Source: an uncultured Ruminococcus sp.
GTDB lineage: Bacteria > Bacillota > Clostridia > Oscillospirales > CAG-272
Length of the DNA: 64,000 nt
Assembly: GCA_964630695.1 (NCBI GenBank)
Contig: CAZVYZ010000003.1
Coordinates: 2,804 to 66,803, forward strand
Direction of reading: 5' to 3'
How positions within the stretch are numbered: position 1 is the first letter of the stretch; every line of letters starts with the position of its first letter. This document shows, piece by piece, positions 1-64,000 of this stretch. The notes beneath the pieces were generated by a model. It was not told the DNA's origin, did not search any database, and worked only from the letters and a program-made list of their open reading frames with translations. The position numbers and the translations under genes were made by a program.

Positions 1-1
1 A

Positions 2-325
2 ATTGTCCGCAGTGTGGAGAATTACGGCGTATTCATCGAACTTGCCCCGAATCTTGCGGGACTCGCAGAGGTACGCGGCGAAGAACAGGCACAAACCATG
101 CGGTCGCTCATCGGACACGCGGTGGCGGTCTACATCAAGAGCATCAACGCGGAACGCATGAAAGTCAAGTTGGTAATCGTGGACACAGCCCCCTGTCGGA
201 TGCCGCCCAAAGCGCCCGTTCTCTTTGTGGACACGGAACAGGTCCGGCACCTTGACCGTTGGGTATACTCTCCCGCGCGGTGTTCACGCACAGTGGAAAC
301 CGTGTTTGAAAGCCAAGCGGAATAG
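2..325 (+). CDS. S1 RNA-binding domain protein, C-terminal fragment (5' end lies outside window)
   Basis: Frame is open to the window edge. S1-fold signature VENYGVFIELAPNLAGLAEV. TAG stop at 323-325, followed by a hairpin terminator. Confidence 0.6.
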   Translation: MVRSVENYGVFIELAPNLAGLAEVRGEEQAQTMRSLIGHAVAVYIKSINAERMKVKLVIVDTAPCRMPPKAPVLFVDTEQVRHLDRWVYSPARCSRTVETVFESQAE

Positions 326-331
326 ATCCCT

Positions 332-368
332 TTAAGGCAACATTGGAATTACGCGGTAATGCCTTAAG
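332..368. repeat. Solo terminal-inverted-repeat hairpin of MITE-like family A
   Basis: ttaaggcaacattggaattacgcggtaatgccttaag. The 24-nt right arm is the exact reverse complement of the left end of the 28025-28195 element (ttaaggcattaccgcgtaattcc). Confidence 0.55.
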
Positions 369-370
369 AC

Positions 371-407
371 AAAAACGGTCCCGCCATGGTTTGGCGGGAC
401 CGTTTTT
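371..407. terminator. Bidirectional rho-independent terminator
   Basis: Perfect 15-bp stem aaaaacggtcccgcc / ggcgggaccgttttt with a 7-nt loop. A/T tracts on both sides. Lies between convergent genes. Confidence 0.65.
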
Positions 408-412
408 GCCTG

Positions 413-1006
413 TTATTTTTTCTTTTTCTTCCTGACGTCTCTGTCCGAATCGGGATACCGCACGTTGAACAGCCCCGTGAATTTGACGTCTTTCAGCCCG
501 AGCAGATAGGAAACGCCGCAGGTAACAATTGCGGGAACCGGCAACAGGAAATACAGCCACCAATAGGAATTCAGCGGACTGCCGCCAACGGAATTCGCCA
601 ACAGCCCCGTATACATTCCCTCCAGAATATGCGCCGCGGGTGCCGCGAAGCCGCCGAGCCCCGAGAAAAACGGAACGTCGGACAGCAGATTTCCGAGCAT
701 GATGAAGATTGCCAACAGCCAATTGATGAAGTTTGCGCAGACAGACAGTAGCGCGCCGGTCCACGGCTTTGCCGGCTTTCTTCCGGACACCACTGCGGCG
801 CGGTCGGCAAACCCCAACTCCCATGTCATCGTGTAGAGCAGAAACAGATAAAATACAATCGCGCATGCGCTTGTGACATTCCGCAACGCCACGCTTCCCG
901 CGCGACCTGCGGCAAGCGCCAATACAAGACCGAAAATCGCGGTGGCAAACTGGTTTAAAAACATCCGCACCATTTCATAGGATTTTGTTTTGAATAATTC
1001 TTTCAT
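413..1006 (-). CDS. Polytopic membrane protein, function unknown
   Basis: Hydrophobic helices throughout and a lysine-rich C-terminus. ATG at 1006 (MKELF...) has a GAGAGG SD upstream. The track start at 1018 is GTG. Confidence 0.6.
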   Translation of the reverse strand: MKELFKTKSYEMVRMFLNQFATAIFGLVLALAAGRAGSVALRNVTSACAIVFYLFLLYTMTWELGFADRAAVVSGRKPAKPWTGALLSVCANFINWLLAIFIMLGNLLSDVPFFSGLGGFAAPAAHILEGMYTGLLANSVGGSPLNSYWWLYFLLPVPAIVTCGVSYLLGLKDVKFTGLFNVRYPDSDRDVRKKKKK

Positions 1007-1171
1007 ACAACCTCTCACATCGGTATCAGGTTACCGCTATTATATCGGAAATCAGGATACATTTCAACCCGAACAGGCGATAATTTACACTTTATCAACT
1101 AAAATCTTAAAATATGGTGTATAATATAATAGTATCAAACCACAAATTTTTCGCGAAAGGAGGGATATGCG

Positions 1172-2179
1172 ATGCCGCAACTGATTTCGGTCACGGAATT
1201 TTCCCCGCTGATTCGGGAATACGCTTCCTATAAATTGTCCATTCAGGGCTGTTCCCAAAAGACCGTGGACGAATATTTGCTCGATTTGCGCACCTTTTTT
1301 CGCTTTCTCATCTCCCGCGATTTGGATATTTCCCTTGAATCCGCCGAATTCTATCAGGTGGACGTCAGCAAGGTCGGACTGGACCGCCTGCGGGAAATCA
1401 CGCAGGACGACGTTTACCAGTTCCTGTTCTACACGGGAACCGTGCGAAATAACCACTGGTCCGCGCGGGCGCGCAAACTCGCGGCTATCCGCTCTCTTTA
1501 CAAGTATCTGGTCTCCAAGCGCCACTACCTGACCGAAAATCCGACCGTTGACATTGATTCTCCGAAAGCGCAGAAGACCCTGCCGAAAGTGCTGTCGCTC
1601 GATGAGGCGCTCCGCCTGCTCGACGCGGTACGCACCGACACCGACTCTCCGAACCGTGTCCGCGATTATGCAATCCTGACCCTGTTCCTTAACTGCGGAA
1701 TGCGTGTCTCCGAGTTATGCGGAATCAACCTGACCGACCTTGACAACGATTTGCGTTCCCTGCGGGTAACGGGTAAGGGCAGCAAGGAACGGGTCATCTA
1801 TCTGAACGACGCCTGCCGCTCGGCACTGTCCGATTACCTGAAATTCCGCCAAAGCGACGCCTGCCGTGCCATTCCCGACAAGGCGCTGTTCCTCAGCCGC
1901 CTGAACGTGCGAATCAACGTCAAAACCGTGCAGGCAATGGTCTACCGTTACCTGAAACGCGCGGGGCTGGAATCCAAACATTATTCGGTACATAAACTGC
2001 GACACACGGCGGCGACGCTGATGTACCAATCCGGAAAGGTTGACGTGCGGGTCCTGAAAGACATTCTCGGTCACGAACAACTCAACACCACGCAGATTTA
2101 CACGCACGTCAGCAGTCGTGAAATGGAGGATGCCATGGCACAGAACCCGTTGGCAGAAATTGAACGAACCAAAGAATAA
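1172..2179 (+). CDS. Site-specific tyrosine recombinase, XerC/XerD family
   Basis: C-terminal catalytic box HKLRHTAATLMYQ...ILGHEQLNTTQIYTHV and an N-terminal SAM-like core-binding domain. GGAGGG SD precedes the ATG. Confidence 0.85.
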   Translation: MPQLISVTEFSPLIREYASYKLSIQGCSQKTVDEYLLDLRTFFRFLISRDLDISLESAEFYQVDVSKVGLDRLREITQDDVYQFLFYTGTVRNNHWSARARKLAAIRSLYKYLVSKRHYLTENPTVDIDSPKAQKTLPKVLSLDEALRLLDAVRTDTDSPNRVRDYAILTLFLNCGMRVSELCGINLTDLDNDLRSLRVTGKGSKERVIYLNDACRSALSDYLKFRQSDACRAIPDKALFLSRLNVRINVKTVQAMVYRYLKRAGLESKHYSVHKLRHTAATLMYQSGKVDVRVLKDILGHEQLNTTQIYTHVSSREMEDAMAQNPLAEIERTKE

Positions 2180-2231
2180 CGGTTTTCTGCGAAAGCACGC
2201 GAAAAGTTCATAAATTTATGCTACACTATTC

Positions 2232-2266
2232 TCCGGACGGCTTCGGCTGTCCGGAAATTCATTTTT
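2232..2266 (+). terminator. Putative terminator (UUCG-loop hairpin)
   Basis: tccggacggc-ttcg-gctgtccgga (10-bp stem with one G-U pair), followed by aattcattttt. Confidence 0.4.
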
Positions 2267-2280
2267 GAAGGAGTTTCACT

Positions 2281-3099
2281 ATGACTTGGGAAGAATTCGG
2301 AAACAGACTGCTCGGGTTTCTGACAGATTTCGGCGGAAAGTTGATTATCGCCCTGCTTGTGTTTGTCATCGGCTTTTGGCTTGTGCGCCTGCTCGTCCGC
2401 CTGCTCGGAAAAAGCAGGTTGATGAAAAAAGACCCGACCGTTGCCAAATTCCTCTTCGGCGCCGTCCGGATTTCGCTTAACACACTGGTCATCGTTACGG
2501 CAATCGGCATTCTCGGCGTGCCGATGTCATCGGTCATCGCGGTCATCGCCTCGGCAGGCGTTGCCATCGGACTGGCTTTGCAGGGGGCATTGAGCAACTT
2601 TGCGGGCGGTATCATGATTCTCATCTTTCGCCCGTTCCGCATCGGAGATTTTGTGGATGCGGGCGGTTACAGCGGAACCGTGAAAGAAATCGGCATCTTC
2701 TATACCGTCATGACGACCCCCGACAACCGCGAGGTCACCATTCCGAACGGCACGATTACGGGCGCATCGGTTGTGAACTACTCGGTCAACGATACGCGGC
2801 GCGTGGACCTGACCGTCTCGGTCGCTTACGGAAGCGACGTCGACCGTGTGCAACAGGTGCTTTTGGAAGAAGCATCAAAACAGAGTCTTGCCCTGACCGA
2901 CCCCGCGCCGTTCGTCCGCCTTGCCAAGCAGAACGAGAGCGCGTTGGATTTCTCCGTTCGCGTCTGGACCAAAAAGGAGGACTACTGGACGGTTCACTTC
3001 AATCTTCTGGAAGCCGTGCAGAAGCGGTTGGTAGCGGAGAAGATTGAAATTCCGTTCCCGCAGTTGGACGTACACGTCAAAAACGGTTCCGATACCTGA
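2281..3099 (+). CDS. mscS: Small-conductance mechanosensitive channel (MscS family)
   Basis: TM helices, then the MscS beta-domain motif PFRIGDFV...GTVKEIGIFYTVMTTPDNREVTIPNG. Confidence 0.85.
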   Translation: MTWEEFGNRLLGFLTDFGGKLIIALLVFVIGFWLVRLLVRLLGKSRLMKKDPTVAKFLFGAVRISLNTLVIVTAIGILGVPMSSVIAVIASAGVAIGLALQGALSNFAGGIMILIFRPFRIGDFVDAGGYSGTVKEIGIFYTVMTTPDNREVTIPNGTITGASVVNYSVNDTRRVDLTVSVAYGSDVDRVQQVLLEEASKQSLALTDPAPFVRLAKQNESALDFSVRVWTKKEDYWTVHFNLLEAVQKRLVAEKIEIPFPQLDVHVKNGSDT

Positions 3100-3111
3100 A
3101 AAGGCAAAAAA

Positions 3112-3160
3112 ACAACCGGCAGAAAGCAAGGCTTTCTGCCGGCTGTTTTCGTGTTTTTTC
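3112..3160. terminator. Bidirectional terminator between mscS and secG
   Basis: ccggcagaaagc-aag-gctttctgccgg stem. Flanked by aaaaaaa upstream and ttttcgtgtttttt downstream. Confidence 0.6.
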
Positions 3161-3165
3161 CGCAA

Positions 3166-3453
3166 TCACTTCAGATTGATAACGACAATGGTCAGAACAG
3201 ACACGACCACAACCAGAATAATCGAGCAGACCAGAGTCAGTCTGGAGAGCCACTTCTCTTTGGTCAATCCGCCGGATTTGCCGAAGAAACTCTCGCCGCT
3301 ACCGACGATGGTACTCGAAAGTCCCCCATCCTTGGAGGGCTGAAGCGCAACCGCGACCGAAATCACGAGCGACAGCACAACCGCAAGCACACCGAGAATC
3401 CACGTCCATACGGTTATGGCGTTTGTTGCGAGAAAAGCAATCAGATTGTTCAT
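3166..3453 (-). CDS. secG: Preprotein translocase subunit SecG
   Basis: 95 aa with two TM helices and the central glycine-rich loop QPSKDGGLSSTIVGSGESFFGKSGG typical of SecG. Confidence 0.75.
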   Translation of the reverse strand: MNNLIAFLATNAITVWTWILGVLAVVLSLVISVAVALQPSKDGGLSSTIVGSGESFFGKSGGLTKEKWLSRLTLVCSIILVVVVSVLTIVVINLK

Positions 3454-3528
3454 AGTAACCTCCGTTATTGTTTCTTCCGACTTCGCATGCCGGAATGCCG
3501 GCGCCGGAAGTCCCCTATCATCCTATAT

Positions 3529-3557
3529 ATTTTACCATATTGCGCCCCGAATTGCAA
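3529..3557 (-). promoter_or_regulatory. Sigma-A type promoter for secG
   Basis: Minus strand reads TTGCAA - 17 nt - TAAAAT, with TGG directly upstream of the -10 (extended -10). Confidence 0.45.
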
Positions 3558-3586
3558 GGGCTTTTCCGAAATTTTTTCGTGTTTTT

Positions 3587-4471
3587 TCAGTTTTTTCTTT
3601 TTTTCTGACGAATCCGCCGCAAAACCGCGCCCAAAATCCAAATCGGCAGGGCGCCCGCGAACAGGAACAGCAGAATATACACGGCAACCGACGCGCCCCA
3701 TCCCCACAGCCTTTGCGCGTCCGCGACAAGCAGAAAACCGGTTCTGTGATAGGGGCTCATATAGAACAGATTTATCCTGCCGCCCGAGCAACCGGAAAGC
3801 AGAACGTTCAGCCCCGTTGCCGCTCCGAATACGGCAAGAAACACGCCCGTCGCAGGAAGATAATCGCGGACAAAGGATTTTCCGCACGACGTTCCAATCA
3901 AAAGCCATACACCAAGCAGAATCATCAGCGTGTGCCAGAGCATGGTATGCACGCAGAGAATCGGCGACGCGGGCAAATTCGGATACGCCATTACGAGATA
4001 CCCTCCGACCGTTCCGAACAGTGCAAGAAAGCAGGAAAGCGTATGCTTGGCACGCCGCCCGAGCATCGGTGCAATCGGGCAGAAGTACAGCGGCAAAGAG
4101 CAGAACTGAAACGGGAAAACCGTAAAGTCGTAGGCACCACTTCCGTTCACGCAGTTGTAATCAACCTGCTTGTACCATTCCAACAGAAGAAAAATCACGC
4201 CGAATGCAAACACCAGACGGTCGGTCAGACGCGCGTCGGCATATCGCCAAGCCACGAAACCGGTCACAACCGCCGCGATGACGCAGATTCCGAGACAGAC
4301 AAGATGGAATTTGCCGAATGCTTCCATCGGCTGTGCGGAGGGTGCCGCCAAGCGCCGAAGCACGGTGAGAATCCCGCTTTCCGGATGGCGGCGAAGCGCC
4401 GCGAACGAAGCCGCCGCACCTGCCGTCAGAAGCAGGACGGTTATCAGACGTATTCTCTTGACACCCGCCAT
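3587..4471 (-). CDS. Polytopic integral membrane protein, function unknown
   Basis: 294 aa with about 8 hydrophobic segments. No catalytic motif recognised. Confidence 0.55.
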   Translation of the reverse strand: MAGVKRIRLITVLLLTAGAAASFAALRRHPESGILTVLRRLAAPSAQPMEAFGKFHLVCLGICVIAAVVTGFVAWRYADARLTDRLVFAFGVIFLLLEWYKQVDYNCVNGSGAYDFTVFPFQFCSLPLYFCPIAPMLGRRAKHTLSCFLALFGTVGGYLVMAYPNLPASPILCVHTMLWHTLMILLGVWLLIGTSCGKSFVRDYLPATGVFLAVFGAATGLNVLLSGCSGGRINLFYMSPYHRTGFLLVADAQRLWGWGASVAVYILLFLFAGALPIWILGAVLRRIRQKKRKN

Positions 4472-4498
4472 GCGCTTCCCCCCGTTTGATAATTCCGT

Positions 4499-6886
4499 TT
4501 ACTTCAGTTCCACCACCGTAACGCCGCCGTCCCCCTCTCCGTACTGTCCGAGTCGGAACTCTTTCACGCGCTTATCTTTCTTCAGATGTTGCCAAATCGC
4601 ATTTTTCAGTGCGCCCGTTCCTTTCCCGTGAATCAGACGGACCTTGGTAAAGCCCGCAACGGTAGCCTCGTCCAAATACTTGTCAACCTCCTGCCATCCC
4701 TCGTCACCCATCAGTCCGCGCAAGTCGATTTCATCGCGGAAGTCGCGGTTGACCTCAACGCGGTAGCCTGCGGCAGGTGTTTTCTTCCCGTCGCGGATGA
4801 CCTGCGCTTCATCCTCTGCCAGTTCCAGATTTTCAAGCGGCGTTCGCGTTTTGAGGATCCCTGCCTGCACCAACACGTTGCCGCTCTTGTCGGGCAATTC
4901 CAGCACAACGCCCTCACTGCCGACGTTGACCAGATACACGCGGTCCCCTTTCCGGAGCGGTCGCGGCAGGACGTATTTTTCGTCCTTTCTGCGTTCCTCC
5001 ACAGGGTTCACGCGGTCTTCATTCTTCCGCAGTTCCGCCCGGACCGCACGGCGCGCCTCGTCAAGCCCCTCGCGCAAGCGGTCCTTTTCCTGCGCTTTTT
5101 TTGCCTTTTCCAACTGTGCAAAGATAAAATCACTCGATGCCTTTGCACTGTCCAACATCTGCTGTGCCTTGCGTTGCTTCTGTTCGATTTCGCGGTTCGC
5201 TTCGTTCCGCATCCGCGTCAATTCCGCCTCGGTCTCGGCACGCCTGCGCTCGTACTCGGTCCGCAGGCGCTCTGCCGCGGCACGGTTCCGGTCGGCTTCC
5301 AGCCTCGACGCTTCCAGTTGCCCGATGACCTCCTCAAACTGCTTATGGTCGGTTCCGACGTGCTGTTTTGCCAACTCAATGATTTCGCGCGGCAGTCCGA
5401 GTTTTTCGGAGATTGCGAATGCGTTGGACTTTCCCGGGGTCCCGATGATAAGCCGATAGGTCGGTTTGAGCGTGGTCACGTCGAATTCACAGGATGCGTT
5501 CAGCACCCCCTCGGTGTAGAGCGCGTAGGTCTTCAGTTCGGTATAGTGCGTGGTCGCCACACACATGGCGCCGACCTTGCGCACCGATTCAATCACCGCA
5601 ACCGCAAGCGCCGCGCCCTCCACAGGGTCGGTCCCTGCGCCCAATTCGTCGAACAGACAGAGCGAGCGGTTGTCCACCTGCTTCATAATGGACACGATAT
5701 TGACCATGTGGGAAGAGAACGTGGACAGCGACTGCTCGATGCTCTGCTCGTCCCCGATGTCAACCAGAACGCTCCGGAACACGCGCACCGTGGAATCCGC
5801 ATCGGCAGGAATATGCAATCCCGCCTGCGCCATCAGGGAAAACAGACCGATGGTTTTCAGCGTTACGGTTTTACCGCCCGTGTTCGGACCCGTGATGATA
5901 AGCGTGTCGCAGTCATCCCCCATGCGGATGTCGGTCGGCACCACTTTCTCCTTTGCAATCAACGGATGCCGCGCGCGGCGCAGGTTGATTGGACCGTTTT
6001 CGGTCACAATCGGCGCACACCCCCCGATGCGTGCGGAAAACTCCCCGCAGGCGAATCGGAACGCGAGGTCGGTAATGTTCAGATAGTCCAGCCGCAACGA
6101 CTCCGCCGCCGTGCTGACATCTGCCGACAGCGCAAACAGAATGCGCTCAATCTCATGTTCCTCTTTCGATTGCAACATCCGCAACTCGTTGTTTGCTTCC
6201 ACCACCGCCATCGGCTCCACAAAAATCGTGGCGCCCGAGGAGGAGGTATCGTGAATCAGTCCCTTGATTTCATTTTTACATTCCACTTTAACGGGAACGA
6301 CATATCGCCCGTTCCGCGTAGTAACCAGATTGTCCTGCAACGCCTTGGAATAGGACCCGCTGATATAATGCTGAAGCGTTTCCTTGATACGGTTATTGGT
6401 GTCGCGTATCTTGCGGCGCAGGTCGGCAAGCGCGGGGCTTGCTTCGTCGGCAATCATGTCCTCGGAGAGAATCGAACGCGTGATGCGCTCCTCCAGGGTT
6501 CTGTTGCAGAGAAGCCGACCGAAAATCTCGTCAAGTGAGGTCGGAAAAGTGCGGTTCGTTTTGTTGTAATCGGAGAGCGCGCGGGCGGAATGCAACAGGC
6601 GCGCCACGTCCAGCAGTTCGCGTGTGGAGAGCATTGCGCCTTTCTCGGCGCGTTCGCACGCGGCGGACACATCGCGGACCGAGCCGAACGGCGGCATTCC
6701 CTTTGCGTCGGAAAGCCGACGGGCATCGGTTGTCCGCTGCAGTCTGCGCGCAATCTCAACCGCGTCGTCGGAGGGCAGGAGCCTGTGGCAAAGTTCTTTT
6801 GCGCCCTCGGTTGCCGCGCAGGATGCGAGCAGGTCACAGATTTTGTCAAATTCCAGTGTAGTCAGGGTCTTATCGGAAAAACTCAT
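4499..6886 (-). CDS. mutS2: Endonuclease MutS2 (MutS-family ATPase with C-terminal Smr domain)
   Basis: Walker A GPNTGGKTV, long coiled-coil, and Smr domain ending LIHGKGTGALKNAIWQHLKKD...GEGDGGVTVVELK. Confidence 0.95.
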   Translation of the reverse strand: MSFSDKTLTTLEFDKICDLLASCAATEGAKELCHRLLPSDDAVEIARRLQRTTDARRLSDAKGMPPFGSVRDVSAACERAEKGAMLSTRELLDVARLLHSARALSDYNKTNRTFPTSLDEIFGRLLCNRTLEERITRSILSEDMIADEASPALADLRRKIRDTNNRIKETLQHYISGSYSKALQDNLVTTRNGRYVVPVKVECKNEIKGLIHDTSSSGATIFVEPMAVVEANNELRMLQSKEEHEIERILFALSADVSTAAESLRLDYLNITDLAFRFACGEFSARIGGCAPIVTENGPINLRRARHPLIAKEKVVPTDIRMGDDCDTLIITGPNTGGKTVTLKTIGLFSLMAQAGLHIPADADSTVRVFRSVLVDIGDEQSIEQSLSTFSSHMVNIVSIMKQVDNRSLCLFDELGAGTDPVEGAALAVAVIESVRKVGAMCVATTHYTELKTYALYTEGVLNASCEFDVTTLKPTYRLIIGTPGKSNAFAISEKLGLPREIIELAKQHVGTDHKQFEEVIGQLEASRLEADRNRAAAERLRTEYERRRAETEAELTRMRNEANREIEQKQRKAQQMLDSAKASSDFIFAQLEKAKKAQEKDRLREGLDEARRAVRAELRKNEDRVNPVEERRKDEKYVLPRPLRKGDRVYLVNVGSEGVVLELPDKSGNVLVQAGILKTRTPLENLELAEDEAQVIRDGKKTPAAGYRVEVNRDFRDEIDLRGLMGDEGWQEVDKYLDEATVAGFTKVRLIHGKGTGALKNAIWQHLKKDKRVKEFRLGQYGEGDGGVTVVELK

Positions 6887-7701
6887 GGTTGCTTCAGCCT
6901 CCGCATGGTATGGTAAAAATTCAGCGCTTCAAAGCCGTGTCCGATGTGCGAAAGAATATAGGTTTCGGCTTGCTTGGCAAATGCGGCGAGGTCCTCTTCC
7001 TCTTTCAGTTCAAACGAGAGAATCCGCTCAAGCGGTGCCGCCGCGCAAAACCGTATCGCCGCCGTGACTGCGGGGGACAGGATACCGACAATCTCCGCCT
7101 CCCGCATCTCATCCGCGTAAACGCCGGTCGGATGCGGGCTTCCCTGCCGCTTGCCCCAACAGTCGCGGCAAATCAACGCACCGCTCATGACATCAAAATA
7201 AAACGGGTCGGAATCCGTCCGCCCGCACACAGAACAGCCAGACAGGTCGGGGGCATAGCCCGACAGAACTGCCGCGCGAATCTCGAACGCGCCTTTGATT
7301 TGTTCCTGCGAACGCAGTCCGAATGACAGCGCGTGCAGAGCGTTGAGGAGCAGACGGAGCATTTCCCCCGCTTCTTCCCCCTCGTCGGTGACCTCACAGG
7401 TCAGTTCGCAAAGGTAGGCGGCAAGGTTGAGACGGTCAATGTCCGCCGTCAGCCCGTAAAACGGCTGGATGGCACTGCCTCCCTTGAGGATATAGGTTGT
7501 CCCTTTGCGATAGTATTCAAAATTGCCGTAGGTAAACAGTTGGCTGACGGAAATCTGCGGTCCGCGCAGGGCATGACTGCCTTTGGAAAGAATGGAAATT
7601 CGCCCCTTTTCCGCAGTCAGGACCGAAAGATAGCGGTCGCTCTCGCCGACATCCCTGACGCGGACCACAACGCCGTCAACCGATTCGTGCAGACTTGCCA
7701 T
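6883..7701 (-). CDS. recO: DNA repair protein RecO
   Basis: OB-fold N-terminus and zinc motif CSVCGRTD...LICRDC. I prefer the MASLH start at 7701, just after the era stop; the track start at 7740 overlaps era. 4-nt overlap with mutS2. Confidence 0.9.
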   Translation of the reverse strand: MASLHESVDGVVVRVRDVGESDRYLSVLTAEKGRISILSKGSHALRGPQISVSQLFTYGNFEYYRKGTTYILKGGSAIQPFYGLTADIDRLNLAAYLCELTCEVTDEGEEAGEMLRLLLNALHALSFGLRSQEQIKGAFEIRAAVLSGYAPDLSGCSVCGRTDSDPFYFDVMSGALICRDCWGKRQGSPHPTGVYADEMREAEIVGILSPAVTAAIRFCAAAPLERILSFELKEEEDLAAFAKQAETYILSHIGHGFEALNFYHTMRRLKQP

Positions 7702-7702
7702 T

Positions 7703-8584
7703 TCAGTTTCCGTATCCGAAATCGCTGACGCCACGCGCACTGTCGCGCCAGTTTTCCTTGACTTTGACCCACAGGTTCAGGTAGACCTTGGTTCCCGTCA
7801 GGTTTTCAAGGTCCTGCCGCGCATAGGTTCCGATTCGTTTGAGCGTTTCGCCGTTTTTGCCGACCAGAATCCCCTTGTGCGATTCCTTTTCGCAGAAAAT
7901 CTCCGCGCGGATGCGGGTCAGGTCCCCCTCCTCCGTGAAGTCCTCGATTACGACCGCAATGCCGTGCGGAATTTCGCGGTCCACCGTCCGCAGAATCTTC
8001 TCGCGGATGATTTCGGACGCCATCTGCCGCACGGTCTGGTCGGTCATCATATCTTCTGCAAAAATCCACTCGTCCTCATGGAGAAATTTGCGGCATTCGT
8101 CCAACAACTCGTCCACATTCTTTCCGTTTTTTGCGGAAATCGGGACCACCGCCGCGAAATCGCAGAGCGCCGCATATGCCGCAATCGTTGCGGCAATCCG
8201 GTCACTGCGGCACAAATCACACTTGTTCAGCGCGAGAATGGCAGGCGTTCCGCTCTGCTTCAGCCGCGCAATGACCTTTTTCTCCACGTCCCCCGGCTCA
8301 TATGCCGCGTCAGCCACCAGAATCACCGCGTCACCGTCCTGCATGGAGCCGGTTGCGACCTTGACCATATAGTCTCCGAGCGAATTTTTCGCATTGAAAA
8401 TGCCCGGGGTGTCGATAAAGACGAATTGGTCCTCCCCCCGTGTTTCAATGCCGAGAATCCGATTCCGCGTGGTCTGCGGCTTGGAGGATACGATGGCAAC
8501 TTTCTCTCCGAGTATCCGATTGAGCAGGGTCGATTTTCCGACGTTTGGTCGCCCTACGATTGCAAAAAAGCCTGTTCTTTTCAT
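7703..8584 (-). CDS. era: GTPase Era
   Basis: G1 GRPNVGKST, G3 DTPG, G4 NKCD and a C-terminal KH domain. Confidence 0.95.
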   Translation of the reverse strand: MKRTGFFAIVGRPNVGKSTLLNRILGEKVAIVSSKPQTTRNRILGIETRGEDQFVFIDTPGIFNAKNSLGDYMVKVATGSMQDGDAVILVADAAYEPGDVEKKVIARLKQSGTPAILALNKCDLCRSDRIAATIAAYAALCDFAAVVPISAKNGKNVDELLDECRKFLHEDEWIFAEDMMTDQTVRQMASEIIREKILRTVDREIPHGIAVVIEDFTEEGDLTRIRAEIFCEKESHKGILVGKNGETLKRIGTYARQDLENLTGTKVYLNLWVKVKENWRDSARGVSDFGYGN

Positions 8585-8603
8585 CGTCTTACTGTTCCGT
8601 TTC

Positions 8604-9053
8604 TTATTTTCTCCCGAAAAAACCCATCGGGTCGGGCTTCTCGCCCAAAAGGTCGAGTCGGTCCTCCGTTTGCAGGTCAGTCACCTCACAGAATGTCATC
8701 TTTCCCGTTGCGGGGTCCTCAAACGCGAGAAGCATGTAATGGCTGAACTCCGCCGTATAGGTGTTTCCCTTATCGGCGGGCTTGTAAACGCCGCGGTAGT
8801 TCCGCAGGCGGTTCATGGTCAACAGCGTTTTGTCATTGCAGAAATCAATGATATTTTCCACAGTCAACTCGGGCAGTTTCTTTGCCTCACGCTTTTCGGC
8901 GCAATCCCGTATCCGGAAAAAACTGAGCGGACCGAAAAAAGCGAAAAAGAGAACCATGCACACGGCAAAGGAGATGACCTTGACGTTCCGCCCCGCAAAG
9001 CCCTCGGGCCTGGTCGGTTCCTCCTCTGCCGGTTTTCTCTGATACCGGTTCAT
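8604..9053 (-). CDS. Hypothetical membrane-anchored protein
   Basis: One N-terminal TM (VISFAVCMVLFFAFFGPLSFF) plus a ~100-aa soluble domain. Lies between ybeY and era, with a 4-nt overlap with ybeY. Confidence 0.55.
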   Translation of the reverse strand: MNRYQRKPAEEEPTRPEGFAGRNVKVISFAVCMVLFFAFFGPLSFFRIRDCAEKREAKKLPELTVENIIDFCNDKTLLTMNRLRNYRGVYKPADKGNTYTAEFSHYMLLAFEDPATGKMTFCEVTDLQTEDRLDLLGEKPDPMGFFGRK

Positions 9054-9553
9054 TTTGTCCCCTTAAGTGACAACCCCATGCGGTCAAGGATCTCCCGCTG
9101 TCTGCGCCGCATATCGGCTTCCTCTTCCTTGCCCGCTTCGTGGTCGTATCCCAACAGGTGAAGCATGGAATGCACGGTCAGGAACGCTGCCTCGCGCTCA
9201 AAACTGTGACCGAATTCTTCCGCCTGCTTCTTTGCCTGCTCCAAGGAAATCACGATGTCACCGAGCATTCCGAGCAACTCGTCCACCGGCGGTTCCTCGC
9301 TCTCCCCCGTGTAGTCGAACAGCGGGAACGACAGCACGTCGGTTGCGCGGTCAATATTCCGGAATTTGCGGTTCAGTTCGCGGATTCCCTCGTTGTCGGT
9401 AAAAGTGACCGACACCTCAATCGGATTTTCGTACTGCTCGTAATCCAGCGTTGCCTCCACCGCACGGCGGACCAACATTTTCAGTTTATAGGTCAGCGGC
9501 AACAGGTCCTGACGGTTTTCAAAATCAATCTTGCAAAGCATTTTCCGTTCCAT
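9050..9553 (-). CDS. ybeY: rRNA maturation RNase YbeY
   Basis: Metal-binding motif HSMLHLLGYDH. Confidence 0.9.
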   Translation of the reverse strand: MERKMLCKIDFENRQDLLPLTYKLKMLVRRAVEATLDYEQYENPIEVSVTFTDNEGIRELNRKFRNIDRATDVLSFPLFDYTGESEEPPVDELLGMLGDIVISLEQAKKQAEEFGHSFEREAAFLTVHSMLHLLGYDHEAGKEEEADMRRRQREILDRMGLSLKGTK

Positions 9554-9554
9554 T

Positions 9555-10613
9555 TTATTCGGTTTCCTTTCCGTGTTTCTCGGTCCTGCGCAGAGCGCGG
9601 AACCGCTCCCCCGCTTTTTCGCGGTCGTTCTTTTCTTTCCGTATCATCTCGCGGTCGTAACGCTCGTATGCCTGAATAATCTTCTGTACCAACCTGTGAC
9701 GCACCACGTCGCGCTCGGTAAAATAATGAATTCCGATGTCCTCAATCCCCGCAAGGATTTTCACCGCCGCCGCAAGCCCGCTCTTCTGACCTCTCGGCAG
9801 GTCGGTCTGGGTCAGGTCGCCCGTTACCACCACCTTGGAGTTGAAACCGAGGCGCGTCAGGAACATCTTCATCTGCTCGGGCGTGGCGTTCTGCGCCTCG
9901 TCCAGAATGATGAACGAATCGTCAAGCGTCCGCCCTCTCATGTAGGCAAGCGGCGCAATTTCAATCACCCCTTTTTCCACCTGCTTTTGGTAGTTCTCCA
10001 CGCCCATCATTTCGTAAAGTGCGTCATAAAGCGGACGCAGATAAGGGTCAATCTTGCTTTGCAGGTCACCGGGGAGAAACCCGAGTTTCTCACCGGCTTC
10101 AATGGCGGGACGCGTCAGAATCACGCGGCTGACCTGCTTCTCCCGCAGTGCCTTGACCGCCATGGCAACCGCGAGAAAGGTTTTTCCGGTTCCCGCAGGT
10201 CCCACGCCGAGAACAATCGTATTTTTGCGGATGCTCTCAACATACTGCTTCTGCCCGACGGTCTTTGCCTTGATTGGCTTTCCCTTGGCAGTCACGCAGA
10301 TGCAGGCATCCCCCAAAGCCTCCAGTTCCGCGCCCTGTCCCGCCGTCACCATGTCGATGGCGTATTGCACCGACTGTTCCGACAGTTCATCGGTCTTGGA
10401 GCAGAGTTCATGGAGATAGGAAACGCACTGCGCGGCGGCGTTGACCGCCTCGGCATTCTCCCCCTCGATTACGATTGAATCTCCGCCGTCCCCCGCGCGG
10501 TTCCGCACCGTCACGCCGAACTGTGCTTCAATCATGGCGGCGTTTCGGTCAAAACTCCCGAAAATTTTGGCGGTCGCGTCGGGATGTTCCATTTTCATGA
10601 TTCTACGGTTCAT
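9555..10613 (-). CDS. phoH: PhoH-family ATPase
   Basis: Walker A GPAGTGKTFLA, DEAQN box and an N-terminal KH-like region. Confidence 0.9.
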   Translation of the reverse strand: MNRRIMKMEHPDATAKIFGSFDRNAAMIEAQFGVTVRNRAGDGGDSIVIEGENAEAVNAAAQCVSYLHELCSKTDELSEQSVQYAIDMVTAGQGAELEALGDACICVTAKGKPIKAKTVGQKQYVESIRKNTIVLGVGPAGTGKTFLAVAMAVKALREKQVSRVILTRPAIEAGEKLGFLPGDLQSKIDPYLRPLYDALYEMMGVENYQKQVEKGVIEIAPLAYMRGRTLDDSFIILDEAQNATPEQMKMFLTRLGFNSKVVVTGDLTQTDLPRGQKSGLAAAVKILAGIEDIGIHYFTERDVVRHRLVQKIIQAYERYDREMIRKEKNDREKAGERFRALRRTEKHGKETE

Positions 10614-10632
10614 TTGATTCCTCTCAATGCGG

Positions 10633-11799
10633 TTAATCTGTCACATCAAACTCGACCTGCTCTGCGATGTCCTCGATACAGGTCACCGTGCATTCCAGCA
10701 GGATGCCCGCATCGGTCAGCGTCATTTCGGTTTTGCAGGAAAGCAGTTGCGCGCTCTCCGACAGCCGTCGCAATTCCGCCTCCAGACGTTCATACGCCAA
10801 TGCCGTTGCTTCCTCGGGCGTTCTGGTTACCGTTTCCTCTCTCCAGAGTCTGCGCGTTTCGCGGCGCAGGGAAACCGGCAGGTTTTGCAGGAACCACAGG
10901 TCGGGATGTGTTACCGTTTCTATTATATCACAATCCACACTCCCATTTCCAGTGTTTTCTGAAATTTTTCCCGTAAAAGCAAAAAAATTCAGCCAAACAT
11001 CTCCTTTTTCGGTCGCATAACAGACCTTTTCGGTTTCGGAAAGCGGAATTTCCACGGTCAGCGTGTGTTCGGTCCGCGCCAGAACCCGTCCTGCGGCACG
11101 GGTGAACCGACATCCGATGTTCTCATGCTCGAAAATTCCGCTGACCAGAAGTTCGCCCCGCCGTACCGCCTGCCCTGCGCGGACCACCGCATTCCCGCGG
11201 AGGAGTTCCACCATTTCAATCTGTCCGTCCATTCTTGCTACCAAATCCGCCGGACGTTTCGGCGTCACGTCCTCCGGCTTCGCGTCCCGTTCCATGACCT
11301 GTACCTCGGCAACCGTTCCCTGCATCCGGACCGATACCCATGCAAGGCGGTCGGAAGTGAGAAGCACGCGGTTTTCCACCTCTCCCGCCGAAAAATCGGG
11401 GAGATAACTCCCCACGCCGAAACCGTTGTTTTTCAGTTCCTCCACAACCTCCGCCGCGCTCATCGTACTGTTTCCCGTCACCCGCACGTCCCAGACGAAC
11501 AGCCGCGAAACGAGCAGCAGAATCACCGCGCAGAGTCCGCCCATAACCAACCCCGGGCGGCGGAGCAGGCGAAGTAAAAGAGACGGCATCCCGCCCCGCC
11601 GCAAAACGGTAACGGGCAGTTTCCCCGCAACCTTTTTTGCCGTCCTTGCGGAGCAGAGCAGGCGGATGCCGCCGTCCGTCCCGGCAACGAGACGGGAAAA
11701 GGACAGGTCCTGCCGCAAAAACGAATCCATAAGCGGGGCTGCGTTTGCCGCGTCGACGGCAATCTCCGCGTAACCCGCGAGAAACAGAACCGGATTCAT
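10633..11799 (-). CDS. yqfD: Sporulation protein YqfD
   Basis: 388 aa with a single central TM. Sits in the conserved yqfC-yqfD-phoH order, with a 4-nt overlap with yqfC. Confidence 0.8.
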   Translation of the reverse strand: MNPVLFLAGYAEIAVDAANAAPLMDSFLRQDLSFSRLVAGTDGGIRLLCSARTAKKVAGKLPVTVLRRGGMPSLLLRLLRRPGLVMGGLCAVILLLVSRLFVWDVRVTGNSTMSAAEVVEELKNNGFGVGSYLPDFSAGEVENRVLLTSDRLAWVSVRMQGTVAEVQVMERDAKPEDVTPKRPADLVARMDGQIEMVELLRGNAVVRAGQAVRRGELLVSGIFEHENIGCRFTRAAGRVLARTEHTLTVEIPLSETEKVCYATEKGDVWLNFFAFTGKISENTGNGSVDCDIIETVTHPDLWFLQNLPVSLRRETRRLWREETVTRTPEEATALAYERLEAELRRLSESAQLLSCKTEMTLTDAGILLECTVTCIEDIAEQVEFDVTD

Positions 11800-12083
11800 T
11801 CGCGCACCTCCTCCCCGTCCTCAAACGTAACCGACAGAATCGTTCCCGTCAGGGTTGCGCATCCGCAGGAAAACGATACGCACACAAGGTCCCTGCCCCT
11901 GACCGCGAGAACCGCGTGCCGCCGTTTCAGACGGATGCAGGTCGCGGTGTAAGTCAGAATCCGACGGCATCCCTGCGCCGTCACGCGCTCCCGCCCCCAG
12001 ACCGTCACGCTTTCGTGATACGGGAACACGCTCCGCAACTCTCCCGCACCCCGCACCCGTTTCTTTTCTTTTGCCATCTCCAT
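11796..12083 (-). CDS. yqfC: Sporulation protein YqfC (YabP family)
   Basis: 95 aa, beta-rich YabP-like sequence, directly upstream of yqfD. Confidence 0.75.
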   Translation of the reverse strand: MEMAKEKKRVRGAGELRSVFPYHESVTVWGRERVTAQGCRRILTYTATCIRLKRRHAVLAVRGRDLVCVSFSCGCATLTGTILSVTFEDGEEVRE

Positions 12084-12156
12084 CCTCCCGCCGCATAAAA
12101 TTCAGCATCGAAACATACGGTATACCACTCCATTCTATGCGTGGGAGGTCGCAACC

Positions 12157-13287
12157 ATGACAGACGTAACGTCGCATTCTCATACGGGGCATTTGCAGAC
12201 TCGCACCCCGGGACAACTCTGCTTCGGCTTCTTCGCCCTGTTCTGCCTGTTTCTGATTCTGCGCAATGCGGATATTGCCATCGAATATATGACTGCCGGA
12301 CTGCGGCTCTGTGCCGTTACCGTAGTCCCCTCGCTTTTCCCGTTTCTGGTCCTGTCCGAACTGATTGTTTCGGGCGGGATCGGGCGCCTGTTGCTTCGCC
12401 CGCTCTCGGGACCGCTCTCGGGGCTGTTCCGTCTGCCGCCCGACGGTTGCTGTGCAATCCTGCTCGGAATGTTCTGCGGGTTTCCCGTCGGCGCACGGGC
12501 GGCGGTGAATGCCTACGACCGCGGTACTCTGACCCGCGACGAGGCGGAACGCGTCATCTGCGCCTCCACCAATCCGTCCTCTGCCTTTCTTCTGAACGCG
12601 GTGGGCGTGTCACTCCACGGGAGCCGTCGGTTCGGTTCGGTCCTGCTGACGGTCACGCTCCTGTCCGCACTTCTGATTGGAATTCTGCTTGCACGGCTCC
12701 CGTCGCGAAAGGAGCGGGATGCAACGGTACCGAGCGCCGAGCCGATTGTCCGTCCCCCAAAAAGCGGCGCGCAGTTCTTTACCGACGCCATCCGTTCCGC
12801 CCTCACGGGAATGCTGACGGTTTGCGCCTACGTGGTCTTTTTCTCGGCATTCTGCGGGACCCTGACCGTGCTTGTAAACCGGCTCCGTCTGCCGGGCGCG
12901 GTCCGCGCCGCCGTCTTCTGCGTGTTTGAACTGTCGGGCGGTGTTTCGGTGGCATCCGCACTCAAACCGCCCCTCCTGTCCGCCGTCATGACCGCGTTTG
13001 CGGTGGGATGGTCGGGACTTTCGGTCCATTGTCAGGTCCTGTCGGTCTGCGACGGTCGCGGGTTCCGGATGCGACGGTATTTCCTCTGCAAGTTGTTGCA
13101 CGGCATTCTGACCGCCGCGGGATTCCTGCTTGCCCTGCGGCTCTCCCCCTCGCTCCTGATTCCGCCCGCACAGTCGACAGAGGCATTTGCACCCGCTTTT
13201 GCCGCCCCGGTTGTCACGGTGCTGTTTCTTGCCTGCCTCCCCTTGCTCTTTTTTCGGAAACGTCAATCCGACAAAACCGCAGACTGA
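12157..13287 (+). CDS. ylbJ: Sporulation integral membrane protein YlbJ (nucleoside-recognition Gate-domain family)
   Basis: Polytopic. N-terminal motif GLRLCAVTVVPSLFPFLVLSELIV is typical of YlbJ. Confidence 0.65.
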   Translation: MTDVTSHSHTGHLQTRTPGQLCFGFFALFCLFLILRNADIAIEYMTAGLRLCAVTVVPSLFPFLVLSELIVSGGIGRLLLRPLSGPLSGLFRLPPDGCCAILLGMFCGFPVGARAAVNAYDRGTLTRDEAERVICASTNPSSAFLLNAVGVSLHGSRRFGSVLLTVTLLSALLIGILLARLPSRKERDATVPSAEPIVRPPKSGAQFFTDAIRSALTGMLTVCAYVVFFSAFCGTLTVLVNRLRLPGAVRAAVFCVFELSGGVSVASALKPPLLSAVMTAFAVGWSGLSVHCQVLSVCDGRGFRMRRYFLCKLLHGILTAAGFLLALRLSPSLLIPPAQSTEAFAPAFAAPVVTVLFLACLPLLFFRKRQSDKTAD

Positions 13288-13325
13288 AAAAATGCCTTGG
13301 GGCTTGTTTACCCCAAGGCATTTTC
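13287..13325. terminator. Bidirectional terminator
   Basis: aaaatgccttgggg - cttgttta - ccccaaggcatttt. Overlaps the 3' end of the convergent minus-strand gene. Confidence 0.55.
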
Positions 13326-14213
13326 CGTATGTCGTACCGTTCGCACGGCTTCGGCAAGATGGGAAACGGTATCCGACGCAAGCATGGAAATCTCTCCCAT
13401 GTCCCGCGCCGCGTATTCGCCCGCAAGGCCGCACAGATACGCGCCGAACGCAACCGTCCGCACATCGGGCGGCAGGTAGCCGAGCAGTCCCGTTATCACG
13501 CCGGACAGGACGTCCCCGCTTCCCGCCGTTGCCATTCCCGGGCAGCCGCGGTCAACCGTCAGCACCGTCTCCCCATCCGTCACGACCGTTTCGGGACCCT
13601 TGAGCAGGGTCACCGCTCCCGTGCGCTTCGCAAACTCCCGCGCGGCAGAGAATCGGTCCGCTTCAATCTGCGGGACCGACAGACCGGTCAGGCGCGCGAA
13701 TTCCCCGTGGTGCGGGGTCAGAATCACACGACAGGACGCCGCGGGAAGATAATCAACGGGTCCCAACCCGGAGAGCGCCCACAAGCCGTCCGCATCGATG
13801 AGCAGTGAGCCGCTGTAATGCGCAAGAAGCCAATTCAGAATCCGCCGGTTCTCTTCGGTCCTGCCCCAGCCCATGCCGACCGCAACCGCGCGCTTTCCCG
13901 CCGTCAGTGCGGTCAGATAGTCCGCGTCAAACACCATATGTCCGTCCCCACGGTCGGGCGCCGGCGAAAGCGTGCTTTCCAGAAGATACGGTGCAACCGC
14001 CCCCGCCAAAGTCGCGGGGACCGCCAAGGTTGCCACGCCGCACCCCGCGCGCAGGGCGGACAGGCTGAGATTTGCCAGTTTTGCCGCGCCCGAATACTCC
14101 ATGCACCCGCCGAGAAGCGCGACGTAGCCGTAATCCCCTTTGTGCGTGTTCCGCTCGCGCGGCGGGAGAAGCGGGGCAAGTTCCGCCGCCGTGACCCGAT
14201 GCGCGCCGCTCAT
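13308..14213 (-). CDS. nnrD: ADP-dependent NAD(P)H-hydrate dehydratase (YjeF C-terminal family)
   Basis: HKGDYGYVALLGG and the GSGDVLSGVITGLL ribokinase-like motif. Confidence 0.85.
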   Translation of the reverse strand: MSGAHRVTAAELAPLLPPRERNTHKGDYGYVALLGGCMEYSGAAKLANLSLSALRAGCGVATLAVPATLAGAVAPYLLESTLSPAPDRGDGHMVFDADYLTALTAGKRAVAVGMGWGRTEENRRILNWLLAHYSGSLLIDADGLWALSGLGPVDYLPAASCRVILTPHHGEFARLTGLSVPQIEADRFSAAREFAKRTGAVTLLKGPETVVTDGETVLTVDRGCPGMATAGSGDVLSGVITGLLGYLPPDVRTVAFGAYLCGLAGEYAARDMGEISMLASDTVSHLAEAVRTVRHTENALG

Positions 14214-14635
14214 GTGCGGTCCTCCCCGCGCTTCATCGCGTCCGCGGAAAATCCGTGCGGCAACAGTTCCCCGAGCGTATAGCGCCGCGTCTCTCTGCCA
14301 TCCGACACGAGAATCGGAAAATCGGGTCCGCAGAATTCCGCCAGTGCCTGACGGCAGACCCCGCAGGGTGTGAAGAAACTGTCGGGCGTTTGTCCCTGCC
14401 TGCCGCCCACAACCGCAAGCGCCGCAAATTGCCGTTTTCCCGCACTGACGGCGGCAAACAGCGCACTCCGCTCGGCACAGCAGGTCACCGGATAGGAAGC
14501 GTTTTCTACATTACCACCGCTCCAAACCGTTCCGTCCGTGCATAAAAGCGCCGCGCCAACCGAAAAGCCGGAATAGGGCGCATAAGAATTTGAACGCGCG
14601 GCATCGGCAAGCCGCACCAATTCAGCGTCCGTCAT
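14210..14635 (-). CDS. cdd: Cytidine deaminase
   Basis: Zinc motifs CAERSALF and PCGVCRQ. Confidence 0.9.
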   Translation of the reverse strand: MTDAELVRLADAARSNSYAPYSGFSVGAALLCTDGTVWSGGNVENASYPVTCCAERSALFAAVSAGKRQFAALAVVGGRQGQTPDSFFTPCGVCRQALAEFCGPDFPILVSDGRETRRYTLGELLPHGFSADAMKRGEDRT

Positions 14636-15807
14636 ACCAAAACCTCCCCCGAAAAATCGGATGCGCCGAACGTCCCCTTGGCACCGAGCATTCCGAGAAC
14701 GCTTTCCGAAACGTCCGAGAAACCGTTCCGCACCCCGAGAGAGGCAGGACGGACCGAAGGTCCCGCAACCAGAAGCGGGACGTATTCTCGCGTGTGGTCG
14801 GTGCTGACATCGCTCGGGTCACAGCCGTGGTCGGCGGTCAGGAGCAGGACGTCATCCGCACGCATGGCGGACAGGAAACCCGAGAGCCACGAGTCAAAGC
14901 GATTCAGCGCCCCGGCATAACCGCGCGCGTCGTTGCGGTGTCCGTAAAGCATATCGAAATCCACCAGATTGACAAAGCAAAGTCCATGGAAATCGGTTTT
15001 TTCAAGTTCCGAGGTGACCGCCATCCCCTCGTCATTGCCGTGGGTGCGGTAGAATTTTGTAAAGCCGCGACCCGCGAAAATGTCGATAATCTTCCCGACC
15101 GACAGCACGTCATACCCCGCCGCTTTCAGCACGTCGGGCAGGACCGGAACCGGCGGTTCAAGCGAAAAATCGCGGCGGTCGGCGGAAACACGCGTGAAAT
15201 CCGAGGCGTTCGACCCGACAAACGGGCGCGCGATGACCCGCCCGACGGCATAGTCCCCTGTCAGCAACTCCCGCGCCTTGCGGCAGATTTCGTACAGTTC
15301 CTCGGGCGGGACCAAATCTTCATGCGCCGCAATCTGAAACACGCTGTCCGCCGAGGTGTAGACAATCAGTTTGCCCGTGCGCAGATGTTCCTCTCCGTAG
15401 TCGCGGATGACGTCGGTCCCCGAATACGGCAGGTTGCAGAGAACGCCTTTCCCCGTCAGTTCGGTGAAGCGGTTCAAAAGGTCCTGCGGGAAGCCGTGCG
15501 GAAAGGTCGTCATCGGGCGGGGCGAGACGTGACCCGCAATCTCCCAATGCCCGATGGTCGTGTCCTTTCCCGCGGAGCGTTCCCGCATTTTGCCGAACGC
15601 GGCGGCGGGAGACGGAACGGGACCGAGAAAAGACAAGCCGTCAATGTTGCCGATGCCGAGCCGCCCCAGGGTCGGAATGCGGAGCAACCCCGTATTGTGA
15701 ATACCGCGCAGGGTGTTCGCGCCGATGTCCCCGAACGCCGCCGCGTCAGGCGCTTCCCCCGCGCCGAGGCTGTCGAGGACAATCAGAAAGACCCGCTTTG
15801 CCGTCAT
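14632..15807 (-). CDS. deoB: Phosphopentomutase
   Basis: Starts MTAKRVFLIVLDSLGAGEAPDA; later DHGCDPS. I prefer the ATG at 15807, which makes an ATGA overlap with the deoC stop. The track ORF extends to 16041 inside deoC. Confidence 0.9.
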   Translation of the reverse strand: MTAKRVFLIVLDSLGAGEAPDAAAFGDIGANTLRGIHNTGLLRIPTLGRLGIGNIDGLSFLGPVPSPAAAFGKMRERSAGKDTTIGHWEIAGHVSPRPMTTFPHGFPQDLLNRFTELTGKGVLCNLPYSGTDVIRDYGEEHLRTGKLIVYTSADSVFQIAAHEDLVPPEELYEICRKARELLTGDYAVGRVIARPFVGSNASDFTRVSADRRDFSLEPPVPVLPDVLKAAGYDVLSVGKIIDIFAGRGFTKFYRTHGNDEGMAVTSELEKTDFHGLCFVNLVDFDMLYGHRNDARGYAGALNRFDSWLSGFLSAMRADDVLLLTADHGCDPSDVSTDHTREYVPLLVAGPSVRPASLGVRNGFSDVSESVLGMLGAKGTFGASDFSGEVLV

Positions 15808-16472
15808 GCCTGCGCCTCCTTTGCAAGACGGACCAGCGCACTGGTCCCCAGACGGTCCGCGCCGAGAGCGAGAAAATGCTCCGCGTCGGCAAAGGAGCGG
15901 ATGCCGCCCGCCGCCTTGATTTTGAGGTGCGAGGGGCAATGCTTGGCAAAGAGCGCGATGTCCTCCGGCGTTGCGCCCGCCGTGGAGAACCCCGTGGAGG
16001 TCTTGATATAGTCCGCGCCGCTGTCGCCGACAATGCCGCACATCCGAATCTTCTCCTGTTCGGTCAAAAGGCAGGTTTCGATGATGACTTTCAGAATTTT
16101 CCCCTCGCAGACCTCGCGGACCGCACGGATTTCACGCAGGACCGCCTCGTATTTGCGCGCGCGGAGAAGTCCGAGATTGATGACCATATCGATTTCATCC
16201 GCGCCGTTTTTCACCGCATCTGCGGTCTCAAAGACCTTTGCGGCAGTCGTGTTGTAGCCGTTCGGGAAACCGATGACCGTGCAGACGGGCAGTCTGCCGC
16301 CAAGGTAATCCGCCGCCGCGCGGACGTGGGCGGGCGGAATGCAGACCGACGCGGTGTGATAGGTCAGCCCATCGTCGCAAAGCGCACGGATGTCCTCCCA
16401 CGTTGCGCTCTGTTTGAGGTTCGTGTGGTCCACATGGGACAGAATGCTTGCAAGTTCCATTTCGGTTCTCAC
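15804..16472 (-). CDS. deoC: Deoxyribose-phosphate aldolase
   Basis: DeoC signature ...VCTVIGFPNG...KVIIETCLL...DYIKTSTGF. Confidence 0.9.
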   Translation of the reverse strand: MRTEMELASILSHVDHTNLKQSATWEDIRALCDDGLTYHTASVCIPPAHVRAAADYLGGRLPVCTVIGFPNGYNTTAAKVFETADAVKNGADEIDMVINLGLLRARKYEAVLREIRAVREVCEGKILKVIIETCLLTEQEKIRMCGIVGDSGADYIKTSTGFSTAGATPEDIALFAKHCPSHLKIKAAGGIRSFADAEHFLALGADRLGTSALVRLAKEAQA

Positions 16473-16501
16473 CGTTCCTTTCCTGTTGCGATTCTGCTTC
16501 T

Positions 16502-16530
16502 ATTATACCATGTTTCGGCGCGCGGCGCAA
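16502..16530 (-). promoter_or_regulatory. Sigma-A promoter of the deoC-deoB-cdd-nnrD operon
   Basis: Minus strand reads TTGCGC - 17 nt - TATAAT with extended -10 TGG. About 30 nt upstream of the deoC ATG. Confidence 0.5.
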
Positions 16531-16543
16531 GGGGTATTTCAGA

Positions 16544-16570
16544 AAAGAGCGCGGATTTTCCGCGCTCTTT
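16544..16570 (-). terminator. Terminator of the AT-rich island operon
   Basis: Perfect 11-bp GC-rich stem aaagagcgcgg / ccgcgctcttt with a 5-nt loop. Lies 28 nt past the stop of the 267-aa gene. The minus-strand tail is TCTG after the TTT in the stem. Confidence 0.55.
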
Positions 16571-16598
16571 CGAATCATAACATCGGATATATGGCTTT

Positions 16599-17402
16599 CT
16601 AAATAACATTCACACAGCCATTTACAAGGTTTGGTGAATCCTGAATTGGCTCTAATATTTTGAAAGTAATATGGTCTGTACACAGTATCTCCTGATTATT
16701 CTTATCAAATTGCCTTAAAACGAAGGAATATGTTCCATATGCAAGTCCTTGCACAGATAGGAATAAGTCGTTGGAATTTAATTCGCATTTTTTAAACATG
16801 GTCCAACTTTCCGGCTCCTGAACCGGTCCATATGGTCCGCCAACCGTTCTGTATTTATCGGGAATGTATAAAGTTATTTCGGTTCTCTCGCATTCCTTGC
16901 AACAAAGATTGAAATAAATGTTAACCAAATTTGTCCCTGTTGCAACTTTAATGTTTGCTGCTTTTTCTAAGGCTTCTTTCTTTTGCTGTGCGACGGCAGC
17001 ATAATATTTGTCCTTATCTGCCTCGACGTATGCTATTTTTAAAATATAGTCATCGGCTAAGCCGTTAAAAAAAGAAAATTTAATCTCATTGATTCTGTCC
17101 TCAAAATCGGCAACAATGCTATACATCCCCTGAACACACGGGACTTCCGTCCATTGCCCCTCTTTTGAAATAGAGATTCCGGAAAAAATTCGACAATCAA
17201 ATTCTTTCGGATTGATAACCAATGAATATTTCGTTTTGGTAATATCATCATCCTGATTGATGCAAAAAGAATCCGTTTGCTCATTAAATTTACCGCATTT
17301 CGCTATAGCATATTCTTTGCTTCGGTCCACAGGGTCAGTGCGGCAAAAGATGAATAAATCCGTAATGTGCCTCTTCAATATATATTTTTGATATTTATCC
17401 AC
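16599..17402 (-). CDS. Orphan 267-aa protein (island gene 2), no recognisable family
   Basis: AT-rich ORF with a GTG start at 17402. The AAGGAGGG SD lies 6 nt upstream and overlaps the TAA of the upstream gene. No TM or signal peptide. Two beta-rich halves joined by the helix AAVAQQKKEALEKAANIK. Confidence 0.75.
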   Translation of the reverse strand: MDKYQKYILKRHITDLFIFCRTDPVDRSKEYAIAKCGKFNEQTDSFCINQDDDITKTKYSLVINPKEFDCRIFSGISISKEGQWTEVPCVQGMYSIVADFEDRINEIKFSFFNGLADDYILKIAYVEADKDKYYAAVAQQKKEALEKAANIKVATGTNLVNIYFNLCCKECERTEITLYIPDKYRTVGGPYGPVQEPESWTMFKKCELNSNDLFLSVQGLAYGTYSFVLRQFDKNNQEILCTDHITFKILEPIQDSPNLVNGCVNVI

Positions 17403-17414
17403 TTTATTCCCTCC

Positions 17415-19307
17415 TTATAATGAGCAAATATATTCAATACATTGCTTGATTTCTTCGTCGGACATCTGAGGTAACACTTTTTCAGAGTGAACAATCCCAT
17501 TTCTTTGCTTTCTCAAATTATTTAACATTTGGGGCGTATACGGGTCGTAATCATTTCCTTCGTCATCATACGTGTTGAATCGATTACAGAAATGATCCAA
17601 CATTTCAGAGAAATTACCGTCTAATCGATAGTCAAACTTTAAAATTGCTTCCAGCCTGACACATAGTTTTACAATAACAATATCCCGGTTGCCTTTTTCC
17701 AATTCCGAATAAAAGAAATCTTTGGTCAATTCTCCGAGAATCGCTTCTTTTTCCTCCGTGTCAGTCAATTCATTCATTATCTTTTGTCTTACATTGCGTA
17801 AATAGTCGGCAACCTCTTGCAAAGAGGTTTGACTGTATGCCGAAGCGTTGGAATCCAATCTATGCAGTTCTGCCTGATTGATATTCAGTTCTTTCTGCTT
17901 ATCCTTAGTCCATACTTCAAGTATCCTATCTTCAATTGTATCAATGTTCTGCGCAATAACGGAATTTGCCAAATCATTCGCCTTTTCATCCACCGCAAAC
18001 CGAAACAAGGATTTCCAGTCTTTTTTTGAATACCAATTATAAAGCACCTCAAAAGGATGAATCGGGTACATATACAATGCCTCTTTTATGGAGGGCAAAT
18101 CCTTTACGTTCTTTACTTCACAGATGTTGAGGATACCATTATGCAAAGCCATTTCTACTTGCAACTTGGTATTGGAAATGGTCTTATCAAGTTTCAGTTT
18201 GGCAATTCTGATTTCATCGCCACTTGCAACATAGCATTTTGAATTTTCATGAGATTGACTGCTGAATTTAGTATCAACAAATGACAATATTTCACTGTTA
18301 AATTTGTTGAACTTTTCTACTGCTTCAAAATCCCCTTTTTCCAAGGCAAATGTGATTGTGCTTTTCAAAATATGTACAATGTAGCGCTTTGTACCAAAAT
18401 TATATTTATGAGTTATCGCATAATTGCTTAAAATGTAGTTATATGTGCGATCATAATTATCGTAATATGGTTCAATCTCTTCAAAAATTTTATGGTTGTT
18501 TTTCTCCGCAGCAGTCAGCAAATAGTGAAGTAAGTTCTGATTTTGCCCTTTATAAGCCTCTTCAATCAAGTATGGAAAAGCCGCATACCAAACGCGGTCC
18601 GATTCATTTATAGGCAAGAGGAGCGAGTTGAGTGTGTCTTCGTTAATACGCTTATCATTCACAAGCATCGTGAAGAATTGTCTTGGTATTATACAAAGAA
18701 TCCTTTGAGGCGGATTATTACTATAGATAGGTTCATCTTCCTCGGGAAGGAGTTCTTTTATTTCACTTTCATTTTTGAAGGTAAAATAACACCCGCTACG
18801 AGCGGCAATTCTTCTATCTTTCGAATTTGAAATGGGGAATTGTTTGCCATTCAGTAAAAACAAGGAATTTGAGAGAACAGCAAGTGTCAACGCTTCAATG
18901 ATTTCAAATCTTGTAATAAAGCGCGAGTCGTTTTCACATAGTTTCTTAAATACCTTAATGCTTTGATACTCTACTATGTAATCCACAATGGTTTTGCCGT
19001 TTTCATCGGAGGGTAAATCTTTCACTTTCTCTGCCATTGTAACGTCGTCATTTTTCGCACATAATTCCGCATTTGAAATTACAACGATTTCTTTTTCAAC
19101 ATCCTTACCGGTTAAAAGATAATCAATAGAAACATTGAAAAGACGTGCCATAGCGGGAAACTGAGATATATCCGGAAAACTTGTTTCGTTCTCCCATTTA
19201 CTGACCGCCTTGTCTGTCACACTTAGTTTTTGTGCAAATTCAATTTGTGTCCAACCTTTCTCCTTGCGCAAACCTGCTATCGTTTTACCAATGCTGTGTT
19301 CACTCAT
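17415..19307 (-). CDS. 630-aa XRE-family HTH protein with a large helical middle region and a C-terminal HEPN-like (R-N-x3-H) domain (island gene 1)
   Basis: N-terminus GKTIAGLRKEKGWTQIEFAQKLSVTDKAVSKWENETSFPDISQFPAMARLFNVSIDYLL is a textbook HTH_3. C-terminus LNNLRKQRNGIVHSE carries Rx4H at R602-H607 (nt 17487-17504). AAAGGAG SD lies 8 nt before the ATG. Confidence 0.85.
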   Translation of the reverse strand: MSEHSIGKTIAGLRKEKGWTQIEFAQKLSVTDKAVSKWENETSFPDISQFPAMARLFNVSIDYLLTGKDVEKEIVVISNAELCAKNDDVTMAEKVKDLPSDENGKTIVDYIVEYQSIKVFKKLCENDSRFITRFEIIEALTLAVLSNSLFLLNGKQFPISNSKDRRIAARSGCYFTFKNESEIKELLPEEDEPIYSNNPPQRILCIIPRQFFTMLVNDKRINEDTLNSLLLPINESDRVWYAAFPYLIEEAYKGQNQNLLHYLLTAAEKNNHKIFEEIEPYYDNYDRTYNYILSNYAITHKYNFGTKRYIVHILKSTITFALEKGDFEAVEKFNKFNSEILSFVDTKFSSQSHENSKCYVASGDEIRIAKLKLDKTISNTKLQVEMALHNGILNICEVKNVKDLPSIKEALYMYPIHPFEVLYNWYSKKDWKSLFRFAVDEKANDLANSVIAQNIDTIEDRILEVWTKDKQKELNINQAELHRLDSNASAYSQTSLQEVADYLRNVRQKIMNELTDTEEKEAILGELTKDFFYSELEKGNRDIVIVKLCVRLEAILKFDYRLDGNFSEMLDHFCNRFNTYDDEGNDYDPYTPQMLNNLRKQRNGIVHSEKVLPQMSDEEIKQCIEYICSL

Positions 19308-19339
19308 ACAAGATTCTCCTTTATGGATTTGTTATCTCT

Positions 19340-19368
19340 ATTATAACATATTTCTCATATCTTGTCAA
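19340..19368 (-). promoter_or_regulatory. Perfect consensus sigma-A promoter of the island operon
   Basis: Minus strand reads TTGACA (19368-19363) - exactly 17 nt - TATAAT (19345-19340). Small inverted repeat GTTAT-n7-ATAAC (19331-19347) overlaps the -10. Confidence 0.65.
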
Positions 19369-19568
19369 CCTACTTATAATTTACATGTCCGTCCGGCTAT
19401 TTTGCTTATCAATTTGAAATTCTACCATCAGTAGAGTCCTTCCCGAACTTCAATTTTCATACCGCTCGGGATGAGTAAGGATTTTGCGGATTTCATATGG
19501 GTAAACGAACAGGTACAACACGCTCCCAACGGCAATGAACGTTTTTTCGCTTCAATTCCCGAAACCCA

Positions 19569-19597
19569 TTGCATTTTCCCGAAAAGAATGCTATAAT
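19569..19597 (+). promoter_or_regulatory. Sigma-A promoter for the methyltransferase-like gene
   Basis: TTGCAT - 17 nt - TATAAT with extended -10 TGC. Confidence 0.5.
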
Positions 19598-19629
19598 AAG
19601 CATAAGTCCGAATCTCGAAAGGAACCGAC

Positions 19630-20673
19630 ATGAAACTGACGCTCTCCCCCTCGGACGCACTCCGCGTTGCGCGCCTGAAAAAAATCACGGAGGAAAATGA
19701 CCGCATTCTCCGCCTGTATGCGAACTATCTCAACCTGACCCCGCGTCTGCTTGACGCACGGACGGTCCGCGACCTTGCCGCCGACTGCACAATCCCCGCC
19801 GCCGACGCATTCCGTGCGCTCTTTTCTGCATCCATTGGGCTGGATGTCCCCGATAATCCGGATGACCGCCGCTTGGAACGGGTCTATATTCAGGCAGGAG
19901 TCCGCAGTCTTTCCCCCACGCCTTACCGCAACGACGCATATGTGAAAACGGTGCGCTTCGGGGACCTGTCGGTCGGCAAATGGCGGTTTACGCACGGGGA
20001 ATACCATGCGTTCGAGCCGTTCGTCTGCGGGCATCCGGTTCTGACCTCCGATTTCCGCGAAATTCCGCAAATCGGCTTTTTTGAAGAGCGCTTTTCCTTT
20101 CCGTCCGTCACCGAAAACGGCGTGGAATGGATGACCGTCACGCCGAACGAAGCGGAAACCATGCGTGCGGTCATCGGCGAGGCGCACGGGCGGGTCCTGA
20201 CCTACGGCTTGGGACTTGGTTACTTCACATTTCACGCGTCGCAGAAGCCCGAGGTGCAGTCGGTGACGGTCATTGAGCGGGACCCCGACCTCATCGGTCT
20301 TTTCCGAAACTGCATTCTGCCGCAGTTTCCAAACCGAGACAAAATCACCGTTCTGCATGCCGACGCGTTTGAATTCACCGAGCGGGACATGAAACCCGAG
20401 GCATTCGACCTCGCTTTCGTTGACATCTGGCACGACCAGTCCGACGGTCTGCCGCTCTACCTGCGCATGAAGCGGTCGGAATCCCGTTTCCCCGCCACCG
20501 CGTTCCGCTACTGGATTGAGCCGACCCTGCTCTCTTCACTCCGCCACATGGTTACAGACCGCATCTTTGACGAAACCGCAGGCGCAGAGGTCCGCACCTA
20601 CGGAGAGATTGAAACCATGCTTGGCGACGACTATCTGCGCGCGCTTGCCCCCAAATTGCGCCGTCTTGAATGA
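19630..20673 (+). CDS. Class I SAM-dependent methyltransferase / spermidine-synthase-like protein
   Basis: Rossmann motif I VLTYGLGLGYF, then VTVIERDPD and LHADAFEF, as in the spermine/spermidine synthase fold. Function not assignable from sequence alone. Confidence 0.6.
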   Translation: MKLTLSPSDALRVARLKKITEENDRILRLYANYLNLTPRLLDARTVRDLAADCTIPAADAFRALFSASIGLDVPDNPDDRRLERVYIQAGVRSLSPTPYRNDAYVKTVRFGDLSVGKWRFTHGEYHAFEPFVCGHPVLTSDFREIPQIGFFEERFSFPSVTENGVEWMTVTPNEAETMRAVIGEAHGRVLTYGLGLGYFTFHASQKPEVQSVTVIERDPDLIGLFRNCILPQFPNRDKITVLHADAFEFTERDMKPEAFDLAFVDIWHDQSDGLPLYLRMKRSESRFPATAFRYWIEPTLLSSLRHMVTDRIFDETAGAEVRTYGEIETMLGDDYLRALAPKLRRLE

Positions 20674-20721
20674 TTTTTTGCGATTTGTACACGGATTTCA
20701 TTAAAACGGCGTAAAAAGCCC

Positions 20722-20750
20722 TTGACTTTCGCTCGTTTATATGATATAAT
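20722..20750 (+). promoter_or_regulatory. Sigma-A promoter for the tandem CNNM/HlyC genes
   Basis: TTGACT - 17 nt - TATAAT with TGA (extended -10). Confidence 0.55.
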
Positions 20751-20788
20751 GATAAATATTCTTGATTGAAAAGGAGTTGGTTTTTCAA

Positions 20789-22177
20789 ATGGACACAGAC
20801 GGGAACATATGGAGTTGGTTATGGAACATCCCACAAACGGCGCTTTTTGCCGCCGCGGATTCATCCGCCGCGGAGAAAGGAGTTGCGGGGCTGACTCTGT
20901 TGTTCATTCTGTTCGTCATCGGCGGCGGGTTCTTCGGTGGAGCCGAGAGCGCGTTCTCCGCGATGAACAAAATCCGTATCAAGGCAAAAGCGGATGACGG
21001 AAACAAACGCGCAAAAGGCGTGATGTACATCGCAAACAATTTCGACCGGGCGCTCACCACGCTCCTCATCGGAAACAACATCACCCACATTGCCGCCGCT
21101 TCCGTTGCGACCGTAATTGCCACCCGCCTGTTCGGTAACACCGACGAAGTTGCACTCTGGTGTACAATCGTCTCCACGATGATTATATTTCTGTTCAGCG
21201 AAATGATTCCGAAGAGCCTCGCCAACGACCGTTGCGATTCGCTCTCCCTGCTTTTCGCGGCATCGGTGCGTTTTCTGATGAAGATTCTGACCCCGCTCGT
21301 CTCGTTCTTCACCCTGATTTCACGCGGTTTTACCAAATTGACCGAACGCTTCATGAAGCACGAAAAGGTGCCCTCCATCACCGAGGACGAACTTTACGAC
21401 ATCATCGACACCATCGAAAAAGAGGGCGTAATGAACGAGGAACAGGGCGACCTGTTCAAATCGGCACTCGATTTTTCCGATACCCGCGCCCGCGACGTCA
21501 TGACCATGCGGCAGGACATCGTTGCAATCGATGCTTCCCTCCCCAACGCCGAGATTCTGGAACAAATCAAGAACACCACGCACAGCCGACTGCCGGTTTA
21601 CGACGGTGACCTTGACCACATCATCGGAACGCTCCAGATTCGCGCTTTCATCCGCGCTTATCTGAAGAACCCGAACATCCGTTTGCGCGGACTGCTGATT
21701 CCGCCCTATTTCGTCAAGCCCGACGCATTGATTGATGACCTGCTGACCGAGATGCGTCAGCACAAATTCTATCTCGGTGTCGTGCGGGATGAGGAGATGC
21801 ACACGGTTGGTATCATCACGATTGAAGATTTTCTGGAAGAACTGGTCGGCGAAATCTGGGATGAGGACGACGTGGTGGACAACGACTTCGTCAAACTCGG
21901 CGGAAACCGGTTTCAGGTCAGCACGCATCTGATTTGCGGGGAAGTCTGTGAAAAGATGGGCATTCCATGCCCGCAGGGAATCAATCCCGCGCGCCCGATT
22001 CTCTCGCTCCTGCTTGAAAAATTCGACAAAATGCCGGAAGAGGATGACTGCGTGACGGTGGGAAATCTGGAATTCACCGTTGAGAACGTGGAAAACGGCA
22101 AGATTGACCACGTCATCATCCGCGTGATTCCCGAGGATGAACAAACCGCTTCGGCGGATGACGGACAGGAGGCGTGA
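20789..22177 (+). CDS. CNNM/HlyC-family transporter (DUF21 - CBS pair - CorC_HlyC)
   Basis: DUF21 TM region (SAFSAMNKIRIK...), a CBS pair, and the CorC C-terminus GNLEFTVENVENGKIDHVIIRV. I prefer the ATG at 20789 after AAGGAG; the track start at 20762 is TTG. Confidence 0.85.
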   Translation: MDTDGNIWSWLWNIPQTALFAAADSSAAEKGVAGLTLLFILFVIGGGFFGGAESAFSAMNKIRIKAKADDGNKRAKGVMYIANNFDRALTTLLIGNNITHIAAASVATVIATRLFGNTDEVALWCTIVSTMIIFLFSEMIPKSLANDRCDSLSLLFAASVRFLMKILTPLVSFFTLISRGFTKLTERFMKHEKVPSITEDELYDIIDTIEKEGVMNEEQGDLFKSALDFSDTRARDVMTMRQDIVAIDASLPNAEILEQIKNTTHSRLPVYDGDLDHIIGTLQIRAFIRAYLKNPNIRLRGLLIPPYFVKPDALIDDLLTEMRQHKFYLGVVRDEEMHTVGIITIEDFLEELVGEIWDEDDVVDNDFVKLGGNRFQVSTHLICGEVCEKMGIPCPQGINPARPILSLLLEKFDKMPEEDDCVTVGNLEFTVENVENGKIDHVIIRVIPEDEQTASADDGQEA

Positions 22178-23490
22178 CCTTGGCAGGATATATTCTTGTA
22201 ATTTTCATCATGGTGCTATTCTCCGCATTCTTTTCCGCCTCGGAAATTTCTTTCAATGCGTCCAATAAAATGCGCCTGAAAAAATCGGCGGAAGCGGGAA
22301 GCAAGACTGCCGCTCTGGCATATAAAATCAGCGAAAACTTTACCTCCGCGCTCTCCGCAATCCTCATCGGCAACAACCTTGCCAACATTGCGGCATCCAC
22401 GGCGGCAACGGTCATCACCATGACCCTGTTGCTGCGGGTTGAAAGCACTTCCGACAGCCTCGCCTCTTTGATTGCAACACTGGTTATGACATTCATCATC
22501 CTGATTTTCGGCGAGATTGTTCCGAAGATTATCGCAAAGAACAACGCCGACACCACGGTTCTTTGGTTCGCCTACCCCATTTGCATCCTGACCTATGTTC
22601 TTTATCCGATTGTCTGGTTGGTCATGGGACTTGTGAAGTTGCTCTCCAAGATATGGGGCAAGGACAGCGATGAGGGACCGACCGTGACAGAGGAGGAACT
22701 GTCCTCCATCATCGACACGGTTGAGGAAGAAGGCGTGATTGACGAGGACCAGAGCGACCTGCTCCAGTCCACGCTGGAATTCCGCGACACAACGGTCGAG
22801 GAAATCATGACGCCCCGAATCGATATGTTGGCGTTTGACATTCTGGACACCCCCGATGAAATTCAAAAAGTGATTGAAAGTTCCCATTTCTCGCGGATTC
22901 CGGTTTATGAGGATTCCATCGACAACATCATCGGCATTCTGTATCTCAACCACTACTATCGCCAGGCAATCGACACCCCCGTCCTGTCAACCGATGCCAT
23001 CCGTTCGCTTCTCATGGAACCGTGCTTCCTGCACAAAACCATGAAACTCCCCGCCGCGCTGACGGTCCTGCGGGAGAGAAAGACCCACATCGCAATCATC
23101 GTTGACGAGTTCGGCGGAACGCTTGGTATCGTGACCATGGAGGACATTCTGGAGGAGTTGGTCGGAGACATCTGGGATGAATCGGATGAAATCGTCCCCG
23201 AGTTCGTCAAAACCGGTGAGAACACCTATGAAGTCTCGGGTGACATGAACATCGACGATTTCTTCTCGGAGATTGAGTACGAGCCGCGCGACTTTGAATG
23301 CGAATACACCACCATGGGCGGTTGGGCAATCGAACGGCTGAACGCCGACCCGCACGTCGGGGACAGTTTCACCGACGAGGACGAGACGCACACGATGGTT
23401 GTGGTCGTTTCGGAAATGGACGATATGCGCGTGACCAAACTGACGATTCTCGTCAAGCCGCGCCAAAGTGATGAAGAAAGCGATGACTAA
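22174..23490 (+). CDS. CNNM/HlyC-family transporter, paralogue 2
   Basis: Same architecture (SEISFNASNKMRLK..., CBS pair, CorC domain). GTGA overlap with the upstream paralogue. A TTG at 22180 has better SD spacing. Confidence 0.85.
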   Translation: MTLAGYILVIFIMVLFSAFFSASEISFNASNKMRLKKSAEAGSKTAALAYKISENFTSALSAILIGNNLANIAASTAATVITMTLLLRVESTSDSLASLIATLVMTFIILIFGEIVPKIIAKNNADTTVLWFAYPICILTYVLYPIVWLVMGLVKLLSKIWGKDSDEGPTVTEEELSSIIDTVEEEGVIDEDQSDLLQSTLEFRDTTVEEIMTPRIDMLAFDILDTPDEIQKVIESSHFSRIPVYEDSIDNIIGILYLNHYYRQAIDTPVLSTDAIRSLLMEPCFLHKTMKLPAALTVLRERKTHIAIIVDEFGGTLGIVTMEDILEELVGDIWDESDEIVPEFVKTGENTYEVSGDMNIDDFFSEIEYEPRDFECEYTTMGGWAIERLNADPHVGDSFTDEDETHTMVVVVSEMDDMRVTKLTILVKPRQSDEESDD

Positions 23491-23606
23491 TCGACCGTGA
23501 CATACCGCAAGGCTCTTCAGACTGCCGACGGTGTGTCCTGCACCGAAAACGGGGGCTACCGCAAATGCTGTAGCCCCCATAAACTGTTTACCTGCCGAGG
23601 TACCGT

Positions 23607-24314
23607 ATGAAGTTGCTGACCGACTGGAACTGTCACCTGCTCCCCATGATGGGAGAGTGGATTGCCGCGCCGTGGGATGCACGCGAGGCAATCATCCGCC
23701 TGCACGCACGGACCGGAATCCGTCGTTTCTGCATGATGGCGGAGTTCGACTGCGCGAGGGAATCGCTCCCCTGTTTTCTTCTGGAACGTGACCGCGCCAT
23801 GCGGGAGTTAACGCAGGTCCTGCCGCAGGGTGTGCGCCTGCTGGCGGGCGGCTATCTCCGCCTGCGCCCCGGCGTTTCGGAAACGGCGGGACTTTTGAAA
23901 CTGTGCCTGCCGAAACTTGACCTGTTGCCTGTCCTGCTTCCGTGGAACGGCATGACGCAGGAGGATGCGCAGGAATGGAACCGCTTGCTTTACCATACCC
24001 CTGCCCGTCCGATGATTATGGAAGCCGACCACTTTATCAACGAATTCCCGAAAGCCGACGCCGACCGCTTGCTCCGACTGGAAAACGTGGTCTATCAATT
24101 CAACTATCTTTCTCTGAAAGACCCCAAAATCCGCGATGCCCTGCGCATTCTGATGAGACGGAATGCGACCGTGCTGTTCGGGACCTCGGTCAATACCCCT
24201 GGTAGCGCCGCTTACTACGATTTTCGCTCGGCAACAGACCTTGCCGAAGCGGATTTCGGCAAGGTCACTCTGGAGGCACTTCTGACGATGAAACCGACCG
24301 ATGCGCGGCGCTGA
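23607..24314 (+). CDS. CpsB/YwqE-like PHP-fold protein with degenerate metal-binding motifs
   Basis: Block order resembles PHP tyrosine phosphatases, but the His/Asp ligands are replaced: DWNCHLLPMMGEW for DxHxHxLPxxDDG, MMAEF for TPHH, IMEADH for AHPER, GTSVN for SDAH. The family motifs are recalled from memory. Confidence 0.5.
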   Translation: MKLLTDWNCHLLPMMGEWIAAPWDAREAIIRLHARTGIRRFCMMAEFDCARESLPCFLLERDRAMRELTQVLPQGVRLLAGGYLRLRPGVSETAGLLKLCLPKLDLLPVLLPWNGMTQEDAQEWNRLLYHTPARPMIMEADHFINEFPKADADRLLRLENVVYQFNYLSLKDPKIRDALRILMRRNATVLFGTSVNTPGSAAYYDFRSATDLAEADFGKVTLEALLTMKPTDARR

Positions 24315-24322
24315 ATCCGAAA

Positions 24323-24598
24323 TCAGGTTTTTCCCTGCCCGTGCATGGCGGAATACTTGATGCGCGTGGCTTCTCCGCCGCGCAGATGCCGCTCCTCCTT
24401 GTTCTGCAACAGGACGAGGCGGACCTCCTCCCACAGCGGTCGGTTTACGAACCGCAGCGTTTCGGTCACGTCCTTATGTACTGTGCTTTTGCTGACCCCG
24501 AACACCGCCGCCGCTTGGCGCACCGTCGTTTTATTCTCCGCAAGATATTCTCCCAAAACCACGCATCTGGCTCTGCCGCTCCAATCCGATACCGACAT
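24323..24598 (-). CDS. spoIIID: Sporulation transcriptional regulator SpoIIID
   Basis: KTTVRQAAAVFGVSKSTVHKDVTE...RHLRGGEATRIKY matches the SpoIIID HTH and C-terminal basic motif. GGAGG SD. A possible sigma-E-like TCATAGA...GATACAC lies upstream (weak). Confidence 0.85.
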   Translation of the reverse strand: MSVSDWSGRARCVVLGEYLAENKTTVRQAAAVFGVSKSTVHKDVTETLRFVNRPLWEEVRLVLLQNKEERHLRGGEATRIKYSAMHGQGKT

Positions 24599-24684
24599 TG
24601 CTCATCCTCCTTCGTCTGCCCGTGTATCTATGTAGTTCCATTCTATGAAAGAAACGGAAAAAATAGAAGAAAAGAGAACATATT

Positions 24685-25476
24685 ATGGAAAAAATACAAG
24701 CCGATTCCGAAAACGAGGTGCTTCTGGAGGGAATGACTTCCGTCTCCGCGCTTCTGAACACACCGCAGGAGGTCAACGACCGTCGGATTCTGCGTGTGCT
24801 GATTGACCGTGCGAAACGCCGTTCCAAAGCGGCGGAAATCGGATACCTGACCGCAAAATCCCACGAACAGGGCTTTCCGGTTCTGTTTGTCGAATCCGGG
24901 CAGATTGACCGCCTGACCGCAGGCACCACGCACGGCGGAATCGTTGCGGTCTGCACGGATCGAACGATTCCGCCCCTGTGCGCCGAACGAATCAAGCCGA
25001 ACGGCTTTTACGTTTACACGGAGGGCATGGAAGACCCCTACAACTTCGGCAATGCACTCCGCTCACTCTATGCGGCAGGCGCCACCGGTGTGGTTCTGCC
25101 GCCGCGGCATTGGATGCACGCCGCGGGCGTGGTGGCAAAATCCTCGGCTGGAACCTCGGAAAAACTGGAACTGTCGGTTGCCGACGCCGACACGTTGATA
25201 CGCGAATTCCGTGCGGCGGGTTACCGCATTCTTTCGGCAGGCATCCGCGATTCGGTTTCGGTTTTCGACGAGCCGCTCCGCTACCCTCTGCTTCTGGTGG
25301 TGGGCGGTGAGAAACGCGGCATTTCCCGAAAGATTCTTGACGCGTCCGACGCGGTGGTCCGCGTGGATTACGGACGGGAATTTCGCGGTTCCCTCTCCTC
25401 CTCCTCCGCCTGTGCGGTCCTCGCGTTTGAGATTTTCCGACAAAATCGCAACGCCGACGACAAAAACACAAAATAA
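24685..25476 (+). CDS. TrmH/SpoU-family RNA 2'-O-methyltransferase (RlmB-like)
   Basis: SpoU motifs LLLVVGGEKRGIS and SLSSSSACAVLAFEI, with an N-terminal substrate-binding (L7Ae-like) region. Confidence 0.85.
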   Translation: MEKIQADSENEVLLEGMTSVSALLNTPQEVNDRRILRVLIDRAKRRSKAAEIGYLTAKSHEQGFPVLFVESGQIDRLTAGTTHGGIVAVCTDRTIPPLCAERIKPNGFYVYTEGMEDPYNFGNALRSLYAAGATGVVLPPRHWMHAAGVVAKSSAGTSEKLELSVADADTLIREFRAAGYRILSAGIRDSVSVFDEPLRYPLLLVVGGEKRGISRKILDASDAVVRVDYGREFRGSLSSSSACAVLAFEIFRQNRNADDKNTK

Positions 25477-25478
25477 GG

Positions 25479-25507
25479 TTGACTTTTCAATCTCCGTATG
25501 CTATAAT
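25479..25507 (+). promoter_or_regulatory. Consensus-like sigma-A promoter at the 5' edge of the truncated permease ORF
   Basis: TTGACT - 17 nt - TATAAT, starting 3 nt after the trmH-family stop. Confidence 0.45.
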
Positions 25508-26474
25508 AAGGGTTGCGGCTCAAAATACTACCGCCGATACCGGTGTCACGCTCGCATCGTTCAATCCTCTCGGCAGTGCAACGTGGCGCAGCGTCATGCC
25601 TCTGCTCGTTACGATTGCCACGGTGGTTGCCATTGCGGTCCTCTCCAAAAAAGGCTTCAAGGGCGCGATTATGTGGAGCATTCTCGGCGGCACGGCAGTT
25701 TACTACCTGCTCAGCCTGACGATTTCCGATTTCAGTTACGGGTTCCTGACGGAAAACGCGATGAATCCTCTGACCGCGTTCAAGGAATTCGGCACGATGG
25801 CATTTGGCAAGGTCTTTACCGAGGGCTTTGATTTCTCGGGTTACCTCGGCATGGAGAGACACTCGGTCACGGGGCTTGTCATTGCATTCCTCACCACCGC
25901 GTTGGCGTTCTGCATGGTGGATATGTTTGACACAATGGGAACCCTTTGGGGTGCCTGCAAGGCAGGAAACCTGCTGACGCACAACGAAAAGGGCGAAGAA
26001 ACGGTCCCGAACATGGACCGTGCAATGCTCGCGGACGCGATTGCGACCTGCACGGGCGCGATTTGCGGAACCTCGACGGTCACCACTTTTGTGGAGTCCT
26101 CCTCGGGCGTCGCGGCAGGCGCACGGACCGGACTTTCCTCGATGTTTACGGCGGCGCTCTTCCTCATCGCGCTGTTCTTTGCTCCCGTTGCGGCGCTCAT
26201 TCCCGCTTGCGCATATGCGGCGGCGCTGATTTACGTCGGCATCCTCATGATGGGCGGCGTCCGCGACATCGATTGGCACAATCCGTCCGAAGCGCTCCCC
26301 GCTTTCCTGACCCTCGTCATGATGCCCTTTGCCTATAACATCTCTTACGGCATCGCGTTCGGTCTGATTTCCTATGTCCTTGTGAAACTCTTCACCGGAA
26401 AGGTGAAAGAAATCAACGTCGGCACTTGGATGATCACAGTCCTCTTTGCCGCGATGTTCTTCCCGACGCACTGA
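25479..26474 (+). pseudogene. NCS2 (AzgA/PbuG-type) purine permease lacking about the first 130 aa; possible pseudogene or truncated paralogue
   Basis: Strong family similarity from ...TGVTLASFNPLG to the end (FDTMGTL, TSTVTTFVESSSGVAAGARTGL, MMPFAYNISYGIAFG). The N-terminal TM1-4 region is missing. The first ATG (25596) has no SD. Confidence 0.55.
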
Positions 26475-26486
26475 TTCCGAAACAGC

Positions 26487-26539
26487 AAAACAGCCATCCG
26501 ACAGGAGACACTTTTTCCTGTTGGATGGCTGTTTTTTCA
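26487..26539 (+). terminator. Rho-independent terminator
   Basis: ~20-bp stem aaaacagccatccgacagga / tcctgttggatggctgtttt followed by ttttc. Confidence 0.65.
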
Positions 26540-26555
26540 TTTTTCCTCTAACCGC

Positions 26556-26584
26556 TTGCAAATTACGGGAATTTATTTTATAAT
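26556..26584 (+). promoter_or_regulatory. Sigma-A promoter for rhaA
   Basis: TTGCAA - 17 nt - TATAAT. Confidence 0.5.
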
Positions 26585-26632
26585 AAAGACAGAAACTATG
26601 ACCGAAAATCGATTTTTTGGGAGGATATGCAA

Positions 26633-27877
26633 ATGAACCGTTATGAATCGGCAAAAGAACGCTATGCGGCAATCGGTGTGGACACCGAGGCGGCTATCAA
26701 ACGCCTTTCCGACATTCGAATTTCCATGCACTGCTGGCAGGGCGACGACGTGCGTGGCTTTGAAAACGCAGGCGCGCTGACGGGAGGCATTCAGGCAACC
26801 GGCAACTACCCCGGTGCGGCTCGGACCCCTGAGGAACTGATGCAGGATTTGGATAAGGCATTTTCGCTGATTCCCGGGAAGCATCGCGTCAACGTCCACG
26901 CATTCTACGGCATCTACCCCGACGGCAAGCCCGTTGACCGCGACCAAATTCTGCCCGAACATTTCAAGCCGTGGGTAGACTACGCAAAAGCGCGCGGTCT
27001 GGGTCTGGACTTCAACCCCACCTATTTCTCGCACCCCTTGGCTGAGGGCGGCACACTGACCAACCCGAACGAGGAGATTCGCGCGTTCTGGATTCGTCAC
27101 GGTATCGCCTGCATCCGTGTGGCGGAGTATTTCGCCAACGAAACCGGCACCCCCTGCCTGATGAACATCTGGATTCCAGACGGCATGAAAGACGTTCCCG
27201 CCGACCGTCTCGGTCCGCGTATGCGCTACATGGACTCGCTTGACAAGATTCTCGGTTGCGGCTACGACAAAGAAAAGGTGCTTGTAACGCTGGAATCCAA
27301 GGTGTTTGGAATCGGTCTGGAATCCTACACTGCAGGCTCCGCCGAGTTCGCGCTTTCCTATGCAACCACGCGCGGCATCGTTCCGCTGATGGACAACGGA
27401 CACTATCACCCCACCGAGGTCGTGTCCGACAAAATTTCCGCTCTGCTCTGCTTCAATCCGCGTATCGCGCTGCACATCACGCGCGGCGTTCGTTGGGATT
27501 CCGACCACGTTGTGCGCTACGACGACGAAACGGTTGAAATGATGAAAGAAGTCGTTCGCAACGACGCGCTCGACCGCGTGATTCTCGCAACCGACTATTT
27601 CGACGCTTCCATCAACCGCATTGCGGCTTGGGTCATCGGAATGCGCTCGGTTCAGAAAGCACTGCTCACCGCGCTCCTGCTCCCGAACGAGAAACTGCGC
27701 GCAATGCAGGACAACCGCGATTTCACTGAGTTGATGATGCTTCAGGAAGAACTGAAGTTCTACCCCGTCGGCGACGTTTGGGCAGAGTTCTGCCGCCGCG
27801 CCGGCGTTGACGGCTCCGAATCCTGGTTCTCCTCCGTCAAAACCTACGAAACCGAGGTTCTTTCCAAGAGAGCATAA
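26633..27877 (+). CDS. rhaA: L-rhamnose isomerase
   Basis: N-terminus YESAKERYAAIGVD...ISMHCWQGDDVRGFE is typical of RhaA, at ~415 aa. The ATG at 26633 has 8-nt SD spacing; the track start is 26627. Confidence 0.9.
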   Translation: MNRYESAKERYAAIGVDTEAAIKRLSDIRISMHCWQGDDVRGFENAGALTGGIQATGNYPGAARTPEELMQDLDKAFSLIPGKHRVNVHAFYGIYPDGKPVDRDQILPEHFKPWVDYAKARGLGLDFNPTYFSHPLAEGGTLTNPNEEIRAFWIRHGIACIRVAEYFANETGTPCLMNIWIPDGMKDVPADRLGPRMRYMDSLDKILGCGYDKEKVLVTLESKVFGIGLESYTAGSAEFALSYATTRGIVPLMDNGHYHPTEVVSDKISALLCFNPRIALHITRGVRWDSDHVVRYDDETVEMMKEVVRNDALDRVILATDYFDASINRIAAWVIGMRSVQKALLTALLLPNEKLRAMQDNRDFTELMMLQEELKFYPVGDVWAEFCRRAGVDGSESWFSSVKTYETEVLSKRA

Positions 27878-27918
27878 AGTCTGAAAGATAAGGTCGCAGG
27901 GCGTTGCCCCGCACCCCA

Positions 27919-27950
27919 CTTAGGAAACTTCTTAAAAGAAGTTTCCTAAG
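27919..27950. repeat. Perfect 15-bp-arm palindrome
   Basis: cttaggaaacttctt-aa-aagaagtttcctaag. Confidence 0.7.
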
Positions 27951-27962
27951 AACCTTCAAGAA

Positions 27963-28016
27963 TTTCACCACAGGGCGGGATTCCGTAGGGAATCCCGCCC
28001 TGTGGTGAAAGTTTTT
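27963..28016 (+). terminator. Probable rhaA terminator (22-bp perfect stem)
   Basis: tttcaccacagggcgggattcc-gtag-ggaatcccgccctgtggtgaaa followed by gttttt. Confidence 0.6.
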
Positions 28017-28024
28017 GGGGATTT

Positions 28025-28195
28025 TTAAGGCATTACCGCGTAATTCCGATGGTGGAATTGCGCAGTCGGATTTTTCGTCAGACAATACAAAAATTCGCAG
28101 GCTGTAGCAGCGCTACTGGCAAGAATTTTTGTGAAGTATGACGGAAAAGACGCAAGCAAGTGCGCCATGCGCGGATTGCGCGGTAATGCCTTAAG
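28025..28195. mobile_element. MITE-like element, family A (171 bp, long form)
   Basis: Terminal inverted repeats ttaaggcattaccgcg... / ...cgcggtaatgccttaag. Its ends and its core (atttttgtgaagtatgacgg.aaag.cgc.agc.agtgcgcc) are shared with the 37326-37440 copy. No coding capacity. Confidence 0.6.
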
Positions 28196-28220
28196 GGACT
28201 TTTTCCAAAAAGTCCCTTAA
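28191..28220. repeat. Perfect 14-bp-arm palindrome
   Basis: ttaagggacttttt-cc-aaaaagtcccttaa. Shares ttaag with the family-A right end. Confidence 0.65.
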
Positions 28221-28253
28221 ATAGGGTGTGGGGCAACGCCCCACGACCTCTAC

Positions 28254-29291
28254 TCACCTCCCTTTCCGCATCGACAGCATCAGAATGCGCTCACAGAGGT
28301 CGGGATAGGAGATGCCGACCGCGGCGGCTTCCTGCGGGAGCAGACTGGTCGGGGTCATGCCCGGGAGTGCGTTTGCTTCCAGACACCACGGCGTGCCGTT
28401 TGCGTCCAGAATGAAATCGAAGCGCGCGTAACCGTCAAGCCGCAGGACCTCAAAGGCGCGCAGAGAGAGAGACGAGACGCGGGACGTGACCTCGGCGGGA
28501 AGTTCGGCGGGGCAAATTTCAAGCGTTGTCCCCTGGTACTTGTTTTTGTAATCGTAAAATCCGCTTTTCGGGATAATCTCAACAGGCGGGAGTGCGCGAC
28601 CGTCCAGAACACCGACCGTCAACTCGCGCCCCACAATTTTTTTCTCCACCAGAACACGCCGCCCCCACTTTGCCGCATCGGACAGCGCCGCTTCCAGTGC
28701 CGCACGGTCGGAAACAATCGAAACACCGACGCTTGAACCGCAGTCGTTCGGTTTCACCACGCAGGGCAAGCCAATCTGCGCAATCAGGTCATCCGGATTC
28801 CCGTCCGCCGTGTCGTACCAGACCCATTCCGGCGTGGGAATGCCTGCGTCGCGGAACAGCCGTTTGGAAAGTTCCTTGTCCATGGCAAGCAGACAGCCCG
28901 CGTAGCCGGAACCGGTATAGCCGATGCCGCAACTGTCCAGATATGCCTGAAGTTGACCGTTCTCCCCCATCGCACCATGAAGCGCAAGAAATACGCGGTC
29001 GGCGCATTGGCAAACGCGCGCAACATTCGGTCCCACCAACGCGTTGCCGACGCCCACTTCGCGGCGGAGCGCCTCCAAATCGGGGACCTGCTCGGTCACG
29101 GTGTGTATGTAGCGCTCCTCCCCGCGAAACAGGCTGTCAATATCCTCGGGCAGGTCGCGTATCCCGCGATAGACGTCCAGAAGCAGGACACGATGTCCCT
29201 TTTCCATCAACGCATTGGCAATCAGGCTTCCCGAACTGAGCGACACCTCGCGCTCGGGCGAAAGTCCCCCTGCAAGAACTGCAATTTTCAT
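28254..29291 (-). CDS. ddl: D-alanine--D-alanine ligase
   Basis: MKIAVLAGGLSPEREVS start with a GGGAG SD; ATP-grasp motifs; C-terminal EANALPGMT. The track start at 29312 adds 7 aa. Confidence 0.9.
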   Translation of the reverse strand: MKIAVLAGGLSPEREVSLSSGSLIANALMEKGHRVLLLDVYRGIRDLPEDIDSLFRGEERYIHTVTEQVPDLEALRREVGVGNALVGPNVARVCQCADRVFLALHGAMGENGQLQAYLDSCGIGYTGSGYAGCLLAMDKELSKRLFRDAGIPTPEWVWYDTADGNPDDLIAQIGLPCVVKPNDCGSSVGVSIVSDRAALEAALSDAAKWGRRVLVEKKIVGRELTVGVLDGRALPPVEIIPKSGFYDYKNKYQGTTLEICPAELPAEVTSRVSSLSLRAFEVLRLDGYARFDFILDANGTPWCLEANALPGMTPTSLLPQEAAAVGISYPDLCERILMLSMRKGR

Positions 29292-29327
29292 ATGTTCACT
29301 CCCGTATTTCAACAGACTGTTACTATA

Positions 29328-30149
29328 TTATGCGCCGCGCGTCAGAATGGCAACACGGTCCCGACCGCCGAGGTCCCGCTTCACTTCACATGCAAAGCCG
29401 CGCGCTGCGGCAAGCGAACGGATTGCCTCGCCTTGGTCATATCCAATCTCGAACAGGCAAAAGCCGCCGTCGGTCAGACATGCTCCCGCAAACCGCAACA
29501 GCGCGCGGTAAAAGACCAGACCGTCCGCGCCGCCGTCCAGTGCCATGCGCGGTTCATGCCGTACCTCTGCCGACAGCGTGTCCACCACTTCCGAGCGGAT
29601 ATAGGGCGGATTGGAAAGAATCGCATCAAAGCGCCCGAGCGTCTCGGGGGCGGCGGTCAAAAGGTCTGCGCGAAGCAGACGGAAACGGTCGGAAACGCCG
29701 TTCCGCACCGCGTTCTCGGCGGCAATATCCAGAGCGCCCTGCGAGAGATCCACACCGATGGCGCGGGTATCGGGGCGTTCTGCCAGTGTGGCAATGCCGA
29801 TACAGCCGCTTCCCGTACAGAAGTCGGCAAAGTACGCTCCGCGTGGCAGGCGGCGGATTGCTTCCTCCACCAGAACCTCGGTGTCGGCGCGCGGAATGAG
29901 ACAATCGGGGGCAACGCGAAAGGTCCCGCGGTAAAAACTCCATGTCCCGAGGATGTACTGAAGCGGCTCGCGGTCAAGCCGCCGCGCAAGCGCAGACTCC
30001 AGGGCTTGGGACGGATAGTCGCGGTCCGGTTCGGACAGAAGCGCGAAACGGTCCGCGCCGCAAAGGTCCTCCATCAGGCATTCCGCCTCGAATTCCGCCG
30101 CTTCCACGCCGCCCGCCGACAGTCGCCCGCACAGTTCCCGATAGGTCAC
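29328..30149 (-). CDS. prmC: Release-factor glutamine N5-methyltransferase PrmC (HemK)
   Basis: Motif I DFCTGSGCIG and the catalytic NPPY (ILSNPPYI). Confidence 0.85.
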   Translation of the reverse strand: MTYRELCGRLSAGGVEAAEFEAECLMEDLCGADRFALLSEPDRDYPSQALESALARRLDREPLQYILGTWSFYRGTFRVAPDCLIPRADTEVLVEEAIRRLPRGAYFADFCTGSGCIGIATLAERPDTRAIGVDLSQGALDIAAENAVRNGVSDRFRLLRADLLTAAPETLGRFDAILSNPPYIRSEVVDTLSAEVRHEPRMALDGGADGLVFYRALLRFAGACLTDGGFCLFEIGYDQGEAIRSLAAARGFACEVKRDLGGRDRVAILTRGA

Positions 30150-30236
30150 AATATCACCCCGCTTTCCGATTTCCTTTATTTTATCACATTTTCCCGAAAA
30201 AAAAAAGGCTTTTTCCGATTTTTTTCGGAAAAGGAC

Positions 30237-30265
30237 TTGCTTTTTTTACGCCGGTATGGTATAAT
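30237..30265 (+). promoter_or_regulatory. Sigma-A promoter
   Basis: TTGCTT - 17 nt - TATAAT with extended -10 TGG. Confidence 0.5.
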
Positions 30266-30306
30266 ACCCTTAAGAATGATTCCGCACATCGGTTTCAAAC
30301 GGAGGA

Positions 30307-30588
30307 TTGAAAATGAAGAAGCAACAGGAAGTTATGGTCGTGAGACGGAGCCACTCCGGTTGGTGGACGCTCATCAAAGCACTGCTCATCCTTGCGGGGT
30401 TGGTTTTCATTGCCGTAAAGTTGTATGATAAATTTGTGGCGAAGAAGCAAAAGCAGGCGGAACTGCCAAAAGACGAGGATGCCGACGGGACCGTCTCGGA
30501 AGCAACCGGGAACGCCGCCGAGGAAGAAAGCGCGGGATTATCCGCATCCGCCTCGGACGTGATTACCAATCCCGAGAATATGGACTGA
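30307..30588 (+). CDS. Small single-pass membrane protein with acidic tail
   Basis: 93 aa. TM WWTLIKALLILAGLVFIAV. GGAGG SD 7 nt before the ATG. Confidence 0.5.
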   Translation: MKMKKQQEVMVVRRSHSGWWTLIKALLILAGLVFIAVKLYDKFVAKKQKQAELPKDEDADGTVSEATGNAAEEESAGLSASASDVITNPENMD

Positions 30589-30678
30589 CCCGACACGCGT
30601 AACCGTTACGCTTTGACCGGAGGGAGAATGCCGCGGCGTTTTCTCTCCGGTTTCTTCATGAAAGAGAGGAACTGAAAA

Positions 30679-31059
30679 ATGGCTAAATACAGACGCGACC
30701 GCATCAACGACGAGATGCGGCGGGAAATGATGGAAATATTGCGACGGGTCAAGGACCCGCGTGTACAGGACGCGTTCGTCAGCGTAACTGCGGTCGACTG
30801 TACAGCAGACCTGAAATACGCCAAAATCTATTACTCTGCCCTACGCGGGGATGAAAAGGAACTGGCAAAAGGTCTGAAAGCGGCGGCAGGTTTCATCCGT
30901 CGCGAACTGGCGGCGGGACTGAACCTGCGCATCACGCCCGAACTGACCTTTGTGCGGGACAATTCCATCACCTACGGCGCGCACATTTCGTCGATTCTGA
31001 ACACCTTGGACATCTCGGACGAAGAGGAACCGACCGAGGACGGTGACAACGATGCCTGA
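30679..31059 (+). CDS. rbfA: Ribosome-binding factor A
   Basis: RINDEMRREMMEILRR-VKDPRV...VSVTAVDCTADLKYAKIYY is typical of RbfA. Confidence 0.9.
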   Translation: MAKYRRDRINDEMRREMMEILRRVKDPRVQDAFVSVTAVDCTADLKYAKIYYSALRGDEKELAKGLKAAAGFIRRELAAGLNLRITPELTFVRDNSITYGAHISSILNTLDISDEEEPTEDGDNDA

Positions 31060-32065
31060 GCGGTGTTTTTCCCCCATCGCGTTTGACGCACTCTGCGGGA
31101 TGCTGACCGAGCCGGGGCAGAGGGACACGCTCCTGCTTCTGCACCGCAACCCCGACGGCGACGCGGTAGGGTCGGCATTTGCCCTCCGAGAGTTGCTGGC
31201 TTCTCTCGGCAGTCGCGCGTGGTGCATATGCGAGAGCGAAATTCCAGAGCGCCTGCGCTTTCTTTCCGCCCCCGCGCAAAAAAGCGTTCTGCCCGTCTCG
31301 ATTCCTGCGGACTTTTCCGACGTGCGGGTCGTTTCGGTGGACGTCGCCTCCCCTGCCCAACTCGGCGCTCTGCGGGAGCGTTTTGAAGCACGGACCGACC
31401 TGATGATTGACCATCACGGAACCGGAACACCGTTTGCCGATTTCTATATCGACCCACATGCGGCGGCAACAGGTGAGATCGTTTTTGACCTGATTCACCG
31501 TTTGGAGAAAGAGAATCGCACGCGATTGACCCCGCGCATGGCGAAGTTGCTCTATGCCGCCATCAGCAGTGACACGGGGTGCTTCCGGTATTCCAACGTC
31601 ACGCCGGACACGCACCGCCGCGCGGCGGAACTGGTTGCAACCGGCATCGACTGCGCGGACATCAACCACCGTTTGTTCGACTCCAAACCGCTCGGACTGC
31701 TCCGTGCCGAAGCAATGGGCGTGGAACACCTGCGCGTCAGCCACGGCGGGCGGGTCGCGCTGATTGCGGTTTCCCATGCGGAACGCATCGCGGCGGGACT
31801 GGAGGACTGCGACCTTGAAACCTTGGTTGACGTGGCGCGTTCGTTGGAGGGTGTGGAAGTGGCGATCTCCCTGCGACAGCCAACCGAGGAGGGCATTTTC
31901 CGCGCGTCGGTTCGTTCGTCCGGTTCCTACAACGTCGCAAACCTTTGCGCACAATTCGGCGGAGGCGGTCACGAAAAAGCAGCGGGTTGTACGGTCTACG
32001 CCCCCGACATCGACAGCGCGGCGGAAATGCTCATCGGTACAATCGATTTTTCTGCGAAAAAATGA
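31043..32065 (+). CDS. nrnA: DHH-family phosphoesterase NrnA (oligoribonuclease / pAp phosphatase)
   Basis: Motifs HRNPDGDAVGS, DHHGTG and the DHHA1 GGGHEKAAG. Confidence 0.8.
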   Translation: MTTMPERCFSPIAFDALCGMLTEPGQRDTLLLLHRNPDGDAVGSAFALRELLASLGSRAWCICESEIPERLRFLSAPAQKSVLPVSIPADFSDVRVVSVDVASPAQLGALRERFEARTDLMIDHHGTGTPFADFYIDPHAAATGEIVFDLIHRLEKENRTRLTPRMAKLLYAAISSDTGCFRYSNVTPDTHRRAAELVATGIDCADINHRLFDSKPLGLLRAEAMGVEHLRVSHGGRVALIAVSHAERIAAGLEDCDLETLVDVARSLEGVEVAISLRQPTEEGIFRASVRSSGSYNVANLCAQFGGGGHEKAAGCTVYAPDIDSAAEMLIGTIDFSAKK

Positions 32066-32126
32066 ATAAAGACCTCCCAAACGGTCCATGATGGTATCAT
32101 CAAAAACATATGGGAGGTCTGTTTTT

Positions 32127-32735
32127 ATGCAGAAAAGAGTGATTGTGGTCGTGTTGGTGCTAATGGCAGTCCTGCTTGTGGTCGGGTTGTTCCCCGTCCA
32201 CGGCGAGGCAAAAATCTATGACAGCGTGGTCCGCCTCCACGTTCTGGCAAATTCTGACAGCGAGGAGGACCAAGCGCGGAAACTGAAAGTGCGGGACGCG
32301 ATTCTGACGGTCACTGCGCCGCTCCTTGAGGACTGCCCCGACCGCGACACGGCGGAAGCGCTTTTGCGGGAGCATGAAGCCGACGTTCTTGCCGCCGCGC
32401 ACGGGGCGCTGATTTCGGACGGACGGGACGAAGAAGTGACAATCCTTTTCGGCACGGAAAGTTATCCCGAGCGCACATACGACAGTTTCTGTTTTCCCGC
32501 GGGGGACTATCTCTCCATGCGCGTCTGCATCGGCGAGGCGGCGGGAAAGAACTGGTGGTGCTGTCTCTATCCCCCGCTTTGCCTCGGCGCGGCAAGCGTT
32601 TCGCGCGACAAAGCAGAGGAGGAATTCATTTCGGTCGGGCTGACACCCTCGCAATACCGCGTCATCACCGAAACCAATCGCCCCGTCTACCGCGCGCGTT
32701 TCAAACTGCTCGAACTGTTCGGCAAGCGGCGGTGA
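32127..32735 (+). CDS. spoIIR: Stage II sporulation protein R
   Basis: Signal anchor, then VRLHVLANSDSEEDQ and WWCCLYPPLC, which are hallmarks of SpoIIR. The ATG at 32127 follows GGGAGG. Confidence 0.8.
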   Translation: MQKRVIVVVLVLMAVLLVVGLFPVHGEAKIYDSVVRLHVLANSDSEEDQARKLKVRDAILTVTAPLLEDCPDRDTAEALLREHEADVLAAAHGALISDGRDEEVTILFGTESYPERTYDSFCFPAGDYLSMRVCIGEAAGKNWWCCLYPPLCLGAASVSRDKAEEEFISVGLTPSQYRVITETNRPVYRARFKLLELFGKRR

Positions 32736-32766
32736 CGGTCGAAGCCGAAAAAATTGCCGATTTTGC

Positions 32767-32795
32767 TTGACAACCCGCGCTGATTGGTGTATAAT
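32767..32795 (+). promoter_or_regulatory. Perfect sigma-A promoter of rnpB
   Basis: TTGACA - 17 nt - TATAAT. Confidence 0.6.
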
Positions 32796-32798
32796 AAA

Positions 32799-33153
32799 GG
32801 TGGCTTCGTTGAACGGTCGCGCGGTATGTTGCCGTAAGGTATTACCGTGAGGAAAGTCCGGGCTTCACAGGACAGGATAGCTGATAACGTCAGCCGCGGG
32901 TAACCGCCGGGAAAGTGCAACAGAAAGAAACCGCCGCGTTTTGCGGTAAGGATGGAAAGGCGAGGTAAAAGCTCACCCGTTCTCATGGTAACATGAGTCC
33001 GCTGTAAACCCTATCCGAAGCAACACCCCAAGGACGGCTGGTCCGGCATATCGTCAGAGGTGGCACGAAAGCACTGCTTTCGGAGCGTTCCGGCGACGGA
33101 ACGCGGAGATTGATGACCGTTCCCGACAGAACCCGGCTTACAGATGAAGCCAC
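32799..33153 (+). ncRNA. rnpB: RNase P RNA (bacterial, type-A-like)
   Basis: Universal GAGGAAAGTCCGGGC (P4 5' strand), AGTGCAACAGAAAG, and 3' ACAGAACCCGGCTTA. P1 pairs ggtggcttc (32799-32807) with gaagccacc (33145-33153). Confidence 0.85.
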
Positions 33154-33175
33154 CCCCGCCGCGCGGGGGATTTTT
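33153..33175 (+). terminator. rnpB terminator
   Basis: cccccgc-cgc-gcggggg followed by attttt. Confidence 0.5.
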
Positions 33176-33194
33176 CATAGAAAGGTACAAACCC

Positions 33195-33896
33195 ATGAAA
33201 ACACGCCTGCTTTGCGGACTGCTCCTCGCAGCCGCGCTCCTCTGCTCGCTCTCCTCCTGCGCCAAAAAAGAGTTGCTGTATTCGGTTGAGGACGGAGACC
33301 GTACCGTTGAAATTCTCGGCGGCTCCCGCGCGTCTTACATCTCGGTAAAACAGGACGGCAAGGAAATCTGGCAGACCCGCGTCTACTCTGACCGCACCGT
33401 CGGAAAGAGGAACGGGACCTACGGCTTCCGCCTCATGGACCTCAATTTTGACGGCAGAAACGACTTGGTGATTGCCATTACGGCAGACGGCGACGAGGTC
33501 ACCGAGCAGGTCTTTTTGCAAACCGCGGACGGCTCCTATCGGGCAAGCAGTGCATTTGACGGCAAGCACACACTCGCCGTTGACGCCCGGCAGGAGTTGG
33601 TATTCGGCTTCACCCACACGGAAGAAACGATTCGCGATGCGGAAACGGGTGCAACTGCTCGGGTCACCACCGACCGCGCAACCGCCTATTCATGGCAGGG
33701 CGGCGGACTGGAACCGCGTCGCTATGTCTCTCTGACCTACTACAGCGCGAACGAGCAAAGCCGCCGCTACCGCTACTCGGTTGCAGATTTTGACGAAACC
33801 GTTGGCGCATTTGAATCTCCCTATGACCGTTGGATGTCAGAAACGGAATACGAGCAAGCCGATTTTGAAGGACTGTATTACTTCCGGAACAACTGA
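33195..33896 (+). CDS. Putative lipoprotein, function unknown
   Basis: MKTRLLCGLLLAAALLCSLSSC signal peptide with a lipobox. The track start at 33144 would overlap rnpB and its terminator. Confidence 0.6.
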   Translation: MKTRLLCGLLLAAALLCSLSSCAKKELLYSVEDGDRTVEILGGSRASYISVKQDGKEIWQTRVYSDRTVGKRNGTYGFRLMDLNFDGRNDLVIAITADGDEVTEQVFLQTADGSYRASSAFDGKHTLAVDARQELVFGFTHTEETIRDAETGATARVTTDRATAYSWQGGGLEPRRYVSLTYYSANEQSRRYRYSVADFDETVGAFESPYDRWMSETEYEQADFEGLYYFRNN

Positions 33897-34140
33897 TGCC
33901 AACCGGACATGGTCAAAGAAAAAGCGTTAAAGGAGTTACAGCCCCGAAAAAAGCACAAAATTCTTTTCCGCCTTTTCTTTGCACGAAGGAGGCGCAAAGA
34001 GAAAGGCACACTTTGCTGCGCAAAGCTGCGAAAAGAAACGCCGTAAAAGAAGGAATTTCGCCGCCTGCGGGCAGCGACAAGGGCTTCGCGCCCTTGACCG
34101 CGCCGCCTTTTGAAAAAGGCGGGCGAAAACTTCCCCCACA

Positions 34141-34177
34141 AAGAACGCCCTGCCGCACTGCGGCAGGGCGTTCTTTT
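34141..34177. terminator. Terminator hairpin shared by convergent genes
   Basis: 16-bp perfect stem aagaacgccctgccgc / gcggcagggcgttctt with loop act. A T-tract follows on the plus side. Abuts the pflB stop. Confidence 0.6.
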
Positions 34178-36434
34178 ACATGGATTCGTGAATCGTGCGC
34201 GAGATGACCTCGTCCTGCTGCTCGCGCGTCAGTTTGTTGAAGCGGACCGCGTAACCGCTGACGCGAATCGTCAGTTGCGGGTACTTTTCGGGATGCTTCT
34301 GCGCATCCAGCAGCATTTCCCGATTGAATACGTTGATATTCAAATGGTAGCCGCCCGAACGAACGTACCCATCAATCAAATCCACGAGATTTTCCGTGCG
34401 CTCCGCATCACTCCGACCGAGCGAGGACGGCGTTGCACTGAACGTATTGGAAATTCCGTCCCGCGCATACTCATACGGCAATTTTGCAACCGACTCCAGG
34501 GAAGCCAATGCGCCGTGACTGTCCCTGCCGTGCATGGGATTTGCCCCCGGGGCAAGCGGCTCACCTGCGCGGCGACCGTCGGGGGTTGTCCCCGTCTTTT
34601 TTCCGTACACCACGTTGGACGTGATGGTCAGAATCGACATAGTGGGAACCGAATCACGGTAGGTCTGATGCGACTCAATTTTCTTCATAAACCGCCGCAC
34701 CAACTCCACGGCAATCGAATCCGCACGGTCATCGTTGTTGCCGTATTTCGGGAAGTCGCCCTCGATGCGGAAATCGGTTACCAAACCCTTTTCGTTGCGA
34801 ATCGGATAAACCTTGGCGTAACGGATTGCGGACAGCGAGTCGACCGCGCAGGAAAGTCCTGCGATTCCCGTTGCGAAGAAACGGCGCACCTGCGTATCGT
34901 GCAGTGCCATTTCCAGCGCTTCGTAGGAATACCTGTCGTGCATATAGTGAATCAGATTCAGCGTGTTGACATACAGTCCCGCCAACCAATCCATCATGCA
35001 ATCAAATTTTTTCGTAACCTCCGCGTAATCCAGCGGTCCGTCTCCCTCAATCGGGCGGTATTCGGGCGAGACCTGCAACGGCTCCCCCGTTTTTTTGTCG
35101 GTAACCAACTCATCCCGCCCGCCGTTGATTGCGTAAAGCAGACATTTTGCCAGATTCGCCCGCGCACCGAAGAACTGCATATCCTTTCCGATCCGCATAC
35201 TGCTCACACAGCAGGCAATGCAATAGTCGTCGCCCATTTCGGGAAGCATCAAATCGTCGCTCTCGTATTGAATCGCAGAGGTTCTGACCGATATTTCCGC
35301 GCAGAATTTTTTGAAGTTTTCGGGCAACCGCTCGCTCCAAAGCACCGTCAGGTTCGGCTCCGGCGCCGGTCCGAGATTGACCAACGTGTGCAGAATACGG
35401 AACGAGGTTTTGGTCACGAGGGGTCTGCCGTCGCATCCCATACCGCCGATGGACTCGGTAATCCATGTCGGGTCGCCCGAAAACAACTCGTTGTATTCCT
35501 TGGTCCGCATGAATTTGACAATCCGCAGTTTCATCACGAACTGGTCAATCAACTCCTGCGCATCCTCCTCGGTCAGCGTGCCGTTTTCCATGTCGCGCTG
35601 AATATAGATGTCGAGGAAGTTGGTGTTTCTGCCGATGCTCATTGCCGCGCCGTTCTGGTCCTTGACCGCGCCCAGATAGCCGAAATACAGCCACTGGACC
35701 GCCTCCTGCGCGTTCTCGGCAGGTCTGGAGATGTCAAAGCCGTATGCTGCCGCCATTTCCTTGAGCGCCCTCAGCGCGCGGACCTGCTCGGCAATCTCCT
35801 CACGGTCACGAATCTTTTCGGGGGTCATATCCCCGTCAATCTGCGCCTTGTCCTCTTCCTTTTTGGCAATCAGATAATCCACGCCGTACAGCGCAACGCG
35901 GCGGTAATCTCCCACAATCCGCCCCCTGCCGTAGGCATCGGGAAGCCCCGTCAGGATATGTGCGGAACGCGCACGTCGCATCTCGGGCGTGTACGCATCA
36001 AACACACCGTCATTGTGCGTTTTGCGATAATTCCGATAGAAAGTTTCAACCTGCGGGTCAATCTCATAACCGTACATTTTCAGCGACTGCTCCGCCATGC
36101 GCAGTCCGCCCGAGAGATGCATCGGACGTTTGAAAGGCTTGTCCGTTTGCAGACCGACAATCTTCTCCAACGTCTTGTCCAGATAGCCCGCCGCATGGCT
36201 GTTGACTGCCGAAACGATGGTATTGTCCGCGTCGAGGACTCCGCCCGCCGCCTGTTCTTTGGCAGACAGTTCCAGAATGTCGTTCCAGAGCGTCACCGTT
36301 GCGGCGGTCGGTCCTGCCAAAAAGGACGCGTCACCCGTATACGGTGTATAATTGCGCTGAATAAAATCGCGCGTATCGATTTCTCCGTTGCTCCATTTTC
36401 CGAGACGGAATCCCTGCCAAGCCCGATTGTTCAT
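34176..36434 (-). CDS. pflB: Formate C-acetyltransferase (pyruvate formate-lyase)
   Basis: Glycyl-radical motif RVSGYAVRF near the C-terminus and the active-site CCVS region (IACCVSSM). 752 aa. Confidence 0.95.
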
Positions 36435-37186
36435 GTGTTCTCCTTTTTACGGCTTGCCGAGATATATTCCGGATTGCCGAACAGTATTGTTTCAGCCCGT
36501 CTCACCGCGTCCGTGTCGGGAGTCGGGATACCTTCAAGGGGATACGGAATACGCAATTTTTCGTATTTCCCCCGTCCAAGTGTGTGATACGGTAGCACTT
36601 CCACACGTTCCACGGTGGAAAGCCCGTCAATCCATTGCCGCGTTTTTTGCAAATCCTCCTCGCGGTCGGTCCAATCGGGGACCAACACCTGCCGAATCCA
36701 CATCGGAATTCCCTCCCGTGAAAGGCGCTCCGCAAACGCAAGCGTTGCGGCGTTCCCTTGCCCGGTCAAGCGCCGACAGGTCGCATCGTCAATATGCTTG
36801 ATGTCAAGCAAGACCAAATCGGTCACACGGAGCAATGTATCATAGCGGCGGTCCTCGGTCCGGTACGGCGCCCCCGAGGTGTCAAGCGCGGTGGAAATTC
36901 CCATTTTTTTCAGCCGTTCAAACAACTCACAGAGGAAATCCAATTGCAGAAGCGGTTCTCCCCCGCTTGCGGTAAAGCCTCCTCGTTTGCCGAAATAGCC
37001 ACGGTACCGCGCGACCTCGTTTGCCACATCCTGCGCGGACATTTCCTCTCCGCCGCAGACATTCCATGTGTCCGGATTGTGACAGTAGCGGCATCTCAGT
37101 CCACACCCCTGCAAAAACAGGACAAACCGCAACCCGGGACCGTCCGCCGCGCCGAGTGTTTCATAGGAATGGATTCTTCCCATCAT
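36431..37186 (-). CDS. pflA: Pyruvate formate-lyase activating enzyme (radical SAM)
   Basis: [13 protein letters not shown] cluster motif. ATGA overlap with pflB; here the activase precedes the lyase. The ATG at 37186 follows AAGGAGG. The track start at 37231 would overlap the promoter. Confidence 0.9.
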
Positions 37187-37231
37187 ACCCTCGCCCTCCT
37201 TTCGCGCCGAAGTATCGTCTCTTCTGCGCAT

Positions 37232-37275
37232 AGTATACCATATTTATGGGCGGTTGTATGTTGGGACCACAACAT
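37232..37275 (-). promoter_or_regulatory. pflA-pflB promoter with a CRP/FNR-geometry palindrome
   Basis: Extended -10 TGGTATACT (37240-37232 on the minus strand). Palindrome ATGTTGggaccaCAACAT at 37258-37275 has TGTTG-N6-CAACA geometry. It is centred ~41.5 nt upstream of a TSS assumed 7 nt past the -10. Confidence 0.4.
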
Positions 37276-37325
37276 CTTGTGCTTCTTTTTTCAAAAAGGA
37301 GAAATTTCGTCAGAACAGACAAAAA

Positions 37326-37440
37326 TCAAGGCAATACCGCGCAATTCCGATGGTTCAATTGCGAAGTCGAATTTTTGTGAAGTATGACGGGAAAGTCGCG
37401 AGCGAGTGCGCCAACCGTAAATTACGCGGTATTGCCTTAA
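37326..37440. mobile_element. MITE-like element, family A (115 bp, short form)
   Basis: tcaaggcaataccgcgcaattccgatgg...attacgcggtattgccttaa. Colinear with the 28025-28195 copy except for a ~56-bp internal segment. The right TIR contains the kdgK stop codon. Confidence 0.6.
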
Positions 37441-38459
37441 CGCTGCACGCGCCCGTTTGCATTTCCTTTTGCAAGCGCGTTGACTTCCGCGACGGTTGTG
37501 GGATTGAAGTCTCCCTCAACCGAATGTTTCAGGCAACTTGCCGCCGCCGCGAACCGCACCGCGTCCGCCGCAGATTGCCCGTGCCGCAGAGCGTAAATCA
37601 ACCCCGCCGCAAATGCGTCACCACCGCCGACGCGGTCAACGATTTCAATCCGATACTTTTCGGAAGCGGAAAGCGTCTTTCCGTCCCACAGTTTCGCGCA
37701 GAAACTGTTGACCTCTGCGGAAAATGTCCGCCGTTCGGTCAGCGCAATCATGCGCAGATTCGGATAGAGCGCCTGCAACGCCTGCGCCAGAGCAAGATAC
37801 CCGCGGTCGGTCACGTCATCCCCGCTGACTTCCTCTGCGGGGGTCCGGACGCCGAACAGGTCCCCTGCCTGATTCTCGTTCGTAATCAGTACGTCCACAT
37901 ACGGCAGATAGCGTCGCATCGCTTCCGCCGCCGCTTCCACGCTCCACAACTTGGCGCGATAGTTGGGGTCAAACGAGACCGTCATACCGCGCTTTTTTGC
38001 TTCCTTGCACGCCGCAAGGCTTGCCGCCGCCACGCCGTTGCCGAGCGCGGGCGTGATTCCCGTCAGATGGAACCAGTCCGCACCGTCGAAGATTTTCTCC
38101 CAGTCAAACTCATCCGCACCCGCCTGTGCGATTGCGGAATTCGCACGGTCGTAGACCACCTTGGAGGGCCTTTGCGACGCGCCGCGTTCCAAGTAATAGG
38201 TTCCTATCCGCGCACCGCCGCGCACAATCCGCCCCGTTTCCACGCCCCACGCGCGCAGGCTGTTGATTGCCGCCTGCGAAACGTCGTTATCAGGCAGTTT
38301 GGTAACGAATTCCGCCTCGTCTCCCATAAAGGCAAGCGAAACTGCCACGTTCGCTTCGGCACCGCCGAACGTGACCTCCAAGGACCTTGCCTGCACCAAA
38401 CGCTCATGCGCAGGCGTAGTCAGGCGCATCATAATTTCTCCGAACGTAACGACTTTCAT
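37437..38459 (-). CDS. kdgK: 2-dehydro-3-deoxygluconokinase (PfkB family)
   Basis: PfkB motifs FGGAEANVAV and DRVGGGDAFAAGLIYAL. Adjacent to eda. Confidence 0.85.
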   Translation of the reverse strand: MKVVTFGEIMMRLTTPAHERLVQARSLEVTFGGAEANVAVSLAFMGDEAEFVTKLPDNDVSQAAINSLRAWGVETGRIVRGGARIGTYYLERGASQRPSKVVYDRANSAIAQAGADEFDWEKIFDGADWFHLTGITPALGNGVAAASLAACKEAKKRGMTVSFDPNYRAKLWSVEAAAEAMRRYLPYVDVLITNENQAGDLFGVRTPAEEVSGDDVTDRGYLALAQALQALYPNLRMIALTERRTFSAEVNSFCAKLWDGKTLSASEKYRIEIVDRVGGGDAFAAGLIYALRHGQSAADAVRFAAAASCLKHSVEGDFNPTTVAEVNALAKGNANGRVQR

Positions 38460-39052
38460 CCGATAACCTCCCGAATTTTTCGACAGTTTTCGCGGATGTC
38501 GCCTTTCATCATGAAACTGCCGCCCACTGCGACGATTTTATCACATGCAAGGTACTCCGCAAGGTTTCCGAGGTCCACCCCGCCCGTTGGCAAAAACTTC
38601 ACCTGCGGAAACGGTGCCGACAGCGCTTTGATGCTCGCAAGTCCCCCGTAAACGTTTGCGGGGAAGAATTTCACGGTCGTAATGCCGAGTTCCAGAGCCG
38701 CCATAATTTCGGTCGGCGTCACACACCCGGGGTAATACGGAATCCCCGCCTCGCGGCAGACCTCCGCCACCCCCGCACTCAGCCCCGGGGACACCACGAA
38801 TTCCGCCCCCGCCGCAAGCGCAGTTCTTGCCTGCTCCGCATTGACAACGGTCCCCGCACCGACGTGCATCTTGGGGAACCGCTCCCTGCCGATGCGGATT
38901 GCTTCTGCCGCACAGGATGTGCGGAATGTAATTTCCGCTGCGGGAATCCCGCCGTCGCAGAGTGCTTCCAGTGTCGGAACGGTCTCCGAAAGGTCCCGAA
39001 TCACGACCACGGGAATGACCCTGACCGCATCCGTCAGATTCTGTTTTTTCAT
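38456..39052 (-). CDS. eda: KDPG / KHG aldolase
   Basis: Eda family: IPAAEITFRT, GAGTVVNAEQA, FVVSPG and the KFFPA Schiff-base lysine region. Confidence 0.85.
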   Translation of the reverse strand: MKKQNLTDAVRVIPVVVIRDLSETVPTLEALCDGGIPAAEITFRTSCAAEAIRIGRERFPKMHVGAGTVVNAEQARTALAAGAEFVVSPGLSAGVAEVCREAGIPYYPGCVTPTEIMAALELGITTVKFFPANVYGGLASIKALSAPFPQVKFLPTGGVDLGNLAEYLACDKIVAVGGSFMMKGDIRENCRKIREVIG

Positions 39053-39074
39053 GTAGCAACGTCTCCTTTTCCGA

Positions 39075-39104
39075 CGAAAACGGCTGTCAAAGCAGCCGTT
39101 TTCG
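39075..39104 (-). terminator. Possible terminator after prs
   Basis: 12-bp stem cgaaaacggctg / cagccgttttcg with a 6-nt loop. The U-tract lies partly inside the stem. Confidence 0.35.
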
Positions 39105-39118
39105 GATATGTAACAGTC

Positions 39119-40270
39119 TCAGTTCTGGTCCTCAAACTCAATCTTCATTTGGGACGCCTGCGCACTGCGATGCTTGTCCATCAGGGTCTGGATGCGCTTG
39201 ACCGGATTCAGGAGCGCGCTGATGGTTTCATCGTTGTTGAGCGTATCAATCAGGTACGCCACATACTTGCACATGTTGACCTCAACGTACCACGGCTTGG
39301 AGGCAAGTTCGGGGCGACGGTAGGTCAGGTTGGTGGTAAAGACTTTATCAAAGACTTTTTCGGCGGACGCTTGGTCGAATTTGTCGCAACCGTCGGTGAA
39401 CAGACCGAACGTTGCAAAGCAGAACACGCGGTTCGCGCCCTTTTCCTTGAGTTGACGGCATACGTCAATCATGGATTCGCCCGAAGAAATCATATCGTCA
39501 ACGACAATCGCATCTTTTCCGTGCAGGTCCTGTCCGAGGTACTCGTGCGCCTCAATCGGGTTTCTGCCGTTGACAACGATGGAATAGTTGCGGCGTTTGT
39601 AGAACATCCCGATGTCAAGACCGAGGACCGAGGAATAGTACATACACCGCGACATCGCGCCCTCATCGGGAGAAATGATGACCATGTGGTCCTTGTCAAT
39701 CTGCACGTCGGGAACCGCCCGCACCAGTGCCTTAATCATCTGGTAGGTCGGCTGAACGTTATCAAAGCCCGAAAGCGGAATCGCGTTGCAAATACGTTGG
39801 TCGTGCGCATCGAAAGTCAAAATGTTCGACACGCCCATATTGACCAGTTCCTGCAACATCAACGCGCAATCCAACGACTCCCTGCCGCTGCGCTTATGCT
39901 GTCTGCCCTCGTAGAGCATCGGCATAATGACCGTGATGCGTCTTGCTTTGCCCTCGATTGCCGCGATGATACGCTTGAGGTCGGCGAAATGCTCGTCGGG
40001 ACCCATCGGAACGGTCATCCCGTACATCTTGTAGGTCACGCCGTAGTTAAAGGTATCGCAGATGATGAAAATGTCCTTGCCCCGCATGGACTCGTGGAGA
40101 ACTGCTTTGCCCTCACCCGAACCGAACCGCAGGCATTCCGCGTTGATGACGAACGTCCCGTCTCCGCCGTGTCTGCGCCAGTCCCGCAGGTAGTAGTCCA
40201 CCTGTGAGGTGAACTTCTCACAGCCTTTCATCCCGATAACGCCAAGTTCTCCGCAACGATTGTCCTTCAT
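39119..40270 (-). CDS. prs: Ribose-phosphate pyrophosphokinase family protein (long form)
   Basis: PRPP-synthase blocks RITVIMPMLYEGRQHKR, TFDAHD and the PRPP loop VVDDMISSGES, plus a ~70-aa C-terminal extension. The ATG at 40270 follows GGAGG. Confidence 0.8.
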   Translation of the reverse strand: MKDNRCGELGVIGMKGCEKFTSQVDYYLRDWRRHGGDGTFVINAECLRFGSGEGKAVLHESMRGKDIFIICDTFNYGVTYKMYGMTVPMGPDEHFADLKRIIAAIEGKARRITVIMPMLYEGRQHKRSGRESLDCALMLQELVNMGVSNILTFDAHDQRICNAIPLSGFDNVQPTYQMIKALVRAVPDVQIDKDHMVIISPDEGAMSRCMYYSSVLGLDIGMFYKRRNYSIVVNGRNPIEAHEYLGQDLHGKDAIVVDDMISSGESMIDVCRQLKEKGANRVFCFATFGLFTDGCDKFDQASAEKVFDKVFTTNLTYRRPELASKPWYVEVNMCKYVAYLIDTLNNDETISALLNPVKRIQTLMDKHRSAQASQMKIEFEDQN

Positions 40271-40412
40271 AAATGCCTCCAAAAATATGTTTTTCTCTCG
40301 GATCCGTCATACAGACGCTCCTTTATGCCCTTGTATTCCGCGTGCGGCAGACCCGTACACGGTTCGGCAGGTTTGTATTCGCCGAATCGGAAAGATTCCA
40401 ATCTTTCCGCAT

Positions 40413-41888
40413 TTACCGATAGAGTGTACAGATTCTGCCGTATGCTTCGTCCCACATATTCCGGTCGTTGGTCGGAAGATACTGTTGTCTGTCAAAAGAT
40501 GCCGCCACAACGCGGCGCGCGTCGGAAAGTCCCGACACTTCGCCCGCCGCCATTAACTGCATCATCAGGTTGCCGATTGCGGTTGCTTCCTCGGGTCCCG
40601 CACAAACGGGAATTCCGCAGGCATCCGCGGTCATCTGGGAGAGGAAGCGGTCCTTGGTTCCGCCGCCCACGACGTGAATCACTTTCGCCTGTCTCCCCAT
40701 CAGCGCCATGACCCGTTCGGCAACCGAACGGTACTTGAGCGCCAGACTTTCGTAGATGCAACGGACCACCTCGCCCACCGTTTCCGGCACGGGCTGACCC
40801 GTTCTGCGGCAGAAGTCGCGAATCTTCTCGGGCATATTCCCGGGGGTCGCGAAATCGGGCGCGTCCACATCAATCAGGCTCCGGAACGCGGGGCTTTCCT
40901 TTGCCCACGCTTCCATCTGCGCAAAACTGTAGTCCTTTCCCTCGCGCTTCCACTGTCTGCGGGACTCCTGAATAATCCAAAGTCCCATGATATTTTTAAG
41001 GAAGCGGACGGTTCCGCAGGCACCGCCCTCGTTGGTGAAGTTCGCCGCGCGGCTTTCCTCACTGATGAGCGGCTCGGGCAACTCGGTCCCCATAAGGGAC
41101 CATGTCCCGCTGCTGATATAAAGGAAGTCCTTTTCCTCGGTGGGAACTGCGATGACCGCGCTTGCCGTATCGTGCGATGCAACCGTCAGCACCCGCGCGT
41201 CGGTCTTTCCCGTCTCGCCCTGCACCTGCGGCAGGAGCGTTCCCATGTCGGTCCCGGGCTTGACGACCGGACCGAACAGCCGTCTCGGAATGCCGAGGCG
41301 GTCGAGCAGGTCCCACGCGTAGTCGCGCTTCTTCGCGTCCAGAAGCGCCCCGGTGGAAAGGATGGTGTATTCGTTTGCCATGTTCCCCGTAAGGAAATAG
41401 TTGAGCAGGTCGGGGATGTTGAGCATCCGCTCCGCCAATGCCAAGCGCTCGGGGGCTTCCGCCTGCTCCACCGCCAACTGATAGATGGTATTGAAATTCA
41501 GCGTCTGGATGCCTGCCGTGCCGTACAGTTCCTCTGCGGGAATTCTGCGGCTGACCAGTTCCTGCGCCCCCTCGGTTCTGCCGTCTCGGTAATGGACGGG
41601 ATTCCCGAGGAGCCGACCGTTCCGGTCAAGCAGACCGTAGTCCACGCCCCACGTATCGATGCCGATTGAGGACACTTTGTCCCCGTCCAGAACGGTTTTC
41701 TGGACCGAGAGTTTGATTTCATGAAAAATTCTGAGAATATCCCAGTAAAGCCTGCCGCAAAGGTTGACCGGGTCGTTTGAGAACCGATGATTTTCGCGCA
41801 GGCTGAGTTTGTTTCCGTCGAACGACCCGACAATTCCCCGCCCGCTCGATGCACCGAGGTCAATTGCAAGCATTCTGCGTTCTGCCAT
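40413..41888 (-). CDS. rhaB: Rhamnulokinase (FGGY family)
   Basis: MLAIDLGASSGR...HRFSN...LYWDILRIFHEIK is typical of RhaB. The ATG at 41888 follows GGAGGA. The track start at 42008 overlaps the upstream gene. Confidence 0.85.
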   Translation of the reverse strand: MAERRMLAIDLGASSGRGIVGSFDGNKLSLRENHRFSNDPVNLCGRLYWDILRIFHEIKLSVQKTVLDGDKVSSIGIDTWGVDYGLLDRNGRLLGNPVHYRDGRTEGAQELVSRRIPAEELYGTAGIQTLNFNTIYQLAVEQAEAPERLALAERMLNIPDLLNYFLTGNMANEYTILSTGALLDAKKRDYAWDLLDRLGIPRRLFGPVVKPGTDMGTLLPQVQGETGKTDARVLTVASHDTASAVIAVPTEEKDFLYISSGTWSLMGTELPEPLISEESRAANFTNEGGACGTVRFLKNIMGLWIIQESRRQWKREGKDYSFAQMEAWAKESPAFRSLIDVDAPDFATPGNMPEKIRDFCRRTGQPVPETVGEVVRCIYESLALKYRSVAERVMALMGRQAKVIHVVGGGTKDRFLSQMTADACGIPVCAGPEEATAIGNLMMQLMAAGEVSGLSDARRVVAASFDRQQYLPTNDRNMWDEAYGRICTLYR

Positions 41889-41958
41889 AGTGTTTCCTCC
41901 GTTGTCGGAACCGTTCTCCGACGCTCTATACATATTATACCATTCTCCGAAAATGATG

Positions 41959-42597
41959 TCAAGTGTTTTTTCTGCTTTTTTCCGCGCAGGACAGACAATA
42001 TCCGACACCGCGCACGGCTTCCAACCGGCTCTCCAATCCCGCCCCGCGCAGTTTCTTTCGGATACCGCAGATATAAACCGCCGTTTTCCCGTCCGACGGG
42101 TTGTCGGTCACGGCATCGAGCGTGACTTTCGGGACCGCTTCTCCACCGGCTTCAAGCAGCAGCGCAACCATCCGACGTTCGGTCGGAGTCAGCGGAACCG
42201 TCACGCCCCCACATGTCAAGCCCCAATCGGTCAGCGAAAGGACCTCCCGTGCAGCGCACTCCGGCTCTCCCGCCGATTCTGCGGAACGTGCAAAAAGGTG
42301 CGCCAACACCTCCTGCCGCAACAGGCTCATGCGGAACGGGCGGCGCAGAATCATCGCGCACCGCCGCGCGTCGGCATCCGCGGAGAGTGCGGGCAGACAG
42401 CTGAACCCAATCAGATACCCATAGGTTTCCTCGGGCGGGACCTCTGCGCTGTCAAGGTCGACGATTGCGACCTCCGCACCGCTCCGGTCCGCCGTCTGCC
42501 CTGTCCGCACCGTCAGTTGCCACGCTTCCAGTTCCAGTTGCAACAGTCTTGCGAAACGGTCATCCGCCGAAAGGATTGCAACCTGCGGGCGGCTCAT
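41959..42597 (-). CDS. OmpR/PhoB-type winged-helix regulator with an atypical receiver-like N-terminus
   Basis: C-terminus LTPTERRMVALLLEAGGEAV...YICGIRKKL...VRGVGYCL is a trans_reg_C domain. The N-terminal ~110 aa are receiver-like, but RRPF replaces the conserved KPF. 4-nt overlap with leuS. Confidence 0.6.
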   Translation of the reverse strand: MSRPQVAILSADDRFARLLQLELEAWQLTVRTGQTADRSGAEVAIVDLDSAEVPPEETYGYLIGFSCLPALSADADARRCAMILRRPFRMSLLRQEVLAHLFARSAESAGEPECAAREVLSLTDWGLTCGGVTVPLTPTERRMVALLLEAGGEAVPKVTLDAVTDNPSDGKTAVYICGIRKKLRGAGLESRLEAVRGVGYCLSCAEKSRKNT

Positions 42598-44996
42598 TTC
42601 ACCACGAGATTCACGATTTTATTCGGAACCGAAATCTCCTTGACAACCGTTTTGCCCTCCAACTGTGCCGCAATCTTCGGGTCGGCTTTCGCCAGCGCAA
42701 TCGCTTCCTCTTTGGGGCAGTTGACGGGAATTGCCACGGTCGCGCGGACCTTGCCGTTGACCTGCACCGCCACTTCGACCGTGCTGTCAACCGTTTTCGC
42801 CTCGTCCCATTCGGGCCACGGCGCAAGCGAGCAGAAGCCCTTGCCGCCCAACGTCTCCCACATTTCCTCCGCCAGATGCGGCGCAAACGGGCAAATCAGA
42901 CGGACCAACATCGAAAGTTCCTCTTTTGTCAGGCTTCCGACCTCGTAAATTTCATTGAGCAGACTCATCATCGCGGCAATCGCGGTGTTGAATTTCAGGT
43001 CCTCAATATCCGCGGACACCTTTTTGACGGTCTTGTGGAAAGACGCTTCCAGTTTGGCGTTTCCGCCGTCGGGGCGAACCAAATCGGTCAGGTCCGCAAT
43101 GCGCTCCAGAAACCGTTTGCACCCTTTCATGGAACTTTCGTTCCACGGCGCCGCGCTTGCGTAGTCCCCCATAAAAAGGACGTAGGTCCGCAGAACGTCC
43201 GCACCGTAAACGTCCACCACGTCGTTCGGGTCCACGACGTTGCCCTTGGACTTCGACATTTTCTCGCCGTCGGGTCCGAGAATCAGCCCCTGCGCGGTCC
43301 GCTTTGCGTAAGGCTCGTCACACGGCACCACGCCGATGTCGTACAGGAACTTGTGCCAGAAGCGCGAATAAATCATATGGCGCGTCACATGTTCCATGCC
43401 GCCGTTGTACCAGTCAACCGGCATCCAGTATTTCAGTTTGTCGGGGTCTGCCAACGCCTTTTCGTTGTGCGGGTCGATATAGCGCAGGAAATACCACGAT
43501 GACCCTGCCCACTGCGGCATGGTGTCGGTCTCGCGCTTGGCATCGCCGCCGCACTTCGGGCATTTGCAGTTGACGAACGACGGAATCTTTGCAAGCGGGC
43601 TTTCCCCGCCCTCCCCGGGTTCAAAATTGTCGATTTTCGGCAGTTTCAGCGGGAGTTCGTCGTAAGGAACCGGCACCATGCCGCACGTCGGGCAATGCAC
43701 AATCGGAATCGGCTCGCCCCAATAACGCTGACGGTTGAATGCCCAGTCTTTCATCTTGTACTGCACGCCTGCCTCACCGATGCCGTTTTCGGTCAGGTAC
43801 TCGAGCATCCGCGCGATGGAATCCTTTTTGTTCGTGTATCCGTTGAGGAAATCCGAATTGACCATCTCGCCGTCCCCCGCATAGGCGCCCTTGGTGACGT
43901 CTCCGCCGCGGATGACCTCGACAATATCGATTCCGAACTTCTTTGCAAACGCCCAGTCGCGTTCGTCATGCGCGGGAACCGCCATGATAGCGCCGGTCCC
44001 GTATCCCATCATCACATAATCCGAGATGTAGATGGGAATCTCTTTGCCCGACACGGGATTGACCGCCGTCAGCCCCTCAATGCGCACGCCGGTCTTGTCC
44101 TTGACCAATTGGGTCCGCTCGAATTCGGTCTTTTTTGCGCAGTCCTCACGGTAAGCGTCCAGAGCCGCAACGTTGGAGATGCGGTCGCGGTACTTCTCTA
44201 TCACGGGATGCTCGGGCGCGATGACCATGAACGTGACACCAAACAGCGTGTCGGGACGCGTGGTGTAAATGCGCAGTTTCTCATCGGTCCCCGTCAGGGG
44301 GAAATTGACGTATGCGCCCGTCGACTTTCCAATCCAGTTGACCTGCTGCTGTTTGATGTTGGGCAGGTAATCCACGCGGTCCAGCCCCTCAAGCAACCTG
44401 TCCGCATATTCGGTGATGCGCAGATACCAGACGGTTTTCGACTTCTGCACAATCTCGCTGTGGCAGATGTCGCAGTGTCCGCCCTGCGAATCCTCGTTCG
44501 ACAGCACCACCTTGCAACTCGGGCAGTAATTGACGAGCGCCGTATCTCGGAACACCAATCCCTTTTCAAACATCTTGAGGAAAATCCACTGCGTCCAACG
44601 GTAGTAGTCCTCCTCGGTCGTGTCGATGACGCGGTCCCAGTCGAACGAGAAACCGACCCGCTTGAGTTGGGAGGTAAATTTTGCGATGTTCTTATCGGTC
44701 ACCTGCCGCGGGTGGATTCCCGTTTTGATGGCGTAGTTCTCGGTGGGAAGTCCGTAAGCGTCAAACCCGATGGGAAACAGGACGTTATAGCCCTGCATCC
44801 GCCGTTTGCGCGAAACGACCTCCAACCCCGAATACGCCTTGATATGTCCGACGTGCATTCCCGCACCCGAGGGGTACGGAAATTCCACCAACGTGTAATA
44901 CTTTGGCTTGTTGCTGTTATCCTCGGCATGGAAAGCGTCGGCTTCCTCCCACTTTTTCTGCCACTTCGGCTCAATTTCCCTGAAATTGTACTTCAT
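42594..44996 (-). CDS. leuS: Leucine--tRNA ligase
   Basis: HIGH-type motif HVGH, KMSKS and a CP1 editing domain. 800 aa. Confidence 0.97.
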   Translation of the reverse strand: MKYNFREIEPKWQKKWEEADAFHAEDNSNKPKYYTLVEFPYPSGAGMHVGHIKAYSGLEVVSRKRRMQGYNVLFPIGFDAYGLPTENYAIKTGIHPRQVTDKNIAKFTSQLKRVGFSFDWDRVIDTTEEDYYRWTQWIFLKMFEKGLVFRDTALVNYCPSCKVVLSNEDSQGGHCDICHSEIVQKSKTVWYLRITEYADRLLEGLDRVDYLPNIKQQQVNWIGKSTGAYVNFPLTGTDEKLRIYTTRPDTLFGVTFMVIAPEHPVIEKYRDRISNVAALDAYREDCAKKTEFERTQLVKDKTGVRIEGLTAVNPVSGKEIPIYISDYVMMGYGTGAIMAVPAHDERDWAFAKKFGIDIVEVIRGGDVTKGAYAGDGEMVNSDFLNGYTNKKDSIARMLEYLTENGIGEAGVQYKMKDWAFNRQRYWGEPIPIVHCPTCGMVPVPYDELPLKLPKIDNFEPGEGGESPLAKIPSFVNCKCPKCGGDAKRETDTMPQWAGSSWYFLRYIDPHNEKALADPDKLKYWMPVDWYNGGMEHVTRHMIYSRFWHKFLYDIGVVPCDEPYAKRTAQGLILGPDGEKMSKSKGNVVDPNDVVDVYGADVLRTYVLFMGDYASAAPWNESSMKGCKRFLERIADLTDLVRPDGGNAKLEASFHKTVKKVSADIEDLKFNTAIAAMMSLLNEIYEVGSLTKEELSMLVRLICPFAPHLAEEMWETLGGKGFCSLAPWPEWDEAKTVDSTVEVAVQVNGKVRATVAIPVNCPKEEAIALAKADPKIAAQLEGKTVVKEISVPNKIVNLVVK

Positions 44997-45439
44997 TTTT
45001 CGGTTTTCTCCTCTTGCTCCGCTTTCTCCGCTTTCTCGTCGATGCCGATGTAGTGAACCTCCTCCGCATCGCCGTAGAGTTTTTCCAGTTTATAAAACTC
45101 GCGCGATTCCCTGCTGAAAATGTGCAGTATCACCGTGCCGTAGTCCACCACAACCCAGTTGTTATTGTCCCGCCCCTCAAAATGCTGCGGGTTGACGCCG
45201 CGCAATCCGAGTTTGTATTCCACCTCGCCGCCGAGCGCCCGAATCTGCGTGTTGGACTGCCCCGTGCAGATAACGAAATAATCGGTCAGCACGGTCTGCT
45301 CCCGCACGCGCAGAACCTTGATGTCCTTGGCTTTCTTTGCATCCAATACGTCAAAAATCGCGTGTGCCAATTCTTCGGACGTCGCATTCGCGAGCGACGG
45401 GAGTTGCTCCGTCTGTCGTTCGGTCTTGTTTTCTTCCAT
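44993..45439 (-). CDS. rsfS: Ribosome silencing factor RsfS
   Basis: LTDYFVICTGQSNTQIRAL...WVVVDYGTVILHIF...REFYKLEKLY, plus a short K/E-rich tail. Confidence 0.85.
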   Translation of the reverse strand: MEENKTERQTEQLPSLANATSEELAHAIFDVLDAKKAKDIKVLRVREQTVLTDYFVICTGQSNTQIRALGGEVEYKLGLRGVNPQHFEGRDNNNWVVVDYGTVILHIFSRESREFYKLEKLYGDAEEVHYIGIDEKAEKAEQEEKTEK

Positions 45440-45451
45440 TTGGTTTCCTCC

Positions 45452-46429
45452 TTACGGCATCCAATCGGTCGCCGTGTATATTTTATGAAATTCCGGATGC
45501 GCGGGTCTGTCAAACACACGGTCGGGGTCAAACTCCGACCGACGGATTTCGGAAAACTCCGCAAGCGCCCGCTCCGTCTCCTTGCGGTTCAGAACATAAT
45601 ACCACGCCCCGCTGACCCCTTTTACCGCGTCGCCCGGGGCAGTCTCGGTCAGAAGCGTCGGCGATTCCGCCCGCAGGAGCGCAAACGCCAGCCGCAATGC
45701 AACCGACATCGGCATATCGGTCCGGACCTGCGGCAAAACCGAGAGACAGGCGCCGGACAGGCGGGCGGGTGACAGCGAGCGACAGGTTCGCAGGAACGCG
45801 TCCAAAAACAGTTTCTGCGCGTCCAGTCGCCCCAAATCGGCATCTGCATAGCCTGCGCGGAAGCGGACAAACTGCTCTGCCGCTTCGCCGTCCAACCGCT
45901 GTTTTCCTGCGGCAAGGTCAATTTCCAACCCCTGAATCGGGTCGCTGTAGCGCATGGCTTGCGGGATGTCGACCTCCACGCCGCCCACCGCGTCAACCGC
46001 CGCACGGACGAGGTCCAAATCGTAGACCGCCGTATAGTCAATCCGCACACCGAATGCACGGCTGAGAAACTCCCGCGTGCCGTCCGCCCCGAGCGTGTTG
46101 TAGGCGCCGTTGAGTTTTTTGTAGTCCCGCTCGGTATAATCGGCATAGGTGTCGCGCGGAATCTGAAGAATGCGCACCCTGCCGGTTCGCGGGGTCATGG
46201 AGACAAGCAAAATGCTGTCGGTCAGCGATGCGGCACGGTCACAACCGAGCATCAGGACCCGCACCTCTTCGTCTTTCACGTCCGACGGCGCGACGTCCGC
46301 CCCCTGCGCGTCACCCGCTCCGGTTCCCTCCGCTCCCATGCAGGAAGCAAGGGAAAGCAACAATGCGAGCAGGACCGCAACGCCCCGCCACGGTTGCAAC
46401 CGTTGCAACCTTTTGATAGCAGCAACCAT
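45452..46429 (-). CDS. LytR-CpsA-Psr (LCP) family protein
   Basis: LCP core SILLVSMTP...ILQIPRDTY...KLNGAY. The ATG at 46429 gives a signal-anchor start, MVAAIKRLQ...LLALLLSLASC. The track start is 46507. Confidence 0.8.
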   Translation of the reverse strand: MVAAIKRLQRLQPWRGVAVLLALLLSLASCMGAEGTGAGDAQGADVAPSDVKDEEVRVLMLGCDRAASLTDSILLVSMTPRTGRVRILQIPRDTYADYTERDYKKLNGAYNTLGADGTREFLSRAFGVRIDYTAVYDLDLVRAAVDAVGGVEVDIPQAMRYSDPIQGLEIDLAAGKQRLDGEAAEQFVRFRAGYADADLGRLDAQKLFLDAFLRTCRSLSPARLSGACLSVLPQVRTDMPMSVALRLAFALLRAESPTLLTETAPGDAVKGVSGAWYYVLNRKETERALAEFSEIRRSEFDPDRVFDRPAHPEFHKIYTATDWMP

Positions 46430-46521
46430 CCGATACCTCACTTTCCGAGGTCGCAGGACCTCTTGATGTAAGGTTGGAAGGTATGTGTCAACAGCCAAGA
46501 GCCGCAATGGTTGGATGAAGA

Positions 46522-46713
46522 TTATCCCCCCTCATCAGTCGCTTGCGCGACAGCTTCCCCCCGAGGGGAAGCCTTTTCGCGGGATGCCTTTTGTCCTTCA
46601 TATTCACACAACCGAGCGGATAACCAATACGATTTTTCAAATAGAACCGCCCGTTACAACAGGCTTCCCCTTGGGGGGAAGCTGTCGCGCAAGCGACTGA
46701 TGAGGGGGGATAA
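46522..46713. mobile_element. MITE-like element, family B (192 bp)
   Basis: 52-nt terminal inverted repeats: ttatcccccctcatcagtcgcttgcgcgacagcttccccccgaggggaagcc (46522-46573) and its complement at 46662-46713. Each arm holds an internal hairpin cttcccc..ggggaag. Confidence 0.65.
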
Positions 46714-46736
46714 ATCTGCTCCTCCGAAACAGGAAA

Positions 46737-47366
46737 TTATCCCTTCCCCCGCAACAGCTCATTCCGCGCTTCGATTGTATCGACCGCAACGGGCGTTCCC
46801 TCTTCAAGCAAATCCCGCACGGTCATGTCATACGAAAGCAGAAGCGTATCGCGAAGCAGTGCCTCCCGCGCCTGCGCCGTCATGGACTGCGGGTCCGCCC
46901 CCCAGAAGTAGCGGCGCAGAATCACGCAGTTTCGGAACGTGCGCGAATCGTCGATATAATCGGCAAGGTAAAGCAGTTTCTCGGTCAGCGTCATGTCCGC
47001 GTGTCCCGTGGTATGCCAACGGACCGCCGAAACAATCGTCGGGTCGTCGAATTCGGGGTACTCCACGGGAATCTGCGCCGCCGCGGTCCGTGCATGCAAC
47101 GTCTTGGGCGCGAGCAGGTCGTCTTCGCCAATCGGAATACCGTACGCATGGCACAGCACCACCTGCTCGGGGACCGACAGTTCCTTGGTGATGTCATGGA
47201 GCAACGCTGCCGCCCGCAATTTTGCAGTCTGTTCGGGACAGTACAGCGCGCAAAGCCGCGCAACCATGTCCTCCACCGCCAACGTGTGCCGGCAACGCTT
47301 GTCCGACAATCGCGCCCGAACGGTTTCGCGCAATCGGTTCAGTTTTTCATCGGTACTCTCTGTCAT
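46737..47366 (-). CDS. yqeK: HD-domain bis(5'-nucleosyl)-tetraphosphatase YqeK
   Basis: HD motifs RCRHTLAV and LLHDITKE. Conserved nadD-yqeK pairing. Confidence 0.85.
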   Translation of the reverse strand: MTESTDEKLNRLRETVRARLSDKRCRHTLAVEDMVARLCALYCPEQTAKLRAAALLHDITKELSVPEQVVLCHAYGIPIGEDDLLAPKTLHARTAAAQIPVEYPEFDDPTIVSAVRWHTTGHADMTLTEKLLYLADYIDDSRTFRNCVILRRYFWGADPQSMTAQAREALLRDTLLLSYDMTVRDLLEEGTPVAVDTIEARNELLRGKG

Positions 47367-47387
47367 GATACCTCACCTGCCCTTTTT

Positions 47388-47990
47388 TCAAACGTACAAA
47401 TGTTTGTCACGAATGTATTCTTCCACCGCCGGAGGAATCAATTCCCCAACCGATTCGCCCGCGCGAAGTTTTTTCCGAATATCGGAGGAAGAGACTGCCA
47501 ACGGCTCGGTGACAATCCGCCGCACGACTTTTCCGTATTTTTCATGGTATTCCGCAATTTTCCGGACCAACAAACCGTCCAAAGACGGGTCCGCTTCGCG
47601 GCGGATATAGACGGGATAGCACAGGCGGAAGATTTCTTCCGGCTCACGCCATTCGTCCAGCGTCAGCACCATGTCGGTCCCGCACAGAAGAAAGAGCCGT
47701 CGGTCCTCCCCCGCAAGTTCCCGCAAGGTGTCAACCGTGTAACTTTTTCCGCCGCGGCGGATCTCCATATCGCTGACGTACACGCCCTCCATACCGCCGA
47801 ATGCCAGACGGCACATTTCCAGTCGGTCGGCGGCGGAAACGGGGTCCGCCATCTCCTTGTGCGGCGGAAGCGCATCGGGAATCACGTAGAGAATGTCCAG
47901 CCACATCTGCTCCATGAATGCCCGCGCCGCCGCAAGATGCCCGTTGTGCGGCGGGGAAAATGTCCCGCCGTAAATGCCGATTCTCGTCAT
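47388..47990 (-). CDS. nadD: Nicotinate-nucleotide adenylyltransferase
   Basis: GGTFSPPHNGH (HxGH-type) and the ISSSDIR-like SSSDIRKKL. Confidence 0.9.
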   Translation of the reverse strand: MTRIGIYGGTFSPPHNGHLAAARAFMEQMWLDILYVIPDALPPHKEMADPVSAADRLEMCRLAFGGMEGVYVSDMEIRRGGKSYTVDTLRELAGEDRRLFLLCGTDMVLTLDEWREPEEIFRLCYPVYIRREADPSLDGLLVRKIAEYHEKYGKVVRRIVTEPLAVSSSDIRKKLRAGESVGELIPPAVEEYIRDKHLYV

Positions 47991-48280
47991 CGGGGCAGTT
48001 CAATCACGGGCTTTTTGGAGGACGGGCGGTACAGGACCACCTTTTTCCCCGTCACCGAAACGACGTCGGCGTTCAGAGCCTCTGCCAGTGCATCCGCCAC
48101 GCTTCTCGCGGTTTCTCCGCTGTTTTCCAGGACGTTGAATTTCACCAGTTCCCGCGCTTCAAGCGCATCGGAAAAGGTTTTGGTCAGATTCTCGGAAAGT
48201 CCGCCTTTCCCCACCTGCATAATGGCGGGAATGTCGTTTGCCAGTCCGCGCAGATACGCGCGCTGTTTTGATGTGATCAT
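47987..48280 (-). CDS. yhbY: Ribosome-assembly RNA-binding protein YhbY (CRM domain)
   Basis: LTSKQRAYLRGLANDIPAIMQVGKGGLS...RELVKFNVL. The ATG at 48280 follows GGGGAG. The track start is 48319. Confidence 0.85.
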   Translation of the reverse strand: MITSKQRAYLRGLANDIPAIMQVGKGGLSENLTKTFSDALEARELVKFNVLENSGETARSVADALAEALNADVVSVTGKKVVLYRPSSKKPVIELPR

Positions 48281-48297
48281 ATTCGTGTTCTCCCCAA

Positions 48298-48789
48298 TCA
48301 GTCTTTCGCGGTACTCCACCCCTGCGAGGCAAGGGATTCAAAGATTTCTTCCGCCGCACCGCTGAGAATGCAGATATACTGCGTCTCGTTCAGAAACACC
48401 CGCAACGTCGTGTCATCCTCCAGATAAACCGACCGAACGTCCTCGCGGGTCAGTTCCATACAGGTTTTCTCTTTCCCCTGCGTCATCAGGACCATGGTCC
48501 CGTCCGTCAGGATAAAGTATCCGCCGAACGCCCCTCTCGGCGAGCGGAACAGGACCCGCTCGTCAAAGAGAAACGGACCCTTAATCTTTGCTTTGAGCCG
48601 TTCCAAGGGCAGATTCTGCAGGTAGAGTACGAACGGCAGAATAAGCGTTACCAGCACCGCAACGCTCACGCCGCCAATCACGCCGTACTCCCACCGCGTG
48701 AACATCCACGTCAGCGAACCGACGAGAAGCCCCGCGCAGGTGGCAATCCACCGCGTTGCGGGAGAGAGAAAATAATCGGAATACTTCAT
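48298..48789 (-). CDS. Hypothetical two-TM membrane protein with a small soluble C-terminal domain
   Basis: Two N-terminal TM helices. No recognised motif. 4-nt overlap with rdgB. Confidence 0.5.
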   Translation of the reverse strand: MKYSDYFLSPATRWIATCAGLLVGSLTWMFTRWEYGVIGGVSVAVLVTLILPFVLYLQNLPLERLKAKIKGPFLFDERVLFRSPRGAFGGYFILTDGTMVLMTQGKEKTCMELTREDVRSVYLEDDTTLRVFLNETQYICILSGAAEEIFESLASQGWSTAKD

Positions 48790-49415
48790 TTTCCCACGCC
48801 GCCCTCCGTCAGCCGCCGTTTCAGTTCCCGCGCAAACAGGCGCATGGCTTGCCCGCGATGCGAAACGGCATTCTTTTCCTCGGCAGAGAGTTCCGCAAAG
48901 GTCTTGCCGAGCGGCGGATAGAAGAACAGCGGGTCATAGCCGAAGCCGCCGTTTCCGTGATACTCCCGCAGCAGCCTGCCGCGCGCTTCACCGCGAACGG
49001 TGAATTCGCTCCCGTCCGGAAGCACGCAGGCAATCGCGCAGACAAACGCCGCGCCGCGCTCCGCATCGGGGACCTGTTCCATCTTCCGCAGAACCAACCG
49101 GTTGTTCGCCCCGTCGTTGTGGTCGTCGGCTTCGCCGCACCGCGCGGCATACCGCGCCGACCAAATCCCGGGTTCGCCATTCAGCGCGTCCACCGTCAGT
49201 CCCGAATCATCCGCCACACCGATTCTGCCGCCGCGCGCCGCCACGCTTGCTTTGATGAGCGCGTTCTCCTCAAAGGTCGCGCCGTCCTCGACAATGTCCT
49301 CGGTTACGCCCACGTCATCAAGCGACAGAACTTTCACCTCGGGCAGCAACTCCGCCATCAGGGTGCGCATTTCGGCAATCTTTTTCGGATTGCGGGATGC
49401 CAATACCATCGTCAT
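48786..49415 (-). CDS. rdgB: XTP/dITP diphosphatase (RdgB/HAM1 family)
   Basis: ASRNPKKIAE, ...DDSGLTVDAL...GFGYDPLF. Confidence 0.9.
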   Translation of the reverse strand: MTMVLASRNPKKIAEMRTLMAELLPEVKVLSLDDVGVTEDIVEDGATFEENALIKASVAARGGRIGVADDSGLTVDALNGEPGIWSARYAARCGEADDHNDGANNRLVLRKMEQVPDAERGAAFVCAIACVLPDGSEFTVRGEARGRLLREYHGNGGFGYDPLFFYPPLGKTFAELSAEEKNAVSHRGQAMRLFARELKRRLTEGGVGK

Positions 49416-49424
49416 CCGCTCACC

Positions 49425-50909
49425 TCATCCCTCAAACAGCGCGCGGACGAATTCGGTGCGGTCGAATTCCTGCATATCGTCCAATTTCTCGCCGACACCG
49501 ATGAATTTCACGGGAATATTCAGTTCCTTGCGGATGGAAATGATGATACCGCCCTTTGCGGTTCCGTCCAATTTATTGAGAATCAGTCCCGTCAGCGCCG
49601 CCGCATTTTTGAATTCCTTTGCCTGAATGATTGCGTTCTGACCCGTGGTCGCATCCAGAACCAACAGGTTCTCGCGACTTACCCCGGGCAGTTCGCGGTC
49701 AATCACACGGTTGATTTTCGCCAACTCATTCATCAGGTTGGTCTTGTTGTGGAGCCGTCCCGCCGTGTCGATAATCAGTACGTCGGCATTCTTGTTTTTC
49801 GCCGCGTGGCAGGCATCAAAAACCACTGCCGCAGGGTCGCTCCCCTCGTTCTGGCGGACCAAATCCACCTTTGCCCGCTCGCACCAGACCGCCAATTGGT
49901 CAATCGCCGCCGCGCGGAACGTGTCCGCCGCCGCCACAATGACCTTTTTGCCCTCTTTGCGCAGGCGATTCGCGATTTTGCCGATGGAGGTCGTCTTGCC
50001 CACGCCGTTGACACCGATGACCAGAATCACCGACGGCACGGTTTCGAGTTTCAACTTCTCTCCCTCGCCAATCATCCGCTCCAGAATCCCCTGCAAAGCG
50101 CCCATGACCTGCTCTTTTTCCTTGAGCCTGCCGTCCTTAATCTGCTCGCGAAGTTCTTCAATGATTTCTTCGGATGCGTTCACGCCGACGTCAGCACAGA
50201 TTAACAGTTCCTCCAATTCTTCCAAGAGGTCCTCGTCGACCTTGACGAAATTCTTGAGCAGGTCGTTAATCTGACCGAACAGCGCGTTCTTGGTCTTGCT
50301 CAGTCCCGCCTTGACGCGGCTCCAGAACGATTTCTTCTCTTTCTTTTTCTCCTCACCCGTCAGCGGCGCCTCCTCCGCGGGTTCTGCAAGTTCTTCAGGT
50401 TCCGCGGGTTCCTCCGCGTCCGGAACAGGTTCGGGTTCCGTTTCGGTCACCGCTTCCGGCTCCGGCTCGGATGTAGCCTCGGAGATTTCCTCCGAGACAG
50501 GACTGGGTCCTTTCTCCGGTTCTTTCTCCGGTTCTTTCTCCGGCTCTGCCTCGGGGGTCAGTTCCGGTTCGGTGACGGGAATCACCTCGGGCGCGGGTTC
50601 CGCATCGGTTCCCTTATCGGGTTGCGGGTCGGGCTTCTCCGGCATCTCGGGAAGCGGCTCGGATACCTCCTCCCTGAGATCCGGAATAATCGGTTGCAGG
50701 GGCGCTTCCGGCGCGGCAGGCTCGGTTGGAGCCACGGGAACTTCGGGAACAATCTCGGGCTTCGGGGTCTCCGTTTCCCGTTTCGGTTCTTCAGCCGGTT
50801 CCTCCGTTTTCTCGGCTTTTTCCGTTTTTTCTTCGGTTACAAGGGGTTCTTCAACTGCGGCATCCTCTTTTTTCTTTTTTCTGCCGAACAGTTTATCCAA
50901 AAATCCCAT
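49425..50909 (-). CDS. ftsY: Signal recognition particle receptor FtsY with a long acidic N-terminal extension
   Basis: C-terminal NG domain (GVNGVGKTTSIGK, DTAGR, TKLDGTAKGG). N-terminal ~190 aa are P/E-rich low complexity. Confidence 0.9.
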   Translation of the reverse strand: MGFLDKLFGRKKKKEDAAVEEPLVTEEKTEKAEKTEEPAEEPKRETETPKPEIVPEVPVAPTEPAAPEAPLQPIIPDLREEVSEPLPEMPEKPDPQPDKGTDAEPAPEVIPVTEPELTPEAEPEKEPEKEPEKGPSPVSEEISEATSEPEPEAVTETEPEPVPDAEEPAEPEELAEPAEEAPLTGEEKKKEKKSFWSRVKAGLSKTKNALFGQINDLLKNFVKVDEDLLEELEELLICADVGVNASEEIIEELREQIKDGRLKEKEQVMGALQGILERMIGEGEKLKLETVPSVILVIGVNGVGKTTSIGKIANRLRKEGKKVIVAAADTFRAAAIDQLAVWCERAKVDLVRQNEGSDPAAVVFDACHAAKNKNADVLIIDTAGRLHNKTNLMNELAKINRVIDRELPGVSRENLLVLDATTGQNAIIQAKEFKNAAALTGLILNKLDGTAKGGIIISIRKELNIPVKFIGVGEKLDDMQEFDRTEFVRALFEG

Positions 50910-53900
50910 CCCAGTCTTCTCCTTCCTTCTTTGAAATCTCGTTGATATTCAGCATCAGCACCTTGGAGATACCGTGTTCGGGCATCGTCACACCGTAGAG
51001 TCTGTCCGCCGCCGCCATGGTTCCGCGACGGTGGGTAATCATAATGAACTGCGTTCCGTGTGAATAGCGCTTGATGTACTGTGCCAGACGTTCGACGTTC
51101 ACCTCGTCGAGCGCGGCTTCAATCTCGTCCAGAATGCAGAACGGCGTGGGGTTGACCTGCAGAATCGCAAAGAACAGCGCAACACCGATGAACGCCTGCT
51201 CGCCGCCCGAAAGTTGCATCAGATTCTTGATGATTTTTCCGGGAGGTGCGGCTTTGATTTCAATACCGCTTTCCAGTACGTTTTCGGGGTCCGAAAGCGA
51301 CAACTCTGCAGAACCGCCGCCGAACAGTTCGGCAAACACACGTCCGAAATTCTCATTGATTCGGTTAAAGGATTCCACAAAAGCGGTTTTCATATCCGTT
51401 TCGAGGTCCGCAATGACAAGAATTGTCTTTTTTCGGCTTTCTTCCAAATCGTCAAGGTCGGCTTTCATCTTCTCGTAACGGGTCCGCACGTCCTCGTATT
51501 TGTTCACCGCATCGAGGTCAACACTGCCCATGGCGCGCAGTTTGTTCTTGCATTCGGTCTGAAGCGCAAGCATTTCGGGTCTGGTTTCCTTGGACAGGGG
51601 CGGATAACCGAGCGCGAGCGCGTCGTTGCGCGTCATCTCGTATTCCTCCCACAACTTGCCTGCCAACTTGTCCTGCGAATCGCGCAGACTGTTCAGTTTT
51701 GCCTCGCACTTGGTGTATTCGCGCAGAATCAACTCCTTTTGATTCTGCTTGTCCCGCAGGCGGTTGTTGACGTCGGTCAACTTGCGCTCAAACTCCGCTC
51801 CGCCCTGCTCAATCGCGGTGCGACTTTCGGTAATTTCCGCAAGCGTGGCTTGCGCCGTTTCCAGTTCCTCTCCCTCGCGGCGGATTTCTTCCTCCGTCTG
51901 CGCAATCTGCTCCTCGCGGGCACGAATCTTTTCAGCCAACTCGTCCCGTTCCTGCGTCAGCGCGGCAATCCGGTCCTCGCAATCCTGTCGTAGCGTGTTC
52001 TCGGTCTCAATGTCTTTCTGTGCTTCGCTGATTCGGATATACAGGTCGGTGATTTTCCGCGCGTTGCCGTCTTTCTCCAGAACCGTATCGCCGTGTTCGG
52101 ATTCCTTTTCTTTCCGATAGTCGCGGATTTCGGAAATGCGGTGCGCAAGGCTTTCCCGCTCGGCATTCAGCCTCGTCAGGTCCTCCTCGTAGCGCGCCCG
52201 CGCTTCCTCAAACTGCTTCATATCGTTTTTGAGTTTGTCAAGCAACGTGTTGTTGGCATCCAGTTTCGCCCGCAACTGCTCCAGTTGCGCCGCCTCGGTG
52301 TTCCGCAGAACGCCAATCAGTTCGCGGCGGTCCTCGGCGGAATTGCGGCGCTCTTCCAGTTCTTCCGCTTCGCGCGTCAGTTCGCCGAGTTGTTTTTCGA
52401 GTTTTGCAACGGTCGCTTTCTTTTCGCCCAGTTCCGCTTCCAGTCGCTTGACCTCGCTCCCGCGCGAGAGAATGCCGTTCCCCGTGCGGACCGAACCGCC
52501 CGTAAACGAACCGCCGACGTTGATTTGCTGACCGTCCAGTGTCACCGCGCGGACGCGGTAATGCGTGGCGCGCGCCATCACGTTGGCATTGTCGATGTTG
52601 TCAAAGACCACGGTTCTGCCAAGCAGAGAGGACAGCACCTCGCGGAATTTTCCGTCACAGGAAACCAGACTGTCCGCAACGCCGATGTAGCCGCGGTAGC
52701 CTGCCGCTTCGGTCATCTCGCGCGTGGGCTGAGAGGCTTTCATGGAGGTCAGCGGGAAGAACGTCGCCCGCCCCGCTTCTCCGCGTTTGAGGGCGTACAT
52801 CGCCGCTTTTGCGGTTGCCTCGTCCTCCACCACGATGTTCTGCAGATTTGCGCCGAGCGCAATCTCCAGCGCGGTCACGTAACGGTCCTCAACCGAAATG
52901 ACCTTGGAAAGCGGACCGTAGATTTTTCCGCAGGGCGCGCCGTGGGTGTCGGTAATCTTCCCCTCGTCATACTGCTTCATGACGTAGCGGACCGCACCCG
53001 AGTAGCCCTCGAAATGCTCCTCCATAGAGCGGATGGTCGCAATCCGCTGCGCCAGTGAATCCTGACGGAATTTTGCGTCGTTGCAGTCTTTCTCCGCCGC
53101 ACGGACCAACACCGCAACGCGCCCCGCTTTTGTTTCGGCGTCGGCAATCTCCCCGTCGATGGAAGCCAGTTCCGCGTCATATTTCGCCACAGTCTCTTCC
53201 TTCGACTTGCACTGTCCGCCGAGCGTTTCCGAAATCTTCCGGTAGCCGTCCATCTCCTGCAGGGCAGAACTGTTCTTATCGAAATCGGTGGTTTTGGCGT
53301 TGTCAAGGACCGAGATGCGAATCTCCACGTCCTTTTCCTCGGCTTCCAAGTCGCGAATATCGGTAAGCGCCTGTGCGATTGCCGCCGAAAGGTCGGCTTC
53401 CTTTTTTCCGAGCGTCAACTGCGCGGCGTTCAGCCTGTCCTGCTCCGCGCCGAGGTCGGCGACACGGTTTTCCAACTCGCCGATTTTCTGCGCGTGCGCG
53501 GCACTCGATGCGGTTTCCGCCGCAATGGACTTTTCGGTTCCCGCCAAGGACCCCTGCGTTGTTGCAATCAGGTCGCGGGCGTGCGCGATGTTGTTCTGCG
53601 CAACCGTGCGCCGCCGCTCCAGTTCGTGGCAACGGTCGGTCTGCTCGCGAATCCGCCCGAACAGTTCCTCGCTTCTCTGACGGCTTGACTGCGCCGCCTC
53701 GGACAGTTTGGCATACTGCGTATCCAACGCCTGAATGCTGTCCTCCGCCGTTTGCAAATCAAAGGACGCACGCGACATGGCTTCCTCCGCCGCATTCAGT
53801 TCGTCACGGATTTTCTCGGTGTCGTAGAGCCACAGACTCACGTCGGCGCGCTTCTTGCTGTCGTGCAATTCAATGGCTTTTTTGGCGCGTTCCGCTTCCT

Positions 53901-54561
53901 TTTTCAGCGGTTCGACGCGCGACGCGACCTCGGAAAAGATGTCGGACAGGCGGCTGATGTTGTCCTCCGCCTCCGCCAACTTCCGCTCCGCCTCGGTTTT
54001 CTGGTGGCGGTATTTCGCGATTCCCGACGCGTCCTCAAACACACTGCGGCGCTCCTCGCTCTTGCGGGAGACCATCTCGGCAATCTTCCCCTGCCCGATA
54101 ATGGAGTAACCGTCGCGCCCGATACCCGTATTCATGAACAACTCATAAATATCTTTCAGTCGGACTGCCTTGCGGTTGATGAAGTATTCACTGTCCCCCG
54201 CGCGGTAGTAGCGTCTGGTAACGGTCACTTCGTCAAACGGGCAGTCAAGCCGCGCGAAATCGCCCCGATTGTCAAAGGTGACCGACACCTCGGCATACCC
54301 CATCGGGCGGCGACTGTCGGCACCGCCGAAAATGACGTCCTCCATCTTGCTTCCGCGCAGGCTCTTGGAAGAAATTTCGCCCAAGACCCAACGCATGGCA
54401 TCGGCAATATTGGATTTTCCGGACCCGTTCGGTCCGACAATGACCGTGACACCCTGTCCCTCGTCGGCGGCAACGTTCACGTCAACACCGCGGTCAAACA
54501 GCAGTCTCGTCTTGTCGGGAAAGGACTTAAAGCCCTGCATTTCCAGTGATTTCAGATACAC
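50893..54561 (-). CDS. smc: Chromosome segregation protein SMC
   Basis: N-terminal Walker A GPNGSGKSN, hinge, coiled coils, and C-terminal LSGGEQAF / ILDEIEAALD. The GTG at 54561 (VYLKSLEMQGFKSF) follows AAGGAG. The track start is 54639. Confidence 0.95.
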   Translation of the reverse strand: MYLKSLEMQGFKSFPDKTRLLFDRGVDVNVAADEGQGVTVIVGPNGSGKSNIADAMRWVLGEISSKSLRGSKMEDVIFGGADSRRPMGYAEVSVTFDNRGDFARLDCPFDEVTVTRRYYRAGDSEYFINRKAVRLKDIYELFMNTGIGRDGYSIIGQGKIAEMVSRKSEERRSVFEDASGIAKYRHQKTEAERKLAEAEDNISRLSDIFSEVASRVEPLKKEAERAKKAIELHDSKKRADVSLWLYDTEKIRDELNAAEEAMSRASFDLQTAEDSIQALDTQYAKLSEAAQSSRQRSEELFGRIREQTDRCHELERRRTVAQNNIAHARDLIATTQGSLAGTEKSIAAETASSAAHAQKIGELENRVADLGAEQDRLNAAQLTLGKKEADLSAAIAQALTDIRDLEAEEKDVEIRISVLDNAKTTDFDKNSSALQEMDGYRKISETLGGQCKSKEETVAKYDAELASIDGEIADAETKAGRVAVLVRAAEKDCNDAKFRQDSLAQRIATIRSMEEHFEGYSGAVRYVMKQYDEGKITDTHGAPCGKIYGPLSKVISVEDRYVTALEIALGANLQNIVVEDEATAKAAMYALKRGEAGRATFFPLTSMKASQPTREMTEAAGYRGYIGVADSLVSCDGKFREVLSSLLGRTVVFDNIDNANVMARATHYRVRAVTLDGQQINVGGSFTGGSVRTGNGILSRGSEVKRLEAELGEKKATVAKLEKQLGELTREAEELEERRNSAEDRRELIGVLRNTEAAQLEQLRAKLDANNTLLDKLKNDMKQFEEARARYEEDLTRLNAERESLAHRISEIRDYRKEKESEHGDTVLEKDGNARKITDLYIRISEAQKDIETENTLRQDCEDRIAALTQERDELAEKIRAREEQIAQTEEEIRREGEELETAQATLAEITESRTAIEQGGAEFERKLTDVNNRLRDKQNQKELILREYTKCEAKLNSLRDSQDKLAGKLWEEYEMTRNDALALGYPPLSKETRPEMLALQTECKNKLRAMGSVDLDAVNKYEDVRTRYEKMKADLDDLEESRKKTILVIADLETDMKTAFVESFNRINENFGRVFAELFGGGSAELSLSDPENVLESGIEIKAAPPGKIIKNLMQLSGGEQAFIGVALFFAILQVNPTPFCILDEIEAALDEVNVERLAQYIKRYSHGTQFIMITHRRGTMAAADRLYGVTMPEHGISKVLMLNINEISKKEGEDWDGIFG

Positions 54562-54580
54562 AGCAGATGTTCTCCTTCTT

Positions 54581-55606
54581 TTATTCCATCGGTTGGAGGC
54601 ACGGACCCGCAATGCGCGCGTCCTCTCCGACCGAACCAATCACAATTCCGTACTCTTTCTCCAGCCTTGCAAGGTTCCGTCTCCCCTGCCCGACCGTTTG
54701 CGAAATCCGTCCCGCAGGAACCGTCAGCGCCGCCCGCCGCCCGACCATGCCCGCACGGGTCACGGTACGCGCCAGTTCGCGATAGCGGACTTCACCCAAG
54801 ACCAACTCGCCGAGCGCCGGATGATTCGGTCCCGCCACGGCACAGCGCGGGTCGGTCAGTTCCTCCGATGCGCACAGCCCGACGCGCAGACACTTCACGC
54901 CGTTCGCTTCCAATATCTCATACGCGTCGGCGGAGCGTTTCACGGCTTCGTCAAGCGTCAGCGGATGATAGTCGCCCCGTGCGGTCATTCCCGCAAGCGA
55001 TGTTCCCGCAAAAACGACCGTCGGGTAAATCCTTGCCGCCCCCGCCCCGAACGATACGATGTCGCGCGCAGTCTGTTTCTCCGTTTCCGCGTCCGAACAG
55101 GGCAAGCCAATCATCATCTGTCCCACCAATTCAAAGCCCGCTTCGCATATCAGACGGCAGGCTCGCGCGGAATCGGCGGCGGTATGCCCCCGCCCCGATG
55201 CCCCAAGAACCGCGTCGGAGGTGCTTTGAATTCCCAGTTCCACGGTCCGCACGGGGTAGCGGGAAAGAATTTCCAGTACCTCGCGGTCGATGAAATCGGG
55301 TCTGGTCGAGAGGCGGATGGACGACACCCGCCCGCTCTGCACGAATTCCGCCGCGGTGTCCAGCAGGCGGACCATCAGCCCGCGGTCAATGCCCGTAAAG
55401 GACCCGCCGAAAAAGGCAATCTGGCAGTCACAATCCTGCGGAATCGTGGCAAGCGCCTCACGAATCCTGTCGGGGACCGCCGCTTCGTCGAATTCCGTGC
55501 ATCCCGAAATGGTTCTCTGGTTGCAGAACACGCATGCGTGCGGGCAACCGAGGTGCGGGATGAACACGGGGATGTTCCGATGCTTCCGCATTCTGTCGGT
55601 CAGCAT
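54581..55606 (-). CDS. ELP3-like radical SAM protein
   Basis: CPHACVFC (Cx3Cx2C) near the N-terminus. Lies between rnc and smc. Confidence 0.75.
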   Translation of the reverse strand: MLTDRMRKHRNIPVFIPHLGCPHACVFCNQRTISGCTEFDEAAVPDRIREALATIPQDCDCQIAFFGGSFTGIDRGLMVRLLDTAAEFVQSGRVSSIRLSTRPDFIDREVLEILSRYPVRTVELGIQSTSDAVLGASGRGHTAADSARACRLICEAGFELVGQMMIGLPCSDAETEKQTARDIVSFGAGAARIYPTVVFAGTSLAGMTARGDYHPLTLDEAVKRSADAYEILEANGVKCLRVGLCASEELTDPRCAVAGPNHPALGELVLGEVRYRELARTVTRAGMVGRRAALTVPAGRISQTVGQGRRNLARLEKEYGIVIGSVGEDARIAGPCLQPME

Positions 55607-56310
55607 TCCACACCGAACAACTTCAGGGCATCTGCGGCGGCGCGTTGTTCCGCCGACCGCTTGGAGGACCCGCTCCCCCGCCCGATGCGGTTGGAATCAA
55701 GGTACAACTCCACTTCAAAGCGTTTGTCATGGTCGGGTCCCGTTTCGCTGACCACGCGATATTCGAGCCGTTGCGGTCCGTCCATCTGCAGAAAGCGCAG
55801 AAGCGCGGTTTTCGGGTCGGTCCCGCCCCCGGGGGGAAGCGTATCCACGGTCCACCGGATGAACGGAAGCAGGAATTCCCGCACGCATCGCAGTCCGTCC
55901 TCGCCTGCGTCCAGATAGATTGCCGCCAGCAGGGCTTCAAACGCATCGGCAAGCAGGGCGGGATTGTTCGCGCCGCCGCTGTTGAGTACGCCGCGCCCCA
56001 GTCTGAGGTACTCCCGCAGACCGATTTTCTCCGCGTAAGAAGCAAGTGCCCCCTCGCAGACCGCCGCCGCGCGAATTCGCGTCAGGTCCCCCTCGCTTCC
56101 GTTCGGGAAGCGGTTATAGAGGTATTCCCCCGTCAGAGCCGACAGCACTGCGTCGCCGAGGAACTCCAACCGCTCGTTGCAAAGCAGGTGGTGGTTTTTT
56201 GCGCCCGTCTCATTTGCATAGGAGGAATGCGTGACCGCCCGCAACAGCAACTCGGGGTCATGAAAGCGGTATCCGATTCTTTCCTGCAACTGTAAGGTAT
56301 CCGTAAACAC
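55600..56310 (-). CDS. rnc: Ribonuclease III
   Basis: Signature NERLEFLGDAVL and a C-terminal dsRBD (GPDHDKRFEV...GSGSSKRSAEQRAA). The GTG start directly abuts the SD. Confidence 0.9.
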   Translation of the reverse strand: MFTDTLQLQERIGYRFHDPELLLRAVTHSSYANETGAKNHHLLCNERLEFLGDAVLSALTGEYLYNRFPNGSEGDLTRIRAAAVCEGALASYAEKIGLREYLRLGRGVLNSGGANNPALLADAFEALLAAIYLDAGEDGLRCVREFLLPFIRWTVDTLPPGGGTDPKTALLRFLQMDGPQRLEYRVVSETGPDHDKRFEVELYLDSNRIGRGSGSSKRSAEQRAAADALKLFGVEC

Positions 56311-56404
56311 TCCTCCTTTCTAATGCTAAGAATAAGACCTCGGGCGTTGCTCTGTAAACGCCGTTTTCTTAACGAATTCATCCCGTCCTTTTAAGACAGC
56401 AGAT

Positions 56405-56711
56405 TTATCCCCCTCATCAGTCGCTCACGCGACAGCTTCCCCCCAAGGGGAAGCCTTTTTGCGAAATCCGTTTCATAATTTACAAAAAGAGGAAAATCCA
56501 ATATTTCAATCGTTAGATGCAATGCAAAAAAACGCAATAATAGGATTTTTCGGGGGATTTCAATGTAGAATATCCGTATTTGCAATTTTCGTAATTTGCA
56601 ATGGGATAAAAGCGAACATTTCAAAAGAGATTCTTAGGGCTATACACTGCGTAAAGCAGGCTTCCCCTCGGGGGGGAAGCTGTCGCGTGAGCGACTGATG
56701 AGGGGGGATAA
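56405..56711. mobile_element. MITE-like element, family B (307 bp, AT-rich core)
   Basis: Same ~50-nt TIRs as 46522-46713 (ttatccccctcatcagtcgctcacgcgacagcttccccccaaggggaagcc ... complement). The unrelated ~200-bp core is visibly AT-rich (not counted) and contains atttgcaat direct repeats. Confidence 0.65.
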
Positions 56712-56760
56712 ATTCAGTCTCACCAGACAACCGACCCAATAACACCCGAGGTTTAGGTCC

Positions 56761-57795
56761 TTACTCCTCTGTTTTTTGCTTTTCCCGTTCGGCGCGCTTG
56801 CGCTCGGCAAAAGCACGGGCGCTGTCGGCAAGGTCGTAAATCGCCTCGGAGCGCTTGTAATCCATCGCCTGACGGATTGCATTCATGATGGCGCGGTCAT
56901 CCGACGAGCCGTGCGCCTTGATGACCGGCTTGGAAATACCGAGAATCGGCGCGCCGCCGCGTTCGGACGGGTCGTATTCTTTCTTCATCTCGGTCAAAGG
57001 CTTTTTCAGCGCCAGTGCCGCCAATTTTGCGGGAGCCGAACTCATAAAAATGCCCTTGACCCGCTTGAGCAGGAATTTTCCGACGCCCTCTATGCTCTTG
57101 AGATAGATATTTCCCGTAAATCCGTCCGCCACCAACACGTCGCAGACGTCAAACGGCGCGGTTCCGCCCTCCACGTTTCCGACAAAGTTGATTTCCTCAT
57201 TTTCGGAAAGCAGACGGTACGCCGCCTGTTGCAACTCGGTCCCCTTGCACGCCTCGGTGCCGTTGTTCAGAAGTCCCACGCGCGGGTGCGCAATACCGTA
57301 CATTTTCCGCATATACGCCGCGCCCATCGCGCCGAACTGCTCCAGATTTTCCGGCGTGACCGTCACGTTCGCGCCGGTGTCCAGAAGCAATACGGGATTC
57401 TGGAACGGCAGAACCGTTCCGATTCCCGCCCGCAGAACGCCTTTGACCTTGCGGACAATCAGCGTCGCACCCGTAAAGAGCGCACCCGTGTTACCCGAGG
57501 AAATGAACGCATCGCCCTTTCCCTCGGCAAGCATCCGCAGTCCCACCGCCATCGAACTGTCGCTTTTGGCGCGGACCACCGACAAAGGGTCATCCTCCAT
57601 CGTCATGTACGAATCGGTATGCACGATGTCAAACCGCCGGATGTCCAGTCCCGCTTCCGACGCGACCTGTTCAATCTGCCGACGGTCACCGACCATAATA
57701 TAGGTCGCGTGCCACTGCGCCGCCGCCATGCAAACGCCCTTGACAGCGGCACTCGGGGAATTGTCCCCGCCCATTACATCAACAATAATTTTCAT
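56761..57795 (-). CDS. plsX: Phosphate acyltransferase PlsX
   Basis: MKIIVDVMGGDNSP..., FISSGNTGA and GFTGNI motifs. Confidence 0.95.
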   Translation of the reverse strand: MKIIVDVMGGDNSPSAAVKGVCMAAAQWHATYIMVGDRRQIEQVASEAGLDIRRFDIVHTDSYMTMEDDPLSVVRAKSDSSMAVGLRMLAEGKGDAFISSGNTGALFTGATLIVRKVKGVLRAGIGTVLPFQNPVLLLDTGANVTVTPENLEQFGAMGAAYMRKMYGIAHPRVGLLNNGTEACKGTELQQAAYRLLSENEEINFVGNVEGGTAPFDVCDVLVADGFTGNIYLKSIEGVGKFLLKRVKGIFMSSAPAKLAALALKKPLTEMKKEYDPSERGGAPILGISKPVIKAHGSSDDRAIMNAIRQAMDYKRSEAIYDLADSARAFAERKRAEREKQKTEE

Positions 57796-57807
57796 AGGTT
57801 CGGTCCT

Positions 57808-59133
57808 TTATATACAGCGTGTCTTTGCGAGAGCCTCAAGCGCCCGCTCCGCCAATTTCTCGTTTCTTGCCGACTTGCCGCCCCTGACCCGTGCGTCAAG
57901 CGGTCTGACAATTCCGAAGTTCGCGTTCATCGGAACAAATTTCCCGATTCCGCCGCGGCTGACGTATGCCGCCATTGCGCCAAGCATCGTTTCCTCGGGG
58001 AACACAAAAGCCGTCTCCCCCAATGCGCGCCGCGCCGCGTTGATTCCCGCAACCAGTCCGCTCCCCGCAGATTCCACATAACCCTCCACGCCGGTCATTT
58101 GTCCCGCAAAAAAGACGTCCGGACGGTCCGTCATTGCGTAGGTCGGGGTCAGAAGCCCGGGGGAATTGAGGTAAGTATTGCGGTGCATCACACCGTAGCG
58201 CAAAAATTCCGCATTTTCAAGCCCCGGAATCATACGGAACACCCGCCGCTGTTCGGGGAAAGTCAGGTGGGTCTGGAAACCGACCAGATTGAACATGGTC
58301 CCGGCTTCGTTCTCTTTGCGGAGTTGAACCACCGCATAAGCCTCTTTGCCGGTTCGCGGGTCGGTAAGCCCGACGGGTTTCATCGGTCCGAACCGCAGGG
58401 TATCGTACCCCCGCTTTGCCATGACCTCAACCGGCATACACCCCTCAAATACATTGATTTCCTTTTGCGATTCGCGGTCAAACTCTTTCAGTGCCGCTTC
58501 TTCCGCCGAGGTCAGCGCCTGCCAGAACGCATCGTACTGCTCACGCGACATCGGACAGTTGAGGTAGTCCGCATCGCCTTTTCCGTAGCGGGACGCGAAG
58601 AACGCAATATCGGTATCGACCGACGCAAAATCCACAATCGGTGCCGCCGCATCAAAGAAATGCAGACTGCCGCACCCGAGGTCCTGCGCGATATAGTCCG
58701 CCATCGCGTCGGATGTCAGCGGTCCCGTTGCAATCACGGTCACGCCCTCCGGTGCGACTTCGGTCGCCTCCCGCTCCTCCACGGTAATCTGCGGGCAGGA
58801 GCGTACCTTTTCGGTTACATAACGCGAAAACCGCTCCCTGTCAACCGCGAGCGCCGACCCGGCGGGAACGCGCGTTGCGTCCGCCGCCTCCATGATGAGC
58901 GACCCGCACCGCCGCAGTTCCTCCTTGAGCAGTCCCACCGCATTGGAGAGACTGTCCGAGCGGAGCGAATTGGAGCAGACCAGTTCCGCAAATTCCGCGG
59001 TGTGGTGCGCGGGGGTCATCTTCTGCGGTTTCATTTCAACCAGACGGACCGTCTCCGCGCCCGCGCGCACCGCCTGCCATGCCGCCTCGCACCCCGCAAG
59101 CCCCGCGCCGAGAATCGTTACTTCACGCGTCAT
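57808..59133 (-). CDS. trmFO: Methylenetetrahydrofolate--tRNA-(uracil-5-)-methyltransferase TrmFO
   Basis: FAD motif [27 protein letters not shown]. 441 aa. Confidence 0.95.
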
Positions 59134-61430
59134 GATTCCTCTTTTTCCTCCGAATCCTCACCCTCCGGAATCTCGCGGCTGTAGCCGCACGCCTTGTCGT
59201 GGCAGACCAGCAGATTCTTGCCTTTCTTGCGGTAGAGCAGTCCCCCGCACTGCGGGCATTTCTCGTTCACGGGCATATCCCACGACGAAAAATCACACTC
59301 GGGATAGCGTTCGCAACTGTAAAACACGGTATGATTTTTGCCGAATTTGGTCACAATCTTCGCACCGCATTGGGGGCAGGCAACACCCGTGTCGCGGACC
59401 CGCGGTTTGGTGAATTTGCACTCGGGATACCGGCTGCAAGCCCAGAAACTGCCGTATCTGCCCGAACGCAGAATCATCGGCGCGCCGCATTTTTCGCATT
59501 TCATATCGGTTTCAACCGGCTCTTTTTTCTCTTCCTCGACCGTTTTTTCCTCGCCGCTCGCCGTCAGCGGTTTGGTGTTGCGGCAGGTTGGATAGTTCGG
59601 GCAGGCGGCAAATTTGCCGAACCGCCCGTTGCGGATGACCATCTTGCTCCCGCACTTCTCGCAAATGATGTCGGTTTCTTCCGGCGGGACCTCAATGCTG
59701 TTCTGCCCGATGGTTTCCTCGGCGTGTTCCAATTCCTTGGAGAAGTCCGCCCAGAAATTGCTCAGAACCGCCTGCATCGTTGCCTTTCCCGCTTCGATTT
59801 CGTCCAGTTCGTTTTCCATCTCCGCCGTGAAGCCGTAGTCCACGATGTCCGCGAAATACTCTTTCATCAACTTGTTCGTCACCTCGCCCAGCGGGGTCGG
59901 AACAAACGCCTTGCCCTCCCGTTTGACGTAGTTGCGGGACAGAATCGTGGTGATGATGGTTGCGTAGGTACTCGGTCTGCCGAGTCCCTGTTCCTCCAGC
60001 ATTTTGATGAGCGACGCGTCGTTGTACCGCACGGGCGGTTCGGTAAAGTGCTTGGTGGAAACTGCGTCGTCCGCATCCATCAACTCGCCCTCCGAAAGGT
60101 CGGGCAGACGGATGTTCTTCACTTCCGCCACATCGTCCGCCGCGCGCGCGGAATCCTCCTCTGTCTCCTCGTAGACTGCCATATAGCCCGGGAATGCAAC
60201 CGAATAGCCGCTGGTGCGGAAGATATAGCCCGCACAGGTGAAGTCCACCGACACCGTGTCCAGCACCGCCGACTCCATCTGGCTCGCGATAAAGCGCTCC
60301 CAGATCAACTTGTAGAGTTTATACTGGTCATTCGACAGCAGTTTGCGGATTTTGGTCGGCTCCAAATCCACTCTCGCGGGGCGAATCGCTTCGTGCGCAT
60401 CCTGCGCGCCCGCCTTGGTCTTATAGACTCTCGGCATTTCGGGATAGTATTTTTCGCCGTACTTACCCGTGATAAAGGTCTTTGCCGCCTCCTGTGCGTC
60501 CGCCGAAACACGGAGCGAGTCGGTACGCATATAGGTAATCAGACCCTGTGTGCCACCGAATTCGCTCCCGAGGTTCACGCCCTCGTACAACTCCTGCGCC
60601 ACTTTCATGATTTTCTGCGACTGGAAGCCGAGTTTTTTGGAAGCCTCCTGCTGCATGGTCGAGGTCGTAAACGGCGGTGCGGGCGCCTTATGCCGCGATG
60701 CACGTTTGACCGACGAAACGGTATACTGTTTTCCGCTGACCGCATTCACCACGGTCATGGCTTCCGCCTCGGAATTCAGCCGGACTTTTCCCGACGCATC
60801 TCCCCAGAAATGGACGGGAATCGACTTCCCCGCCGTGTGCAGAACCGCGTCAATCGTCCAGTATTCGACCGGAACGAACGCGCGAATCTCCTCCTCCCGC
60901 TCCACGATGATGCGGGTTGCGACCGACTGCACCCGTCCCGCGCTCAGACCGCTTTTGACGTTCTTCCAGAGCAGTGGGCTGAGTTTATAGCCGACGATAC
61001 GGTCGAGAATCCGGCGGGTCTGCTGCGAATTGACCAGATTCATGTCGATGGTTCTCGGCGCCTTGATTGCCGCCTTGACCGCCGTTTTGGTCACCTCGTT
61101 GAAGCAAATCCGATGGGTCTGCTCCACGGGAATTCCGAGCGTTGCCGCCAGATGCCACGAAATGGCTTCTCCCTCGCGGTCAGGGTCGGTTGCAAGAAAG
61201 ATTTTGTTTGCCGCTTTCGCTTCTTTCCGGATTTCCTTAATGAGGTCGCCTTTGCCGCGGATGCTGATATAGTGTGCGTCAAAACCGTTCTCAATGTCCA
61301 CGCCGAGCGAACTTTTCGGTAAGTCCCTGACGTGACCGATTGACGCGATGACTTTATAATTACTGCCGAGATACCCCTTGATGGTCGTTGCTTTCGACGG
61401 GGACTCCACGATTACCAGATTACTTGCCAT
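59130..61430 (-). CDS. topA: DNA topoisomerase I
   Basis: TOPRIM start [10 protein letters not shown], active-site region [10 protein letters not shown], and multiple C-terminal C4 zinc ribbons. The ATG at 61430 ([11 protein letters not shown]) is preferred over the track start at 61484. Confidence 0.95.
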
Positions 61431-61446
61431 GTTCTTGTTTTCCTTT

Positions 61447-62757
61447 TCAGATTTTTCGGTACAATCCGCCGGGTTGCTTTGCAACGCACCCGCGCAGTTC
61501 GAGCAGCGTCAGTTCCGAGAGCGCCTGCCCATAGGAGACTTCCGCATCCACCAGTTCATCGAGCGACACCGCTTTCCCCGCCGCGATGAGTTTTCCCATC
61601 AGAACGGTTCCGACGGCGGAAAGTCCCTGTGGCAAATCCGCAGACGGCACCGTCTCACACCTGCTCTTTTCGGGGACGGTTTTTGCCGCCTCCCGCGGTT
61701 TCGGTGCCTCGGGAACCACCCGTGCGCGTGTGCCGATGGGTTCCGCCGCCGACGCGTCGTCACGACGTTTCAGAATCACGGTCCGACTGCCAAGAACCCC
61801 GTAACGCTCCAGTGCGGCGGTATTCACCGCCGAGTGCGATTCCGCCTGTCGGAGCCGTTCGGGATGCAGGCGGTCCGCAAACGTATAAAGATAGCCATTC
61901 AGAATATCCTCGGTACAGGAGGCGAAATGCGCGCCGTCCCGCAACAGACTTTCCGCGCCCGCTTCCCCGATACCCTCGGCACCGGACGGAATCGCATAGA
62001 CTTCTTTGCCCTGCATCACCGCTTCCTTTGCGGTAATCAACGACCCGCTTCCAAGCCCTGCCTCAACCACCACAACACCCTGCGACAGGGCGCTGATGAT
62101 TCGGTTTCGGACAGGGAAATGATAGGAAATCGGACGGGACCCGGGCGGATACTCCGAGAGAAGCAGTCCGTGTCGCCCGATTGCCGTCATCAGCGGCGCG
62201 TGCCCGGACGGATAGGCTCTGTCAAGCCCGCAACCGAGTACCGCAATCGGAAATCCGCCCGCTTCGAGCGTTGCCGCCGCGCAAACGCCGTCGATTCCCG
62301 CCGCCATTCCGCTGATGACCGTCATGCCGACCGCCGACAGTTCATAGGCTATTTTATACGCGGTCCGCATTCCGTATGCACTCATTCTGCGCGTGCCGAC
62401 CATCGCGATTGCGGGGATACGGTCAAGTTTCGGAACCGTTCCCGCACAATAGAGCAGGAGCGGCGGATTCTTGATTTCACGCAACAGTTGCGGATAAAGC
62501 GGCGAAGAAAAAGTCAGAATCCCGATATTCATCCGTTCGCAGGCATCCACAATCCGCGTTGCTTCTCTGAGGTCCTTGTTCGACAGCGCGACCTTGATTC
62601 GTTCGGGAACGCAGGTCAGGCGGTCGAGTTCCTCCGCCGATGCCGAAAAGATATTGTACGGCGTGTCGTACATCCCGAGCAGGGTCCGGAATTCTCCGTT
62701 CCCCGCGCCGAACACCTCGGCAAGCCAGACCCAGAACAGGGATTCGTCACTTTTCAT
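61447..62757 (-). CDS. dprA: DNA-processing protein DprA (Smf)
   Basis: Rossmann-like core GMAAGIDGVCAAA...VVVEAGLGSGSLITA and a C-terminal winged helix. Confidence 0.9.
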   Translation of the reverse strand: MKSDESLFWVWLAEVFGAGNGEFRTLLGMYDTPYNIFSASAEELDRLTCVPERIKVALSNKDLREATRIVDACERMNIGILTFSSPLYPQLLREIKNPPLLLYCAGTVPKLDRIPAIAMVGTRRMSAYGMRTAYKIAYELSAVGMTVISGMAAGIDGVCAAATLEAGGFPIAVLGCGLDRAYPSGHAPLMTAIGRHGLLLSEYPPGSRPISYHFPVRNRIISALSQGVVVVEAGLGSGSLITAKEAVMQGKEVYAIPSGAEGIGEAGAESLLRDGAHFASCTEDILNGYLYTFADRLHPERLRQAESHSAVNTAALERYGVLGSRTVILKRRDDASAAEPIGTRARVVPEAPKPREAAKTVPEKSRCETVPSADLPQGLSAVGTVLMGKLIAAGKAVSLDELVDAEVSYGQALSELTLLELRGCVAKQPGGLYRKI

Positions 62758-63613
62758 CCCGTTTTGTCCTCCGTCCCGTTTTCTTCGCGAATTCCCACAT
62801 CAAAACCGATGCGGCAACCGCGGCATTCAGGGATTCCGCCCGTCCGCTCATCGGGATGAACACCCGCCCGTCCGCGGCATTCAGCACCGCTTCCGACAGC
62901 CCGTGTCCCTCATTTCCGATGACCACGCAGTCTCCCTCCGACGTCTCGAATTCTCCCAGTCTCCGCGCCCGTTCGTCGAGCGCCGCCGCAAACACCCGTC
63001 TTCCGTGCGCACGCAACTGCCCGATGACCCCGCACAGGTCGCCCACGCGGTCAATCCTCTGACCGAACAGGGTTCCCATGGAGGCTCTGACCGCTTTCGC
63101 GTTGTAGACGTCCGCGCAGTCCTCGCTGAGAATCAGCCTGTCCACGCCGAATGCCGCCGCACTGCGAATGATTGCGCCGACGTTTGCGGGGTCCCTGACC
63201 GATTCGAGCAGGACGACCGTTTCGTCCGCGGCGGGAATTTTTCCGTCACCATATATTGTAGCGATTTTTTTGCATTTGTCAAGATATTTCGCAACACATA
63301 TCACGCCCTCGGGCGATTTTTCTTCGGAAATCCTGTCAAACACCCGGTCCGAGAGGGTCAAAACGCGTTCCGCACAGTCTGCCGGTGCCTTTCCCGTGTC
63401 GTGCAGAAGCCGGTCCCTCAGCCCGTCGGCGTTGCTCTCACGCAGAAGCATCAGAGGCAGAAAAAGCCCGTTCCGCACCGCCTCCGTTGCCAGTTTCACA
63501 CCGTCAAAACGGAAGCATCCGCCCTCTTCGCGCGCCCGTCTGTCGGTCAGTTTTCCGACCTCAACCACCGTTCGGTTTTGTCTCGATGTGATGATTTCAG
63601 CGCCAAGCGCCAC
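62747..63613 (-). CDS. TrmH/SpoU-family RNA methyltransferase
   Basis: SpoU motifs VRDPANVGAIIRSAAAFG, VVIGNEGHGLS and ESLNAAVAASVLMWE. Confidence 0.8.
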   Translation of the reverse strand: MALGAEIITSRQNRTVVEVGKLTDRRAREEGGCFRFDGVKLATEAVRNGLFLPLMLLRESNADGLRDRLLHDTGKAPADCAERVLTLSDRVFDRISEEKSPEGVICVAKYLDKCKKIATIYGDGKIPAADETVVLLESVRDPANVGAIIRSAAAFGVDRLILSEDCADVYNAKAVRASMGTLFGQRIDRVGDLCGVIGQLRAHGRRVFAAALDERARRLGEFETSEGDCVVIGNEGHGLSEAVLNAADGRVFIPMSGRAESLNAAVAASVLMWEFAKKTGRRTKRDEK

Positions 63614-63671
63614 CTTTTCCGCCCCCTTCCGACGTCTTTTTCCATGCTTTTCAAACCGCTCTATCTATGAC

Positions 63672-63699
63672 AAAAACCCGATGAAATCATCGGGTTTTT
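63672..63699 (-). terminator. rplT terminator
   Basis: aaaaacccgatga-aa-tcatcgggttttt. 11 nt downstream of the rplT stop. Confidence 0.65.
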
Positions 63700-63710
63700 A
63701 TTGCAAACGC

Positions 63711-64000
63711 TCAGAGCGCCGCTTTCGCCTGTGCGACGAGTGCCGCAAACGCTTCCTTATCGGAAACCGCGATTTCCGCGAGCATTTTGCGGTTGAGGTC
63801 AACGCCGGCTTTCTTCAGACCGTGCATCAGCGTGGAATAGTTCATGCCGTTGACTTTCGCCTCTGCGGAGATTCTGGTAATCCAGAGAGAACGGAAGTCT
63901 CTCTTCTTCATCTTTCTGCCGGCAAATGCGTAGTTGCCGCTCTTCATGACGGCTTCTTTTGCCATCTTGAAATGCTTCGACTTCGCGCCCCAGTATCCTT
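63711..64000 (-). CDS. rplT: 50S ribosomal protein L20 (5' end outside window)
   Basis: [21 protein letters not shown]...[16 protein letters not shown]. The frame stays open past the track start (63965) to the window edge. Confidence 0.9.

Follow-up and report, generated by a model that had tools for sequence, protein, structure and literature searches.

A horizontally acquired two-gene cassette of gut Firmicutes joins a predicted HTH-HEPN protein to a tandem beta-sandwich protein: a possible self-regulated toxin or abortive-infection-like module

In the present study, we asked how an AT-rich pair of minus-strand genes came to lie between deoC and a methyltransferase-like gene in the genome of an uncultured Ruminococcus sp., and what the pair may do there. 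The whole stretch of DNA that was analysed, hereafter called the window, is 64 kb long. An initial annotation of it had proposed that the two genes are a horizontally acquired defence or toxin cassette with a nuclease-like component. The island and its borders are as follows.

16571..19436, minus strand: imported island of 2866 bp, delimited by blastn and MAFFT junctions against sister genomes and by composition
16544..16570, minus strand: intrinsic-terminator hairpin with a perfect 12-bp stem (16544-16555/16559-16570) and a 3-nt loop, then a T-run
19437..19530, minus strand: relic, the 3' end of the resident XRE-membrane-protein gene of sister genomes, 79% identical to L013 6613-6699 in the alignment

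The sharp AT-rich drop described earlier was borne out. The island has 36.3% G+C against 57.1% in the remainder of the window, and nowhere else in the 64 kb does the value fall below 45%. In 1-kb windows the mean G+C is 0.362 inside the island and 0.572 (sd 0.029) outside, which places the island at z ~ -7.1, and the four values counted by hand in the initial annotation (31.7, 35.0, 55.0 and 60.0%) were all exact on recount. GC3 of the two island genes is 0.37-0.38, against 0.63-0.74 in the flanking genes. Four sister genomes, with 90-97% identity in the flanking proteins, have unrelated genes at the island site, and the junctions are sharp. Whether the gap between deoC and the methyltransferase-like gene is empty in relatives had been raised as a check; it is not, as other genes occupy it. 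The locus is variable, and since the sister genomes have other cargo there, the island came in by replacement of what was resident, here a lipoprotein gene. The relic lies outside the island and marks this replacement, and a deletion joins it to the promoter region of the methyltransferase-like gene. At the other border, the island begins directly after the hairpin, which ends the island operon. The earlier reading of a terminator near deoC was right about the hairpin but not about its belonging to the island, since sister genomes L012, L013 and L015, all without the island, have the same sequence. We found no recombinase ORF in the interval between deoC and the methyltransferase-like gene, no tRNA within 8-28 kb of the island and no direct repeats at its junctions, in agreement with the initial annotation, and an integrase-mediated genomic island was ruled out on these grounds. 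The junctions look like illegitimate replacement with deletion. Composition and sister-genome junctions together uphold the view of foreign DNA with a self-contained two-gene operon. The island is almost certainly imported by horizontal acquisition, and the imported unit of 2866 bp has its operator palindrome at one end and terminates, at the other, just beyond the gene 2 stop.

The island is also present at the same site in a second lineage (the window and L033 on one side, L032 on the other). Occupation of the locus in at least two lineages is what favours reading the AT-rich region as native DNA, fast-evolving or of low expression, with no horizontal acquisition. Between the window and L032, dS is 0.15-0.19 in the island and 0.36-0.76 in the flanking genes, thus two- to five-fold lower in the island, and the nearest relatives of the cassette sit in host genomes of 32-46% G+C. 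Both observations argue against native origin, as do the GC3 difference and the unrelated genes with sharp junctions in the sister genomes; we regard it as extremely improbable, and the sister-genome comparison led us to reject it. Judging from substitution patterns, purifying selection acts on the promoter region as well as on the two genes: dN/dS is 0.13 for gene 1 and 0.24 for gene 2, and a promoter segment of 129 bp is identical to L032 at 129/129 positions, with the flanks at 86-90%.

As had been stated, the island holds exactly two long minus-strand ORFs. These and the domains of the first are listed below.

19307..17415, minus strand: gene 1 (630 aa), XRE helix-turn-helix, helical middle region and C-terminal HEPN
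19110..19292, minus strand: XRE/Cro-CI-type helix-turn-helix (HTH) DNA-binding domain, residues 6-66 (Pfam, PDB sequence, Foldseek)
18228..19073, minus strand: variable insert, residues ~79-360, found in long forms (571-754 aa) only and missing from forms of 318-376 aa
17823..18221, minus strand: conserved helical middle domain, residues 363-495, in short and long members (alignment, AF2 helices)
17418..17822, minus strand: predicted HEPN domain, residues 496-630 (alignments, family-level PF18735 matches)
17487..17504, minus strand: catalytic-type Rx4H motif RNGIVH (R602, N603, H607), from an alignment of 45 sequences
16599..17402, minus strand: gene 2 (267 aa), GTG start (AF2 model, Foldseek, profile searches)

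The gene 1 product is, with high confidence, an HTH-HEPN protein. Its HTH passed the Pfam cut-offs for HTH_19 (45.2 bits) and HTH_3 (43.6 bits), matched ImmR (7t8i, E 1e-6) among PDB sequences and reached a Foldseek TM of 0.9 to P22 c2 (over target length). The lengths in the family are bimodal, and the middle domain was matched by a local HMM in 43/43 complete partners. The C-terminal domain contains a KGNxExVxxKLCVRLEA helix, with E553 invariant, and LRxxRNxIVHSE. The profile of PF18735 (HEPN_RiboL-PSP) was matched by 23/24 family members (best E 2.2e-7), and secondary matches of these members were almost all to other HEPN-clan families (HEPN_Apea, HEPN_Cthe2314, DUF4145 and HEPN_Swt1). This is the best family-wide profile for the domain and it covers the Rx4H helix, whereas the window protein itself scores 19.8 bits at full length and 25.4 bits with the domain alone, under the gathering cut-off of 28.4; the surroundings of XRE HTH, middle domain and FN3 partner also appear to lie outside the description of that entry. 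AF2 renders residues 496-629 as all-helical (pLDDT ~85-95). Foldseek with the full-length model returned HTH-driven matches only, the search being dominated by the HTH, and a PDB-sequence profile search for the HEPN domain gave no match. The hallmark of the superfamily, Rx4-6H with a polar residue after R, is present as RNGIVH at residues 602-607. In an alignment of 45 diverse sequences R602 and N603 never vary and conservation of H607 is at least 90%, H607/S608/E609 are near-invariant in the gene 1 alignment, and Rx4H occurs in 43/43 species-level partners, 42 of which have the RN...H form. The nuclease-type component suspected at the outset is thus supported at the domain level, as a predicted HEPN domain with an invariant RNxxxH. 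In addition, an S1 RNA-binding domain lies beside the HEPN domain of one relative (P0312), which we counted toward an RNA substrate.

The gene 2 product is predicted to be cytoplasmic and to consist of two FN3/Ig-like beta-sandwiches, at about residues 20-126 and 152-249 (AF2, pLDDT 88.9), joined by a long helix (residues 130-149) with the conserved sequence YVEADKxxYY. Its GTG start is supported by the N-terminus MDKYQ, which is conserved family-wide. Foldseek with the model returned generic tandem FN3 folds only, and no match was obtained against Pfam, NCBIfam, PADLOC and PHROG models or PDB sequences. The family comprises 376 clusters at 50% identity. Neither product falls in a characterised non-defence family, in keeping with the earlier remark that no housekeeping family was recognised.

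The strong Shine-Dalgarno sequences and the overlap of the second with the gene 1 stop were both confirmed by reading the sequence.

17403..17417, minus strand: coupling junction, where the gene 1 TAA (17417-17415) overlaps the gene 2 Shine-Dalgarno AAGGAGG, with a 12-nt spacer to the GTG
19316..19322, minus strand: Shine-Dalgarno AAAGGAG of gene 1

Gene 2 appears to be translationally coupled to gene 1. We found 60 species-level loci with gene 2, and 43 of them have a complete HTH-HEPN gene that ends within 43 nt of the gene 2 start (gap -43 to +35 nt); in 7 further loci the HTH-HEPN gene is cut by a contig end. The expectation that homologues co-occur therefore holds almost without exception, and the pairing is kept even at 23-33% identity on IMG/VR contigs. 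Very probably, the cassette is an obligate two-gene unit. A solo gene 1 homologue with intact RNDIVH and palindrome was found in L020, which argues against gene 2 as an indispensable antitoxin and hints that gene 2 may not be strictly needed for viability. Gene 2 is intact in L006-L009, where gene 1 is broken into two parts of 59 + 78 aa.

Upstream of gene 1, the following elements were identified.

19340..19368, minus strand: sigma-70-type promoter TTGACA-17-TATAAT with an extended -10 TG, 12/12 matches
19367..19375, minus strand: proximal conserved box AAGTAGGTT, abutting and overlapping the -35 (upstream-region alignments)
19421..19435, no strand assigned: distal palindrome TCTAC-N5-GTAGA, candidate operator for an HTH dimer (family-wide conservation)

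The perfect promoter of the initial annotation was confirmed, and its position is conserved across the aligned homologous upstream regions. In most relatives the proximal box is a palindrome, AAGTA-GGTT-TACTT, whose arms are 5 bp long; the right arm is broken in the window by the consensus -35 TTGACA. The distal palindrome precedes the proximal box by ~60 bp, and as the outermost island element it forms the right edge. The 64 kb contain it once, where chance would give 0. Among the fetched loci (L001-L038), it was matched in 26, once in each and always with a gene 1 homologue, and in none that lacks gene 1. The exact palindrome stands 122-159 bp upstream of the HTH in 31/43 species loci, and ten more have it with one mismatch, nine at the same position and one (L092) at -46. 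Autoregulation through this palindrome is rather probable, as read from its conservation. Among the generic traits of type II toxin-antitoxin (TA) systems, which are linked genes and a DNA-binding autoregulator, the overlapping stop and Shine-Dalgarno, the adjacency, the HTH and the operator-like palindrome are present, and from these we infer autoregulation.

The cassette family has a patchy distribution among gut Clostridia and Mollicutes-like Firmicutes, where it retains its conserved operator, and no name for it was found in the libraries or literature searched. The cassette is mobile. It occupies many unrelated chromosomal positions, stands twice beside large serine recombinases and occurs on two IMG/VR contigs; its neighbours in L018 and L030 are such recombinases or a Rep protein of the rolling-circle type, and an HNH homing endonuclease lies near it in L019. 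No other mobile-element gene was seen nearby in the window and in most of ~55 species loci, and neither protein had a match in phage and plasmid collections. Residence in defence islands, which had been suggested as a test, was not found: among the 149 nearest-neighbour ORFs of the ~55 species loci, counted without a formal background model, two encode TIR proteins and one a C5 DNA methyltransferase; these alone look defence-related, and the others are housekeeping. A PADLOC search with both proteins likewise failed to place the cassette in a defence family, as it matched only the HTH of gene 1. Its best match (E 9.5e-11) was RmrA, the antitoxin of RosmerTA and the XRE-HTH component of a TA-type defence system, but only the HTH was aligned (profile positions 3-92 of 394). 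RosmerTA (RmrA/RmrT) was ruled out, since gene 2 fits no PADLOC model.

Several known systems resemble the cassette in part. In RnlA-RnlB and LsoA-LsoB, a HEPN-type toxin is neutralised by a non-enzymatic protein antitoxin. The traits that we liken are a multi-domain HEPN RNase, its restraint by a small bound partner and its activation by phage infection, whereas gene order, HTH fusion and partner fold all differ, and no sequence or fold relationship to RnlA/RnlB was found. The repressors ImmR, SinR and phage CI/Cro have the same type of HTH and a palindromic operator beside or over the -35, but they are without HEPN, and gene 2 has no relationship to their partners (SinI and the ImmA protease). 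The HEPN-MNT systems (type II/VII TA), which are well established and described by Anantharaman et al. 2013 (PMC3710099), are alike in being small two-gene operons of mobile, patchy distribution, in which an RNase-type HEPN component (Rx4-6H) has its dedicated partner gene as neighbour. In the cassette, by contrast, the first gene of the operon encodes a large HEPN protein that has its own XRE HTH and helical middle region. A minimal nucleotidyltransferase as partner was ruled out: gene 2 has no NTase match in Pfam, NCBIfam and PADLOC, and it folds as two FN3-like sandwiches. SadR and AbiJ, with an N-terminal HTH-like fold and a C-terminal HEPN, are RNase defence effectors, and the R-polar-x3-5-H motif of SadR is needed for both RNase activity and phage defence (PMC13590631). 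They share with gene 1 a DNA-binding-type N-terminal domain fused to a C-terminal HEPN RNase motif. Unlike the cassette, with its canonical XRE HTH and obligate second gene, they are single-gene systems with an AbiJ-type N-terminal domain and an Abi_C domain, which we take to be Pfam PF14355. Membership was rejected on the absence of an Abi_C match in Pfam and on the two genes of the cassette.

The domain content makes a defence or toxin function a reasonable reading. Of the earlier proposal of a defence or toxin cassette, the RNase-type domain and the co-occurrence of the genes stand; the housekeeping neighbours and the lack of a match to a known defence family count against it. We give about an even chance to the cassette being a self-regulated HEPN toxin or abortive-infection-like module with a new partner protein, and slightly less than that to an RNase-based toxin or defence role. 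In the mechanism that we propose, a gene 1 dimer would bind through its HTH to the TCTAC-N5-GTAGA palindrome and to the GTAGG-containing box at the -35, and so repress its own strong promoter. The HEPN domains would be a latent RNase. The gene 2 protein, co-produced with gene 1, would bind the gene 1 protein and gate the RNase, as an inhibitor or as an adaptor that senses a trigger. An imbalance, e.g. through phage infection or through loss or shut-off of the operon, would let the RNase cut cellular and/or invader RNA and lead to growth arrest. By analogy, this is toxin-antitoxin or abortive-infection-type logic.

More tentatively, and with some doubt, the cassette may represent a previously unrecognised HEPN immune or abortive-infection family of gut Firmicutes, made of HTH-HEPN, the tandem-FN3 partner and, in some cases, a small Rx4H protein, in which the RNase effector would sit on its own operator and the FN3-like partner would sense a phage component and release or activate the effector. 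A single protein would then unite autoregulation on DNA with defence at the level of RNA. Many conflict systems (Cas13, Csm6, Abi proteins, HEPN-MNT) have HEPN RNases as effectors, and to our knowledge few ways of silencing and then triggering these enzymes are known, a matter of practical interest. The cassette is compact (two genes, ~2.9 kb, own operator), with a predicted HEPN effector that has a built-in repressor domain and a partner of protein-binding beta-sandwich type described in no library searched. The family is mostly confined to uncultured gut Clostridia and Mollicutes-like bacteria, groups that are under-represented among the sources of defence catalogues. If the module is active, HEPN RNases would be shown to have a further, new control logic, and mobile conflict modules of gut microbiomes would gain a new marker. 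A regulatory hypothesis open to immediate testing comes from the conserved palindrome of 15 bp, which lies ~60 bp from the -35 box.

Two other explanations of the function were weighed against the self-regulated HEPN module. Instead of a nuclease system, the genes could form a transcription-factor pair on the model of SinR/SinI, ImmR/ImmA or RRNPP-type logic, with gene 1 as repressor or activator, its HEPN-like helical bundle serving only dimerisation or ligand sensing, gene 2 as co-regulator or anti-repressor, and targets in trans. The HTH is closest to those of ImmR, SinR, P22 c2 and 434 repressors, the operator architecture is strictly conserved, and an insert like the alpha-CTD of RNA polymerase (PF03118) is present in some homologues of gene 2; the non-defence neighbours and the solo gene 1 also fit. 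An RNxxxH of catalytic type that is invariant at only 23-60% identity is hard to explain if it is purely structural, and the S1 domain of P0312 points the same way. Moreover, the palindrome is unique in the window, hence no other cis target is visible, and the cassette travels self-contained, without cargo genes to control. The weak all-alpha likeness to ComR, PrgX, Rgg and PlcR in Foldseek (E 0.02-0.1, TM 0.1-0.2) would agree with such a pair, but no TPR was detected in Pfam and no conserved small peptide or peptide-pheromone ORF was seen, and an RRNPP regulator was ruled out. We consider the transcription-factor pair unlikely.

An equally improbable alternative is a purely selfish addiction (TA) module, or a remnant immunity or maintenance module of an integrative element, with no host benefit and no anti-phage role. 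Small size, an autoregulation signature, tight coupling and sporadic spread over unrelated sites are what such a module would display, and the recombinase, Rep and homing-endonuclease neighbours, the IMG/VR contigs and the missing defence-island context agree with it. Set against this are the lack, in the window and in most loci, of other mobile-element genes beside the cassette and its retention, under purifying selection, at one fixed site of the chromosome in two lineages that have diverged. Addiction and defence are compatible, and the selfish module differs from the self-regulated HEPN module only in selective benefit. If the cassette is a plain addiction module, it would be a clean case of recombinase-free cassette replacement at a chromosomal hot spot.

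The AT-rich cassette on the minus strand between deoC and the methyltransferase-like gene is shown here to be a mobile, selected and obligately paired HTH-HEPN plus tandem-FN3 module with a conserved operator. Between 16500 and 19500 each 300-nt window had a G+C content of about 0.36, against about 0.60 on both sides, and nowhere else in the 64-kb window did the value fall below 45% (z about -7 relative to the 1-kb windows elsewhere). The sharp drop reported in the initial annotation was real, and all four hand-counted lines were exact. In addition, GC3 was 0.37-0.38 in both island genes versus 0.63-0.74 in the flanking genes (cdd, deoB, deoC, the methyltransferase-like gene and two CNNM genes). 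The window comes from an uncultured Clostridiales bacterium, and its flanking proteins share 90-97% identity with those of the close relatives UBA6330, UMGS1014 and 'Eubacterium sp. CAG:180'.

Features of the island and its borders in the window
16571-19436: island, 2866 bp, 36.3% G+C, limits from the junctions with sister genomes
19307..17415, minus strand: gene 1 ORF, 630 aa
17402..16599, minus strand: gene 2 ORF, 267 aa, GTG start
19368..19340, minus strand: promoter TTGACA-17-TATAAT, 12/12 matches
16544-16570: terminator hairpin, perfect 12-bp stem
19421-19435: distal palindrome, 1 bp inside the right island junction
16499-16516 and 19337-19354: stretch shared by the deoC promoter and the island promoter

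The observation first made here was confirmed as a whole. The two minus-strand ORFs, the 12/12 promoter and a Shine-Dalgarno for each gene were all present, that of gene 2 overlapping the stop of gene 1. No tRNA was found within 8-28 kb of the island and no direct repeats at its junctions, as had been noted before.

Residues 6-66 of gene 1 form a canonical XRE helix-turn-helix (HTH_19 and HTH_3 above cut-off), which matched ImmR (7t8i) at E 1e-6 in the search of PDB sequences and P22 c2 by structure (TM 0.9). The C-terminal 135 residues of the window protein gave a below-threshold match to HEPN_RiboL-PSP. A search with residues 360-630 recovered diverse relatives, and in their 45-sequence alignment the motif LRxxRNxIVHSE has R602 and N603 invariant and H607, S608 and E609 at least 90% conserved; an upstream helix, KGNxExVxxKLCVRLEA, is also conserved. 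When family members were scanned as isolated domains, 23 of 24 matched PF18735 (best E 2.2e-7), and nearly all secondary matches were to other HEPN families (Apea, Cthe_2314, DUF4145, Swt1). The AF2 model of gene 1 is confident (pLDDT 85.9, pTM 0.72) and helical throughout the HEPN region. Foldseek with the full-length model was swamped by the HTH and gave no match to a solved HEPN domain, and the HEPN-domain profile found no relative among PDB sequences. The RRNPP-like Foldseek matches were weak (E at least 0.01, TM 0.1-0.2) and were not accepted as evidence.

The architecture of gene 1 is variable in length. Short forms (318-376 aa) consist of the HTH, the middle domain and HEPN, and long forms (571-754 aa) carry an extra insert corresponding to window residues 79-360. 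In one abundant metagenomic species, a long (630 aa; L001-L005) and a short (352 aa; L024-L029) allele occupy the same site, with an LCAT-like gene on one side and ABC transporter genes on the other, each allele being followed by gene 2 and a small third gene; therefore, the insert of about 280 residues has been gained or lost within a species. In P0312, a gene 1 homologue without the HTH, an S1 RNA-binding domain (PF00575) directly precedes the HEPN domain. One locus (L010, 7412-7975) holds a gene 1 reduced to HTH and HEPN only (187 aa).

Gene 2 gave nothing significant against PADLOC, NCBIfam and PHROGs, sub-threshold noise only in Pfam, and noise only among PDB sequences (cereblon, E about 0.2). 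Its AF2 model is confident (pLDDT 88.9) and shows a long helix connecting two FN3/Ig-like beta-sandwiches. Foldseek against PDB and BFVD returned generic tandem FN3/Ig structures at TM 0.2-0.3, including cytokine receptors and phage tail FN3 domains, and on the predicted model these matches identify the fold and not the function. The product was taken as cytoplasmic because no signal peptide was seen in the sequence, and by its looks it would serve in binding and not in catalysis. Gene 2 homologues make up a coherent family of modest size: a set of 1.84 billion representatives contains 376 clusters of it at 50% identity. The MDKYQ N-terminus is conserved, as are a few invariant polar residues. 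Some homologues (P0185, P0188 and P0229, the last at L037 59-1012) have an RNA-polymerase alpha-CTD-like insert, a helix-hairpin-helix (PF03118), near the N-terminus.

The two genes were adjacent in every context sampled by hand. This held even for gene 2 homologues at 32-33% identity, the most distant ones, and for two IMG/VR contigs in which gene 1 is just 23% identical over the aligned region. In a species-level survey with the gene 2 profile, taking one genome per species, 60 loci were obtained. In 43 of them a complete HTH-middle-HEPN ORF had its end at -43 to +35 nt relative to the start of gene 2, and in 7 more this ORF was cut by the contig end, so the expected co-occurrence of the homologues was borne out; three loci were variants, two were degraded and the remainder cannot be evaluated. 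The Rx4H motif was found in 43/43 complete partners, in the RN...H form in 42. The exceptions to pairing matter. In one locus (L020, 7983-9803) a gene 1 homologue of 606 aa (29% identity) stands alone, with an intact RNDIVH motif, the upstream palindrome and the AAGTAGGTT box; gene 2 is missing, and the only ORF behind it is a hydrophobic one of 58 aa. In four independent assemblies of the same lineage as L010 (L006-L009, 7573-7975), a short gene 1 is split into ORFs of 59 and 78 aa, with gene 2 intact and the palindrome retained.

About a quarter of loci, including about 14 of the species loci L039-L098, have a small third gene (158-186 aa) after gene 2, which is absent from the window.

Examples of the third gene in other genomes
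L001, 10718-11266
L024, 7884-8432
L018, 10533-11009

Two features of this gene are invariant, namely an Rx4H motif (RSFIVH or RNYVIH) and a QMxExN helix. These motifs are only suggestive of a HEPN nature; alignment by hhalign to the gene 1 HEPN profile covered 21 columns (the motif) at a probability of 18%, with no Pfam HEPN match. Hence, we call it HEPN-like only, and it may be a second, minimal HEPN subunit.

The upstream regions align well even among cassettes whose proteins are 37-58% identical. Three elements are shared: the palindrome TCTAC-N5/6-GTAGA and, at -35, the AAGTAGGTT box, both of them invariant, as well as an extended -10. Where both match exactly, the box lies 59-61 bp downstream of the palindrome, and in L024-L029 an 11-bp insertion brings the spacing to 71 bp. 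In most loci the box is part of a second palindrome, AAGTA-GGTT-TACTT. The distal palindrome has a single copy in the window (0 expected by chance). It was found exactly once per locus in 26 of the fetched loci L001-L038, all with a gene 1 homologue, and in none of the fetched loci without one; the most divergent loci have it with one mismatch. Of the 43 species loci, 31 have an exact copy 122-159 bp upstream of the HTH, and 10 more have a copy with one mismatch (nine at 122-159 bp, one, L092, at -46). Since the palindrome in the window lies 1 bp inside the right junction, the imported unit is exactly operator to stop. The simplest reading of this arrangement is that the gene 1 HTH would act on the palindrome in autoregulation. 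The window has a consensus -35, TTGACA, versus TTTACT in nearly all relatives (window 19362-19375). As a result the right arm of the proximal palindrome is broken, and the change might mean weaker repression or a stronger promoter in this host.

The locus was not empty in relatives. In four sister genomes the gap holds three genes of about 50% G+C, also below the 60% of the host: an XRE-HTH/zinc-ribbon/multi-pass membrane protein (277-314 aa), a lipoprotein of 576-591 aa and a small divergent XRE gene. One of these genomes (L011) has an extra 446-aa LRR lipoprotein.

Cargo of sister genomes in the same gap
L011, 4853-7875
L012, 4912-7883

The gap is therefore a variable hot spot, in which every successive cargo starts with an XRE regulator. 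Homology between the window and the sisters stops at 16570 and restarts at about 19537, and a 3'-terminal relic of the sister XRE-membrane gene occupies 19437-19530. From these limits and the relic, we infer that the island replaced the lipoprotein gene and that most of the resident XRE genes were lost by a separate deletion. Because homology runs up to 16570, the terminator just before the deoC promoter, though real, is backbone common to the sister genomes and not part of the island. No recombinase signature was visible at the junctions. The deoC and island promoters are alike in 16/18 nt around their -10 elements (…ATGgTATAATAGA… vs …ATGtTATAATAGA…); this similarity was rejected as recombination microhomology, as it lies 55-99 bp away from the junctions, and is probably a coincidence between two strong extended -10 promoters.

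A second lineage (L032) has the same island at the same site, with a further contig (L033) 99% identical to it. Identity between the window and L032 is 86-90% in the flanks and 93-95% in the island genes, and a 129-bp promoter segment is identical at 129/129 positions. The dN/dS was 0.13 for gene 1 (dS 0.19) and 0.24 for gene 2 (dS 0.15), so both genes are functional; dS of the flanking genes was 0.36-0.76. The island probably postdates the split of the two lineages, or it was later exchanged between them. The methyltransferase-like gene (19630-20673, 347 aa) has weak SAM-methyltransferase or spermidine-synthase-like matches, and its orthologue in L032 was called as two ORFs (255 and 94 aa). 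Its PADLOC 'mad2' match (E 5e-8) is partial, covering the SAM-binding region only; since relatives keep the gene too, at identities as low as 50%, it is core and not island DNA, and it was rejected as a component of the system.

The cassette occurs at many unrelated chromosomal positions. It adjoins large serine recombinases in L018 and L030, with or without a rolling-circle Rep protein, and an HNH homing endonuclease in L019; the other loci are surrounded by housekeeping genes. The expectation that homologues would sit in defence islands did not hold, as a nearest-neighbour census of 149 ORFs gave two TIR proteins and one C5 DNA methyltransferase, the rest being ordinary metabolic or informational genes. 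PADLOC recognised the HTH alone in family members and no known defence system beyond it, tblastn of both proteins against INPHARED phages and PLSDB plasmids gave no match, and a search of the island for a retron- or ToxI-like RNA, with Rfam and a tandem-repeat scan, found no ncRNA and no repeat array. Guilt by association with defence islands is thus absent, and in its distribution the module resembles toxin-antitoxin or other small mobile conflict cassettes. The proposed defence or toxin role is supported in part, by the mobile and paired HTH-HEPN module, but not by any defence-island association.

In the proposed mechanism, the gene 1 HTH would mediate autorepression, and its HEPN domain would be a latent RNase gated by the FN3-like partner, so that a trigger would lead to growth arrest or RNA clearance. 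The closest functional precedents are the HEPN-MNT and RnlA-RnlB modules and, among RNases encoded by one gene, AbiJ/SadR. Both the RNase activity and the defence of SadR need an R-polar-x-H motif (PMC13590631). However, HEPN-MNT is defined by an MNT partner, which the island lacks, AbiJ/SadR are single genes with an Abi_C domain, also absent here, and RmrA (RosmerTA) matches the island protein in the HTH only; the module therefore lies outside each of these families. The pair was not described in the literature covered, incompletely, on RiboL-PSP HEPN, HTH-HEPN, HEPN with XRE or antitoxin, and HEPN with Ig-like or beta-sandwich proteins. For four gene 2 loci (L084, L044, L091 and L095) the bin of origin carries the label Corallococcus, Melainabacteria, Campylobacter or Treponema, and these labels could be due to transfer beyond Firmicutes or to binning error.

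Follow-up and report, generated by a model that had tools for sequence, protein, structure and literature searches.

A predicted HEPN ribonuclease with its own XRE-type helix-turn-helix and a linked FN3-like partner, encoded in a low-GC islet of a gut Clostridia-like genome

The window, by which we mean the whole 64-kb stretch of DNA that was analysed, carries a low-GC islet of about 3 kb that holds a two-gene operon (Table 1). The GC content of the islet is 36% compared with 57% in the genome, with 200-nt windows falling at about 33–42% within it and at 55–64% in its flanks, and the genes on either side are of a housekeeping type, deoC lying at one end and, at the other, a divergent methyltransferase-like open reading frame (ORF) together with CNNM genes. 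An 18-nt repeat occurs at 16499-16516 and again at 19337-19354 and is a candidate mark of the insertion junctions. The first gene encodes a 630-aa protein and begins with an ATG that has a GGAG 8 nt 5' of it, while the GTG start of the second gene, which encodes a 267-aa partner, lies 12 nt past the stop codon of the first. The operon is closed by a hairpin resembling an intrinsic terminator, with a folding energy of -22.1 kcal/mol (z = -4.3) that was equalled in none of 200 shuffled sequences, and which is missing from a consensus terminator scan because its T-run is short. An Rfam scan of the locus gave no matches, and no conserved RNA gene was found nearby.

Table 1. Features of the two-gene operon and of its islet, in window coordinates
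Feature	Position	Strand	Basis
Low-GC islet with the two-gene operon	16543..19600	(-)	Composition profile and 200-nt GC windows
Inverted repeat ATATGTTAT-N7-ATAACAAAT, spanning the -10 box	19327..19351	(-)	Repeat search
Sigma-70-type promoter, TTGACA-17 nt-TATAAT, TG extended -10	19340..19368	(-)	12/12 consensus
GTAGGTTGAC, window copy of the GTAGGTTTAC element, overlapping the -35 box	19364..19373	(-)	Family comparison
630-aa CDS: XRE HTH, variable middle, helical module and predicted HEPN	17415..19307	(-)	ORF list
XRE/Cro-C1-type HTH, residues 7-70	19098..19289	(-)	Pfam HTH_19/HTH_3 and PDB fold matches
Middle region, residues 71-375, ankyrin-like repeat then mixed alpha/beta	18183..19097	(-)	DSSP of model
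C-module, N-terminal half, residues 376-491, helical pairs	17835..18182	(-)	Conserved in every architecture
Predicted HEPN domain, residues 492-630, RiboL-PSP-HEPN-like	17418..17834	(-)	PF18735 and model helix order
E553 codon, acidic residue of Ex3[K/R], second core helix	17649..17651	(-)	Alignment
Predicted catalytic Rx4H, R602-N603-G-I-V-H607, end of helix 590-607	17487..17504	(-)	Sequence and alignment
GGAGG, partner ribosome-binding site, directly after the TAA of the 630-aa gene	17410..17414	(-)	Sequence
267-aa partner CDS, GTG start	16599..17402	(-)	ORF, alignment and AlphaFold
Intrinsic-terminator-like hairpin, 13-bp GC-rich stem ending UUUUC	16543..16571	(-)	RNA fold

Homologues of the 630-aa protein numbered 592 and formed 258 clusters at 50% identity, with family members annotated merely as 'hypothetical protein' in their sources. 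The family of genes with the HEPN module is spread patchily over gut Clostridia and Bacilli, nearly all of them uncultured. A preliminary description of the window had placed an XRE helix-turn-helix (HTH) at the N-terminus of the protein, and this agrees with our Pfam analysis, where residues 7–70 match HTH_19 (E = 9e-12) and HTH_3 (E = 3e-11), both above cut-off. Likewise, in the AlphaFold model of the whole protein (pLDDT 91.4, pTM 0.80) the domain superposes on the HTHs of P22 c2, 434, SinR and ImmR, with target TM scores of 0.8–0.9 and an rmsd of about 1.2 Å, and it was found in 69 of the 84 family members that we aligned. The matches of the full-length model to RRNPP proteins (HTH and TPR) in Foldseek were also considered and that reading rejected, as ComR, PrgX and PlcR align with TM scores of about 0.2 and rmsd values of 15–21 Å, so that they share the HTH alone with the 630-aa protein.

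The region that follows the HTH had been described as helical, ankyrin-like and of no nameable family. No family in Pfam matched residues 71–375 of the window protein or of the family consensus, and around residues 95–125 this consensus weakly matches designed ankyrin repeats in a PDB sequence search (E = 0.005), with Ank_3 giving a weak match in one of the 84 members; however, no tandem ankyrin array was detected in the protein or the family using ANK profiles and the PDB sequence search, and in the model the region is mixed alpha/beta and not a simple array. Natural variants of ~350 aa and ~250 aa are without the middle region, and some variants are without the HTH and still keep the HEPN module and the partner gene. 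The first half of the C-terminal module contains the motifs HNGILNI, YPIH..E.L and LF.FAVD, which are kept even in the stand-alone 250-aa forms, and its consensus gave solely non-significant matches when compared with the PDB. As judged from these sequences, the C-terminal ~250 aa and the partner make up the conserved core, to which the HTH and middle region are accessory.

Cas13, Csm6/Csx1, several Abi systems and toxins of the HEPN-MNT or RnlA type all have HEPN RNases as their effectors. HEPN domains are defined by an Rx4-6H motif at the end of helix 3, a polar residue (N, D or H) directly after the R, and an acidic Ex3[K/R] in helix 2 (PMC3710099). In the 630-aa protein Rx4-6H occurs once, at R602–H607, where we read the codons AGA AAT GGG ATT GTT CAC (17504-17487) for R-N-G-I-V-H exactly as given in the preliminary description. 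We regard the bare RNxxxH motif as weak evidence, with shuffled copies of the protein containing RNxxxH in 3.2% of cases and Rx4H 0.42 times per shuffle, but with homologues counted it lies far beyond chance. R602, N603, H607 and E553 are each present in 84 of 84 aligned homologues, whose identity goes down to about 26%, and K/R557 is present in 74 of them. Furthermore, RNxxxH was found in 136 of 150 cluster representatives, while the remaining 14 are mostly fragments missing the C-terminus and include three with a degenerate motif.

Comparison with Pfam gave the same picture. The HEPN_RiboL-PSP profile PF18735 matches the window protein with 19.8 bits (E = 8e-4), which is below the Pfam cut-off of 28.4, but the family consensus with 30.8 bits (E = 3.5e-7), which is above it, followed by HEPN_Apea (weakly) and DUF4145. 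At E <= 0.01 the profile matches 46 of the 84 members (best 1e-5), and the other Pfam matches among these were DUF4145 in five and HEPN_STY4199 in one. These scores speak for regarding the family as a sister group, or else a divergent subfamily, of PF18735. DSSP analysis of the AlphaFold model agreed with the earlier claim of a helical C-terminus, with helices at residues 541–558, 566–574 (an insert, with a loop), 590–607 (ending in RNGIVH) and, after a further loop, 617–629. This predicted order fits a canonical HEPN domain, with the motif closing the third core helix and the insert lying between helices 2 and 3, and thus Rx4-6H, N603 directly after R602, and E553 with K/R557 on helix 541–558 are all found where the definition places them. 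The preliminary description had called the C-terminus HEPN-like and had proposed the conservation of R602 and H607 and a Pfam comparison as checks; at the level of the family both came out in favour of the call, as did the helix order of the model. Alignment and predicted structure therefore give good support to a HEPN domain at the C-terminus, with a catalytic signature that is intact and invariant in the family and for which RNase activity is predicted. A Foldseek search of the full-length model against the PDB placed no HEPN chain among its best 50 matches, and as these consist of HTH-dominated and low-TM RRNPP matches alone they say nothing on the C-terminus. The HEPN module is acidic, with a pI of 4.7 that is unusual for a non-specific RNA binder.

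Of the profiles, PF18735 matched the C-terminal ~120 residues best and most consistently, and the conserved RNxxxH, the helix-2 acidic residue and the prediction of a metal-independent RNase are all shared with this group. Its founding members are fused to endoRNase L-PSP and lie in operons with ParB (Anantharaman et al. 2013, PMC3710099). In contrast, the window protein has no L-PSP domain by Pfam, and its family instead combines an XRE HTH, a ~300-aa region and a helical module with an FN3 partner; the 25 Pfam families listed most often for 132 flanking genes did not include ParB. The preliminary description had taken fusion of an HTH to an RNase to be undescribed, which holds in so far as this architecture is absent from PADLOC but is too broad as a statement, since Csx1 is a CARF-HTH-HEPN protein, an ancillary RNase of type III CRISPR systems whose active form is a dimer or a higher oligomer (PMC9704534), and a DUF4145-type HEPN fused to a sigma-HTH appears in the 2013 HEPN survey (PMC3710099). 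While Csx1 and the window protein both have an HTH and a HEPN RNase domain in a single polypeptide, the HTH of Csx1 is an internal linker, whereas that of the window protein is N-terminal, of Cro/C1 type, and accompanied by a conserved putative cognate DNA element. Unlike Csx1 and Csm6, the window protein also shows no CARF match (Pfam and PADLOC, 84 members) and no CRISPR association, and cas genes do not recur among the 132 flanking genes.

A profile of the C-terminus gave nothing significant in the PDB, and its best match (E = 0.98), with RN-IVH aligned to the HEPN motif, was to the single-gene anti-phage protein ApeA (PDB 9hxm). ApeA is likewise ~600 aa long with a C-terminal HEPN carrying RNxIVH; however, the similarity is confined to the motif region, ApeA has neither HTH nor FN3 partner, and the ApeA models of PADLOC matched neither the window protein nor its C-module. 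With PADLOC v2.0 as a whole, the full protein was matched at the HTH only and the C-module and the partner were unmatched.

The partner is predicted to be a cytoplasmic tandem FN3/Ig-like beta-sandwich with a linking helix (AlphaFold pLDDT 91.1), and a Foldseek search with this model returned tandem FN3 proteins (E about 1e-5). No Pfam domain was detected in it, and in an alignment of its homologues, of which 120 were collected, the N-terminal MDKYQ is near-invariant. Among 52 evaluable species-level loci the partner lies directly 3' of the HEPN-module gene in 46, the variants without the HTH or the middle region included, and is lacking in six, and in the converse test divergent partner homologues were likewise preceded by a HEPN-module gene. 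Two adjacent, linked genes with the anatomy of an operon, the arrangement expected of a type II toxin–antitoxin system, are thus present, and the linkage suggests that the FN3 protein would be an obligatory partner of the C-terminal helical and HEPN module. Such a family would add an all-beta FN3 protein as an obligate HEPN regulator, a pairing of which we found no description. The stand-alone sensor-effector envisaged in the preliminary description does not fit these observations, having overlooked the downstream FN3 partner, the operon, the low-GC islet and the dispensability of the HTH and the ~300-aa middle. A 322-aa gene upstream of the HTH-less variants was examined as a split-off middle region and rejected (hhalign probability 1.4%).

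The promoter of the operon was the best in the region in a consensus scan, and homologous loci keep TTTACA-17-TGnTAnAAT. Across the family its -35 box is overlapped by a dyad element, AAGTA-GGTT-TACnTTT, whose consensus can be written as AAAAGTAGGTTTACTTTT. The 10-mer GTAGGTTTAC has 42 matches with at most one mismatch, nearly all of them exact, on the strand of the gene and just upstream of it in related loci; about 1.2 exact occurrences would be expected by chance in 1.28 Mb, and it was observed at the promoter in about 40 loci. In the window, GTAGGTTGAC represents the left half and spacer of this putative operator, with the right arm being degenerate in the window lineage, where arm complementarity is 2/7 compared with 5–7/7 in most lineages. 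The dyad element is missing from loci without the HTH. Its conservation over the -35 box suggests autorepression by the HTH, so that the self-repression proposed in the preliminary description gains support, and a very clean, conserved promoter with its putative operator would make autoregulation directly testable. The window contains a single other near-match to the element, with one mismatch and 5 kb away, and no regulon beyond the operon is therefore visible in its 64 kb. The inverted repeat ATATGTTAT-N7-ATAACAAAT, with 9-nt arms that are 89% complementary, is shared with a 95%-identical locus (L005) and is possibly a lineage-specific candidate operator. A sigma-H-type promoter reading of AGGTTT...GAAT was rejected on comparison with the sigma-H consensus, as the spacing (17 nt, with an extended -10) fits sigma-A and not sigma-H.

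A strong and highly conserved HTH with a conserved dyad overlapping the promoter is also what would be expected of an ordinary XRE transcription factor, in which the HEPN fold would serve, without catalysis, for sensing or oligomerisation, as in MtlR, and the FN3 protein would be the regulated product or a co-regulator. HEPN-fold regulators without catalysis do exist, MtlR being an example (PMC3710099 Table 1), the C-module is acidic, the neighbourhoods are of housekeeping type, and an RNA polymerase alpha-CTD-like insert in three partner variants hints at a link with transcription. However, non-catalytic HEPN families lose Rx4-6H (PMC3710099), while here the R, N, H and helix-2 E are invariant in 84 sequences, and a wider regulon is not visible in the 64-kb window. 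In addition, the natural variants without the HTH retain the HEPN module and the partner, which argues that DNA binding is not the core function, and we consider this explanation quite improbable. Should the RNase prove inactive, the protein would be an XRE regulator with a HEPN fold as its sensor, which would be of less interest.

The genes that flank the cassette differ from species to species. A survey of the 132 flanking genes showed them to be mostly housekeeping with no consistent defence enrichment, with scattered single-locus matches to PDC-S01, PDC-S72, PDC-S27, PD-T4-2_B, LmuA and DUF4238. Relatives of the C-module were absent from sequenced phages and plasmids (tblastn) and from IMG/VR contigs (scan), so that a prophage or plasmid origin is unsupported. 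In a search for an empty site, the flanking DeoC protein was looked up by exact match, two alternative starts being tried, and no record matched. The foreign GC content, together with patchy, species-specific sites and variable domains and third genes, are hallmarks of an accessory, mobile module, and from its composition and distribution we conclude that the operon is horizontally acquired in a gut Clostridia-like genome.

These features bear on whether the protein could be a dedicated, physiological enzyme for the processing or turnover of a specific cellular RNA, with the FN3 protein as a specificity or localisation subunit. Housekeeping HEPN enzymes are known, such as Las1, Swt1 and the KEN domain of Ire1 (PMC3710099), the acidic surface points to a specific substrate more than to a general one, and the context is chromosomal and housekeeping. 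Against this, the composition is foreign (36% versus 57% GC), the insertion sites are patchy and species-specific, the accessory domains and third genes vary, and neither an Rfam family nor a conserved RNA gene lies near the locus, and we think such a role very unlikely.

The cassette resembles RnlA-RnlB, LsoA-LsoB and the HEPN-MNT system HepT-MntA in being made of two genes; in those systems a protein encoded alongside keeps the HEPN RNase in check, and RnlAB and LsoAB have the toxin gene in first position. It differs from these, of which HEPN-MNT is cited in PMC10440598, in that its effector bears an HTH of its own and its partner, a tandem FN3 beta-sandwich, is neither RnlB nor a nucleotidyltransferase, with neutralisation here being putative. 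The window HTH also matches the models of RmrA, HigA, PezA, HipB and MqsA, where an XRE HTH autoregulates a conflict operon (PMC10440598), but in those systems it sits on the antitoxin (in RmrA together with an ImmA protease) and here on the predicted nuclease. RmrA is defined by an HTH and an ImmA/IrrE-type metalloprotease domain (PMC10440598), and assignment to RosmerTA was rejected, as the alignments cover essentially the HTH region, with one model reaching residue 181, and Pfam gave no peptidase family.

On balance, we lean slightly towards a self-repressed HEPN RNase effector under the control of its partner, forming a conflict module that is toxin–antitoxin-like or abortive-infection-like, and the cassette is probably an undescribed toxin–antitoxin-like or anti-phage module. 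In this model the product of the first gene would be a homodimer-type XRE repressor, joined through the variable region and the helical module to a HEPN of RiboL-PSP-HEPN type, with E553, R602, N603 and H607 as the active site of a metal-independent endoribonuclease fold. By binding the dyad over the -35 box, the HTH would hold expression from its own strong promoter low, as is suggested by the HTH and the DNA element both being conserved. The HEPN would be a latent RNase, restrained or gated by the FN3 protein binding to the C-module, as is suggested by a strict gene linkage that is kept even where HTH and middle region are missing. If the partner were lost or displaced, or if it or the variable middle region sensed a trigger, RNA would then be cleaved and growth arrested. 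It is from sequence and models that we infer RNase activity, autorepression, contact between partner and effector, toxicity and an anti-phage role of the cassette. New modes of control for HEPN RNases are of mechanistic and biotechnological interest, and the family would add a HEPN effector with its own putative operator-binding HTH, and offer a hypothesis on the function of two 'hypothetical proteins' that occur widely as a pair in gut metagenomes of humans and animals.

The same operon could instead be an addiction-type toxin–antitoxin cassette that stabilises itself or the surrounding DNA without phage defence, in which the HEPN would act as toxin and the FN3 protein as antitoxin, with autoregulation coming from the HTH that the toxin carries. 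This would account for the compact two-gene operon, with its translational-coupling-like spacing and strong ribosome-binding site on the second gene, for the toxin-first order as in the HEPN system RnlA-RnlB, for the autoregulation that a conserved dyad implies, and for a patchy, low-GC islet amid housekeeping genes with no defence-island context. However, no plasmid or phage copies were found, although addiction modules often ride such elements, and the partner, which is large at 267 aa and has a well-folded model (pLDDT 91), is unlike typical labile antitoxins. The partner is also missing from six loci, and these six of 52 do not fit easily with a strict role as antitoxin if the copies in question are active. 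As an addiction cassette would differ from the self-repressed, partner-controlled effector in biological role alone, the two cannot be separated by sequence, but we regard it as rather unlikely.

More specifically, the cassette may represent a new two-component immune or conflict family of gut Firmicutes, in which one polypeptide would combine a DNA-bound autorepressor with a latent HEPN RNase and the FN3 protein would serve as trigger-sensing or inhibitory subunit, a proposal that is tentative and on which we are doubtful. A defence role is unsupported by context, given that the system is not in PADLOC, has no phage or plasmid copies and has housekeeping neighbours, and for the 630-aa protein, with mostly housekeeping genes around it, it is a role that we infer. 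In such an immune module the FN3 protein would dock on the helical (ankyrin-like) adaptor beside the HEPN domain, and the repressor would become an active RNase on phage infection or once the partner is lost, thereby coupling derepression and effector activation within one molecule. Some variants might also have taken on a DEDDh exonuclease or another HEPN-like protein.

In some loci a third gene is present, which encodes either a DEDDh exonuclease or a small protein that itself has an E...Rx4H. The small protein could be a second HEPN, although this is unproven; its alignment with the HEPN reached an hhalign probability of 29% and covered the motif region only, and a comparison of its consensus with Pfam gave HEPN_Swt1 and DUF4145, both below threshold.

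The 630-aa open reading frame proved genuine, with GGAG 8 nt 5' of its ATG, and lies in an islet of ~3 kb with 36% GC, compared with ~57% for the genome. The preliminary description had recognised this frame and its RNxxxH motif but overlooked the islet, the operon and the second gene, which encodes a partner protein. A 13-bp hairpin ends the operon (-22 kcal/mol, z = -4.3). The islet is flanked by an 18-nt direct repeat, which coincides on one side with the extended -10 5' of deoC and on the other with the -10 region of the islet promoter; this could be a chance likeness of two promoters or a trace of insertion. A divergent 347-aa ORF adjoins the islet and probably lies outside it, since its GC is normal for the host.

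Features of the window and of homologous loci from other genomes (L numbers)
Feature	Sequence	Position	Strand	Details
Promoter	window	19368-19340	minus	TTGACA-17-TATAAT, 12/12 match, TG extended -10
Main ORF	window	17415-19307	minus	ATG start, 630 aa
R602-N-G-I-V-H607 codons	window	17504-17487	minus	AGA AAT GGG ATT GTT CAC
Partner ORF	window	16599-17402	minus	267 aa; GGAGG-N7-GTG straight after main-gene TAA stop
Promoter element copy	window	19373-19364		GTAGGTTGAC
18-nt direct repeat	window	16499-16516, 19337-19354		TCTATTATACCATGTTTC and TCTATTATAACATATTTC; 16/18 identical
Divergent ORF	window	19630-20673	plus	347 aa; weak Methyltransf_25 (E = 0.04), RrnaAD (E = 0.05)
DEDDh third gene	L048, L049	8560-9351, 1974-3191		Pfam RNase_T, E down to 5e-11
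DEDDh third gene	L021, L027	8778-9347, 3680-4255		grouped with L048/L049 by sequence clustering
Small third gene	L013, L001, L011	8634-9182, 10718-11263, 3012-3485		directly after partner; 158-186 aa; at least 7 other loci
~322-aa gene	L053, L059	4996-5958, 5026-5994		precedes HTH-less gene
Extra upstream ORF	L018, L047	5968-6180, 1977-2888		~70 aa, ~300 aa
Extra exact GTAGGTTTAC	L013	8608	minus	partner/third-gene junction
Extra exact GTAGGTTTAC	L046	10906	plus	~3 kb downstream
Partner with PF03118 insert	L065	59-1012

The N-terminus of the main protein is a Cro/C1-type HTH, as had been proposed (residues 7-70; Pfam HTH_19, E = 8.9e-12; HTH_3, E = 2.9e-11), and in the predicted structure it superposes on the DNA-binding domains of P22 c2, 434, SinR and ImmR (target TM 0.8-0.9, rmsd ~1.2 A). 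At the other end, R602-H607 is the sole Rx4-6H of the protein. Shuffling the protein yields RNxxxH in 3.2% of cases, so taken by itself the motif is weak support for a HEPN domain. Profile searches added to it: residues 524-630 gave a below-threshold match to Pfam HEPN_RiboL-PSP (19.8 bits, E = 8e-4), which was matched independently by 46 of 84 family members, with DUF4145 matched in five and HEPN_STY4199 in one. The last 139 residues of the family consensus scored 30.8 bits (E = 3.5e-7), above the curated cut-off of 28.4 bits, followed by HEPN_Apea and DUF4145. From the alignment, AlphaFold2 produced a confident model (mean pLDDT 91.4, pTM 0.80), whose C-terminal helices run H541-558, bearing E553, an insert helix H566-574, H590-607, ending in RNGIVH, and H617-629. 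HEPN domains are defined by an Rx4-6H that ends helix 3 with a polar residue after the R, a conserved acidic residue in helix 2, often within Ex3[K/R], and an insert that separates helix 2 from helix 3 (PMC3710099); the predicted helix order and motifs match this definition. Foldseek matches of the whole model were dominated by the HTH, and in a PDB profile search the motif aligned with that of ApeA, an anti-phage HEPN protein, at a non-significant E of 0.98. We consider the C-terminus very probably a HEPN domain, in agreement with the preliminary call.

A word-indexed search returned 592 homologues, one at 95% identity and a large group at ~58%, and HMMER, run exhaustively with residues 70-630 as query, gave 258 clusters at 50% identity. 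These fall into three architectures: HTH, middle region and C-terminal module (~600-650 aa), HTH and C-terminal module (~350 aa), and the module alone (~250 aa); the conserved core is therefore approximately residues 376-630. The 84-sequence alignment reaches down to ~26% identity, and just six of its columns do not vary: L548, E553, L598, R602, N603 and H607. K/R557, in 74 sequences, forms Ex3[K/R] with E553. Among 150 representatives, 136 carry RNxxxH; those that do not are mostly fragments, and three have a degenerate motif. The predicted HEPN is likely to be catalytically competent. One alternative is that the main protein is a non-catalytic regulator; the acidic HEPN module (pI 4.7) counts against the effector reading.

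The partner has ~120 cluster-level homologues, all named merely 'hypothetical protein', and matched no Pfam domain. In its model (pLDDT 91.1) a long helix links two beta-sandwiches, which resemble tandem FN3 modules in the PDB (E ~1e-5) and, in BFVD, FN3 domains of phage tails, both generic fold matches. Its N-terminus carries a nearly invariant MDKYQ and, inspected by eye, no signal peptide. Three partners (P0334, P0337, P0378) have an insert near the N-terminus resembling the RNA polymerase alpha-subunit C-terminal domain (PF03118), which hints at a tie to DNA or the transcription machinery. Linkage was assessed with a partner HMM in 55 loci of species-representative genomes, mainly uncultured gut Clostridia (Christensenellaceae, Oscillospiraceae, Ca. 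Scatosoma, Ca. Coproplasma) and some Bacilli. The partner lies immediately 3' of the main-type gene in 46, three stop at a contig edge and six have no partner. The 350-aa and 250-aa variants also keep the linkage, and a gene for the HTH/HEPN module again precedes the most divergent partners. Because the linkage outlasts the loss of all else, partner-effector contact would lie on the C-terminal module. A pure addiction module is a second rival reading. The six partnerless loci count against the effector reading.

The DNA 5' of homologous genes has A-n-AAGTA-GGTT-TAC-n-TTTT in common, even at 30-40% protein identity, overlapping a TTTACA -35 box with TGnTAnAAT after 17 nt. Searching GTAGGTTTAC with up to one mismatch gave 65 matches in 1.28 Mb of both-strand sequence, 42 of them just 5' of the gene and on its strand, nearly all exact (~1.2 exact expected by chance). 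The arms flanking GGTT are complementary at 5-7 of 7 positions in most lineages, and the element is missing from HTH-less loci. Together with the strongly conserved HTH, it points to autoregulation by a dimer, which would bind it as operator. The window copy keeps the left arm and spacer with a degenerate right arm, and a separate inverted repeat spans the -10 box. A second inverted repeat, TCTAC-N7-GTAGA, lies ~8 nt 5' of GTAGGTTTAC in L001, L010, L012, L026, L044, L050 and L060 but not in the window, and may be an auxiliary operator. Two further exact copies lie off the main promoter.

With domains, invariant catalytic residues, operon, partner linkage, promoter element, foreign composition and patchy distribution directly observed, the best-supported reading is a horizontally acquired cassette in which a self-repressed HEPN RNase effector would be under an obligate FN3 partner, toxin-antitoxin-like or abortive-infection-like; its RNase activity, operator binding, toxicity and biological role are what we infer. 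Flanking genes vary between species and are for the most part housekeeping, and defence-model matches among 132 of them were few and each in a single locus. This lack of defence-island context counts against the effector reading. Searches of sequenced phages, plasmids and IMG/VR contigs turned up no relatives. A further rival is that the main protein is a physiological RNA-processing enzyme.

The preliminary claim that an HTH-HEPN fusion is undescribed was too broad, as Csx1 is CARF-HTH-HEPN and a DUF4145-type HEPN is fused to a sigma-HTH (PMC3710099). The closest family is RiboL-PSP-HEPN, although the L-PSP fusion and ParB context are missing here and the main protein falls under the family cut-off. 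PADLOC has no model for the C-terminal module or partner; its matches to the full protein (RmrA, CapH, others) are essentially confined to the HTH, one model of RmrA, the HTH-ImmA antitoxin of RosmerTA (PMC10440598), reaching residue 181. In the literature, PADLOC and source annotations we found no description of a protein joining an XRE HTH to HEPN through a variable region and a helical adaptor, together with a conserved operator and an obligate tandem-FN3 partner.

Some loci carry a third gene, of a DEDDh exonuclease type or encoding a 160-185-aa protein. The L049 DEDDh gene is additionally recognised by PADLOC's model for CRISPR-associated DEDDh, and that of L021 has no Pfam or PADLOC match; these predicted 3'-5' exonucleases suggest modular nuclease addition to the pair. 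The small protein, absent from the window, has an invariant E...R-x4-H and may itself be a small HEPN protein, the second in these loci (hhalign probability against the HEPN alignment 29%; consensus sub-threshold for HEPN_Swt1 and DUF4145). In two Bacilli MAGs, a conserved ~322-aa gene with no Pfam match directly precedes the HTH-less 255-aa gene; as a relative of the middle region it was rejected (hhalign probability 1.4%). Finally, extra ORFs matching the main-protein profile upstream of the full gene may reflect duplication or insertion, the L018 locus match spanning ~2.8 kb compared with 1.9 kb.
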